Source of the DNA: Tubulanus polymorphus
Lineage: Eukaryota > Animalia > Nemertea
DNA: 64,000 nucleotides
NCBI RefSeq assembly: GCF_964204645.1
Contig: NC_134028.1
Coordinates: forward strand, 24,734,345-24,798,344
Reading direction: 5' to 3'
Part shown: positions 1 through 64,000 of the stretch, piece by piece
Position numbering within the stretch: position 1 is the stretch's first letter
Layout of the letters: every line of letters begins with the position of its first letter
Notes under the pieces: model-generated
Told to the model about the DNA's origin: nothing
Databases searched by the model: none
Seen by the model: only the letters and a program-made list of their open reading frames with translations
Position numbers and translations under genes: made by a program

Positions 1-9
1 AAATTTAAG

Positions 10-147
10 AAATCAAAAACTAAATTCAGCTATCAAAAGTTAAAAAAGGTGTGATGCACCTGACGATCAATCTAGAGAGTTCGAAACGTCGTGTCTTTCA
101 AGTTTTAGATTTTAACTTTTTGACAAATGAATTTCGTTTTTAATCTA
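10..147 (+). mobile_element. Penelope-like repeat remnant with degenerate minimal hammerhead core between inverted repeats
   Basis: gcac-CTGACGA-(16 nt)-GAAACGTC-gtgt at ~56-94, flanked by imperfect inverted repeats (~10-46 vs ~110-147). Confidence 0.45.
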
Positions 148-547
148 TTCAATTCCTGTAGAGTTAGTTATTCTACACATTTGAGTAAACGGGATTGTTT
201 TTCTATTCCGACATGGCGCCAATGAATATCTTCATTTACAGAATTGTTGATTGTCCTGCGATTACACCAAATCAATTGATGCGAAAATATATATATATAT
301 CGACTTTCGACTTGCTGGGGAACAGCTAATTTTTCTTTTAAACATCGTACACGTTATAAAGATGAGGTCAAACATAAAATCGTCTATAGAAAATCACAAA
401 GAACAAGTGCATTTCATTATTTGAGTATCAGGTTTTATTCAGTATAGCATTCTTAGTGTTTTATTGTACGCGTATGATTACGGTGTTTTATACCTGTTTG
501 ACTGAAAAACTACATTTCCAGCGATTTTTTACCTATTTAGATATACA

Positions 548-1320
548 TTATGTATGTTTATATACATCGCATTGCACGCAATACGACTCTGAACATGATT
601 TCAGAGAACGAGTCTTCAGCGCATCCAAAAGCAAATTAACCATTTCAAAGCGGTTCCCTATTCTTGACCAGAATTTACTCAACAGTTGGTTAAAAGTACT
701 TATTAAAGTGAAAAATGCATTTTTTATGGCCACTATGTCAGGTTTCCACTCGTTTACCACTTTTTTAGTATCATAGCCCAAGGACATTTCTTTCAGAAGG
801 GAGACACTCCTATAACCGTGTACTAAACTTCGTCCAAACATACGTTTTCGGCACACGTACTTGGTTTCAACCAATACATATGGTTACATTTGTCTGTATT
901 ACCTAATATGCCAGGATGGTTGAACGAAATCATGAAAGAATTTATATTCAATGCCCGACCATGTTTTGTCAGACTTTTTCGATATGTTTTCTAAATATAT
1001 AGTTATAAGATAGTTGTTACATCAGATATTCTGCACAGTTGGTGTTTATAGATTTCAGACTCAGCGATATCGACCAATCTTTTACAGTATTCATCGGGCT
1101 AAATCGAAGTTTTATGTCTCAATCAGGACTTTCTTTACTACATTTATATTCTGACACATCTAGGTGAATGGAGTGGCAAGGTTTGCCGTTAATTGCTGAA
1201 AGAATCACCCGTCTCCAAAGGGCCGATTTAGGTTAACCATAAAAACGACGGTCAAGGTCGCACATCTCCTTCTTCGTCAACCTTACTGTACCAAGAAGCT
1301 TCCATCTAACATGAACTGAT
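548..1320 (-). pseudogene. Degraded coding relic, possibly LicD/fukutin-related nucleotidyltransferase-like
   Basis: The 108-aa ORF frame continues upstream through two stops (ENISKKSDKTWSGIEYKFFHDFVQPSWHIR*YRQM*). Near 1250-1310 a one-base frameshift gives DGS(L)LGTVRL..CDLD, weakly like the LicD GxLLGAVR..DxD motif. Confidence 0.2.
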
Positions 1321-2298
1321 TAAAAATGTTTCCAAATATAGGAACCGATAACGGCTAATGCAATGACTGAGTTTGCAAGTCTGTAGACGTCTGCCGCTGA
1401 AGTTCGCTGTTGACAGCTAATAATCCGTGGCTATGGCAATAATCAATTATTATATTAAAATCTCTCACAGGTGAAATTGTCCAATCGCCCATAAAGATAA
1501 ATTGATCTAATTTGATATAGCAACAAAGCAACATTCGGAAATCTCATTATAATACAATGTGGTCACTATAGACCTTTGCAAACACTCATTATTAATGTCC
1601 ATTAACTTTGATAATATCCTATACGTGTAATTGATATACTAGAATCCATGGCCGTGTATAGCATTTGGAAGTTCGGGGTGGGGCAAAAAACCCAAAAGGG
1701 CAGTTCAACGCCGATATAACGATTCTTCTTATAGGCCCTAACAACAAACAACATGCATATAACAATGCTTGATCAGTCCCAAGTAAAAGAATTTCAATAC
1801 GGACATATTTTTAGAAAAAGCCCGGCACAAGGAGAGGCAAAAAGGGCACTTTAACCACAATTCTTAAACCGATCACATTGGGCCCAGGGACTTCGAATCT
1901 GATTCAGGTTTCTGTCTGGGAAGTACTCGGTCGAACAAGGTTCCTAGGTACACGTGTGTTAAATAGACAGTCATTTATCATCCATCTTGAGGCATACAAT
2001 CTAATAAATATAAGTGCTACGTGAAATAACCATTGCGTGATGCATTTATAGCGACGGGAACCGGAACATTGGTTATATCTGGTTTCCCGAAGTAGTTGCG
2101 AAGATGACACCATTCCAAATTACCTGCGAATTTCACGTGAAAGGCGATAGATCTGAATTAGCTTTGACATTTTCGCAGGACCAGTTTTTATTGAAAAAGT
2201 GAACCGTAAAAATATACGTGCCGTCCTTCTGTAATTTATGATTGCCTTTGAAAATGAAAAAAACCAAAATCAAAAGTGGGGTAATTTTTTATGAAATA

Positions 2299-2487
2299 CA
2301 GTCAAATTCCGTTATAACGCCATCCTTTTTAATGTCACCGCTTAGAACGCCAACGCTTTTCAGAGAATAGATTTGTTGAATCTTACTAAAATTCAATGGA
2401 AATACCATTCTTTATAACACCAAATTCATTATAACGCCATTTTTTCCAATGGTCCTAACAATATGGCATCTTAAAGGACTTTTACTG
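2299..2487. mobile_element. Tc1/mariner (pogo/Tigger)-type MITE
   Basis: TA|CAGTCAAATTCCGTTATAA ... TTAAAGGACTTTTACTG|TA: imperfect TIRs, TA target duplication, internal ttataacgcc repeats. Confidence 0.5.
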
Positions 2488-2715
2488 TATTAAGGATAAC
2501 TAATCTCAGTAGAAGCGCGCTAAAATGCTTTTGCAATATACCAAATATCTTATGTTTCATTAGATCCCATGTTTTCTCTGGTGCGCTAATGCATTGCGTG
2601 GATCGTATTTGCGACGCGACGGTGAAAATGCATCTGCGACATTTTTCAAATCTATAAAAATCACCAGTTCGGCTTATGGATTAAAAACGCCTGCGTCACA
2701 TTCGTCTATTTTCAG

Positions 2716-5700
2716 GCAGTCGAGCCGGTATTGGCACTAGAGACGGAGGGATGGAAAGCCGTATGTCATCGAGGTTGTCTATGGTATCACAAGCTCGGCT
2801 GGAAATTGATGAGGTATGATGGATTCGTGATAAGTTAAGAAACAAAAAACAAACCGAGTGACATTTGACGACGCGCAGTAGAAGTTGCGTATACAGTCTG
2901 AGGGGATAAAAACAAGCGCTGAATAGGTTCTTAGTTCGTTTCATTCATTATAATCCTTGTAACAAATCCCTTCATAATAGCCGTAGAAAGTTGTATTATA
3001 TCATATAATGCAAACTATCGCGCATCATGGTGGTCGAAATGGTTGAATTCCCAATGTATGAAAAATATCTAATCTTAAGAATGCTTTATGGTCAAGGTTT
3101 ATCCCTCGTGGTGAGAGTTCGCGTTACGGCGAAAATATATTTCAACATCTGATTGATCTATGATATTTCTTTTTGCTGTTGTAGTTGGAAGTTATGTTAA
3201 AAGAAAAAGTGCACAGCGGATTTTTCGAGATACGAAACCGATTCAAGATGAACGACCCGGAACAAAAGGGTAACGTTACCAGGTATAAATTTTCGTAAAT
3301 TTTTTTAGAAAAATAATTTCAGCATGAAACGATTTAAAGAAATTTAATAATGAACAATTCTATTTATAAACAGGGAAGCGCTGGCTCGTATCCTGGTGTC
3401 GGTTCTGGCTCGAGCGATCAGCCAATCACAGTTCAATCGTCTGATGGACCGAATCGGTTTGAAGGAAAAGCAGATGGTCAGCTATACGGAATTCTTCAGC
3501 TGTTTCAGAGAGCCCGGGGACGGTGAAATTCCGCAATGGATGGACCCGGTACAACGACACTTCCAGGAAAAAGTGAACATGTCCGCTCAACAAGTTCACA
3601 TGCACCTGAAAGAAAAGGCAAAGATGAAGTAAGTCAAACATGAAAGAAAATTCAAGGAAAGAAGATTTAAATGAGGAACTGTAATTGAGCTATAATGGAT
3701 TTGAATAATATTGTTTGTTTGTTGTTTGTAGTATGTTAGGTGTTGGAGAAGTTATAGACACCACTGGTAATTTACTAAAACCTGAATTCAGAAACATGTT
3801 ACTCAAAGACAATCTACCGATGGACGACGAAGAATTCGACAAGTTATGGGCCAAGTAAATATAATCTTAATCTCTGGAAATTTCAGTAATATTTTTAGCC
3901 TGGAGAGAATTTCTAACGCCCGACTACAGCTCCATATTGAGTCCAATATCGAATTCTAACGTGTTGAAAATTTCGGTTATTCCAGGTACGACACACACGG
4001 AACCGGGTGCATCAAGGGTGAAACACTTTTGAAAAAACTCGGCGCTGGAAAGAAAAAAGAGGCCGCCGCACAGAAACCTAAACCAGCACAGGAAACAACA
4101 GGTAATTGCTGTCTGATTCAGACACATTTCTATGATTTCGCTGAGGTTGTTGATGAGAAATAACAGAATTCGTAGAAGTTCTATGCAAGTTGAATATAGT
4201 TTATAATTACAAATCTATAAATATCCACAGCTTTAACTTAATTGTTTCAAATCTTGATGGATTCTTGTATTGTACAGTAACTATTGATAAGCAAATGTTC
4301 ATACCGCAGTAGAACAAGTGCATCGGCCAATTAGTCAAACTTCTAAACATTTCGATCACCATGAAGAGATTTGCTCCGTCCAAAAAGCTCACGACATATG
4401 TATGAGGATATAATGTTGAATACTTCCAGAAGGCCACTGTTGTAAAATTTCTTCAATACTACCATTTAAGACTAGAAGATTTGTTCAACTGCCAAAATTT
4501 TGAAAAAGCGAACATTTTCTTTCAGCTTCAGAATGCGGCGATGATAAGAGAACACCTCGTCGATTAGAGTTGGAACGTCAACAGTCGATCAACGTGGAAA
4601 ACTGGCTGAAAAATAAATTCCGCGAAGGCTTCAGCGGCATGAAAGAAACATTCCAAAAACGAGACCCAGAAAATACCGGAATGGTGAGACCAATAGCAAA
4701 TATGTTCATGTTAGATCGGATAAATAGTGCACCCAACTCTTAGACAAACCCAGTCTAGACGGTGTATACTTATCGTTTCAACGTGATATGTCAACATGAA
4801 AATCACTTATTGACAAACCTTATTCCCTTTTTTCTATCACCAGGTTTCGCACGACGTTTTCCTCGAAGTACTAGCCGAATACGGATTGAAATTAGATCGA
4901 CCCTACATATATACATTCATGGCGAGATGCTGCGTAGAACTGCGACCACAAGGCGTGCCGTATAAAGATTTCTTGTACCGCTTTTTGGACCGAAGCGAAG
5001 CGGGAATGGCTCACAATATACTCTCAAATCCGAAACACAGGTGATTTCACATATTCCTCTATCAAATTGTTCACGCTAAAATATATCTTTATTGTAAGTT
5101 AAGTTTTTATCGTAGATTCAAGGTATAGTTTTCTATACACGAAGCAGAGAGTTCAACGATTTAATCATCAATATTCTTTATCAATTGCCATTTTGTTCGT
5201 TCAGGTACAATGAACGTGGAAGGTCAGCGACGAACAAATCAACGGTCAGCGCCATTGAAACGCAGCTGATGAATCTCTTCCAGAGAGATTTCCTGAAACT
5301 TTTAGGAACTTTCCAGTAAGTAACGAACGCCTGTCTTGACCCAGCGGTCCGAGCCCAGAGAGTATTTTACATTAACGGGATCTTGAAATAGGAAATTGTC
5401 CTGTTACTTATTCGAATTTACTTTGATTTGATATGAAGTTCGTGTCCCTTAGGACCCCCCCCCACACCTAGGGACGAAATCGAGTTTTATTTTGAAATTG
5501 GAAAGTACAAAATCTGTTGGTCGGACGAATTTGACAATTTCTTGGTTAAATCGAAACATAATATGGAAATTTCTGTTCCAGTTCGTTATAACATAAGGAC
5601 AGTCACTCTCTACCTGCAAGGCCTCTCTCGACCTGCATGTTCATATTCTCTCTTGTAGCCAAATAGATAAATTTGGAACTGACGTCATCACTCAAGAGGA

Positions 5701-8700
5701 ATTCCGCGCGGCAATCGAAAGCAAATTCGACCTTGAAATGACAGACGACGAATTCCGTAGTTTTGTCGATAAAGTGCCTCTAACTGACGATGGTCTCGTG
5801 AAATATGGCGACTTTATGTCACTTTTTGACACCAAGTAAGTTCCCATCTGACATTCAGTCATAGATATAGCGATCACTGATATTTGATAGTAACTTATCA
5901 ACCCTAACCGCAAAATGCGAATAGAAAATCTTCGAAACGAATCATAATTGAAGATGGAAAAAGGAATACGAAAATCAATGATAATATTAGTAAAATTCCA
6001 AAACCCATGAGCTCCACAGAAAATCTTATAAAACAGTAAGTTGTATTTTGTTAAATGATATTTTTAGGGGTCAGGCGCCAAGTCTTTTTGATGCTAAATC
6101 CCATAAGATACCCCTCGCCGAGTCAGACGACGGCGGTAGTGATGTCATCGAAGCGGAGGATCAGCTCGTAATGGAAGCCGAACCTACGAACGTCATTCAC
6201 CGATCGACTCCTGAACTTTTCAAACTAATTCGAGAAGTGATCAAAAACAATTATCAAGAAGTCGAGAGAAAGTTTCACGAATTGGATGAAATGAACACAG
6301 GACAGTTTACACAGGAAATGATGTATCAACTGTTCAGAAAGTAAGACATGAACCAATCTCAAATTGAAAAATCTAGATTACCAACCTTGATATATATCTA
6401 TCCTTTTATTCCCTACTATTTAAATGTTTATTCATTTATACTTAATGTAAATTAATGAAAATATATCTGTAAGATTATTATCATAATGTAGTGGTTAAAT
6501 AGAATATAATGGGAGGTTTTGAGGAACTGTGCAAAAACCTGGACCACTTTATGCTTATGTTTAATGATCCATATTTTTGTCGTCGATTGATAGGTTTGAC
6601 ATGGCGCAGGAAATCACTCGTGGCGAAATTCGCGACATTTGGAAAACGTTCATAGTCAATCGCAACAAGACGTTGAACTTCTACGAGTTCGTGCGTCATT
6701 TCGGCTGGACCCTGCGATCGGCGGCGTTCCCCAACGCTAAAGTATGTCCTCCCAGACGCGGGGATGCCGATTGTATGATGCGGTCCAGGAAGTTGAACGG
6801 CGTGTCCGACATGTTACAAGACAACGTTAGAGCAAAGGTAAACGAAATAATTCGAAGAGAAAAGCTGTTGGATCTAATAGCAGAATAGGAACACTCGAAC
6901 GCGTTGAATAGATTTATGAAAGAAATTGTGTACAAATTCAAAAGCAAAATTCATCCAAATTAGAAATTAAAAACGGTGGATACTAGTTTTGAACTCTCTA
7001 ATAAAGTCCTACACTGAAATTCTATGCGAAAAAAATTTGAAAATCCATTATGGTTTCGTTTAAAAAGAAATCATTACGGGACGTGGCTTCACTCACAATT
7101 CGATCAAACCTGAAAATCACTGTTTCGTCGTTCGATAGGTTGATTATTTATGGGAGGATTTGAGACAGGAGTTTGTAGCTATGGATCCGTACGTCACGAA
7201 TAACGTCACACGGGAAGAGTTCCAGGATGTTCTCACTGAACTCAACATTCACCTCAGCGACTACGAACTGCAGCTTATATCGAAGAAATTTGATATGAAA
7301 CGGGATGGCCGGTAAGAAAATCAGTCGTCATTTTGTCCTTTTGGCTGTAGAATCTTTTCTTAAGAATTCCTTTTTTAACCGAAAAATATCTTATAAGAGA
7401 TTTTTGTTGTCGATGTTTATGTGAATAGTTTTTTCGTGAAAATTATATCACGCACTTTCTTACGCCATTTCTTACGCAGATTCTTTCACTTCCATGGGAG
7501 CGTTCCTAAATTACGTACCTCCATTGGGGGAGGGGGGTTACTGAATTTTGGTACAAAGTGGTACATGGGGGGAGGGTTCTCACTCAAATGAACTCAAATG
7601 AAAATAGCCGTTGGTGTTTTATTAGTGCCCGCATAATCTTTTTCGTAGGAATTCACCCTAACCCTAATTCAGATAAAAAATGGGAGATTTTGAGGTACGT
7701 AATTTGTGAACGCTCCCCATTTCACCGCAAAAAAATTCATTTTCTCATTTCTGTTTGAGATGCAATGTTTATGCAAATGATCTTATTCTGAAAACATTTG
7801 AAAAAAGAACAAACCTTCCTGTGGATTTTGCAACCTTGGTGTCGGTAGAGTGGGCTTGAATCGGATTCCAGGAGTGATTATTCATTTCTAGTCGCCAAAA
7901 AATGTATTCCATCACGTTTGAGGCGCCCAGTGTCTAAATGTATTCATCTCTTTTTTAGAATTAACTACGTCGAGTTTTTGAAACCGTTTGCGTTAAAACG
8001 ACAAGTATGGCGTCACGGAAACAACATGTTATCGCTGTTAGCTCATCCGCAGTCAGAATTACCAATTCCCGATATTGTTGAACCTCCTCAGAAAGGGCTG
8101 CACGGTGTCACTGCCAAACTCAGACAAAAGGTACCCAGAAAATAGTTTCGATTGAATTTTAGAACTTTTTCGGATCTGTTTATCATAAGAATAGTAGAAT
8201 GCTTAGGAAAAATTTGACGAGGAACCCGTGCCACCAGCTATCCCGCTAGATGGCGTGTGCTGGGAGATCTGCTAATCTTAAGAATAGTAGAATGCTTAGA
8301 AAAGATTTTACGAGGAACCCGTACCACCAGCTATCCCGCATAAATGCATCAATACAACTTTGAGTTTTAGCCACTTTCATATCAGAAATTAGGCAGATCA
8401 TTAATTGATAGACTAAGATTGATCTTTAGGATTCATGAAGATATATTCATCAATTTAGTTTGACAAATGAATTCCCGTGGTCGACCTCAGTAACCTGTCC
8501 GTAGTTTAGTTTCACGATCGGATATTTTCACAGTATTTATAATCCCATCCGATTATAAAAGCTTACTACCAACGATTAGGTCACTAACTAGTGGATGACC
8601 ATAACCGAAGTTCGCCCTGAATGCACACAAGCGAACCTGATGGATCATCGCAAGTAAAAGTTTACCACGAGCGGAATCCTCGATTTCCACACTAGTCGAA

Positions 8701-9060
8701 CAGTCCTCATTCCCTAAATTGAAAGTTGATTGCCGAATCTGGATCTCTTAATTCGAGTAATGATCGGCGTTTATATTCATTATGAAATGAATCAACTGTT
8801 ATGTTTTTTAGATGGCTGGAGATTGGAAAAATCTGCGAAGAGCGTTCAAAAAATTGGACGCCAGTAACCTGGGTTATCTATCACTCCCAGAATTCCGCTC
8901 CGTTCTCAAACTGGCTAACGTTGTTCTCGACGAGGACGAGGTATATCACGTGATGACGAGATTCGACGAGAATATGACCGGAAATATCGCCTATCAGCAG
9001 TTCCTCGACGAAACGTTTAAAGTTCCGCCGTCGCGCGCATCCAACTCGCGAAAAGTCTGA
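2716..9060 (+). CDS. EFCAB6: EF-hand calcium-binding domain-containing protein 6-like (14 visible exons; probably 5'-partial)
   Basis: Phase-consistent GT-AG exons 2716-2813, 3185-3282, 3374-3628, 3732-3854, 3986-4101, 4526-4683, 4844-5040, 5205-5315, 5659-5835, 6068-6340, 6594-6837, 7139-7311, 7959-8130, 8812-9060. Repeated EF-hand pairs plus EFCAB6-like motifs (AFPNAKVCPPRRGDAD..MRSRKLN; WKNLRRAFKKLD..GYLSLPEFRSVLKL). AATAAA at 10281. Confidence 0.85.
7496..7717. mobile_element. PIF/Harbinger-like MITE in EFCAB6 intron
   Basis: TIRs GGGAGCGTTCCTAAATTACGTACCTC / GAGGTACGTAATTTGTGAACGCTCCC, with CAT directly on both sides (3-bp TSD). Confidence 0.65.
8186..8339. repeat. Local direct duplication of ~60 bp
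   Basis: taagaatagtagaatgctta...gaggaacccgt.ccaccagctatcccgc occurs at ~8186 and ~8279. Confidence 0.75.
8488..8592. repeat. Dispersed ~100-bp repeat with internal palindrome (copies also ~28440-28550, ~55418-55508, ~59913-59975)
   Basis: Shared ttagtttca.gatcggata...tatccgattataaaagcttac.accaa.gattaggt.actaacta. Confidence 0.7.
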
Positions 9061-9364
9061 GAATCGAAGGATGAATCAAGTTATTAGATTTTCGGTCATG
9101 GTTTCTAAAGCCCAACGCACACGACACGGGAAAAAACCTTACTTTGAAACCTGAATAATGTTTCGTTTGATCGATTGCGAGTAAAACTTTTACTCAAAAA
9201 CGTTTTCTTTTGTGAAAAACTGTTTTCTGTTTTGATGAAGCAAACGTTTTAGTAAATTAATAGTGATTGTTATTCAATTTCTATAGCGCCCTTTCCACTG
9301 ATACAATATTCAACAGTGCTTTTCATTGAATTGGTATTATTAATCCCAGCCTAAACTCTTACCA

Positions 9365-9536
9365 GTCATCTCTGCTTGTGGCTAGGTACACGCGAGCATG
9401 TGCTAGGCGCTCAGGAGTCATCTATCAGATCAGGTACCCATTTACTACTGGGGCGATGAGGATAAGTGTCTAACCCGAGAACACGATCGGGCTTCCCGGA
9501 GTCAAACGCTCCAACCACTCGTCCACACCGCTCCAC
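9365..9536 (-). mobile_element. tRNA-derived SINE (CORE-like) in EFCAB6 3' UTR
   Basis: Minus strand: tRNA-like head ggagcggtgtggacgagtggttggagcgtttgactcc, then gtgttctcgggttagacactta and gtaaatgggtacc blocks typical of conserved SINE bodies. Confidence 0.55.
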
Positions 9537-11444
9537 TTTCGTCGTCGTGTGCGTTTGGTTTAACATTCCTCAAACAAAACCATCGACTCAAAACATCACC
9601 TAAAGTAGTTAATTTTCGATAGTTATATGATTGAATTCATCAATGGTACGTAGGTCACCTTATCGCTGCTTTGCATAATCTTAGTCTGATAGAGCTAGCA
9701 ATTTATTGTTCAGTAAAGAAGTCATCAGATCTTTTTGCGGGCGTTATAACGCTGTGACACTAAATGGAAAAAACGAAAAAAATGTTTTGGATGTTTTGAA
9801 AGTCAAGTTATATTTGATTGATTTTCTCACTGGAATAATTTTTATTCGGTACCTTCGCGCATAATATTCATTATTTAAGCTAGAATTTTCCTGTCAAAGC
9901 ACTTTATACAATATTTGTAAATACAATGCACTATATATAGATAAATAAATATATATATACGAATATATATCCGTTTGGTAGAGTAAAGTTTGCCGTCCAA
10001 TGATTTGTGATAAATGTACAGGTCCCTTATATTGTAACGTAGCCTATAAAAAAACAAAATATATAAGTTAAGTATATTTTTCTAATGTCAAAGCTCTTGT
10101 GATAACTTGTACATAAAATATAATCATTTAAGTTTATATTCTTCTCATTTATCAATATACCAAAATGATGTATAATTCATTATCTATTCTTATCTATGAA
10201 ATGAAAGTGTTTTTTGACGACGATTGGTGATACGTTGTATTTTGTTTTAATTGATGTTGAGAGTGCCAATTACTGTTTTAAATAAACTGTTGACCAGTTC
10301 TAAAATCTGCGAGTTGTTTTCGATTTGTTTTTCTTGTGAAGATGATTCGTTTGATTATCCTCGTTGGCGACGACGACATCAGTCCCAGTCCACAATGCCT
10401 CTATTCTAAAATAGATGGCGTCGGACATGTAAAATGAAATGAATGATAATACAAGCACCTGAGTCTGGTATTTAGGCGATCATTTATAAGGAAGACACGA
10501 TTTTCAAAGAAGTATGAAATAAAAGATATTTATTCTATTTTCACAATTAAAGATTTTCTTACGTCATATCCCATTTCATTTCTAGTGTGTTCGTGTGTTT
10601 CCCTATCGTGTGTGTTTACGAGAAACATGGTTTTTGGGAAACAATGTTTCCGCGATCAAGAATGTTTGAATCTGCGCGATCGTAAAGGTCTTCCTTTTTC
10701 GAATTCGCGTCCACTATTTTCAAGAGTTGGCGAATTCAAAGCCCTTCGACATATAAAACACAGCTGTGATCTGAAGGATGTAACTGCACTGATAAATCTC
10801 GTATTATCTAGTCATCAACTAGTTCAAAACACTTTGAAAAGGAGATAGTGCGGGTGAAATTTACCGGTTGAGTTCGGTTTCGCATAGACTTCGATCAGCT
10901 GATTTCGCACGAGAATCGCGAACATTTTAACCTTTAAAATTAAATTCCATAGGTCAATTATTTTTAATACATACAAACAATTCAACAAAAATATCAGTGA
11001 CAATTTTCAGTGACAACTGGTTTTTGTAGGTGACCCCGTTGTCCGTAGCTTAAGATATCAAATAATAAATTGCACTACATTGGCCGTTGCTTGAATAATA
11101 CAACTTAGATAAGTACAAGCTTTATAGGGCCCGATTTCACTAAAAGTTAAACTCAAATTTCTGTTTGTTCTATTCATGTTTTCGATGAGGAAAACAATTC
11201 AAGCTTAACCGTTTCAAGCTTTTTTTGCGAAACCCGAGGACGATATTTCAAGGACCTTAATTCCAAAGAGACTAGTCTATGAATTTAACCATTTTTACCA
11301 TTGGACAGTCCAGTCCAGCCTTATATACTATATATGGTAAAATATGTTTTGAACACATTTATAACAATTATACAAATACACGTGTTATATATCTGTGGCA
11401 AAGAAACAAATGATTAGTATGATATAGTTAATTTACTGCTGTTA

Positions 11445-11550
11445 ATCAAAATCGTCTCAAACTCTACTCTCTATCAAAATCGTCTCAAACTTTACTCTCT
11501 ATCAAAATCGTCTCAAACTCTACTCTCTATCAAAATCGTTTCAAACTCTC
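11445..11550. repeat. 28-bp minisatellite, ~4 copies
   Basis: atcaaaatcgtctcaaactctactctct in tandem. Confidence 0.85.
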
Positions 11551-14500
11551 TAGTGTGTCTATCCATATTGGCTCAAACTCATCCTTCCTTAGGAAACAAT
11601 AGGCGAGTGCCTCTTTAGGACCTGTCGCCATTTGTTTTACTGTTGCCACTGATTTGTTTACATGTGTTTATTCCTACCCGTGACTGGACTTAACAACGAC
11701 GGGTCGGTTTTAATTACACACAATGGAATCCGTTGACAATACAGATAATGAATTCGTCCAAGCGTACGAGAACATGTACCGGACGATATTGTCACTGTTG
11801 GCCCAAACCTTTCTTTATCTGTTCATTTACCCGGAAAACCAAATAAAACATGTATCAATGTTATTAAGCCGTTGATTGGCTCGTTGTTTCACGTTACTGT
11901 TTAAATCCAGTTGAGGCATAGCAAAAAACAAAAAAGTCGCATGATTTGCTCCCAGAGCCGGAGCGAACTATACTACCACCCTACTTATACCTCTAGTGAT
12001 GGAATCGAATTTATCGGTCCTGTTTTATAATGAAAACTTATCCTAGTGCTTTTTGGAAGAAAACACAGGGTTAACTTGAATAAGTCCATAACTTGACCAG
12101 AAATGTGTCACTAAGTAGATTCTGTAACTTTCACTACTGCAAGGGCATGGTTGAGCTGCCCTTTTATTCCAAAAATCGAAGGAAGGTCAAATAAAAATGG
12201 GTTTGACCGCGGTCACGTAACCGAGCGCCTGGTCCTCGTAGTAGTGAGGTGGAGGTACGTAGACGGCTTATCCCGCGGGGCTTATCATCAAAACCACAGG
12301 AATACAAACTGATAAGAAATGAATTCTGCCTCAAACCGGGTCTTTATCAACAATAACGGTGCCCTACAATACTGATTGTACTGAAGCCAAATCTTAATTC
12401 ACGCGAAATGCGGAATATTTCCCAATTAAGTTATTTTTACTTCTCAGCGCGGATGGCATTCTGAAATATAACCTGTGGTTCTCAGGATACAGATTCCTCT
12501 CTGGGAATCGTAACCGCGCGGTTCAAGTTAGCAAATTATCTATTTTTGTACGAAAAGAACCACACCAAGATATGAAAATAAACGTCTTTGCTTCCAAAAT
12601 CTGAAATTTTGATCTGACCTCGCGGAATATATTACCAAAACTTGCAGTTAATCACAACAAACAGAAACGAAGTCGTCCAGGAATAAACACATGCGTGTTG
12701 TATTGAAATACTTGTCTTTCATTAAAATTCTATAGGAATTATTACGTATTATCAGTTTAGAATTTTTCTGAAGTTCGAATCCTTCTGGCGGTAAGTAGTA
12801 ACTTGAATATCCCTCCAGTTAAAGTCCGCACATTGCAGAAATCCCTTTTCTTACTAATCTCCATTTAACCCTATCTGCGCGTGAAGTCGAATTTGGCTCG
12901 AGCTCGCAGAAAATAACGGTCGCATCCTTGTTTACTTGTTTTGAAACTATAGATGTATCTGCACATAGTCAGATATAGTTTTACAATTAAGTTAGATCGG
13001 AAACACATTTAACATATATACATGTTTAAACTACCGAGATCACTGTTCCACAAACTTAAAACTTTGTAGATCAAGAACGATCGGTGCAATGATAAGACTT
13101 CCTTTAAAATCGATCGTTTAATGGAAAATTTTTGTCCACGATGAATTCACGACTGTCACACTTCAACCACAGAATATCAAAATAGACGTTTGAGACAATA
13201 ATCATTCTTTAAACTTTATAGCTGGTACTTTGATAAGAAGTACCAAGACTCTAACCAGACGTTCAATGAGAAGACTTTGGCCTCATTGGTACGTAGGTTA
13301 CATTGTTTGAAATTTCGGCTATCAATTAAACTATGGGCCAAAGAGCAGACTATAATAAATCATCGAATTCACCTTGGAACTTATACAGCGAATTATTCTA
13401 AGAAATAGAAACATTAGTCTGTATGGAAAGATTCGGAACTGATGATAATGTGTCTATTAAGCCAAACCGCGGATCAGTGCGGATTTCGGTTCATGGGTTT
13501 TAGGAGGAGCTGCGCCACGAACATGCGCGAATCCAGGCTGTATTGAGCCTGATTTGGCAATGTGATAAGTCCAAGATTATTCTATTCGGAAAACCTGTAG
13601 TTGTGGCGAGTGAAGAAGATGTGACCCTTTCCCCTGAAAATGCCCTTTTGGATTTCTACCCAAAATAAACAATTCTACAAAAATATCTCTGCCAAGCATC
13701 TTATCTTAATCTAATCCCTGGGTGACCACACAGTTGTAAGGCCGTAGAGCTGGGTATTTCTGTTAATTGTTGAATGGCCGTAAAAATGTACCCTGTGTGT
13801 TGAATAAAAATGGTCCTCCGGAATACGGTGGAAAATATGGTCCTGGATCACCCGCCCTCGTACAAAAAGTGTCTAAAATCAATTAACAGCTCATACGTAA
13901 ACCCGTTTAGTTTAGATATGTTACAAGAAAACAAAAAGCCCTCGCCGAAATAACACTCTGCTCAGACTGGTTTGCAATTAGCCTCTCATTAACGTAGATA
14001 ACAGTAATTAATCAATCTCACTGTAAGTAATTGTTTGGTCACGTAGTAAATTCGATCCCCTTTTAGAGTACCAGATGTTGTTATGGCGCGCGTGAAAACA
14101 TTGCTTTTTTCCGTGAAAATCCTTAACTAGAATGATGTAATTTAAACTGATGCAATCATCAACTTTCTTTTTTTCTGATGAAACTTTCTAATTTCCCTAG
14201 TACATGTATCTAAAAAATCAATTTCGGATGTTTTGAAGAAATTGGGGCCAATGATCGAAAGGCTAGACTGACAGTTTGTGCAATTTAAACTGTCTTGCGA
14301 TGAATTGAATATTTTGAAGTAATTTTCCAACTGATCAACGTCATTGTAATTGTCTCCAATCGAACGGTCAAAATGGACCGAATAGATGGTCACAGGTCAA
14401 AGGTTTAGCTGGGACGTGTTCGAGTTTGTTTACGTCGCATTCCACGCAGCAAACTTTCCATCGTAGCCAACGTATAGGGGTGGAAGCATTCGCGACACCT

Positions 14501-14694
14501 TCCTGGAAACACAACCAAAATCATTCCTAACACCAGATTTTAATCGAAATTACTTCTAAATTACTAAGATGTATGTTAATTAACTAGAGGTAGACTGAAA
14601 TAAAGTGCTCTTTCCGTAAAAACTAAATGCGTCATTTCTGGCGGCAATCTACGCTTTTCTGTTGGCAATGTTCTCGTCCGGAAGAACTACTCAA

Positions 14695-14806
14695 CCTATA
14701 TTCGAATGAACTTGCCCAGTGAGTATGATCCCTATACTCGAATGAACACGCCCGGACCAATCGCCTGTGTCGAATGCGATCACGTGATGCGAGTTGACTA
14801 TAAATA
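14695..14806 (+). promoter_or_regulatory. Putative MAT proximal promoter
   Basis: Duplicated 23-bp motif (14695, 14731), CCAAT (~14757), CACGTG E-box (14781) and TATAAAT (~14799), about 135 bp upstream of the ATG. Confidence 0.5.
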
Positions 14807-14935
14807 GCGGAGTGAAATTTATATCGTCCTCTTTTCCATACAGTTTTAAAGCTGAACAGGCGACGCTGAAATTTCTCTTGTCTGCCGTGGGATTACTGTA
14901 CACTATAAACAACAGATACATAAACTACAAGCAAG

Positions 14936-17900
14936 ATGGAAAACGGATTAATACTGAACGGAGATAATGGAAAAGACAGAACCTTTTTGTTCACGTCAGA
15001 ATCAGTCGGAGAGGGTCATCCAGGTGAGTAAAATGATGCATCTTCTCAATCGAGGTGGTGCCATTTTCGGGGAGAATGGCGGCTGATGGAGATGACAGCG
15101 TCCTGTGTAACTATGACAACAGGCGTACCTGGGCCACGGTTTTTTACTGATGGCCTGCATCTTCGAGATCCTCAATTTATTGACTATGGTTTAGAAGGGT
15201 TTTATTAATGAATTAACCCAATGTTTATTTTGTAAAAATTTGTAGATAAAATTTGCGATCAGGTCAGTGATGCAGTTTTGGACGCACATCTAGAACAAGA
15301 TCCAAATGCTATGGTCGCTTGTGGTAAGTTCATATCTAATTCTCATTATTTATTTACCAATTATATAGAATAATTAATATTGTGCATTTAGTTTGTCTTT
15401 GGTCACGGCCAGGTTACCGAAAAAAGCCAAAACTAAAAATCAATTTGTTATTAACTTTTTATGTGAAAAGTAAAAATCTCAGGTATAAAGATCTTGCAGA
15501 GACTTTTCCGAATTAATCAATTAATTGTGGTTATGGTTTGGGAAGATAGAAAAAATTAGAATTCGGGAAAAAAAATACATCAGAAGATGAATAATTTTTG
15601 ATATTATTAGTTAGTGAAATTTGAGAAAATGGTATCCTTTAAACATTAGCATTAGTAGTGTAATCAAAAACAATTTTTCCCACGTTCACGTAAAGAAATA
15701 AGTTGCGCCGAATATTTTTACTGAAAGACCATATTGAATGTATTTTTGTTTTGTTATTCGCAGAGAGCTGTTGTAAAACTGGAATGATTCTGGTTTGCGG
15801 TGAAATCACGTCTCAAGCCCACGTCGACTATCAGCGAGTCATTCGCGACACGATCAAACATATCGGTTATGACGATTCCAAAAAAGGTACGATATTTACA
15901 GTCAGTCACATCTTTAAAAAACATTAGCAGTGTATTTTGCACAATAATTAAATCAATTGAGTAAAATAATGAATTCAGTTTTTAGCGGAACTTTACATCC
16001 TTTAGGTTATCGTGAAATTTTGCTTACTCTGAAAATTGACATTGAATGATTCGAAATTAACCGAAAGTTAGATCTAACAATTTAGGAAGGCATTCGTGAC
16101 GGTTTACGGGGCTTAATATTAATCGGGGTCTGTGGCCACCGAATAGAACTTAGAAAACTCGACTGGATTCCATAAAAATTAGAGAATTTGACAAGTTTTG
16201 CCAAAAAGAAAATTCATGAGAAGCATTTGACGCATTTCGTTAGTAATACGTTTCACGAAAAAAGAATGGAAATTTGAACATTTTATACTAAGAACTTTCT
16301 CCATTCACCTGCAGCAGATTCACTTATGGAATTTTGAATTAGAACATTTAACAAAAAAACTTGGGGAATCAATAAAAAAGCATCCCTGATAATTCTTGAA
16401 AATGTCGCAATGAAAACGATGAAAAATAGCCGCTAATATTTCGATTTCTCCTTTCTAGGATTTGACTACAAATCGTGCAACGTTTTAGTAGCCATCGAAC
16501 AACAAAGTCCCGACATCGCTCAGGGCGTCCACGTCAACCGAAATGAAGAAGATATCGGCGCCGGTGATCAGGGTTTGATGTTCGGTTACGCGACCGATGA
16601 AACTGAAGAATGTATGCCTCTCACCGTCGTACTGTCGCATCAACTGAACGCTAAAATAGCTGAACTGAGACGCACTGGAGAGCTCTGGTGGGCTGGTCCA
16701 GACACTAAAACACAGGTAAATACAACGCTTAACATTCTTTCATTTGAATATTCGTTACTATTGACAGCCACTATCTTGACAATTGATTGAAGTGCTTTGA
16801 AAATTACCAATTAAGATTCTTTTTCAATTGGAAACCAAGAACCACTTCCACAGTAACAATTTGATTTCCAAACATTTAATTCTGAACTGTTTAGAGGCAA
16901 ATCAGACCCGGAACTGTTGAACTTGGTCTAGTTAGGGCCAGAGCTTGGACTAGTTTCAGACCATGTTAGTTCTATAGCCAATCTTAACAAATTTATAAGA
17001 CCACTTGTGGACTCAAAATCACTACTGTGCATCTGATTGTTAAGTTTTTAGTTGGTTAAGTTTGGTTTTAAAGTACGTTTTATTAAAGTTCTTCATTCAA
17101 GCCAGTGTAGGGATGTATCTCTATGGTGGTCAGTTATAACTTAAACTTGGGCTTTCAATGGGAGCCTGGGTAGAATTGGCCCCTGAACTAAGGACAGGTC
17201 CCATTGCGTAGCTTTCACTCTACAAGCGGAAGATTAATAGTTGTTTAATGTTGATTCGCAGGTTACTATCGACTACAAATTCCATATGGGTGCTTGTATA
17301 CCCCAACGCGTTCATACAGTTGTCATTTCTGCTCAACACGCCGAAGAATGCACGATGGACGTCCTACGCTCCGATCTCATGGAGAAAGTCTGCAAGGCGG
17401 TGATTCCCGCGAAATACATCGACGACAAGACCATATTCCACTTGAACCCGTCCGGTCGTTTCGTGATCGGCGGACCGCAGGGCGATGCCGGTTTGACCGG
17501 GCGTAAGATTATCGTGGACACGTACGGCGGATGGGGTGCCCACGGTGGCGGAGCGTTCTCCGGTAAAGATTTCAGCAAGGTCGATCGATCTGCTGCGTAT
17601 GCTGCTCGCTGGGTCGCCAAGTCTCTAGTCAAAGCTGGACTTTGTAAGCGAGTTCTCGTACAGGTATGCAATGCATTTTCTCGCTTCGTAATAGTTTTCT
17701 TAGTGCAGGGTGGGGCCACTTACTTGGAAATCACGGAAAGTCGGGGAGTTTTCTTTACTTAAAAAAAGTGAGGAAATTTTGTTTAACAAAAAATAACAAG
17801 CTAAGAATTGGGGGAATTTGTTGAGACAGTGGGAGAAAAAGCAGGTCACCTGCAGTGGCTTAAACAATCTTTTTCTCATATCTGGGAGGGGCGTAATTTC

Positions 17901-18851
17901 TTGTAGTTTTAGAAGTTCTTCATTGATGATTGGATGGCTGTATATATATATAGATGTAGCTTGGATTTACTTAATTTATGGCGTTAAACAGTTAAAGGGG
18001 AGTTAAACTGAATCTTGGTGCTTGAAATGACTAACGGAAAAATGTATTTGTTATTTTCTAGTTATCGTATGCTATTGGTATCGCTCAGCCGATTTCCATC
18101 AGTATATTCAGCTACGGAACATCGACGAAATCTGAAGATGAATTGCTGAGAATCGTCAAGAAGAACTTTGATCTCAGACCAGGCGGTATCGTCAAGTAAG
18201 TTGATTGATTAAACTCGCGCATCAGATATCATCAGAACTTATAAGGAGCCCTTTAAATTATTGCACATAGGGTATGCATTCATGGAGAGGGGTCAAAAAT
18301 CAGCCATTTCTACTGTGCTGAAGATGATAATCAAAAAAGTTTTCCTATGTTCAATTTCTAGGGTCTCTTTAAGATATTAGGAAATCATGGTTTTTAGCAA
18401 ATCGACTTTGTGCAACTACTTGGGAAAAATCTGTTAAAGCCATGATTAATGCTTACTTCCCAGAAAAATGTAAACAAGTGACTTGTATGCCATCCAAAAA
18501 GTGTTGCAGTATTTCTAATTGTGATACTAAGCGTTGGTCAAATATTTAGAAGCCAAGCACACGCCACTTAATTGAGTGATTTTGACAAATTGTGATGAGC
18601 AATTACAATTGGCGCTATTCACTAACAACTGCTTCTACACAACACTACTACAAACCATGATTGAACTTTAAATTCGAACAGTTGTTTTCTCCAAATCTAA
18701 TTCTGAAGTTCTGGAGTTGTATATCTATTATTTTTCCATTTGCAGGGCTCTGAACCTGAAGAGACCAATTTACCAAAGAACTGCCGCATACGGACATTTC
18801 GGACGCAAAGAATTCAGCTGGGAACAGCCGAAGGAACTCGATTTAAGTTAA
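14936..18851 (+). CDS. MAT2A: S-adenosylmethionine synthase (methionine adenosyltransferase; MAT1A/MAT2A co-orthologue), 7 coding exons, ~395 aa
   Basis: Exons 14936-15023, 15246-15323, 15764-15886, 16459-16715, 17262-17663, 18062-18195, 18746-18851. Motifs [38 protein letters not shown]. Candidate AATAAA at 19583 and 20031. Confidence 0.97.
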
Positions 18852-21800
18852 ATTACGAAAACGAATGAACATTTTTTAAAAACTGTACACGGTGACTGCT
18901 GCACACACACGCATAACGTGTACAACTATATTGATTTATATCGCGCGCGAGAGAGAGGTGGCAGGTCAGGGTCTCAACAAACTGGCTCGCAAGTCAACGG
19001 ATCACAGTTGTGGGGGTTAGCAAAACATGACGGACATTTTGTCGTTGGCGATAATTGAGGGTTCGGGGGGTCATTGAGAAAATTTTTAGGTCATCTTCAC
19101 GTTTTTTTTTTTTTTTCGCGCACATTTGATATCTATATATATTTTTTATTACGAAGAATCATTCTTCACCGCATGTTTAATAATCACCAACGCATCGAGG
19201 GTCGGGGAAATTATAATATCGATATACGACGACAACGACAAAAATGAAATGATAAGAAGAGAACGCACAAAATGTCCTTCCGTTCTGTTCCGGCTCCACA
19301 ATCTGCAAATACGCCGTCATTTATTGAACGCGTATCTGTCTTGTGTTCATAAAAAAGCATTGGAAAAGAGCGCCTTTATGTACACTCGGGTTCGTTCTGA
19401 AGTTGTGCCGCCCGTATCGACGTCACGCCCTTCACTCAAATCTATTTTATATATCGTCGTACTTTATTTTTTTGTTGTAAATAATTCTTATATATATATA
19501 CGTGAAGTGGTACTACTCGGTACGGAGGGCGCGCGCATCTTTAGGGTTTGTTATGATCCTGCCTGGTCGAAAATAATATCATAATAAAATCTCAACGATT
19601 ATATTATTCGAAGTCTTAGAATTAGGATCGGAAAATTCGGAGAGGTATTTCTCGATCGTTTTCTTATGACCCCGGTTACTTTTCAAACATTCTTGTAATT
19701 ATAATATATACTTGTTTCGACTTGTGTGCAGTTGATCTACTGTTGTTTTACGATGTCCAGCATATATCTTCTTATATTGTGTATATCTGATTTGTGCTGT
19801 AACAAGGATATATTTAATGATTTAATAATATCATGTAGTGTTATTATTATTGACAAATGAAAATGATCACTATATTTAGGTGTATAGATTACAAACGCAC
19901 TTGAATTGTTTAAAAAATTCGGTCGGTCGGTTGGAGCAATTAAGTTTATATTATTCTTTGTGTATTAATGTCTCGATATTCCAATTTTAAAGAGTTCTTT
20001 GGTTTAATTTATGACTATTGCTTGAATCTGAATAAATGTTACTCTTAGTGAAATTGAACATTTTTCGTTGGATTCCTCGAGACACTTGCCAGGGCTTTCA
20101 CAACCCTTTAGCTTCCTTGCTAGTTACTTGGATTTTTGCCTGCTTGCTAGGGCTTTTGGAACTTCTTCCCTCACTTGCCAGAGCTATTTGGAGTTGTTTA
20201 CCTCACTTGCCAGATAATTTTGGGGCTTCCCATCTAGTTCTAGTTGTCGTTCAATGCAAAGCCGAGATATGGCATCTAGGGCACTGGAATGACAGCGAGT
20301 TTGAGTGGAGGAGTTATTGGTTAAACTGGATGGATCCTAATATGATATCTTCCCCAAGTGATTCCACTGGCACTTCTGATGTAGAAAGATCCTTGGTGTT
20401 GTTGGGATTCATTTGAGGTGGAAGAGCTACAACATCTGGAGTGTGTGCATATAGAACAGTCGATATGACTACCACTGACATGAGAGGCTTGATATCTGGT
20501 AGATGGTCAGACTAGTTGCCTCCCTGTTTTGAAATGGCAGTGCATAAGGCAATCCTCTAACTTAGGCAATTAGAAGTTTACAATGTGGCAGAGACGCAGC
20601 CAGGATTTCTTGACCGCATAGTCACTGCTTATCAGGGTCCTAAGTGTCTCCTTACTTGCTACAAATAAAAACAAAGAAAACTGAATTCATTTAATCATTC
20701 AATTTATTCAAAATTTCAGATTACAAAAAATCGTCGACTCACGGGAGACCAGAAGGACCCGGCACAGTAGAATTCTGGATATCAGTGAAATTTGGTCACT
20801 ATCCCCCAAAATATGACGGCAAAATCTCCAAACAAATACATTCATCATTTTTACCACAGTATACATTTTTCATCATCTGACACAATAAAAAAATACACTA
20901 CTGTATCAGTAGGTAGCTGATTCGTGCTAGTGCAAATTTAGGCCGGTTTCGAACTAAACCAAACCTGCTCTGCAATCAAACACAAGGGTTTGCAATAATA
21001 CGTAACAGCATTTGTGGCAATGTGAAAATATTTCATTACATCTATCAAGGCATTTTATCTATTTATTTCAGCATTTAAAGAGAATTCACATTTTCATACA
21101 GCTATCAGTGGGCAGTAGAATTATCTGCCCATAGCTGTAATAACTTCATATACACACCTATTTCAAGATATGAAATATTCATTCGAAGTCCTCGAAAGAG
21201 GATTTACAGTTATGACTAGACGCTACAACACTATCACAACACATATATGCATATCAATCATTATACATACTATCAATTTTAATGTATACAATGATTATTT
21301 GAATATTCAATATAAGCCAAAGCTGATTTACATATTATCACTTAAACATTATCATCATGATCATCATTATCATCATCATCACAAACACCACGCGTAGAAA
21401 CATGCGAGAAACACCTGCACAGAGATAAACAAGTCATCAAGCAATAAACAATTGAGAATAGATAGTTTCGGCGCCATGTTATACAGATTTAGACGTCCGC
21501 GTCCTAGTAAGACAGCGGGCCGCAACTCTATTGTGTATAAGTCTGATAGCAGTCTTAAGCTTGTGTGGGGGAATTACCGGTAAGGTGCAGTCAAAATCTG
21601 GTCATTCAAATGCTTGATCATTTTGACCACCGTTGCCAGTTCCTCGTAGTGCTGGGACGGTATGCCCTGGCTTGAGGAGTGGCAAATTTGCTAAACGATC
21701 GAAATATTGTATTCCAACCTGTGAAATAAGAGGCAATACGCTTTGAGGGAACTGCATCAAATATTTGAATGGTACGAGCTCCTAAATTTAGGTTATCGAA

Positions 21801-24800
21801 GGTATCTAACAAGACTTTGAATCGTATTTTTAGGTCAACTACAATAGAAAATCGTTACTACATTAAGTCCATTTTTTTTAACCCTTTTTTCATGATTTTA
21901 GGATCGTGGACATTGATGTATCCTATTCAGTAAACCGAGTGAAGGGTCCTGATATCATCAATTCACCACATCCAGGTGAAGCTGTTCTTCTAATATATGC
22001 TGTTCTTCTTCTCTGACTGTACATTTTTATTTCTACTACAACAAATCTTCATATGTGTGATTTCTTATGACGCATGCGCGAGGCCCAGTATCTTCACACC
22101 GCGAAGGACAAGATATCCGTGGCCCACATTACTATCAATAGTTCATTGTATATTTACAACAGGACTGGTTTTGAATTATAAGCGCTGTTAAAAACGAAAC
22201 TCACACGCCGACAAAAAACATGAATCTGAATATGAATATACAATATTGGCATTCCTATTTACACAGCAGAATCAGAATGATTTATATTTATATATATATA
22301 TATATGAATTAGAACGGCGCTTCAACTAGTTTCGAACATCAATCATTTTTCCGTCCTTTGGTTTTCGATGATTTTCAGACACAGATGAAATACATTCAGC
22401 GAGAAAAATGTTTTTTAAAAATATTCATGAATGAAATGATTTATGAAAGGGCAGTGTAATCACGTTGTGTAGACGATGACGTTTCAAGCAGTGAAAATTG
22501 AAAGCACAATCGAAAACTCTTTCGCCCGGACGTGAACTTCGATACTTCAAATTTGAATGGCCTTCAAACCTAGACACATATTCGAGACAAATAAAATTCC
22601 AATCCAAATGAAAGACACAAAAGCATTTGAAACCGATCCAACGATTGTGATTTGAAACAGAATAAGAAACAACAACATCTTTTGAGAATGAACTTATTTA
22701 GAACTCCAAGTCATACTTAACAACGATGGAACTGGGTCCACCATTACCTACTACTAATTCTCAGTTTAACCGCGAGACCTAATTTTTCTCAAAATATTTC
22801 ACAAGTTTAAAACCAATGTTTAAGCAGAAATGATATGCATGAAAATTAATTGATATGCACTAAATAGAAAAATGCTTATACAACTAGAGTTGATATGAAG
22901 GCACTGACCATACAAAAGCAATTTCAAGTCTCATATATATCGACATATAAGACTCGCGTTCTTGCACAGACAAAATGTGTCAATTGATATGAAAAACCTG
23001 TTTCAACATAGGTAATAACTAAATCATGTGACGTATGAAACATATGACGTAGAAAATAGGATTTTAGTGACTAGCGTCATATACAAAATTGAAATAAAAA
23101 AACAACAACAGGGGTATACTTTCAGAAGCAATTCATTCAAATACTAGTTGATACAAGGTGTCGTATGCAAAGCTAATACGCTAAAAGCAGGATTAAGTAG
23201 GGTTTACATCCCTGCAAAATTCAAACAAATACTTGAAGCTTATCGAGCTTAAAAATTCATAGGACACCAAATATATGTGCTTTATTAAGCCCACTGCACA
23301 CAGCAGAACATTTGTTTCATCAGAACAGAAAACCTATTTTTCAGACAACATTTTGAGTAAATGTTTTACCCGCAAATGATGAAATGTTCAAAGCACCCCG
23401 CATAATAGTAATAGTAATTTATTTCATCGTCAATTAAATTGAAGCATAATTACAAATAGAATGCATAACGCATAGGTAGATTGATGATAGGGACTCGAAC
23501 AGAGCCATCACTAGGACGTTCGGACCCCGTGAGAAAAAAAGGTTAATGATGATAACACGTAGAAAATGGTTGTCGCAATAAAACGATAGACTCAGTTATT
23601 TACGTCAATTTTTCTGTATATCACGTGATGCAGTAGTGTCCCTTGATTGGTTTCGGCCGTGGATATTTTGCAAAACATCCAATGTACCGGTACACGAGAA
23701 GAAAGACGTTTTCGACGTCACAAAACCTTTCAGGTGCTTGTTTCGTGTTTCTGTTCGGCGTTTTCTGTTTTAACTTCACAACGCACGAGAAAAAAAAAGA
23801 AGTTTTTTCCTTGCGGTGTGCACTGGGCTTAAGATACGGGTTAAAAATGCATGAAAGACGATTGAATATGGATTCATCGAAGTATGGATGCAAGATCTAA
23901 TCAGTTTTCTAATCACTTTATGTTTCTCTACAGTACATTCATAGATAAAAGTTTTTGACCCCTACACGTTGGTGTTTTGTATACATACTTAACGAACTGT
24001 GGAATGATTCATGAATTGACTAGGAATAATAATTTCTCGTATGTGATGTCGTGCAGTGGGAAAAAAAAAACAAAACAAAAACATCATTAACATAAAGCAG
24101 ACAAAACGTGTAAAAAAGAGACACTTTCATAGTCGTTTTAGTAAAATATGAGCAACAGGAATAAAAGTAGAAAATAAATACTCTAAGTAAACGTGTAGGA
24201 AAAAACACCACAAAAATACATCGGTACCTAATACAACGAAAACACATAACAATGAAATGCATTCATAAAATTATCAATTTATCAATTAAAACTTCAATAC
24301 CTCATGAAAAACATGATCCCACAATAAACCCTTGTACCTTAAGAATGGGCCAAATCTGTTTATTTCATTTCCTCAATCGTGAATCCGACTTGAGGCATGT
24401 TTTATAGTATTAAAAGGACCTAATCAAGTAGAAACTAAAAGTAGCATCGTAGATGAATAACATTAACAATGCACAAAACTATAAGTATTGACAAAAAATA
24501 CTGAATACTGAATAAATGTTTACAAATTATAGAAAGCCATATCGAAATCTGAGCAACAAAAATGACAAAAACTATGTATTATATTTTCAATGACCATTAA
24601 AAAGGGTTGCATTTCTTTTCCTCTTAGATATTCTACTGACTGGTATTTGACTGAATCGCAAGTAACACAAGCAACACGGTAAATCATAAGTTTTTACGGT
24701 ATGACTAGAGTTAGCAGATGATCATAAATGAAAGTTTCCAAAATAAACAACTTGCGCGCTTCTCGCGTTCGTCGCAAAACAGAGGAAAAACCAATTTTTC

Positions 24801-25984
24801 TACGTACATGAATTCATACCGATTTGTGCTCATGTTTCAGCTCCACATTTTTGAGCCGACTGTTTCAGCTATATCGGAGAGGTACTGATTGAGATCAGAA
24901 AGATCCATCCAGTTGACGACGATAGGATGAACCAAGCTGCCTGGTGACGAATTATCAATATAGTCGATTTCACATTCAGGAACGAAATGATCTCATTGGT
25001 TTATAAGCTCTAAAGCCTGCTGCAGATTGTCGCATAATTGACACTGAAAGCCATACCACGCACACTAGCAACAAGTACACAGCTACGCCTATCAGTACTC
25101 AACGCATGCAGAGGCAGATTTAGGGGGCCTTATTTGCCAAAATAACATCATTGTTGGTAAATTTGTTTCAGAATTACTCACGATGCTCAGAAAATAAGAT
25201 ATCTTTCGGATTCTCTCAGGGCCCAAACTCAATAAGACTTTGTGCTGTAAAACATTGTATCCCCTATTTTAAATTTCTGCATCAGTCCCTGGATCGAAAT
25301 TGAAACTAGATACCCTTGAAAATTCTAGCCGCATATTACGCAAATCCTACGCCGGTGTATTTGCTGTGGCCAGTGGTGCACTTGTCACTAGCGCGCGGTG
25401 GGTTTCGCATTCAAGCCAGCAATAAACGAACCGAGTTAGTTTTACTCATGTATTGGGTCCACTGTGGAAACAGGTCCCGATATTTCAGGTATCTCTGTGT
25501 TAAGCACGATGATATACTAAGTAGCGAACGTTTTAACTTTGCACGAATTTCGATTCGATAGAGAACCGAACTCGAGCACCGGACAATGTCTGAAAATTAA
25601 ACAACAGCGTATGACGAATCCCATTGAATCATTCAGTTAAAATGAAACGCATGAGTCTACTGCAAAATCCTTATATCTCGCCGAAAGGTTGGGAGATTCT
25701 TGACAGCTATTCAGTAGAATTTATTCATTTTTAAAGTACGCCATGAACGCTCCGCAGTATTCAGTCAGTCAGTATTGTCTAACAGTAGACGTCTCTGGTG
25801 TACTAAGTGAACTACAGTACTGGTGTACTAAGAAGTTGATTATTTTATACAATTGTCGTACGGCGAAAGGTAAAGAAATTGTTTCCGCTTTTTTTCCTCC
25901 CGATTGAGACGCGCGCCGATCTCACGACGAGTGATCGCTATATTTTCGTAACGGACTGTATCTGTATCGACGGTCTCTCTCGTA

Positions 25985-28900
25985 TCAGGACTGAGATTCG
26001 AATTGCTGAAATATGGAAAACGAAAAAGACGATCATTAGTACTGTTGTAAATAGTTGAAAAATGTGACGCTTAATTTGAAAATTCTTATTTAATGAGAAC
26101 TTTGAGTATATAAAATATCACATTCAAGTGAGACCCTTTTTTTTCTCATGACATTAATTACTATCAAGATTATGTATTATCATTTTTACTGTGAAACTTT
26201 TATTTCTATGAGGAACCGGTTTTGAAAAGCATTAAAAAAATACAGTCACCAACTTTGCGTCAAACTGAATGAATTTCATACAATAAACATTTGAGCATTT
26301 TGCTGAAACTTTGGCACTTTTATGAACAAAAGCCGAACGTCCTGTAGTTCATTGAAGTGGAGAGTATTCACAGGCCATTTCTTAACTCAAAAATAACAAC
26401 TGACCCAAATTTGAGATTAATTCGTCATATTCTTGTATAAATATCCTGCTATTTGATTTTGTTCTCAGTACGCCTAATGATGGCTAACAGTTGTTAGCTG
26501 AAACGTCGCTCCTCAAATATAATCAATTTTGGCTTCGTTATTGTGGGATTTCTCTCGTCTTCATCATACACGGATATTGTGTATCTTCTCGTCTTATTGA
26601 GATTAATGTCTTGAAATTCACAATATGGAACTACAATTCCACTTCAAGAAAACTACGGATTGCACAACTAAAAGGGCTTATCAATCAATACAGCTCAAAT
26701 GAGGGGTAACAATACGATATTAAGACGATGTTAATATAAGCCCAGTTCACCTGATATTTCTGTAGATTAAAGCAGCAGGAAGAAAAAGACAAAGCAGTGT
26801 TAAAAATAAATAACAGCTATTCACATTAATCCCTACAGATTTACACAGAGAGACATAGTGTGGGACTGAATGTTAGTAAAGTTAGTTGAAGCTACGAGCA
26901 ATTGTTGAGATAATTGCTCGTAGGTTGAAGCTTATGATAGTATAGTAACTTAGCTGTGACCCAGAAATGGAGTTTGAACCAAACCAGACAGAAGTAGTGT
27001 TGGGAATCACATTCGTACCCCGAGAAGGTGTGCAATGGAGACTGGATGCATGAACGGGAGGGTTGGTTATGCCTCATAAAATGTTCAAAATCTAAATCAT
27101 ATTCATTGCATTTTGATCAATGGGCATTTTAGGCTTTGCTGATTATGAGTTTATTTCTCTGGAGCGAGTTCCACAGTTTCTGGGTAGTATTTGACTACGA
27201 ATTAACTCGTTGAAAATGAAATTATTTTCACTCAAGAACTACGTCTAACTCACAGCTGTGGAACTGGATAATGTATTTTTCTATAGGGCACCACAAAATT
27301 CACCAAGACTTTAGATTTATTGTTTCATCACAGATATTGTGATCTACTGATTCAACCGTAAATATTGTCTGGATGTTGCATGACACGGATTAAAAAACTT
27401 AATTTGAAAAATCCAAACTCCAAATCAACAACAATCCTTCCTGGCAGAAATGATAAAACATGTAGTAGTATCGTCGACACTCACCAGGTGTCAGGTCACG
27501 TGTGACAACCGTTGCATTCGTTATTACTGAGAAAATATTCGGTCAAAAACGAATCGAACTAAAAACCAGAAAAACACGACATCGAAAATGTTTACAACAT
27601 CGAAAACAAACTAAAAATCACATTAAAGCACACATACATCGATACATCAATCAAATAATTATCATAATTTTGAGAGGTAAATAATTTCAATGGACTTAAA
27701 TTTTCAATAACAGGGGCGTAGTAAGCAACAAAGAGTGTGTTCGAAAAAATCAGTTGAACTGAAAGTTTAAGAATAGATTTTTCAAATTTGACACCTCAGG
27801 CACGCATCCTCCTCTGGCAGGGATTTGAACCTGATGACATAATATTGAAAACATCATGGCAGAACTTTCGGGCGCGTTTGTTTGAAACTTGGCTACACCC
27901 CTGAATAAGGTCCAGATTGTGACCCGTGAATTTATATGTATAGACACAGTGAAACACCGTGACAGTAATTAACACAGACTAACCTTCATTCGTTCTAAAA
28001 CGCTTTTTCTACCGGAATGTGGAGAATGTTCACCATCGCTCACGCTAGCTGAACGCACATGCACAAAATCTAAACTCTGTCAATGAAAATCATAAATCAT
28101 TATTTTCACACGATTAAAACCCTTTCAGTGCTGACTAATTAATACTAAGACTAATTAATTCAGTGCTGGAGATAATTTGAAAATTTGAATAATTCCACCC
28201 TAGTGTGTTGAATAACGGGAATACCACTATAATGCGTCTACACCGCAGCGCAGTGTATCGTTAGTTACTAGTATTTCACTATGTTTGACAAGTGCTGCCA
28301 TTTTTCAAGAGAGATAATTACTAATTACATCAATACACCGCAGTGCGGTGTACTAGCAAAATCTATCACTGATTTTACACTGCACTGCGGTGTAGACGCA
28401 CTGAAAGGGTTAACAACAACAGAGGTATTAAGAATAACAGTAACCTATCAGTGGTTTAGTTTCAAGATCGGATATTTTCACAAAACGCATTGGTTCATAT
28501 AAGCCTATCCGATTATAAAAGCTTACCACCAATGATTAGGTAACTAACTACAAAAGGAAGAGTCTAAAAAACAAATTTATCATGGTTTCCAATGCAAGTA
28601 AAGAGAGAAAGCCAAAAAGGACCATTGAAACCATAAGGACTAGTTGCATGAAGCTGGGGTTAAATCATCCATTTGTAATGGTACCACAAAAAGTTTTGTT
28701 TTTTCTCAGTGTATGCTAGGATACTTGGGGTTGAGCTTTGATTTTCATACAAGTTGGTCGCTACAGAATCTGAGCAGTTTTCAATAAGTATTCCGGGAAG
28801 AAATATCGAAATTTGACTCGAGCTGGCAATGACTGAATCGATAAGAGAAGATATCGGTACCTGTGATACAGTTCTATATGGACTCTGAGTTAACTGACGT

Positions 28901-31900
28901 TCGAATTGTGATATATCGCAATCGACCTCTTTACACAGATCATCAACGCGATTAAACTCGGCCGCTAAACGTCGCTGTTCTACGAGAGTTTCCGCTTTTG
29001 CTTTTTGTAAACGAATTTGCGTCCTGCAATAAACAACAGCCATAGCAGTTCAAATAAAACGAAACCATTTATTTTTGGTCGGGCCTTGTTTAGCACGATG
29101 TTTTCTGATGTTTCCTAAGCGAAAATATCTAGAGATATTATTTCAAAATTTCATCAACCATCAGTATGCGACAGCGTAGCACATGCAATAAGCCTAGGCG
29201 CTACCAGCCGGCCAACCACCCGAACCAACTGGTGAAAGTTTCGCCATCTTTCAGAATAAATCAGAACGAATTTGTCGCGATGACTAGTGCTACGCAGTGA
29301 AAAAGGTTAACATTGATTTGATTTTGATTACCTTTGTTGTCTTAAAGTTGATAATTTCTCGCGTAGTTTCGCGAGCTCTTCTTTGATTTGTTCGTGACTC
29401 GTCGCCACTTTACTGATGCGTTTTTTCTGAGCGCGTATCGAACTGAGGAATGGGTTCTCGGTCATCTCGAGAATATCTCGATCTTGATCGATCGTTCGTC
29501 CTAACAACAACAGAGAGACACAAAATATCATCATTACAATCGACAGAAAATTTGTCACACATTCACTGACTCAGGATCCCTACTGATCAGTCGTTCGTGG
29601 ATATAAGGAGTTTAAAAGGAGATAATTTCAAGGAAGCGTCTACATCACTTTTATCTCCCAATTACAGTAGACTCCTCTTAAATTGATACTTTTTATTTCG
29701 GTAAACCGTTAATTCAGTGGTTTTGTAAGCGATAATCATTATCAGCCTTAACAATGGTAACCGCCTAATTGGGCTAAATACAAATCATGGTCCATTTTGT
29801 AGCGATTTATGGCCATTTATTATACAACATAAAACTAGACAACAATTTCTAACTGCCTATTTCTCAAAAGTTCTAAAGAAGTTTCAGGCATTTTTCTTCA
29901 AACTAAAAGCAGTTTCAAGCACCTACAAAAGATTTTCTGTTTATGGAATGGAGGAGTTGTAAAGACACAACAAACGTAGGAGACAACGTCTGCGAGGGTA
30001 CTGTATCTCACTAACCGGTTGAGCAGTGTATAACCTCGGGCTCTGATTCACGTCTGGTAACAATGCGTTCGGTAGTCATGGCTTTCCGCGCGGCAGGCGT
30101 ATCTCTCATTATACGATCTCGCTGTCCGAGTGTGTACGACCTGAATACCGGACGATTGCGGTCTCCGAACCGGTACGAATGTTTCGCAGAGTCGCCTCCG
30201 ACGCCGCCGGTGTTGTTGTTGTTTTTACGAGTCGTCTGCACGTCCATCGATAGTCGATTAGTCGCCGCTGATAAATACTCCTCAACTTCCTGCAATTAAT
30301 ACAAATACGTTCTCAATGAGGACTACAAATCAAACTAAGCTTAATAAACCTTTTCATGAAACTGCACCTAGATCTGCTATAGGCCTACAGATCAGTAACC
30401 ATTGCAGGTAATTATTTATAATAGTTTCCTTTGAGTCATCTTCAGGACTACTCGGATAGTCATCTTCAGGAAAACAGGACTACTAGGATAGTCATCTTCA
30501 GGAATACATGACTACTAGGATAGTCGTCTTCAGGAATACAGGACTACTAGGATAGTCATATTCAAGAATAAAGGACTAGGATACAGTCGTAACGTTGAAT
30601 AGAATGAAATATTAGCTCAAAGGAAACATTTCAAACTTTATCTAATCATCACCGATGTAATGTAATTCTCTATACATTTATTTCACAATACAGACATAGA
30701 CATTTCATCTCTATCTCTAAAACACTTACTAAAGATAAACTCTTCTCATCTTTCTTTTCTTTCATGAACGGTGAATCGTAAACGTCGTCGTACTCGTTCT
30801 CAAGGTCGGTGATCGATTCCGACGTTTCTTCCTTGTCGAACTTCTCGTCGATGTAACAATATTCCATCGATTCCGGGTCGGTGTCGGTCGCGCAGCCGCC
30901 CGTCTCTTTCAACAGCAGACGTATCCAGTCGCTCATGTCTAACATCGTCGGAGCCTAAATGAATAAATTATGATAATAATGAGGCTTATGTAGCACTAAA
31001 TCCAGCCAGGCTTTGCTTCCATAAGTTGGTATTATAAATAGTACTCACCTCCATGAATATGCGATCGTTCGTATCGGTGATTTTAAACGTAAGATTCTGA
31101 TCGTTTTTGTCGTCGACGGGAATGATATCACAGCCGGAGAGTAACAGCGAGAATTCGGGATTGTTATCCGGCTGCGACAGGTCGTTTAACGTGTAAACCT
31201 CGAGGTTATTGCGACGGATCAGACACCACCGTTTCGACCAGTCAGTACTCTTACCCGGTATCATCACATTCAAGTTTCCTAAAAATGTACGAATACAAAA
31301 ATCCACCACAACGAAAATGTTTTCCCGGGTCCAATTCACAGCTTTTTCACATTTGACCTCATGTCTCTCCCAGTGAAAAATCCTTTCTAAACTGCTCCAT
31401 TCCATTTTAGAACAGACCAATTTTAGACCGAGCAGAAAGACATTTCTAGGCCGGTTAAAATTTTAAGATGGAACCTTTCATTGAGTTTGAAAGCATGTGT
31501 GAATGCATAACATTGACTTAAGTCCGTTCTGAATTGGTTCTTCCAGGTACTGGTCAAATCAAAATGGACTAACTAGCACTGGTGTGAACACGGCTTAGCA
31601 CTCACCTGATATAACAATGTCATCCGCCTCCTGGGCGTTGACAATGTCGGCTAGATCAACTGCCATTTTCATCACTTTCTTTCCTTTCTTTTTACCGAAC
31701 GTTCCGAGAAATTCAGTCAGTTGAGCACCAATTCCTTTCCTTCCTTTACCGTCCAAACCATCTACATCGACATCACATCAATCAATAAACACCCGTAATC
31801 AATACAAAAAAAATACCACAATAATTTCAGCCGAAAATGTATCAAGTTCTTGAGTAGGAGTATATATCAGAGTATACATCAAATTGGCGTAACCCTCAGA

Positions 31901-34900
31901 GCTTGATCCTGGAACTGGCCAGTACACTCTTGGCTTGGCGTTTATGTGTATTACCTCTGGATGTACTGTTTGGCATACCACCAGGTCTCACTAAACCATC
32001 ACAGCTACCACTATCACTGCTCGAATAACCCATACTGGGAGACTTAGTTTCACACTGAAATATACGTCATCAAAAAACGCGATTACTGGCTGTAAAACGT
32101 CCCGAACTGACTATCTGGCATTTCTGTTTGGGAGTAGTTTGCAACACGAATGATTGTTATTTGACATCAAAAACCTGACTCCAACTGCTGAGAATCCAAT
32201 CAATTAACACACAGCCAAATACGTAAAACACAGATGGAAACTGTTTGATTTTACGCGTGATCTAGCAATCTCAACAAATTTCCCCGACTCTTCCCTGGTT
32301 TTTAGCTTTTTTACAAAATTCACGGACTTTTTTAAAGAAAAGAAATCTCCCTGCAGCCGGCAATAGTTTACGTTCATTGTTTGATTATGAAACAGATAAT
32401 ATACTTACAGGCTGACTAGTATTACATACACCACTGTCAGTACTACCAATACTAGTGTTTTTATTGTCCGTTTCCAGTGACGCAGTTGCAGCAACTCCAA
32501 GATGCTGAAACGGCAAGTCAACATTTAAATATTAATGATCGACGATTTATTCATACGATAAAGTATTCATGTAACAATGGACGGATATTTTCTCAAATAA
32601 CATCAGAAAAGAGCAAGTGAAATGGAAATCTAATATGTGGCAAGTGAGGATTCTGTAGGGATCAGCCTGCTATTCTAGTTTGCAGTAAGATATCAGTTAC
32701 TTAGGCAACCAATGATTCCAGTGGCAATTAAGGATCCGCCAGTCATCCACGCTTCATTCTACATTTCGATTGAAATTGAAGCAACTTTTTCTCTTTAACC
32801 CTTTCAGTGCATCTACACTGGAGTGCGGTGTATAAATCGATGATGGACTTTGCTTGTACACCGCAATGCGGTGTATTGATTTAGTTAGTAGTTTGTTTTT
32901 ATCTCAATTGAAAGATGGCAGAAACTGCCAAACGGTACAGTAATTAATACAACACACCGCACCACGGTGTAGACAGTAAAATGCTGGAGATGGCGGTTTT
33001 CCACGGTCTTACTATTGGCATTTTCTAATTTAGGGAAATATTTTTAAAAAGCGAAATTTCACACTCCGCATTAATAAGATTAACCCTTTCAGTGCTGGCT
33101 AATTAATACCCTATAGTGCTGAGAAGATAAATTTGAAAATTCTGAAAAAAGTGCGTAAACATTTTCATTTAAATACGTTTATATAAGGTTTACCTGCATC
33201 CAGTGGTCGGCTTTATCCTTCGTTTCCGTGCTGAGAAAGTGCGTTTCTAAACCGGGAAACGAAAGTCGGATGACGTTGTTTCGTTTGCCGTCTTTATCGA
33301 GATACGTGACGTCGTAGCCGTACACGGCGATATCCAACAACGGTTTATTATCCTTCTCGTTTTTATAGCAAACCAAACGCGCGTTGTTGATTCCGCACCA
33401 GCGTAATTTCGTCCATTTGTTCTTCAGTTTGTAATACGCCTCGCCGAGGCAGTACGCGTTCACGAGGCTCTTCACGCCGAAATCTTGCATCGATCGACGC
33501 GTCGTTTTCTTCGATTTTCTGTAGCAAGAAAAACAATTTCAACTACCATAAAATGTATATGAACTGCTACTGGTATAGTACCTTAGATCTGAAACGCTAT
33601 TGCAATGTATTCAGACTTGTTTGGAAGAGTGAAAGTCTAAAGGTAACCTTGGTTTAAGGCAGATTGGGGTAGTCAAAGTGTGAAGGGGTGTTGCCTAATT
33701 CAGGGCTGAAGGGGGCGGTGAATGTCTAGGAGGCTGTTTAAGGCTGAAGGGGTGTAGCCTAGTTCAGGGTTGAAGGTGGCGGTGAATGTCTAGGAGGCTG
33801 TTAAAGGCTGAAGGGGTGTAGCTAATTCAGGGCTGAAGGGGGTGGTGAATGTCTAGGAGGCTGTTTAAGGCTGAAGGGGTGTAGCCTAGTTCAGGGTTGA
33901 AGGTGGCGGTGAATGTCTAGGAGGCTGTTTAAGGCTGAAGGGGTGTTGCCTAATTCAGGGCTGAAGGGGGCGGTGAATGTCTAGGAGGCTGTTTAAGGCT
34001 GAAGGGGTGTAGCCTAGTTCAGGGTTGAAGGTGGCGGTGAATGTCTAGGAGGCTGTTTAAGGTTGAAGGGGTGTAGCCTAATTCAGGGCTGAAGGTGGCG
34101 GTGAATGTCTAGGAGGCTGTTTAAGGCTGAAGGGGTGTAGCCTAATTCAGGGCTGAAGGGGCAGTGAATATCTAGGAGGCTGTTTAAGGCTGAAGGGGTG
34201 TAGTTCAGAACTGCAGATATTTCGACATCGAGGTTCAATGGATTTAGCGGTACAGCGAGAATGAGTAGAAATGACTTACTTGACTCTAGGTTCACCGCTG
34301 CACTCTCCATCCATCGGCTCATACGACGTGTTACTGTCATCTGAATGTTCGCCGGATTTCTCCTCAACCGGAATCGGAATCTCATAAAAATTCTCATCAT
34401 CAGCACCACTAAAACATAACACGATCAATATCAATATCGAAATATTCTATACACATGTCGATATAGAATACAGATTATTTGAACTGTGGATCAGTGACCA
34501 GTTGCACTGTCAGGACTTAATCGAAGCACATATTGGTTCTATCACCATTCCAACAACTTATGACTGTCTTATGATTTAGAAACTTTTGCCTAAGTGATAA
34601 CTCAGCACTTCATCCTGGGCTTAGGGCTCATCTCGGGCTCAGGTATTGTTGACTTACTTTTCATCAAATTTCACAACATCGTAATCCTGATACGTCGGTT
34701 CCGCTTGCGGTTTTCCGTGGCTTTTGATACTTGGATTAGGACTCTGAAAATATACGTAAAATCAATTCGATAACTTACTTACGACAGAAGAAATAGCGAT
34801 ATCGATTTTTAAGTTTAGCTTAATTCCCAGGCAACGAACAACACCTTCGAGCAATACACTATAATTCTTAATGTCAATATCGTTCATTATCTCGGTCGGC

Positions 34901-37900
34901 ATTCTTACGGGGAAGGATAATTTTTAGAAAATCGATCGCGCTTTTATCCAGACTTCTATAGATCGTATATCTATTTTTGAGTTAGCGCATCACGTGTAGA
35001 TTTTACCACGTCACGTAGCCTATCACAGCCTATGACTATATTTAGAAATATCGACAAGGAAAAAGCTGAACGAAGGCATTTGAATAGGCTGTATTATTGA
35101 TTTGATCAGGGTTCTTAAGGGATTCCCAATTTCATTTTCCATACCCCTAAGTTACACATGGTCAACCTAGAACAGGCAACGTAGGCCCATTCAAAGTAAT
35201 ATAATAAGTGCCAATTATCGATTGCATCGACAAAGTGTTTTCTGAAAGTATGGTTATCAAATGTGTAATAAGACATTTAGGCATACAGCCTAAAATTCAA
35301 AATAGAAGGAAAATTATATTTTGAGACCATTTTATGATTTTTCATAGCCATAGAGAAAAAAAAAAACCAAAATTTCCATGGCTTTTCCAGGCACTGGATA
35401 AAATTCCCATTCTCCAAAACCTCCCAAGACTTTCCAAAACCCGTAAGAACCCTGTTTGATGTAGCTAGCAGTCAGTATTACTCGCACCGGTGGAGGTAGA
35501 TATAATAAGTTCGATGAGACTTTCAGAACTCGTTGGTTATAATGATGATTACTACTGAAATCGACTCGCTCAATTACAGACAGATGTTCGTTCTAAGCGT
35601 AGCAAGCTGTTCTATGATTAGACAGGTTAAATACATATTTATATTCCGAAAAAATTTCCTTCCAGATGATATCTATTTTATACTTAGGAGTGCTAAAACT
35701 ACTGACTTTAATATACCAGATATAACAACAAAATGCATATGTATTTGTAGTAGAGGTCTGTTCAGAGAGTATTTATGCAAAATATTGCTGATTTGCAACT
35801 GCCAACCTCTGGAAAGTGCTGTAAGTAAGAAGTTGAATGTTTTTTAAGGAATATTTCATTGAAATATGAAAGAAAATGTTCATATTAATCCCTTATCAAC
35901 AGCAAGACCCTCAGACCATTCACGATAAAGACCGATCCTCATCCAGGTTCATTCTAAATCTTACAATGGGCCATATCTCTGTCCACCTTCTATCAATCAC
36001 AGTATTGTGTGTAGCACGGACTCATTGACTTTGGTCTGTTTAAGTATGGGCCAAATAAGAACTAACTAACTAGAGTCTGTACGCAGGTCAAGTTGCTTTA
36101 GAAAAGTATGATCAGCCAAATCTGAGGCTCTTCACCAACCACCAGAGATTGTTTGTTTTCATTCGAGTTCTTATTGCCGTTTACCTTTTGTGGAGGAGTT
36201 GTATTAATATTGCGATTAAGAGGACTCGTCCACGGGTCATCGTACGACAGAGCTGGAAGAGATGCACGACCTGCTCGTACTGGCACTTCTAGAAAATGAG
36301 ATACAAGAAAACATGACAATCTTTAAAAGAAGCTTTGGACCGAGCTTTCTAAAACATTTGATAAGTTATCTGTGATCTTCTAATGTATATCATCCAGGCT
36401 CCGCCCAGGATTTCCCAGAGACATTTGAATTGGAAATGAACTAAAAATACCAAAACTGATCTTCCACACTTAACATGTGTTCAGTGCTTTCCAATTGAAA
36501 TTGACATTTCCAATTGAAAAGTGAACTACAAACTGCAAACACACTTTCAAAAACGGATCCACATTTCCACGTAGGTGTGAATATCCTGAGGATGGAGCCA
36601 GGCTGCAGATGTCGAGGAGGTTTTACATTTCTTCAATGTACTACAAATCATGAATTTTCAAGATTGAATGGAACAAAGTAAAACTTACTGCTATCATTTC
36701 TAGGTGGAAGACTAGGTGGTACTTGTGGTTTTTTACTGCTAGATGTCACAGTCGCAGGTGACGCTGCTGCTGCTGCTGCTGCTGTTGTTGGTTTTGAATT
36801 TGATGTCGTCGATGATTGTTTCAATGTTTCGATACTCTCCGCGTAGTAGACGCGTTTACGTTCCGTCACTACCGATAATTTCTCTTTCGCCAAAATGCGG
36901 CAGATGAAATCCTCAATTCCGGGCAGCTTTTCTACAAAAACAGATAAATGAATAATGATAATAAATATAGCTGCAAAGCAGCGATAACTAGTAGTTTATT
37001 CAACGTTTCGACTATATCCTAGTAGTCATCTTCAGGATTTCTAATAATACTAGGATATAGTCAAAACATTAAATAAACTACTAGCTCAAGGCAACATTTT
37101 CAGACTGTATTTTTTGTTATCGTAGTGGGATTTTCTTAATATCATCGTCTCAACACACGCATATAGAGTCTTATTATTGGTGAGCCATGAAAGTCTATCG
37201 TATTTTCGATATGTGATGATATTTTCTATGCCCGATGTATTAAAAATACATGCAATACGATCACTTTCTAAGATAATCCGCTGCTACGCCAAATGGAAGC
37301 TCACCTGAAAAAATTCTTACGCCGAAAGAAATTGGACAGATTTTCTTCGGCAGCAATTCTTAGTAATTTCTCAAATTCTACGTATGAAGATTTTCTCTCT
37401 CAACAGCAATAACAAGAAATGTGACAATATTTTGCTCCGACAGATTCAATGGAGCTTCACAGTTATGTTTGGAGGATAGAAGTGCTCAGTAGTAGGAAGT
37501 ATAAAAACAAGCTTTGATAAAAGTAAAAAAGATCTCATTACTGGCGACTGGGTCAGGTTTATCTGAGTCATCGAGATGATAAAATGGAAGCCGATACGTC
37601 AACATTCTCAACACGTTGATTTTATTGATCGAAGACGACGACCGACGACGAGGTGTCGTTATCTCTTACCATTACACAGTGAGTCAATACTCACAACATG
37701 AGCAAACCACCTGTGAGGAACGCACATTCACAGCAGACACTGACAACCTGCCAGACACTCATGAGTGGCAACAACCAGTGAGGCACGGACACTCACAGCA
37801 GACACTGACAACCTGCCACACACTCATGAGTGGCAACAACCTGTGAGGAACGCACACTCACAGCAGACACTGACAACCTGCAGGAGTTTTATCAGACTGA

Positions 37901-38010
37901 CACTCATGAGTGGCAACAATGTGTGAGGCACTGACACTCGTGTGTGACAACAACCTGCGAGGTACGGCAGACAGCAGTTTACTCTGTTTGCAAGTGAATG
38001 GTATGACATC

Positions 38011-38047
<37 letters not shown>

Positions 38048-41000
38048 CCGTCGCTGTCATAGAAAAATTCAATCAATCGTTTTACGGTAAAAATGAAAAA
38101 TTGTCGCTTGATCCGTAAAACGTCTCATGAAATACGAGTTGATTCGATTGACTCGGTGCTTGTGTAATACAACATATATTCATTCAATCTGTACTGATAA
38201 CAGCTTTACTTCGCTCAGCCCTTACTTCGCTCAGCCTTACTTCGCTCAGCCTTACTTCGCTCAGCCCTTACTTCGCTCAGCCCTTACTTCGCTCAGCCCT
38301 TACTTCGCTCAGCCCTTACTTCGCTCAGCCCTTACTTCGCTCAGCCCTTACTTCGCTCAGCCCTTACTTCGCTCAGCCCTTACTTCGCTCAGCACTTACT
38401 TCGCTCAGCCCTTACTTCGCTCAGCCTTCACTTCCCTTAGCCCTTACTTCGCTCAGCCCTTACTTCGCTCAGCCTTTACTTCGCTCAGCCCTTACTTCGC
38501 TCAGCCCTTACTTCGCTCAGCCCTTACTTCGCTCAGCCTTCACTTCCCTTAGCCCTCACTTCGCTCAGCCCTTACTTCGCTCAGCCCTTACTTCGCTCAG
38601 CCCTTACTTCGCTCAGCCCTTACTTCGCTCAGCCCTTACTTCGCTCAGCCCTTACTTCGCTCAGCCCTTACTTCGCTCAGCACTTACTTCGCTCAGCCCT
38701 TACTTCGCTCAGCCTTCACTTCCCTTAGCCCTTACTTCGCTCAGCCCTTACTTCGCTCAGCCTTTACTTCGCTCAGCCCTTACTTCGCTCAGCCCTTACT
38801 TCGCTCAGCCCTTACTTCGCTCAGCCCTTACTTCGCTCAGCCCTTACTTCGCTCAGCCCTTACTTCGCTCAGCCCTTACTTCACTCAGCCCTTACTTCAT
38901 GGTTCTTAATCTCACTCCTTTACGCCTCTGTTCGCCGGTAAAAATTTTTCGAAACAAGATATGATGATGGCGTAGAACTTGGCGGTGGTAAAATGCATTA
39001 GTCGTCCCGGGAATTCAACCGGCGTTCCACCGAAACAATATTCAAGGAGTTCAGTTACTGAATGTCAATCGGTGTTCATGCATCGGCGCAAGATAAGGTG
39101 GAAGAGCTGAACAGTGATTCATCAGTTCACTCGAAGAATTGAAGAGAAGATCAGAAAGGAACTGAGCAGTAACATCAAACACGAGATGGATAATATACAG
39201 GATAACGACTATACCTCGATAATCTCTGCTGTCAAACTTTAAGTCTTATAAGTCTTTTTGTATTGAGCCATGAAACAATATTTCTGTAACAGCGAGGATT
39301 TGATGGGGCCTCGATTTGACGCCCGTTGCCTGATTCGGACCGGACTATAACCCGATATCTCTAATTGAAGTAGTCTTCATGAAAAATGAGAGCGACCTTG
39401 AAAATAGCAGTTTAATCGAAAATGAGTCAGAAATCATTTCGATTTTGAAAGTATTTTGAAATATTTGGGAGAAGTTGAGCTATCAAAAAGAGTAGAAACT
39501 GCTCCCAAATAGTCGTCATTGTTGTTAGATTGGCTATAGAACTGATCTGAAGTTGTTAGATTGGCTTCACTAAGATGGTCATGGACTGGTCTGAAGTCTA
39601 AGCTCAGACTATAGAACACCCCCCCCCCCCGAGTACTACAGCTCTTAGTAAACAATTTGACTATAACTGATTTTAATTCTTGAGTCAAACTTATTCTATT
39701 TCACATCAGCTCCTTAGCACAAGAGCTGCTTCAGCTCCTGTGCACCTGGATTCAGGAGCTTGAAGTGTAATAGAATATATGTCTTCGGTAAGAATGAAGT
39801 TGAGAGGGATTCTTCAGAGGTGGTCCCTTTCATATAGAAAATGCTACCACCTTTCAAGATGATCGCCATTAACGAGATCGATTAGATTACGAGCAGGAAA
39901 TGTACTTGGAAAATGAGCCGGTAAAGTATTACACGCGTGAATGACCACAGCGAAATGAGCATCATATACACACTATACCACTCTACACTAGAGAGAGAGA
40001 GAGAGGTCGCTAATTGCCTGAATAAGTTTCAATCACTGATTCTGAGAGAGGTTGTATGTATGCTATCAGAGCCCGGGGTGAAAACTTCCGACGACAATAA
40101 TAATTACATCATGTCTAACATTAGTACTAGAAGCAGGAAAACCTTCCCTGCCCAGTTGCACTGTTCCTAGGGATCAGGGAATCCAAAATTGCCTGCTATT
40201 TCTTTGATCTTAAGACCCGAAAATTCCCAGATTAAATCGTAAGATATCCTCAGTGGGAGCTGTTTTTATCAAGAGGTTCAGAACTTTGGAACTGGATCCT
40301 GATTTATTTTTACGGGGAAGAATAATTCCTGTAGATCACACAGATTTCACTGTAAGTGACAGTTTCTACTGCTACCAGTCTACAGTAGATCACACAGATT
40401 TCCCTGTGACAGTTTCTACTGCTACCAGTCTACAGTAGATCACACAGATTTCCCTGTGACAGTTTCTACTGCTACCAGTCTACAGTAGATCATACAGATT
40501 CCCCTGTGACAGTTTCTGCTGCTACCAGTCTACAGTAGATCACACAGATTTCCCTGTGACAGTTTCTACTGCTACCAGTCTACAGTAGATCACACAGATT
40601 CCCCAGTGACAGTTTCTACTGCTACCAGTCTACAGTAGATCACACAGATTTCCCTGTGACAGTTTCTACTGCTACCAGTCTACAGTAGATCATACAGATT
40701 CCCCTGTGACAGTTTCTACTGCTACCAGTCTACAGTAGATCACACAGATTCCCCTGTGACAGTTTCTAATGCTACAAGTCTACAGTAGATCATACAGATT
40801 CCCCAGTGACAGTTTCTACTGCTACAAGTCTACAGTAGATCACACAGATTCCCCTGTGACAGTTTCTACTGCTACAAGTCTACAGTAGATCACACAGATT
40901 CCCCTGTGGCAGTTTCTACTGCTACCAGTCTACAATAGATCACACAGATTCCCCTGTGACAGTTTCTACTGCTACCAGTCTACAGTAGATCACACAGATT

Positions 41001-44000
41001 CCCCTGTGACAGTTTCTAATGCTACAAGTCTACAGTAGATCATACAGATTCCCCAGTGACAGTTTCTACTGCTACAAGTCTACAGTAGATCACACAGATT
41101 CCCCTGTGACAGTTTCTACTGCTACAAGTCTACAGTAGATCACACAGATTCCCCTGTGGCAGTTTCTACTGCTACCAGTCTACAATAGATCACACAGATT
41201 CCCCTGTGACAGTTTCTACTGCTACCAGTCTACAGTAGATCATACAGATTTCGCAGTAGAACGTGTAATGAAAAGCTTTCTATTATCCCTCGTAATGTGA
41301 AGCCAATAATTTACAGATGACGTTGATTTATAATCGTACTCCGACCCGACATCTCTAGTAGAAGATGAAATGCAATGTCCTCACAAACAGAAAATTGGCT
41401 TAGCACATTCATGTTAATTATCGATCATATATCCTTCAAACTCAGAATGTCATTATTAGCGCCATCTTCATGGTCACATGGCCTGGCATAACTGAAGTTA
41501 CCTGGAGTATTCTAGATCAACATAATATTTATCCGAGGGGTCTCTAGTGAGAGACTAACTCTTTCCAGTAAACTCACTGGCTCTTCGAAGACAGGAAGGT
41601 ACGTACTGCCCTCAGGTGCTATTTCGGAATTTTAGTTAAGAAGTAAAGAAGTAAATTGATGACTCAATGAACGGATCACACAAAAAACCGAAATATTGTC
41701 CCACTCTGAAAGGGTTTATCTTAGATTTGCGTGTTTTTAACTGTACTATTTCGTTAAGGGTTTACGAAGTTGTAGCTCTTCTTCACAATACAGAATTAGA
41801 TGATAGCAGATTGAAGAGTGAATCCAGTGTAACGGGTTATCACAACAGTATCAGTAACGCAGTACTATACCAACGCCTCAGGACATATTGAAAGGACAGT
41901 CTGCACAGGGTCACAGTGTATCATCAATTGATTCGCACTTTAAGACTCTTTGATAATTATCAGCGCAGGATGGCGGATGATGGACGGATAGTTCAAACAT
42001 GGACATTTCTGCCTAGTTTATGTGTACATCCGTGGTTCACCAAGATGATGATTAGAAAGCAATTCAATCTCGTGGTATCCAGTTCCAGGTTTGTCCTTGA
42101 ATTTGACCGTAGGGTCAATTGAGTGAAATGTAACTGACAAACGGATCCTAGGTCAGAAATCATTAAAACTGGTGTCAAATCTGAACTCAAATTTCGATGG
42201 CACTCGATCCAAATCGCCCTGATCACAGTCAAAACTGAATTCATAGTTCTGATTACACATAGTCAAGGCAACAGATCTGAATCCGCTGATTGCAGCAGTC
42301 AAATCCAAAGATTCCATGGAAAGTGGGTTCAGATGCCCTGATTACGGTGAAGTCATTCACTGAAATATCGCGGAATAAAAACTGCCGGCTAGTCATTCAG
42401 ATAATTCGGATTGATTGAGCGTCTCTTGACTGTTTGAAACTGGATGATTTTTCTATCCCCACATGACCAGCCATCTGTGCAGCAGATATCTGCTGATGTA
42501 TGACTAGTAGTAATTAATAATCGGGAGAATGTGACACTAGACTGAGACACGAGAGGCTGTTACACACACAATCACATGTAAAATGATTAATCATTGACAG
42601 GAGTATCTGAGTTTAAGAGAACTAGTGTTAATTACAAACAGGACAGTAAAACCCTGATACAGGACAGTTCAACCCAGATACAGGATAGTTCTACCCAGGT
42701 ACAGGAGACATGACAACTCAACCCTGATACAGGAGACAGGATAACTCAACCCTGATACAGGACACAGGACAACTCAACCCTGATACAGGAGACAGGATAA
42801 CTCAACCCTGATACAGGAGACAGGACAACTCAACCCTGATACAGGAGACAAGACAACTCGACCCTGATACAGGAGACAGGACAACTCAACCCTGATACAG
42901 GAGACAGGACAACTCGACCCTGATACAGGAGACAGGACAACTCAACCCTGATACAGGAGACAGGACAACTCGACCCTGATACAGGAGACAGGACAACTCG
43001 ACCCTGATACAGGAGACAGGACAACTCGACCCTGATACAGGAGACAGGACAACTCAACCCTGATACAGGAGACAGGACAACTCGACCCTGATACAGGAGA
43101 CAGGACAACTCGACCCTGATACAGGGGACAGGACAACTCAACCCTGATACAGGAGACAGGACAACTCGACCCTGATACAGGAGACAGGACAACTCAACCC
43201 TGATACAGGAGACAGGACAACTCGACCCTGATACAGGAGACAGGACAACTCGACCCTGATACAGGAGACAGGACAACTCGACCCTGATACAGGAGACAGG
43301 ACAACTCAACCCTGATACAGGAGACAGGACAACTCAACCCTGATACAGGAGACAGTACAGCTCGACCCTGATACAGGAGACAGGACAACTCAACCCTGAT
43401 ACAGGAGACAGGATAACTCAACCCTGATACAGGAGACAGGACAGCTCAACCCTGATACAGGAGACAGGATAACTCAACCCTGATACAGGAGACAGGACAG
43501 CTCAACCCTGATACAGGAGACATGACAACTAAACCCTGATACAGGAGACAGGACAGCTCAACCCTGATACAGGAGACATGACAACTAAACCCTGATACAG
43601 GAGACAGGACAACTCAACCCTGATACAGGAGACAGGACAACTCAACCCTGATACAGGGGACAGGACAACTCAACCCTGATACAGGAGACAGGACAACTCA
43701 ACCCTGATACAGGGGACAGGACAACTCGACCCTGATACAGGAGACAGGACAACTCGACCCTGATACAGGAGACAGGACAACTCAACCTACTCATCAATGA
43801 TTACAAGGGCTACAAGAAACTGTTCATTAGAGTCACGATCATACAAGCTTTTTTAACCAGGTCAAATTTATTCCGTGCCAGATTATACCAGGCCAATTGT
43901 TCCAACAAATGTGTGCGTGCGGCAGAGTGCGAGTTAGACCAAAAATGTCAGACCAGGCTCTTGGCAAATTTCGTGGCATATCTTGTGTGAATGCTACTTG

Positions 44001-47000
44001 GTTTTGGAAGCAACTCGGCTCATTTGCCACAGCATCGAGTGAGTGAATGCACTCTCTTATTAACTGTGGGCTAATTTGACCTGCACCAAATCATCTCCGT
44101 GTGTGATTGCAGCTTGAAGCAGTCAGTAAAAAACTTTGAATTCGACTTATTCTGGCTCGTAAGTCAAACATAACACGGGATAAATGGTCTATTACACTAA
44201 AAATATAAAAAATCGTATTACTTATACTGGATATAACGAAATATCTTTCATTTGTATGCGTAGTTTATGAGGAATGCAGGGATGAAGGTTTTTTCATGGA
44301 TATGATATAAATATAGACCACTTGTATAAAACCACGAAGAAAATCTGATAGCAGCAGAAAAAAACGTAAATCTCGAGAGAACATTCGAATCGCCGGAGTC
44401 TGGTAACAATTATCAACATGTTCAAAATGCCAATAAACATTCAAAGCTATAATAGTTGAGAAGTTGTTTTCAATTTCGGCGGGAAGGTTCATTTCATCGC
44501 AGAACCATCAGAGGCTGCAGTTCGATCAAAATCAAAAGTTAGTTATATAGTTAACCAGTGAACCAGTGGATAGTTGACATAGTGACAATTAAAACTTCAT
44601 TGTTGATTATGGTATTAATCCGCCGGTTAACTTTAACCAACCGTTGAGCAACTGCTGCCGTTGATGAAACAACCCCGAAACATTTCGTACAATTTTCCAG
44701 AGGAGCCAACCAGACGAACCGCGCTATCGGTCTGTATTATCCAAGGAATGCCTTTTCTTTTCTTTTAGATGCCAACCTTCCAATTTTCCTATATCGGCAC
44801 CTGATATACATAGCACAGTCACACGCAGTTTTTCTACCATCAAGGTAAATTCATGAGTACCACAGCAACAATATACCGCTACAGCTGCTGACTCAATGTA
44901 AGGATGGACGAGTAGCTGCGTACAGTGTCTCCATCATCCACAGACACATCCATTCTTATAGTTACAGTACATGCACATATGATAAGATGGACCTGCTACT
45001 AAAAACGACAAAGCAAAATATTGGAAAAACGCTGACACCGGCGAGACCAAACGGTGTTACAACGCCGGTATAAATACATTTCACGCCCCCCCCCCAATCT
45101 CTGTGACATCATCGCGTAACATTCATAAAGAAAGTCAGAAAAATGAAAAGATCGCAAAAATGAAAAGATCGCAAAGATCAATAGTCCTAGCAAATCATCA
45201 ATAAGAAAACTAACTTAAAAGTATATTGAAGCCTTAGAAAACTAACTTAAAAGTATATTGAAGCCTTTAAAATAACGCATGTATCGCAAAATTTATCAAA
45301 ACTAAAATATCTAAGACTAGAGTCATGAAATATATTTGATTATAATATAAATGCCAAAATTCATAGATGTAATAGTTAGAAATGCTAATATTGAAGACAG
45401 TCACATAGTGCACATCAACTCACAAACAGAACCCCTTGATAACGCATACTAGGTAGGGCCTATCAATGTAAATTATAATGGATCTTACGGCGTCAAAAAA
45501 CTAGGGGCCAGTAGTATCAGTATCAGCATATAAGTGAGTGACCGCTCTGCCATCTTGCACTGGTTAGCTGTACATAGTCCGTTATCTGAGTAGTAAGCTA
45601 GTCTGCTTCCGGCTTCAACCTGAACTGCAAGCCAACTTCAGTTACCGCCTGAAGTTAGAACCCGGTCTTAAACCGGCTGCGGGCATCTTGTTTAACGGAT
45701 GAAATAATAGAAAACAGCATCAATTCGCGGTAAACAATTACTGATACCCGTATAGTACAACAACTGCTAGTCGTTTGTTGCGCCGGTATAGGTTTCCATG
45801 GTAACTGTCATGGCTGGAAACGGGTTATAACGAGAGAGTCTGGTTTTTGGTTTTAACGACGGCAGACAATTAATTAATTAACAATCTAATAATCGTTAGT
45901 CGGTAAAAATAACTTGCGCGACTGTGTTAAGGGTTTTTTTATGAGATACATTTCTATTAAGCATAACTGAGATTACTATTCACCTTGTACTGGCTTTTGG
46001 ACAGAACTCTTTCCTACAGTACACCTTATCTTGCCATGGAGGGGCTAGTGCGGCCGTTATCAGGACTACGGATAGATTTAGGCAGATGAAAACTATGAAT
46101 TACCCTGGATGTCGAGATATGAAGAGTAGATTTTCAAATTTGTCATCGATAAATATTTAGATTTTCGATTTAAATTTAGTCGAAACATACCCGGTAGTTA
46201 GACTGACCATTAAGTACCATTTGTAAGACACTATATCCATGTAATGAATATCATCAAGTATTCATCAAGATAAACTACAAGCTCAAGGAAACGTTTTCAC
46301 ACTTTACATTATCTTTTCATTATTGTCGTGGGATTCTCTATGAAAGATCCAGGTCCGTTCTAGAATTCAGTCTAAATTGGGAAAGGAGTAGTAAATCTAA
46401 GGTGGTTTGTTCCATCAACTGATCTAGTCGACTCAAATTCAAGTTTTTAAATAATTTTCCATATTGATGTAATTATCGATCATTGAATGTAATGAGTTCT
46501 CTCCACTGCTCTCATCTCAATGTCAGTAGTAGTCTAGTAAGTACATGTAGTAACAGCACTGCTCATTAATATTGATATCAGTTCAGTAGTAAATATTGAC
46601 TACCATCATACTCAGCACTTTCATACATACCGGTATAGGAAGCTAATAATATAGGCCTCAGGCGTTTATACCATGTCAAACTGAACTGCATTATTCATGA
46701 GTCTCTTCATTGCTGCTTGCAACCCTAAGAGGGTTCAACCTACAACCCTTCAACACAGGGGGTCCAATCATCAACTACAGGGGGTCCAAACCTAGATACA
46801 ACCCTTCAACTACAGGGGGTCCAATCATAGATAGGCCTACAACCCTTCTTCAACTTCAGGGTCCAACCTTTAGATAGTTACCCATCATAGGCTACTATAG
46901 ACAGGGTTCAAACTACAATCCCTGTGATTATAGGGTCAGTTTGAATCTCATATCCAAGATTCACTTCCAGAAAATACTGGTTGTATTATTTCAGAAAAAT

Positions 47001-47441
47001 AGATTTTATTCCCAAAAATATCATTCAGGGCCTTAGGGGCCTAGATACCACAGGGCCTAGGCAATGTAATTTCATAGCTTACCATAAGAAGGATGAAAGC
47101 TATGACAACAGAACTATGACAAGTTTTAATGAGCTGGGATTTAATACTATTAATAACCTATCTAACATTTGGCACTCTGTCCCTGTGTAATCAATTTGTG
47201 CCACAGCCTTTTGGCTCTGAGTCCGAGAAGGGCAATATAATAGCAGTAGGCCCTATAGTAAATCTAACCAATTCCTGGACCAGTAATTGGGCGGATAATT
47301 TGGTAGTGATACAGACAGTGACTGTGTTATGAGTCTGTCAGGTGTTGTGTCAGTGTGACTGTCAGTGTCAGACTCTTCGACTGTTATAGTAACACCTCTC
47401 TGGAAATAAAATGTTGTCTTCTTACCTTCAATTAATTCCAT
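25985..47441 (-). CDS. AFAP1: Actin filament-associated protein 1-like adaptor (two PH domains, Tyr motifs, C-terminal coiled coil)
   Basis: Exons 47441-47426 (MELIE), 36931-36689, 36288-36185, [35592-35488 possible cassette], 34743-34658, 34408-34280, 33518-33194 (PH1), 32504-32409, 32054-31955, 31761-31606, 31278-31049 and 30954-30730 (PH2), 30289-30016, 29500-29332, 29023-28861, 28076-27984, 26005-25985. N-terminus MELIEEKLPGIEDFICRILAKEKLS and C-terminus VLERMKQFESQS* resemble AFAP1/AFAP1L. Confidence 0.8.
26470..26555 (+). mobile_element. Penelope-like fragment with mutated minimal hammerhead
   Basis: CTAATGA(26474)-T-GGCTAAC-agtt-GTTAGCT-GAAACGTC followed by a cttcgttattgtgg tail shared with the copy at ~61050-61135. 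Confidence 0.5.
28120..28409 (+). mobile_element. piggyBac-like MITE (family copy)
   Basis: CCCTTTCAGTGC ... GCACTGAAAGGG|TTAA with internal acaccgcagtgcggtgta palindromes. Related copies at 32799-~32975 (reverse), 33084-~33150 and 49247-49416. Confidence 0.7.
30435..30655. repeat. ~32-bp tandem repeat built from the 5' half of the hammerhead-like repeat, plus family tail
   Basis: Units tagtcatcttcaggaatacaggactactagga (minus strand: tattcCTGAAGATGACTA..TAGTC), then gtcgtaacgttgaata and gctcaaaggaaacatttcaaactttat as in the copies at ~37000 and ~46270. Confidence 0.6.
33680..34203. repeat. ~64-bp G-rich minisatellite, ~8 copies
   Basis: aatgtctaggaggctgtttaaggctgaaggggtgtagcctagttcagggttgaaggtggcggtg recurs at 33721, 33785, 33848, 33912 and onward. 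Confidence 0.9.
35107..35454. mobile_element. Non-autonomous DNA transposon (CAGGG TIR, 6-bp TSD)
   Basis: TTTGAT|CAGGGTTCTTA ... TAAGAACCCTG|TTTGAT. Confidence 0.7.
36988..37140 (-). ncRNA. Minimal type-I hammerhead ribozyme-like motif in an inverted Penelope-like repeat
   Basis: Minus strand aaatc-CTGAAGA-T-GACTA-ctaggata-TAGTC-GAAACGTT-gaata (37040-36997). 36988-37024 and 37048-37084 are inverted repeats. Confidence 0.55.
37705..37975. repeat. Imperfect ~64-bp tandem repeat
   Basis: cctgtgaggaacgcac.ttcacagcagacactgacaacctgcca.acactcatgagtggcaacaa, ~4 copies, followed by (CTG)n at ~38012-38046. Confidence 0.7.
38205..38898. repeat. 16-bp minisatellite, ~43 copies
   Basis: gcccttacttcgctca in tandem with few variants. 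Confidence 0.95.
40330..41250. repeat. 50-bp minisatellite, ~18 copies
   Basis: tagatcacacagattcccctgtgacagtttctactgctaccagtctacag with an exact 50-bp period. Confidence 0.95.
42640..43788. repeat. 28-bp minisatellite, ~40 copies
   Basis: caggagacaggacaactc(a/g)accctgata in tandem. Confidence 0.95.
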
Positions 47442-48446
47442 CCTAGCGAAGCTTTATTCGGTACTTCGTTTATCAGTAGATAAGACTATAAATCCAGATA
47501 TCGAATTTACGGACGCATATTTGTTGATTTATCAGCTTCATCTAGACAAATATGAATATCCCAGCTTTCTTGTGAAAATCCACCATCATGACACAATAAT
47601 GAGGCACGTGGCGCCATCTCTTGTACGTATCAGCATCGTCATCATCCGCATCATCTCATCAACGGGCGAAACGCGGTATCGGGCGCATTTTTTTGGGCAG
47701 GGCCCCAGTTTCACAAAAAGTTACTAATTTCAACTTGAGGAAACCCGGGGAATACACTAGGATTGTAGAATGACGTAGATCACTGCGGATACAGCCACCT
47801 CCAATCCAAGTCTCAGGGAAAGGGGGCTGCTCGGCCGGGCCCGGTGGTAGCTCTTAACTTCAAAATGTTTGATTCATTGTCCGTGTTTTTAGTAGAAGAA
47901 TTTTTTTACAATCGCTTGCGTGTTTCTGTTCATCCTATTTACTTCATCACTGTCTGATCAGCTTCGGTGATGTGTTGTAAAATAACTTACCAATAAAGTA
48001 ATTTTGAACTGAATTGCTTAATCATCCTCTCCCGGTTGTAATCTAACCGTGAGCTCCGGTGCAGTGCCTCGAATGCGGAAATAAAAATTTTTTATTTTTC
48101 TGATTAATTAATAATTTCTTAACCAATGTGTTAGTTATACGCGTTTTCGTGAATCGAATGAAAAAATAAATGAAGCTGATTTTAAATTATCCAACATACG
48201 AATAAAAAGGTAGAGAATTATCGTCGATTTGATGATAGAAATCTAAATCTATATCTGATAGTCTGTGTATAAACTGTTCAGTTGTATTTATCAGTTTATA
48301 CTTCAGCCTACAACTATACTACTAAACCCAGTTCTACAGTTATGAGTTAGAGTTAACTCTGATTTAAGGGCCAAGAAAATGCATGATTCTTGTATCTTTC
48401 CCTTGTTTTATGTTCTGTCAAATTTTCTATTTGATGCAGCAGCAAG

Positions 48447-51400
48447 ATGCAAGAAATTGTTTCAAACGTAGAGAATATTATATTTGATATAGATGTTGCC
48501 CTCGAGGAACAGCGAGGGGCAATTCCTCTACCATTCCCTGGCATGGACAGTAAGTATTCATAGAAATTATTTCGCCTGAACTCATATTTAAGTTGAATTA
48601 TTGAAAAACTTTGTTGGCTTAGTTAGCTTTGAAATTTTTGGTATTATGCTGTGACTGTGAGGATGGCCAACACTAAATTTTGTCAATATTAAGTTGTTGA
48701 ATTCCAGTGATGGAATTGGGGCGAAAAATCATGGAATCAAAAGATGGGGCATGGAGACTATGAACCTTGAAAAGATAGTGAATGTCAATTATATTAGTGG
48801 TTAATAGTTCTGCTGACTATTCCAGAATATCCTATGCATTTTTGAAAAGTCATAGATCGGTTATGTGGGCTATGAACGCTATAAAATTTCATTCCGAATT
48901 TTTCAGAATCGGGAGCAGCTATTTGCACATTCTATCAGAAGGCTGTGTGTCACAAGGGAAACGCGTGTCCGTTCAGACACGTGAAGGGCGACCGTGAAAT
49001 CGTTTGTAAACATTGGCTTCGAGGATTGTGTAAGAAAGGAGATGATTGTGAATTCTTGCACGAATACGACATGTCGAAAATGCCTGAATGTTATTTCTAT
49101 TCGAAATTCGGTAAGTTTTCAATGACCAGCCGCAATATTTGATAACTCTCAAACTCACTTATCGTCGTTGCAATTGGAACAATCATTGTATCATTATCTG
49201 ACGTCTCAAAATGTGTTTTGTGTTTTGACATCGAACAAAGGTTTAACCCTTTCCGTGCTGACTCATTAATACCCTATAGTGCTGGAGAAAATGTGAAAAT
49301 TTTGAAAAAACTCTCCCTAGTTTGTTGAATAACGGGAATACCACCAAAGTGCGTCTACACCGCGGTGCAGTGTATCATTAGTTACACCGCACTGCGGTGT
49401 AGATGCACTGAAAGGGTTAACCAGTTGAATCGAATATATTTTCTTTTTGACTAATTTGCGTGTAAAATGTTATGTTGCTCTGTATTTTGATTTCACTATG
49501 TTTTCCAGGTGCGTGCAGTAATAAAGAATGTCCTTTCTTACACATTGATCCCGAATCAAAAATAAAAGATTGTCCTTGGTACGACAGAGGTTTCTGTCGA
49601 CACGGTGAGCGATGACATGAATGAATATTACAATTATTTAGCTCGATCAATAGTGAGAAAATTTATGAAATATTTTTTCAGGTCCGAATTGTAAGAATCG
49701 ACATGTCAGACGTGTCATTTGTCCGAACTATTTATGTGGATTTTGTCCTGAAGGACCGAACTGTAAATTCATGCAGTAAGTTACTCGACTATAAGTGAAA
49801 TGAGTGATAACCCCTTGTTTCGGGTATCTATCTGCAGCTTGGACCCTGTACCCTCAGACATTTGACTACATCCACCAAATTCAGTACAGGACTTTCTTTT
49901 TACCCTATTATGTTGTTACTGAATTAGAAGAAAAAGAGTTAAGTGGTGTAAAGGATACAAATTTTCTTATAAAACCACTGAATAAACAGTACCATTTTAG
50001 AAGGAGTCTACTGCAATTGGGAGATAAAAGTGATTTTGAGAATTCCTTGAAAGCTCCTTATACCCAGGAATGACCGATCTGTAGGGATCGTGATTCAGTT
50101 AATGATGTCTGAAGGTGTGGATCAGGGGAGCTGCTGATTGATGCAAACCTTATGATAAACCGGGCTAAAAAACTTAACTGTTGACGTTCTCTTTTTCTAG
50201 TCCGAAGTTTGATATTCCGTCGACCGATCCAAATGATAAAACTCGTAAAACTCTCCTCATTTGTCACTATTGCGGTGAATTCGGTCACAAGGCGAACTCG
50301 TGTTTCAAAGCTAAAGACGCTGGCGTGTTAACTCTACCGAATACAGGACCGGCCGGTCAACCGAAAAACTTCACTAATCCAGCTGTAAGTTTAACTACAG
50401 TAACTCTGTTTATCTCGGACAGGGCGGCCGCTAACCTAGAAATCTCAGGGAGTCAGAAAAATTTAGAAATCAGAGATGATTGTCGACTGTAATGCCATAT
50501 TTTTTCCTGATCCCTATGATGGCCTTGCAACTGGCTTCGACTGTATACATCTCAGAATTTCTATAAATTGTTGCAATTTCTTTCTGAAATAAGCAATATA
50601 GATATACAACTGTTAATGTTTTAAAATAAACCGGTGAAGTAACTCCCTAAATTTTTCTGTTCATTCGAATAAAACTTGTTCTTTCTTTTTACAGACGATT
50701 CCGCTGACTGACCGCACGAATCAAACGGGAGGTTCGGCGTTATCGATCAATACGGGAAACCCCGGCGTCGGCGGCAATACGGCCCCGGTCCCTCATACCC
50801 CGAGACCGTTCTATCAGCAGGGATTCCGGCCACGATTTCAACAACATTACGGTCATCGATTTCAAGGTCAGCACAATAACGGTACTCCGAAACGAGCCCT
50901 AGAAACCGTCACTTGTTATAAGGTAAGAGAGTCGTTCAGAATCGGGTTAATTTTCAACACTGTATCCAGGCCCTGTGTACACACTACTAGGCATAATGGG
51001 AAATATCAGGGAATTTTCTTTTCTTTAAAAGAGTCGGGGATTTTTGTAAAAAGCTAAGAATCGGGGAAATAGGGGAATTCATTGAGATTGCATCTTGCAT
51101 CTACATCTTACATATTTGACTGCGTTTATCGATTGCATTCGTAGCAGATCAAGTCGGGAAAGCAACGCGTATGTCAGGGAAAAAGCGATTCAAATTTAAG
51201 TGGCCAACCTGCCATTCAAACTCCTCTAGCATTAGCTACAGCATTTTAATTAGCGTGCCCACTCAGGATATACATAACATCAGGCTCGTCCTGCCGAGTA
51301 GAAATCTTATCATTATCTCCTAACATTTTTGTTTTGTATTTTTCAGTGCGGTGAGAAGGGACATTACGCCAACAAATGTCCGAAAGGTCATTTAGCATTT

Positions 51401-51502
51401 CTCAGTAACCCGGGTAACCTGCCCGGCAATGCTGCAGCCCAGCAACAAGGATTCCGTCATCCAGCACCCCAACCGACTGTTTCATACGGCTGGGGCCATT
51501 GA
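48447..51502 (+). CDS. CPSF4: Cleavage and polyadenylation specificity factor subunit 4 (CPSF30/Clipper)
   Basis: Exons 48447-48549, 48907-49110, 49509-49604, 49682-49775, 50201-50384, 50695-50922, 51347-51502. [46 protein letters not shown], five CCCH fingers and two CCHC knuckles. AATAAA at 52150. Confidence 0.96.
49247..49416 (+). mobile_element. piggyBac-like MITE, both ends intact
   Basis: TTAA|CCCTTTCCGTGC ... GCACTGAAAGGG|TTAA in CPSF4 intron 2. Confidence 0.75.
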
Positions 51503-52657
51503 AATCGGGAATACAAGTGACCTTTTATTCATGTATATGTGTTTCGATTGCATTAACACTGCTCAGCATGTAGAACAGCCTCGGTGAAAATGACGAATGA
51601 ATTTCTAGTGTTAAATATTGTGGATATCTGCAATATATTTGTTTTAAGAAAACATCTGGAATCACATGGATTTGAACTCGGGGGGTTCATACAGATCAGG
51701 GAATTCTGGATTTGTTATTCCCTGCAAAGAAACCGAAGGAATCCAATTCATTTCTTGAGAATCAGAATTCCGGTGTGTGTCTTGTTGGTGACGAGTGTCA
51801 CAAGGAGCCTCAAGAAACAGCCCCATACTGAGGATATCTTCATCAGGGGAATTTTGGTCAGTGAAATATCGGTTATTTTCGATTCCCCGTAGCGTAAGAA
51901 CTCTCAAGCTTATTTTTTTACTACCACTTTGAATGAAAATATATCAAGAGTTTGTTGTAAGAAATTGGAAAAATTTGAGATTTATCACCTGTCTAATTTT
52001 TCCAGTTATCCCTCAAATTTCACTAATAACACGATGCATTACAGTCATTGTTTATGTGCTGTTTTTACTATTGTTATTTGTGTAGTATAATGTATATCGT
52101 TGCTTGGGAAAAAAAGCATTATTTGTATAAAATGTAAAGATTTGTCATAAATAAAATGATTTGTAAATATATTCTTAGTGTTGTCATTTTCATATTCATT
52201 GGTCAAAACCTCGTTATTAGTAAGTCAGATATAATGATTCTTCAGATATAACAAATAAAGAATTTCGTTCCAAGCAAGATAATTTTTTAATTTCATACCG
52301 GCAAATGGTCTATCCCTGGAACAAACTGATTTTCTGGTCCAGTGAAGTTTGTTGTAACGAGGTTCCACTGTCTGGTCCGGGTGGATATACATATCAGAGA
52401 TCCTATTTGACTGGATGACTTCAAGTTCCATTTGTCATAACAGAAATGAAACTTTCATGCTGGCGCCAAAATATTAACAGCATCGAAAGATAAATGAACT
52501 TACAAAAGATGTACATATTTACAGTATGGAATATGAATAAATATATTTTGTGAAATTTAATAAAAAAATTTCATCTTTCAGAAACAATTATCTAGTATAA
52601 TTTCTAGTTAGATATACATTAAAATTGATGTATCAAAAATAGGCTAGAAATTGAGCA

Positions 52658-52661
<4 letters not shown>

Positions 52662-52713
<52 letters not shown>
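52662..52713. repeat. (TA)n microsatellite
   Basis: About 25 TA units. Confidence 0.95.
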
Positions 52714-52717
<4 letters not shown>

Positions 52718-52816
52718 CTACTTAAAAAAATAAATGAAGATATGATAATTAAGTTGTCAGTTTTTATATGGACGGATATAAATAAAATCTACTGGTTTCG
52801 AGATGGAGAAGAGAGA

Positions 52817-55800
52817 TCACGGGTAAAGTAACATAGCTACATCGTTCATACCGCTATCCCTCAGGGCCTTCTCCAGATTGATCGCATACGCGTGGTTTCC
52901 TTCACGATTTCGCCATGATTTCAACATGAAAAATGCCTGCAACAAAATCAGCATCGATTCATTAAAAAGACAATTTTTACAAGCCAGGAATACATCATCT
53001 TTCAGAGACCCATACAGAAGACTATTTTTCAACTGTGAGATGTTGGCTGAAAATATTTTCTGTCCATGGTATAATAATCCATATATAATAATAATAATCT
53101 ATTTCCACATGTCGTAAAGAGATACACAAAAAAATATACAAAATATGATGTTTTTATGTAATGTGGAGGAAATTAGATGAAGCCAACAAAGGCTTATAAA
53201 TATTTTCCGTCGAATCAGATGTTGCTTTCGCGTCTCTCACAAATTTTTCATGGACCAAAAAGATCTGACTTGAAAGCAGAGTCTATTGTACGTAAACGCG
53301 TAATTCTATGAATAATCAAATGAGCCCAAACAGTCTAAGTATAAAACGCGTTTAGTTTGAGCGTGGACACTAAACCAAATGGCAATATATGTTTAAGGGG
53401 ATGTTTAATCCATTGGAAATGGTTCTGGAATGTTGCCTTTGTCAACATATAATAAGGATCCAGTTCTACAATGAAAAGTTCAACTCTAAAATCGATTTAT
53501 GCAAAACGGTAATGACTATCAATAATCAATTTTTATGAGAATGGTTCAAAGATTAGAAATTTTCTTGTACTCAGCATTTACAAATACTTACAGTGTCTTT
53601 ATGATCAGGAAACCGAAGTTCAAATTCGTTGATATCTGTTGATGTAAATCCCAGTTTATTTGCTACTAGATACCAGTCTCTTCTATAGATCTTTCCAGCT
53701 ATTTCGTTCAGTTTGTAATCGGTCGGGATTTGTCTTGAAAACTCGGGTTCTGGACTTTGGCGTTTCTGCATTTAGAAATCTTAGAATTTACACTCATTTA
53801 GTATAGATTTGGTACATTATTTCTGCTAGCTCTAGTTCGACAATTACAGCCAAGAGCTGTATTATCCCCCCTCCCCCCATTAAAACACAAAATCCCGCAG
53901 TAGGTGAACAGAGAAATTTCTTCGTTGTTCTTACATGCTGTGATTTTTTAAATCCTGTAATATCAGGTCCAGATGAAAGTTCTTTAATGTCGGCGGGAAT
54001 GATCTCGAAATTGAATATTTCCGCTTTAGCGTCTGGTGGTATATTCCGCGCCCACTTCACAAAATCAACTTCTTCAATTACACCTACAACAACAGGAATA
54101 GAAATAAAATACAAATCTGAAGAATGAAGGGGAACACATTTTCGTTAATGACTCCGTATGTACATAATACTTCGCGTGTAGTTGGTTTTCCAATAGCTAT
54201 TGCAAAATATATAAAAGTTCTACCTTTATTGTTGGGATCCATTTCTCGGAAGAAAACTTCTACTAAAACAGTCAGCGACTCCTTCAACAAAATATTAATA
54301 CATATATTTGAGATAATTAGTGTACAAAATAAAATGACGGGATTTAGTTTCAAATCCCTAATGAGATTCAGTTTAAAATTTTCATACTAGGTGAGTGTAA
54401 AGCTTTTCCTTGAAGACGGGAGATAAAATGGGGGATAAAATGGGGATAAAATGGAACTGTGCAGATGTGGAAGGTAAATTGTTCTAGAGGGCACGACACC
54501 TGCACAGACGCCTCAAGATAATTATTTTGAAAGAGAATATTTTCAGCACAAACAGAAATACCAGTACCTGTGAGTCGTCAGGGTAGATCTTTGCTAATAC
54601 CTTCTGCAACAGGTCTTTCGATAAGGATTTCCCGTTATTCAACAAATGAAATAGAGCTGTCAGAAGAAGATAAATATCAACAATTTTATGCCAATAAAGA
54701 TAAACTCGTATTTTAGAAGGGAAATAATCAATAATCGTTTCAGTTTCAAAGGCTAATTACATTTTTATTGAAAATGAGATGTCATAATAGCAACTACTAA
54801 ACATAAATCGTCTTTGTGAAACAGGCCCATATATATTTTATCACCCTTTTTGAAAAATGTTCTTGCCTTTGATTTTGGTTTCCGTGTTTGTGGTTTCTAA
54901 CCACTGCATCGCCGTGCAGAATGATAGGAACGTCACATTTCCATCTTCACCTTTCATGTTTTTCGTGATCTAGAGGAAAAGTGTACAAGGCATACAATAT
55001 ACAACCCGCTTAACTCATCGAGTGCCACAGTTTTTACCATCAAGGCTTTTTGTAATCAACTTTTGAAAAATAATGCATATTATCAAGTTCTGATGTTGTT
55101 GAATATCAATGGAGTTAGTTGCATGAATATAGTCACTACCTTTGGATAAAACATCGATTTACTAAGATGGCCGCGTAGAATTGTTGACACTTACATTTCG
55201 AATGAAGACGTTATTATTAAGTTTCGGTTGTTGTAACATCGATGGTTCAAGTATTCCATACTCGTTACAACCGAGCTGTTGAAATCGAGTCCATAACCGT
55301 TCCACCTCGAGGATGCTTACTAAATATATAAAATAGAAAGTTGAGAGGAGCATTTTATTGCCTGCTGAAAATGAGCATGAACTCAATTGTTTGATTTAGG
55401 TAAGCAAGCTCTAGTCAGTAACCTGTTTGTGGTTTAGTTTCATGATTGGTTCACAAGCCTATCCGATCATATACAGACTTACCACCAACAATTAGGTAAC
55501 AAACTAAGCAAGCCTTGACTAGTCTGGGAGCAATATGGCAATATAGAAAGTTACGCAGAAAATTTTTTTGCAAGGAGCATAAACTGTTTCAATCGATTAA
55601 GCTCGGCAAGCTTAGATTATTCTTAAAGCAATATGACAATATATAGCAACTTTGTCACCCAGGTGAGGGAAGTTTGAATGCCTTTTCCTATACCAGACCT
55701 GTACATTTGTAATACTAATGTGGGTAAGGTTGCAGCCTATATGATGAGTACTAAAATCTACTGCCTGGTTGTTCGGGGACAGTAGGTGCGAAGAAAGTGA

Positions 55801-55911
55801 AAAGGACTTACATGCCGTTACTTCAGAATGAGTACTGATCCATTCAGCGTCATACGGCGTCACTTCAATGAAACCTCCTTCATCATGTAAATGACTCGAG
55901 TATGCCCCCAT
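52817..55911 (-). CDS. Uncharacterised ~305-aa protein: N-myristoylation motif, calcineurin-B/CHP-like EF-hand region, C-terminal death domain
   Basis: Exons 55911-55812, 55319-55195, 54969-54867 (GC donor), 54656-54568, 54281-54224, 54083-53935, 53765-53592, 52936-52817 give one open frame. MGAYSS; EVERLWTRFQQL; FREMDPNNKGVIEEVDFVKW; death-domain-like LNEIAGKIYRRDWYLVANKLGF..DI..FE..FMLKSWR..LEKALRDSGMNDVA. Confidence 0.75.
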
Positions 55912-56292
55912 TGAACTGGATTTTGAGCAGGAATGGTGAAGCAATTCGAAAGGATTGTAGGCCTACTTCAACTGCAATTCTAGTGGATTTTTGTTTTGTA
56001 AATTTTTGTTTGGCTCAACGACCTTGCAACACGAACTGCGCGCAGCAAAATTCTCTTTAACCGACAAATCAAATCTTCTTTATTGTTCAAGTGACGCGTG
56101 ATAAACATGAACTCATGATGAAATATGGCAATGAACTAAAGTGAACAGAAAGGCATAAATGTAAAACTTAAAAAGAAACAAAACTTACAGTTAACCAACA
56201 GTTGAGAAAGATTTACATCATTATTCTCAAGGTCGTTGAGACTTATTGACAGTAGTACCCGCCAAAATTAAATCCGTCACGCTTTAGGAAAC
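55912..56292. promoter_or_regulatory. Compact bidirectional promoter region (EF-hand/death-domain gene and M1AP)
   Basis: Divergent ATGs only ~380 bp apart; gtgacgcgtg element at ~56091. Confidence 0.5.
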
Positions 56293-59200
56293 ATGGAAAA
56301 AGAAACGACTCATCGCGTGGTGTTTGCTAGACAACCTGGTAGGCCGGTGTTTAGCACGAGATATGCGCCAAGAGAATGAACGGAGAGAGAAGGGCGCAGA
56401 CTCTGTAGCGTCTTTCACGTCTCGACTCCTGACCTCGATCAGCCGCCCTCCCGCTTCGCCTTCAAGTCCAGGCCGCGTGGTGGGGTGGGGCACGTGCGTC
56501 TTACGTTTTGTGGTTTACGTGGTTGTGTTCGTGGGTGGCTTTCTCTAGGGGTTCCCAGCCCATCCGATCACAAAAAACTAAATAATATGCATTCCCATCA
56601 GATTAAGGCTACAAAGACCTCTAACATAATTGCATGCAACTAATGAATGAAATGAAATTCTTGAATTGTGAGTGAACACAGTTCAGGCTTTCTCTCTAGC
56701 CTGACCCAGCGAGAACGCACGGTAGTAATTGAATTGTGTTGTTTATTTTCAGCGAGGATTTTCATGGTAGATCTAAACCACCCTTTCGACATGGACATGT
56801 GTCACTGTTTGAATCAGGCATTGGATTGTTTTATGAATTTAGTTTCCAGACTGGTCGGACCGAGTCGGGTGCCATTTTTCGGTTTGTGCGCTCTGACTGA
56901 CAAATGCCAGGTAAAAGGTCACCGAATCACATTTCAATCGCAACCCGATGGCAGTAATATAGCTTGATTCATTTTCAGAATAGAAGGATTCCTTTACACG
57001 CATAACTGCTAATTGCTCTTCATTTTCAGCATTTCGTTACTATTTTGTTCCAGGAAATACTGATTTAGTTTGACGCCACAAGCCTACAGAAATATGAAAT
57101 AAGTTACTGGGGGCCTTAACTTAACATTCATTACTGATTTGATTTAAATCGATTACAAATGAACTGAATTGACGAAGAAATTAAACCGATTTAAAATTTA
57201 AACCTTTTTGTGAAACTGGGCCCGTAGGCTTTCATTGGCAATCTATGATTCTTTGATCTATTTTTCGTGGCCAGGCTCCAAGATCAATTTGATGAACAAT
57301 TTAATGAAACCATAGCGCTATCTTTCTGAATGTCCTTTTTCTGCCAAATTTCGTAGGTTTTATTTCCACTGCAATGCACAAAAGGTAACGTGAACAGCTT
57401 ACGAATGGCGCTCGGTGAGTTGCAGGCGATATGTAACAGCTATCATGGTGGTAGGCTTACCGGGAATAAAGACTTCAAAACGGACATCTACTTGCGAGAC
57501 GCGCTTCAAACTGCAACCGCCCAATATAAACAACAAAGCCAATCACTTATTCAGGTAGTCGGAAAAATCATCGTTACGTGTATTCGTACAGCGTCGGATC
57601 CAGGATTTCGGGTAGGGTTCACGCGGTAGCTTCTTCCCCAGAATACGTCTGAGGCGATTAGACGCGCTTAGCACGATCTCTACTTCGGGAAAACCAAACG
57701 CAAATGGGGTGGGTGCTTCACGTACTTACAGTGCCCCCTAAGATCCGCGGAAAATACTTGCTGGAAATAAGAAGGGCCTCGGAATGAATGAAGTTAAAAT
57801 CTGTAATACGCATGCACGTATGTTAGGAGCGAATCTAATTTATCTGTTATAGTCCAGTGGTTACTGGTGTCAATTAGAAGTATTTTTGGTGACGTGTCAA
57901 GACGGAATGAAGATCGCACGGCAAATTGAAAACGCGATACACACTGAAAACCTCGATGATTTAAAGGTAGCGAATTTTCGGCTAATTCTCGCAATTTCCC
58001 TTTCGCCATTTTCTCAGTTTCATAACCACGTTCCACACTACGCCACTTAGAACAATTTTGAATCCTTGACATTGATTCAATGCCCTTATTGAATAATCTT
58101 AATTTTGGAACTGGAACTTTAAAGGCAAAATATGAAATTTCCGGTGAAAAATAGAATTTAGAACTTAAATAATTGCGGAACTTGGATTTAAAAAGGGGTC
58201 GTCCACACCCCTTCCCTTCTAATGACGCCCATACATGTGTAGCTTTTGCCTTTGACTGCCTGTCAATCACAAAATTATATACATTGAAAATTGCTGTATA
58301 TCTTTATTTCTTTACTCATTTTCAGAAAGTGCAAATCATTCTATTGTCGAACCCGGAACACTTTGGATTCAATTTGCAATTGTCGGGCCTCAGCAACAGT
58401 CAATCTAGCGACTGTTCGATTACAACCAGCAGCGTCGATAGTATCGTTGACGTCACTAGAGTGAACGCGGATCCTCTGAGTTTCGATCAGTTTTTCAAGT
58501 CGTGGATGCGAGATGGTGGAACTGAAAAAGAGCACTTGCACATCATCATGCCTCCAGCAGCTCCAGGTTTATAAATATGATACAGCAGATTCCGCTCGAG
58601 TCGTGGACTATATTTGTCCGACTTAGTCTGATTTTGAAATCGGATATCGAAGAACAGATAGGCCTACAGTCGAGATATGGCCGTTCGAATTTTTCTTTTT
58701 TATCGTAGTGCTCAATTGGAAATTTCGTAAAATATCTTGTAGGTGGGCCAGACTTAGTAATTAAGTGTGATATACACGAAAGACTCGTAAATCCGGCTTT
58801 GCTTCCACATCCAACGTCTTACGTACGTAGATTGGTACACTACGCGCAACGTCATTGAGGTCATGACGAATTCCTCTAAATTCACGAAAATCGAATCATA
58901 AATCTTTGCTGTACGTCTCTTTTCAGTCGTTACACATCGACGCAGGACTTTGTCGTCCTGGTCTAGGTCTGGGTAACAAACAGGGTGGATTTACAGTGCC
59001 CGTGCATAGATTACGAGCAGTCAATCAGGTCCAGGGTGATCAGATGTGTGAGTCGGTATTGTTCGGGCTGGTAAGTATGCAACTAGAAGCATATAGGGGG
59101 AAAAGTGAAGATGATGAATAAATGATAAATAAAGATGTATTATGATAATCGATAAGCGATATATAATGATCCAATGTAGGATGCTTTACCGGTCTGTAGA

Positions 59201-60639
59201 TTAGACAATGTAGCTTACTTAGGAAATCTTGCGAAATGACCAATTAATGAATTTAATGACGTTTTTAAATTAGAATACGCTGTTATTTGCTTTTTCAGCC
59301 GTTGATTTTGAAACCTACGTCTTGTTGGAAACTCGACTGGGACGATCTGGATAGCAATCAACAGCATTTCCAAGCAATTTCTCAACTACTTCTAGAGAAA
59401 GTATGTGAACTAGGTGAAACCGAATGTCAGTTAGTCGGAACTATAGTCCGCAAATAGTGAACCACGTTACTGAGCACGGTCGCTGTGGTTCAGACCTAGT
59501 TTCAAGATGACTGATACCGCGTATGACCGAACTGATAGTGCCTTCGCATAAAAGTTCGGGCCACTAGTTACGAAATCTGAAGTTTACCAAGAACTCATTC
59601 AGTCTATGGTTTCCCTAAAAAGCGATGAGTTGACTTCAATTGTCTTTTTCAGAACAAGTTTTTGTTGTGTAAACTCGAAGATATGAACTCCTCTGCGCCT
59701 CATGGATATTTCATTATTTTGCCGTCAAATACATCGACTTTATTATTAAAATCAGTTGCCTCCTCGGAGTTGATGCTGCCCTGTACTAAACCGGTATTGG
59801 AAACTGTCTCAGCTGATGCGATGCAGAATATTTCAGATTCGCTGCATAATGCAAGTATTTAAAACGGATTTTATGTTCAACTAATGAATTTCTGATACGC
59901 TCCAACAAGCTCACGATCGGACAAGTAGGTTGGTACAAGCCTATCCGATTATAAAAGCTTACCACCAACGATTATTTAGACAGCTTCTAGGGAAATAAGT
60001 GAATAGGTTCTTACTGCCTTTAGATCAACATTTTGCATTATTCATAACAGGTTGAAACATTGACTGATTTTAACCCTTTGCTGTTGGATTCTGGATTGTA
60101 CGACATTCTCGCAAACTCCGCCAAAGAAAATATAGGACCGAAGCGGAAGCTAAACATTCAGGTGCGTGTTACTTGACTGAATGCTATGTACAGGGTCCGA
60201 TCTAAGCACTTGCCCGATTGCCCGGAACAAGTATATTCTCATCAGGGCAAGTAAGTTATCATTGACACTTGTCCCCCGGGCTAGTGCAATTTCATGTCAC
60301 AAAGCTTTTCTCCTAGTCGATACAACGGATGATTGTGCCACCAATCGGGACTGCCTGTATAGGGCAAGTAGCTTTTGGAGGGGGCAAGCGAAATTTCAGA
60401 TATGCTTGCCCCCCCCCCCCCCGGGCAAGTGGCTTTCATTCCTTAGATCGGACCCTGTATGTACTTTACTTAATGAATTCTCTTTTAGACTGACATTGAT
60501 TTTTTATTCATAGGAAAATAAGTATAATAGTGGACTAGGAGACTGTGTGCATGAGCAGCAGCAGAATCAGATCCGTAAAGGTTACTCACACGCTCCAGTG
60601 TTCAGGTCGGCGAAATCCTTATTTCCGACACGTCTGTAG
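56293..60639 (+). CDS. M1AP: Meiosis 1 associated (arrest) protein-like
   Basis: Exons 56293-56338, 56753-56910, 57357-57554, 57853-57966, 58326-58566, 58743-58822, 58927-59070, 59299-59400, 59653-59850 (GC donor), 60051-60161, 60514-60639. Motifs GPSRVPFFGL, KCDIHERLVNP, FGLPLILKPTSCWKLDWDDLDSNQQHF, LLLKSVASSELMLP, FNPL. AATAAA at 60831. Confidence 0.88.
60191..60457. mobile_element. Non-autonomous DNA transposon (CAGGG TIR, 6-bp TSD)
   Basis: TATGTA|CAGGGTCCGATCTAAG ... CTTAGATCGGACCCTG|TATGTA with internal gggcaagt repeats. Confidence 0.75.
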
Positions 60640-61049
60640 CCGAAAAATCGCGATGCGTCAAAGTTTCTCTATATGAATAATCTAACATCATAAAATATCT
60701 GTATATATGTTTTAGAAATGATAAACATACATGTATAATGGACTATATTATATGGTTCATATTATGTCGTTTTCATTCTTATCTTTAATCTATACAAGAA
60801 TTTATTGTTAGGTCGTTCGTCATTTCATTGAATAAATTATCATCAAGTTACGTTTATTGTTTTATCAGCGTGCGTCGTGCGTTCATTAATTGCTCGTTTC
60901 ACCACGCCTGCTGGTTTGTTGAAATGACGTCCATGGTGCAGCGATGTACACAGGTATGTACAAAGTTTAATTCGAGAAATGGACGATTGATAAACAACAA
61001 AAATTCATTTAGGGAAAAATCAACACGTAGCTAGGTTTCCATAAGCAAG

Positions 61050-61134
61050 TAATTGTCTAATTTAATTGAAGAACCACAATTACGAAGTGAAAAAAAGCTT
61101 CATCCCCAGAAGAAAAGAATGACGTTTCGACTCG
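61050..61134 (-). mobile_element. Truncated Penelope-like repeat fragment abutting the Rhs relic
   Basis: Minus strand GAGTC-GAAACGTC (hammerhead 3' half) ... cttcgtaattgtgg, the same arrangement as the 26470 copy. Confidence 0.4.
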
Positions 61135-61224
61135 ATTCCAAGAATTTCCGAAATAGCCCCCGACACCTCAGGTTAAAGCGCCACCAAGGGCACCTTGTTA
61201 GCTCCCCCCCCCCGCTAAGTACCC
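61135..61224 (-). pseudogene. Frameshifted relic of the Rhs Gly-rich C-terminal (pre-toxin) segment
   Basis: A shifted frame reads GYLAGGGS*QGALGGALT*GVGGYFGNSWN (stops at 61200-61198 and 61170-61168). Confidence 0.55.
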
Positions 61225-64000
61225 TCGACAAATCCCGATGGATCGTTGTATCGTAGAGGGTTATTTTTAGCGCACGAGTAACGGTTAAAACTCTGCGTAT
61301 CGTACGGATCCTGTACGTGTGGATCAGGACTCAAGAATCGTCCGACCTCCGGGTCGTAGACACGACCGTTCATATGGATTAATTGCAGCTCATCGATTCG
61401 TTCCTGTCCAGTAAAATCTCGTTTAATACCAGAGACCGAAGCGGCTGAATAGGAAACAGAAGAACGCTCGAAAGCCCAATCTTTGAAGGGTTGAGGTTTT
61501 CCAAACACGTTATAACGTTTTCTCAATAGTACCTGCCCGCTCTCACCAGTAATCGTATCAACTGATCCAACATGGTCGAGATGGACGTATCTCATATATG
61601 TATTGGAATTTATAGCCGTCTCGATTCCCACTAGTTTATTATTAGCATAGATAAAATACTTGTGTTCATCGCCCTGATCGTTTTTAGTAACTTCGTACAC
61701 CTTTCCGATGTAGTATGCCTTCCTTTGATTGTTGTTATGGTGGTCAAATGTTTTTCTAACATATCGACTTCGATCTGGATCGTATTTGAAATTGACAACC
61801 TGGCTGCCCGTTTCAAACATTTCTAGCAAGTTGAAAGAGGTCCACCCAACCAACTGCATATTCTTGCGTATTACGTTCCCATTGTCGTCGTAAGCGTTAG
61901 AATTATGCCCAGTTTGGACGAGAGCCCTGGGCTTCTGCGAATGGTACACGTGATGTGGGCCGCCCATTCCGCTGAATCTACGAATATTACCGATTGCATC
62001 GTACTGCCAATCTTCGGTGAATGCGCGCTGATCAGCAGGATTCTGACTTCTCATAGTAGCTCTTACCACTCTATCGAGATTGTCGTATTCGAATGTTTCG
62101 ATGGTTTTTCTCTCGCTGATGAGATCCTTCCTGCTCAGCATATTACCGTCTGTATTATAACCATACTGCCAGTGACGTAAGGTCCGCTTCGATTTGTCCG
62201 TACTACGTATATGGGTCACGTGATTCATCAAGTCGTATTGATACTCGGTTAGTATCCCATTCCCAGACGTTTCCTTCGTTACCTGGCCAAACTGATCGTA
62301 GTTCAAACCAGTCCAGTAGTTATCAGTAAGAGGACCACTACAAGCCGACTTGCGCACGGCAATCAAATATCCAGTTGGCGAATAGCAGTAATGCACAGTC
62401 TTTCCACCAGGGTATATTTGTTGTGTAATTTGGCTCTGCCTGTTATATGATGTTTTCACTTCCAATACCTTAGTTCCAATTGTTGTATTGACGATAAATT
62501 CTCTGCCAACTGAATCATAATTATACTCCCTCGTGAAACCACCAGGCGCGGTTACCTTTGCCACCTTGCCCTTACCACGGGGCTTTGTATCATAAAACCA
62601 AAGCGTATCGCCTTCTGGTTCATTCCTCTTGACGATCCTTCCGAGTTCATCAAAGTATTCTAGTTTCTCTTGCCCTTTAGCGTCGGTTTGTCGAACCAGT
62701 TCGCCAAACGCATTGTATCCATATTTCCATGTTCCCATATCAGGGTCAGTCATTTGTATTTTATTTCCAACCTTGTCATAAATGAATTCGTCAGCATTAC
62801 CAGCAGGATCTGTTATCTTTTTTAAATTGCCCACAGCATCGTACTGATAATTAAGTTCACCGCCATTAGCATCAATAACCTTAATCATTCTATCCATTAC
62901 ATCTCGCTGAGTAGTTGTTTTATGTCCTTTTCCATCGAACGATTCCGTTATCAATCCTTTAAACACTTTTCTCGTCACGTGTCTCAAATTGCTGTCCATC
63001 GGCCGATCGACCTTCACTTCGCGACCAATGACGTCGTAAGTGTACTGCACCCAGGATCGTCTACAAGTTGATTCACAAGGTAGTGACTGTTTTGCTACAA
63101 GTCCCAGTCCACTGTATGTGATATCTTCATAAATATCTTTACCGTTAAAATCTTTCGTGTGAATTCGAATCACTCGATCGAGTTTGTCGTAGATTCTGCT
63201 TTCAGATGGTTTTCCAGGTTCAGATGTGGAAACCTTGTAACCAGCATGCGGTATGGTATTATCCCACTGATAGGACCAATTGATTTGCGACCCGTCTGGC
63301 CTCCTCTCTGAAAGCTTCCTTCCGAAATCGTCGTAGGTCCAACTCGTTTTTAAACCATTAGCACCGACCATAGCGATTGTGTTGCCTAATCTATCGTACT
63401 GATACGTTTCCGTGTGACCGAGGCTATTTGTAGCGCTCACTTTACGGACACCATTTGAATCATAGGCTGTCGTGACTGAACGAATCTGTTTCGCTTGATT
63501 ACCGTGAGTGAATTTCGGAGTACGAGTTTGCTTTATCATGTTACCGAACTTATCGTAAATATTGTTACTTACTAATGCCAGATTATCATCAGGTTCAATG
63601 ACCATTGATGCGAGGGTTCTCTTAGTGACGTCATACGACCGAATCGTTTGCCGAACGGATATGTTTTCGTGTTGATCTGTATGTGTAACCTTCAGACAAA
63701 GAACCTGCCCGATAAACCAATTCTGCTTATTATTCAAAAACGATCTATTAGTTTCCTGTTTGAACGTGACTCCACCTCCACTAATCGTTCTCGTGATGTT
63801 TCGTGCATTTCCGTATTCATCGATGTTCTTAAACTCTTCCGTTTCCACTTTTATCGGGGCTCCATCGATTTCATTGACCTTCTGTATGATCTTATCCAGA
63901 ACGATCTGAATGTTGTTGGCTCCGGCCTGTGGATTTTGACGATGGCTGAATGTTTGACTTTTTTCCGACACGACTTTACCATTTACGTTAATAGTGCTCT
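61215..64000 (-). CDS. Intronless Rhs/YD-repeat protein (bacterial polymorphic-toxin shell), 5'-partial, no C-terminal toxin domain
   Basis: The frame is open to the window edge (..STINVNGKVVSEK..). Many YD repeats (YDRLG, YDDFGR, YDVIGR, YDAVGN, DPDMGTWKYGYNAFGEL). Rhs-associated core FTGQE..LIHMNGRVYDPEVGRFLSPDP..FNRYSCAKNNPLRYNDPSG, then FVEGT*. Confidence 0.9.
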   Translation of the reverse strand, partial: STINVNGKVVSEKSQTFSHRQNPQAGANNIQIVLDKIIQKVNEIDGAPIKVETEEFKNIDEYGNARNITRTISGGGVTFKQETNRSFLNNKQNWFIGQVLCLKVTHTDQHENISVRQTIRSYDVTKRTLASMVIEPDDNLALVSNNIYDKFGNMIKQTRTPKFTHGNQAKQIRSVTTAYDSNGVRKVSATNSLGHTETYQYDRLGNTIAMVGANGLKTSWTYDDFGRKLSERRPDGSQINWSYQWDNTIPHAGYKVSTSEPGKPSESRIYDKLDRVIRIHTKDFNGKDIYEDITYSGLGLVAKQSLPCESTCRRSWVQYTYDVIGREVKVDRPMDSNLRHVTRKVFKGLITESFDGKGHKTTTQRDVMDRMIKVIDANGGELNYQYDAVGNLKKITDPAGNADEFIYDKVGNKIQMTDPDMGTWKYGYNAFGELVRQTDAKGQEKLEYFDELGRIVKRNEPEGDTLWFYDTKPRGKGKVAKVTAPGGFTREYNYDSVGREFIVNTTIGTKVLEVKTSYNRQSQITQQIYPGGKTVHYCYSPTGYLIAVRKSACSGPLTDNYWTGLNYDQFGQVTKETSGNGILTEYQYDLMNHVTHIRSTDKSKRTLRHWQYGYNTDGNMLSRKDLISERKTIETFEYDNLDRVVRATMRSQNPADQRAFTEDWQYDAIGNIRRFSGMGGPHHVYHSQKPRALVQTGHNSNAYDDNGNVIRKNMQLVGWTSFNLLEMFETGSQVVNFKYDPDRSRYVRKTFDHHNNNQRKAYYIGKVYEVTKNDQGDEHKYFIYANNKLVGIETAINSNTYMRYVHLDHVGSVDTITGESGQVLLRKRYNVFGKPQPFKDWAFERSSVSYSAASVSGIKRDFTGQERIDELQLIHMNGRVYDPEVGRFLSPDPHVQDPYDTQSFNRYSCAKNNPLRYNDPSGFVEGT

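Follow-up and report, generated by a model that had tools for sequence, protein, structure and literature searches.

A likely dead duplicate of an Rhs capsule gene of probable bacterial origin in the nemertean Tubulanus polymorphus

Polymorphic Rhs toxins of the TcdB/TcaC type consist of a signal peptide, an SpvB domain, an integrin-like propeller and RHS repeats (PMC3482391). The animal Rhs shells described so far are the teneurins and the SGS proteins of arthropods, and in each the bacterial toxin has been lost or replaced. In mosquitoes, SGS1 forms a salivary Rhs shell with buried transmembrane (TM) helices (PMC9935623). We analyzed a stretch of 64,000 nucleotides from T. polymorphus (NC_134028.1, positions 24,734,345 to 24,798,344), termed the window, which contains part of an Rhs gene. 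This copy is a truncated paralog that lacks the payload, and its intact relatives appear to keep the complete set of parts, from an export signal and a targeting lectin through shell and protease to a bacterial-type payload.

The Rhs frame of the window and its broken end

The Rhs/YD frame is open from 63998 to 61215 on the minus strand (927 aa) and runs off the window edge. The chance of such an open frame at the window's composition is approximately 1e-27. It matches Pfam RHS_repeat (E 1.7e-48), TIGR01643 (4e-30) and, over aa 858-922, TIGR03696 (6.9e-16), the latter two passing their cut-offs. Thus, the preliminary description was right to report a long Rhs frame with YD repeats and a complete Rhs core beside exon-split genes (e.g., S-adenosylmethionine synthetase and PH-domain exons), and the visible part contains no intron. 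The distance it gave to the stop codon of the convergent neighbour, about 575 bp, is also accurate, since 576 nt separate the Rhs stop from the TAG at 60637-60639. The neighbour is tentatively M1AP, as the preliminary description named it; the single exons tested gave no Pfam or Atlas match. The shell corresponds to residues 805-1726 of an intact paralog, P0002, with 882 of 923 positions identical (96%) and no gaps. The Rhs core motif is present in the window copy and in 11 of 11 animal-type relatives.

Table 1. Positions of features in the window
Feature	Coordinates	Strand	Evidence
Rhs/YD shell, C-terminal half; no intron in stretch; extends past window	61233..63998	-	RHS_repeat, TIGR01643/TIGR03696, alignment to P0002
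Rhs-associated core, aspartyl autoprotease motif GRxYDP..GRF.S.DP...DPSG	61233..61427	-	TIGR03696 aa 858-922
Conserved Cys pair, aa 538 and 553	62340..62387	-	both Cys in P0002 and 8/10 homologues
Decayed payload-tail remnant; ~200 nt lost vs intact copy	61120..61229	-	tblastn, three-frame view, X5 contig
Junction between final neighbour exon and broken end of the Rhs gene, one contig across	60432..61259		X1 and X7 reads
Final coding exon of convergent host gene	60514..60639	+	sequence

The window frame stops five residues after DPSG, whereas in every intact animal-type relative a tail of approximately 256-275 aa follows this motif. The remnant of the tail contains the in-frame stop at 61217-61215 and, further on, more stops and frame shifts. 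In tblastn the tail matches with 90% identity over 21 aa at 61197-61135; there is no other credible match in the window and nothing past approximately 61120. The 6,024-nt contig X5, which carries the intact copy, has 234 nt where the window copy keeps 35 nt, and is colinear with window positions 61230-64000 (86 differences, no gaps). Hence of the C-terminal payload that follows DPxG, 261 aa in P0002, the window copy has the remnant alone. With its payload destroyed, the window copy does not bear out the preliminary reading as worded: it is no intact toxin but likely a dead duplicate, and as a toxin it is very probably non-functional.

Two pairs of cysteines had been proposed to form disulphides. 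The pair in HYCYS/KSAC is conserved and is a candidate disulphide. The idea was rejected for LPCESTC, which is private to the lineage, with a cysteine at either position in 0 of 10 homologues. The single conserved pair, the end shortly past DPSG and the tail remnant are all absent from the earlier account.

The location in an animal genome is supported by reads from two studies, none of them long reads. The 828-nt contig X1 bridges the junction without a single difference at a depth of 32.7, compared to 28-35 for the flanking unique contigs, and at 61198-61204 the broken end is spanned by raw X7 reads that stem from another study. X1 possibly derives from the window's own source sample, in which case only X7 is independent. 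Moreover, the contigs that carry the intact paralog and the Owenia homologue measure 27.4 Mb and 37 Mb, respectively. We therefore rejected contamination and regard the frame as almost certainly part of a real host gene. Database matches and reads give at least two copies in the species, in line with the multi-copy family that had been suspected.

The intact paralog, its lectin propeller and its tail

P0002 is 1,987 aa long and consists of a signal-like N-terminus, SpvB, propeller, TcdB-mid, Rhs/YD shell, autoprotease core and a 261-aa tail. In a Pfam scan PF03534 (SpvB), PF13517 (integrin-like propeller) and PF12256 (TcdB-mid) are above cut-off; the visible part of the window copy does not reach as far as these domains. 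A hydrophobic N-terminus precedes SpvB in P0002, P0007, P0009 and P0130, as judged by sequence. The Arg-Asp-Asp of the autoprotease is kept in 11 of 11 relatives. The intact form is predicted to be a secreted capsule. A model of the N-terminal 798 aa (pLDDT 89.6) superimposes on TcB with a TMq of 0.65 and on PVL with an rmsd of 1.3 A over 353 columns.

The seven-bladed propeller, which lies outside the window, is homologous to the GlcNAc lectins of mushrooms: PVL, AAL2 and PAL provide the top four PDB sequence matches (E 7e-105 to 1e-81). It shares with them seven repeats of about 55 aa and the pocket Trp, His and Gly; Trp and His are found in seven of seven blades. In contrast to these lectins, the P0002 propeller sits inside an Rhs capsule and has retained the pocket Asn/Asp, called essential for GlcNAc (PMC4483166), in only two of seven blades, the others having Gln (three) and Ala or Ser (two). 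Pocket residues were mapped by motif spacing, following PMC4483166. The propeller of Exaiptasia contains several degenerate blades. The domain probably binds sugars, but with these blades its specificity may differ from that of the fungal proteins. The lectin class PropLec7B binds GlcNAc and Neu5Ac and is listed in Cnidaria, Rotifera, Annelida and Brachiopoda (PMC11186620); its entries in these phyla likely reflect the Rhs proteins described here.

The tail of P0002 is all-helical and Gly-rich (model pLDDT 90.5). It begins with a cationic helix, net charge +5 to +7 within 16 residues, followed by Gly/Ala-rich hydrophobic helices. Invariant His, Asp, Asn and Glu residues in its C-terminal half could mean that it acts as an enzyme and not as a pore. 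Compared with P0002, the named animals and close relatives are 58-67% identical in the tail and 43-47% in the shell. A hypervariable C-terminus was not seen across the animal-type clade, in which tail identity to P0002 is 52-67%, above that of the shell. At E<=1e-10 the tail family comprises 589 cluster representatives. No Pfam match above cut-off and no NCBIfam match was obtained for the tail, and its Atlas matches, all below 0.9, are to unnamed bacterial clusters. A tail-only profile finds nothing among PDB sequences (best E 0.07), and Foldseek returns no match at E<=0.001. The best VIA hit of the fold (Z 6.7, rmsd 4.4, 83 aligned) is to small membrane helical proteins and is not a clear match. 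These blank searches do not establish a new fold.

Of 168 loci, 3 contain the tail C-domain, and in all three, which are bacterial, a lipoprotein-like ORF of 100-113 aa follows within 50 nt downstream; the animal C-domain shares 53% identity with a bacterial counterpart that has such a neighbour. Four of these ORFs align and have a Cys pair in common, although they are only 22-33% identical and BLAST of one pair gives no alignment. Among 15,212 ORFs their profile detects a fifth copy in L047, directly downstream of an orphan piece of the tail, and elsewhere only two weak matches (L125, L007). They belong to no Pfam or NCBIfam family, and in the window the profile finds no immunity-like gene. 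Their position in these three loci resembles that of immunity genes. Overall, the sequence makes a membrane-active payload somewhat more probable than another kind. That the target is microbial we hold more tentatively: the genes next to the tail in bacteria speak for an antimicrobial target, and the choice between defence and predation is inferred.

Relatives and history of the gene

The closest relatives of P0002 are found in the sea anemones Exaiptasia and Actinostola, the annelid tube worm Owenia and the brachiopod Lingula, together with further records. The capture is therefore not private to the lineage. The animal-type clade (12 rows) has a support of 100/100 and is nested among bacterial Rhs proteins (24 other rows); a second tree of the same question comprised 68 rows. 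Eight of the 12 rows, P0001 and P0002 included, lack a species name, and metagenome assemblies are the source of several, so that some could be bacterial. This nesting, together with the PDB and fold matches, agrees with the bacterial SpvB/TcaC-type descent put forward earlier, and we consider a bacterial origin highly probable. The best reading of these sequences is an independent capture of a bacterial Rhs capsule by animals, apart from teneurins and SGS. A published description of the family was not found in the literature searched, which was mostly open. Its genes may be named in the additional file of PMC3482391 and among the HGT candidates listed with the genome papers of Exaiptasia, Lingula and Owenia.

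Several transfers, whether from one animal to another or out of a symbiont clade that is still unsampled, are a plausible if tentative history and compatible with the best reading. The Owenia protein is 65% identical to that of Actinostola and 43% to that of Lingula, and an AU test rejects an Owenia plus Lingula clade (p 7.5e-71), the groups having been picked after inspection of the tree. Moreover, the full-length member P0458 was called as one ORF on an ENA contig of 24 kb. However, ancient duplication and differential loss would yield the same tree, and a GTDB scan (37 of 64 parts, 79 loci kept) recovered no prokaryotic genome above 45% identity. Neither a scan of metagenomes (78 loci from 5 of 64 parts) nor one of viruses (11 loci) found a member of the animal-type clade, the best segment in both together being 46%. 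Finally, two Exaiptasia gene models and the full-length proteins in the P0004 cluster (six of six) all diverge at one shared position of the SpvB domain, which suggests a spliceosomal intron in common within that subclade.

Proposed action and comparison with known systems

The best explanation, in which we have about even confidence, is that the intact protein is a secreted, lectin-guided Rhs capsule with a membrane-damaging payload, most likely directed against microbes, and that the window copy is its likely dead duplicate. The capsule would grip N-acetylated sugars through its seven-bladed lectin. By analogy to Tc and SGS biology, the shell would enclose the tail and the core Arg-Asp-Asp would cut it off after DPxG. 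The freed tail, with its cationic and hydrophobic helices, would then insert into a membrane. The order of tail and lipoprotein-like gene is that of envelope-acting interbacterial toxins and their immunity genes, which suggests that the ancestral target was the bacterial envelope. A wider version, in which a self-contained, lectin-guided nanocapsule derived from bacterial warfare is secreted in at least three marine invertebrate phyla, docks to peptidoglycan- or chitin-type sugars and delivers a membrane toxin of an undescribed family, and in which the gene entered animal lineages or passed between them repeatedly, is rather unlikely as a whole.

Less probable still is a role of the intact protein as venom or as a toxin against predators, with a lectin that binds GlcNAc- or sialic acid-ended glycans or chitin and a tail that permeabilises animal membranes. 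Neither Owenia nor Lingula is known to be a venomous predator, and the lipoprotein-like neighbour of bacterial tail carriers would be needless for a host-directed toxin. The sugars bound by the lectin class (PMC11186620), the two sea anemones among the named carriers and the salivary SGS1 with its buried helices (PMC9935623) are consistent with such a role. It is improbable that the protein was domesticated like teneurins and now serves, without toxicity and with a harmless tail, as a secreted lectin or in adhesion or signalling. This would agree with the lack of hypervariability within the animal clade and has the teneurins as precedent (PMC3482391, PMC6425310). However, all 11 relatives have kept the catalytic triad of which teneurins lost the last Asp, the tail C-domain still resembles the bacterial one with its immunity-like neighbour, and the distribution of the family is patchy and includes broken copies.

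The window copy itself might be a working, payload-free variant (empty shell, decoy or pure lectin) under selection, which we consider more improbable again. The shell is open over 922 codons beside a decayed tail, the broken end is also present in the individual of another study, and damaging changes show no significant excess over the intact copy (16 vs 9 of 41 differences, p 0.23), so that the test does not indicate relaxed selection. However, at nine differences at least 6 of 10 homologues favour the intact copy and at three the reverse is the case, and the branch length is 0.036 for the window copy but 0 for the intact one. Moreover, the differences are clustered (aa 696-801), as expected of gene conversion from the intact copy, which is able to keep a dead frame open. 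An assembly chimera with symbiont DNA, to which the lack of a visible intron, the GC3 (0.43 vs 0.56 in pooled host exons) and the codon usage (r 0.25) might point, is largely refuted and very improbable, since single host exons reach a GC3 as low as 0.44, the junction is bridged at flank depth, reads cross the broken end, the intact paralog and the Owenia homologue lie on large contigs and the named best matches are animal.

If the secreted capsule kills microbes, it would be a new effector class for invertebrate immunity and symbiont control. The family could also reveal the way in which an SpvB-type Rhs capsule that stands alone reaches its target and what a common, unannotated bacterial payload does, and its presence in Exaiptasia makes it testable in a laboratory model. 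Tick Dae amidases are a precedent for animals that retain a bacterial antibacterial effector. The glycine-zipper bacteriocins CdzC/D of Caulobacter consist of Gly-rich hydrophobic helices, kill bacteria and need an immunity protein (PMC5380434). The likeness of CdzC/D and Dae to the tail is one of composition or logic only.

With TcdB/TcaC-type toxins P0002 has its whole domain order in common; it differs in being animal-encoded, in having a fixed instead of a swapped tail and, in the window, in the absence of an immunity-like gene. A PVL-like propeller on an Rhs shell is also bacterial or phage-borne (P0189, P0034, P0036, P0031, L162), and bacterial Rhs proteins bear this tail (L067, P0140, P0143). 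Among the sequences fetched, the two occur in one protein only in the animal-type clade. Tc toxin B-C pairs (TcdB2-TccC3, YenB/YenC2) share SpvB, the propeller and shell fold (TMq 0.6-0.65) and the autoprotease motif. In contrast to them, P0002 is a single chain with a signal-like peptide and a PVL-type lectin instead of a TcA dock, and its cargo is not a known Tc enzyme.

Teneurins likewise are animal proteins with a YD shell of bacterial origin (PMC6425310). P0002, however, has SpvB and keeps the catalytic Asp, and a Pfam scan finds no TM, EGF, FN-plug, NHL or GHH domains. Together with the nesting among bacteria this led us to reject teneurin membership, as the preliminary description had done. 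The review PMC6425310 reports no teneurin in cnidarians, in which the present family occurs. Mosquito SGS1 and SGS4 (PMC9935623; PDB 8fjp, 9on3) are closer in design: they are secreted animal Tc-like shells of bacterial origin with an autoprotease core, a cargo of hydrophobic helices (approximately 230-300 aa) buried inside and sugar-binding domains outside. SGS1 is also the best PDB match of a core-plus-tail profile (E 1.7e-18). The part of this match that runs into the TM helices was discounted as tail homology, as it may be compositional, and a tail-only profile does not match SGS. SGS proteins are about 3,360 aa long, without a classical signal peptide, and have two propellers, Ig-like CBM/lectin domains and Tox-SGS; P0002 has 1,987 aa and one propeller, and matches SGS4 only with an E of 1.8e-4. 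Propeller count, size and the lack of Tox-SGS, CBM and lectin-CRD features led us to reject SGS membership, and since marine bacteria are far closer to P0002 than SGS, the two appear to be separate captures.

The broken window copy and its place in the host genome

The open frame on the minus strand spans 927 codons from the window edge and matches the profiles RHS_repeat (E 1.7e-48), TIGR01643 (4e-30) and TIGR03696 (6.9e-16), which confirms the YD repeats and Rhs-associated core of the preliminary description. Its surroundings are eukaryotic, with high-copy repeats and, as also described, exon-split genes (S-adenosylmethionine synthetase, EF-hand and PH-domain). The convergent neighbour is a putative M1AP; single exons of it gave no match in Pfam or the Atlas.

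Features in and around the Rhs copy (window coordinates)
Feature	Position	Strand	Basis or remark
Rhs/YD open frame	63998 to 61217-61215	-	open-frame search, profile matches
Decayed tail remnant	61197-61135	-	90% identity over 21 aa to intact tail
MITE-like high-copy element, last intron of neighbour	60189-60459		perfect 18-nt terminal inverted repeats
Further short high-copy elements	near 55412-55446 and 59929-59974		
Tandem repeat arrays	38112-38964 and 42830-43333		long spurious open frames

The best match of the window copy is P0002, an intact paralog of 1,987 aa encoded on a 27.4-Mb contig (96% identity, gapless). The window copy is broken and its payload tail destroyed: in P0002 and other intact animal-type relatives about 256-275 aa follow DPSG, and here a stop comes five residues past this motif. 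The tail remnant contains stops and frame shifts, and a search of the rest of the window for tail sequence gave no other credible match. A 6,024-nt contig from sequencing run X5 aligns colinearly with 61230-64000 at 86 differences; in place of the window's 35 nt it contains 234, and it extends 989 nt past the remnant, so an intact version is present in the species. At 41 shell differences between the window copy and P0002, homologues favour P0002 at 16 and the window at 9, the other 16 being uninformative (p 0.23, not significant), and the differences are concentrated at aa 696-801. Decay of the shell is suggested rather than shown. As for the paired cysteines proposed earlier, HYCYS/KSAC, a candidate disulphide, recurs in eight of ten homologues and LPCESTC in none. 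The locus is a decayed duplicate pointing to an interesting intact gene. Decayed copies may be common in the animal-type Rhs family; P0204, P0211, P0221 and P0460 are fragmentary or frame-broken members on contigs of 13-330 kb.

The window copy belongs to the host genome, as the claim of a gene embedded in an animal chromosome had it. A single 828-nt contig of X1, which may be the source sample of the window, crosses 60432-61259 with zero differences, at a depth of 32.7 vs 28-35 for unique flanking contigs. Raw reads of X7, from a different study, are present in 30/30 bins; the junction evidence consists of the assembled contig and these reads. In the segment specific to the broken end, X7 shows small ordinary variants at 61198 (15/15 reads) and 61204 (11/14). 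With the junction bin and eight repeat-dominated bins left out, its mean depth is 15.3 over Rhs bins (n=9) vs 9.6 over flank bins (n=12; ratio 1.6, p 0.009). Moreover, other letters make up about half of the depth at 61644-61761 in X1, X2 and X7. Together these data point to two copies of the gene in the species, which, with the P0002 paralog, bears out the suspected multi-copy state. The low-end GC3 of 0.43 (host exons 0.44-0.67) is weak evidence either way on host or foreign origin.

Relatives and history

After P0002, identity falls to 42-43% across 94-99% of the query. Exaiptasia diaphana, Actinostola, Owenia fusiformis and Lingula anatina are among these top matches, and no bacterial match exceeds 37%. 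In a midpoint-rooted IQ-TREE phylogeny of 736 shell columns, the 12 animal-type rows (four with a species name, several others from metagenome assemblies) share a single branch (support 100/100) in a set with 24 other rows, and a FastTree of 68 rows agrees. Sequences from Arcobacter, Sulfurimonas, Thiodiazotropha and Desulfobacterales belong to the enclosing group as well; the tree points to no single donor. The animal-type clade is thereby recovered as a single branch within a bacterial Rhs group, consistent with the earlier assignment to bacterial-type Rhs outside the teneurins. A GTDB scan (37/64 parts, 79 loci kept) gave none above 45% identity.

Owenia is 65% identical to Actinostola vs 43% to Lingula, so that the gene tree departs from the species tree; in an AU test the clade Owenia+Lingula, a grouping chosen post hoc, was rejected (p 7.5e-71). 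This conflict would be compatible with old paralogy followed by loss as well as with repeated transfer. An Exaiptasia model and six members of the P0004 protein cluster have alternative starts at one position within the SpvB domain, a hint at a shared intron. The Actinostola model P0008 extends into a PhyH-like domain (PF05721); annotation has probably merged two genes here. P0137, a protist transcriptome fragment (eukprot, Stygiella incarcerata), falls in a 90% cluster with an Arcobacter Rhs protein and is probably bacterial contamination.

The intact protein and its tail

P0002 comprises a hydrophobic N-terminus, SpvB (37-201), FG-GAP repeats, TcdB-mid (661-787), RHS repeats and the core, the architecture of the TcdB/TcaC export class as outlined in part of PMC3482391. 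The mushroom lectins PVL, AAL2 and PAL are homologues of its propeller (E 7e-105 to 1e-81). A model of the N-terminal 798 aa (pLDDT 89.6) fits PVL with an rmsd of 1.3 A across 353 columns and TcB with a TMq of 0.65. Assigned by spacing relative to AAL2 (PMC4483166, excerpt), the pocket Trp and His occur in 7/7 blades and the essential Asn/Asp in just 2/7. This lectin class is recorded in Cnidaria, Rotifera, Annelida and Brachiopoda in sections of PMC11186620 that do not mention Rhs. The core retains the Arg-Asp-Asp given for Tc and SGS and absent from teneurins (PMC9935623, in part). A protein of 1,998 aa from a viral-collection contig (L162:2465-8462) combines SpvB, PVL propeller and Rhs with a different tail; it lies outside the animal-type clade in the tree. 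In Lacibacterium aquatile (L076:1-5410 and 9766-12808), three large ORFs near an Rhs gene have PVL-like propellers and lack the Rhs core motif.

The tail starts with a cationic helix followed by about 120 hydrophobic residues (39-46% Gly+Ala); His, Asp, Asn and Gly residues are invariant in its terminal domain. Its confident, all-helical model (pLDDT 90.5, pTM 0.82) gave no clear match in structural comparison, and Pfam and NCBIfam searches returned no family. The tail occurs widely, with 589 cluster representatives at E<=1e-10. Among 168 fetched loci, its C-domain occurs in three bacterial ones, Cognaticolwellia L067, Rugosibacter L047 and Comamonas L038, all with a 100-113 aa ORF carrying a signal and Cys within 50 nt downstream; two of the three match our own lipobox pattern. 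Four lipoprotein-like ORFs, 22-33% identical to one another, have a Cys pair and a C-terminal motif in common. Their profile, which these seeds match by construction, was run on 15,212 ORFs and found a fifth copy behind an orphan tail fragment in L047 and two weak matches elsewhere; it had no match in the window. In the Rugosibacter array (L047:2106-5505), a lipoprotein precedes an orphan tail fragment; next come a lipoprotein fragment, an Rhs C-terminal cassette and another lipoprotein. This is an unannotated toxin/immunity-like pair. Envelope-acting interbacterial toxins typically occur as tandem toxin fragments with lipoproteins. A glycine-zipper toxin provides a precedent for this class (PMC5380434, in part).

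Proposed action and known systems

We see an even chance that the intact protein acts as a secreted capsule, which would dock on N-acetylated sugars and cut off its own tail; the freed, presumably toxic tail would then enter the membrane of a target, most likely a microbe. We regard the architecture, the clade and the breakage as established, and secretion, cleavage, binding, toxicity and target as predictions. That it is a toxin directed at animals seems unlikely, and a non-toxic domesticated role less likely again; that the window copy serves as a functional empty shell is more doubtful than either. Contamination is highly improbable, since the X1 contig bridges the junction at flank-like depth and X7 reads of another study cover the broken end.

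Teneurin identity was ruled out against the description in part of PMC6425310. Our literature search, incomplete in coverage and confined to main texts, did not turn up any account of a lectin-tipped Rhs family from marine invertebrates. The intact protein, acting as such a capsule, would work similarly to mosquito SGS proteins and to Tc B-C shells, yet it lies outside the membership of both.
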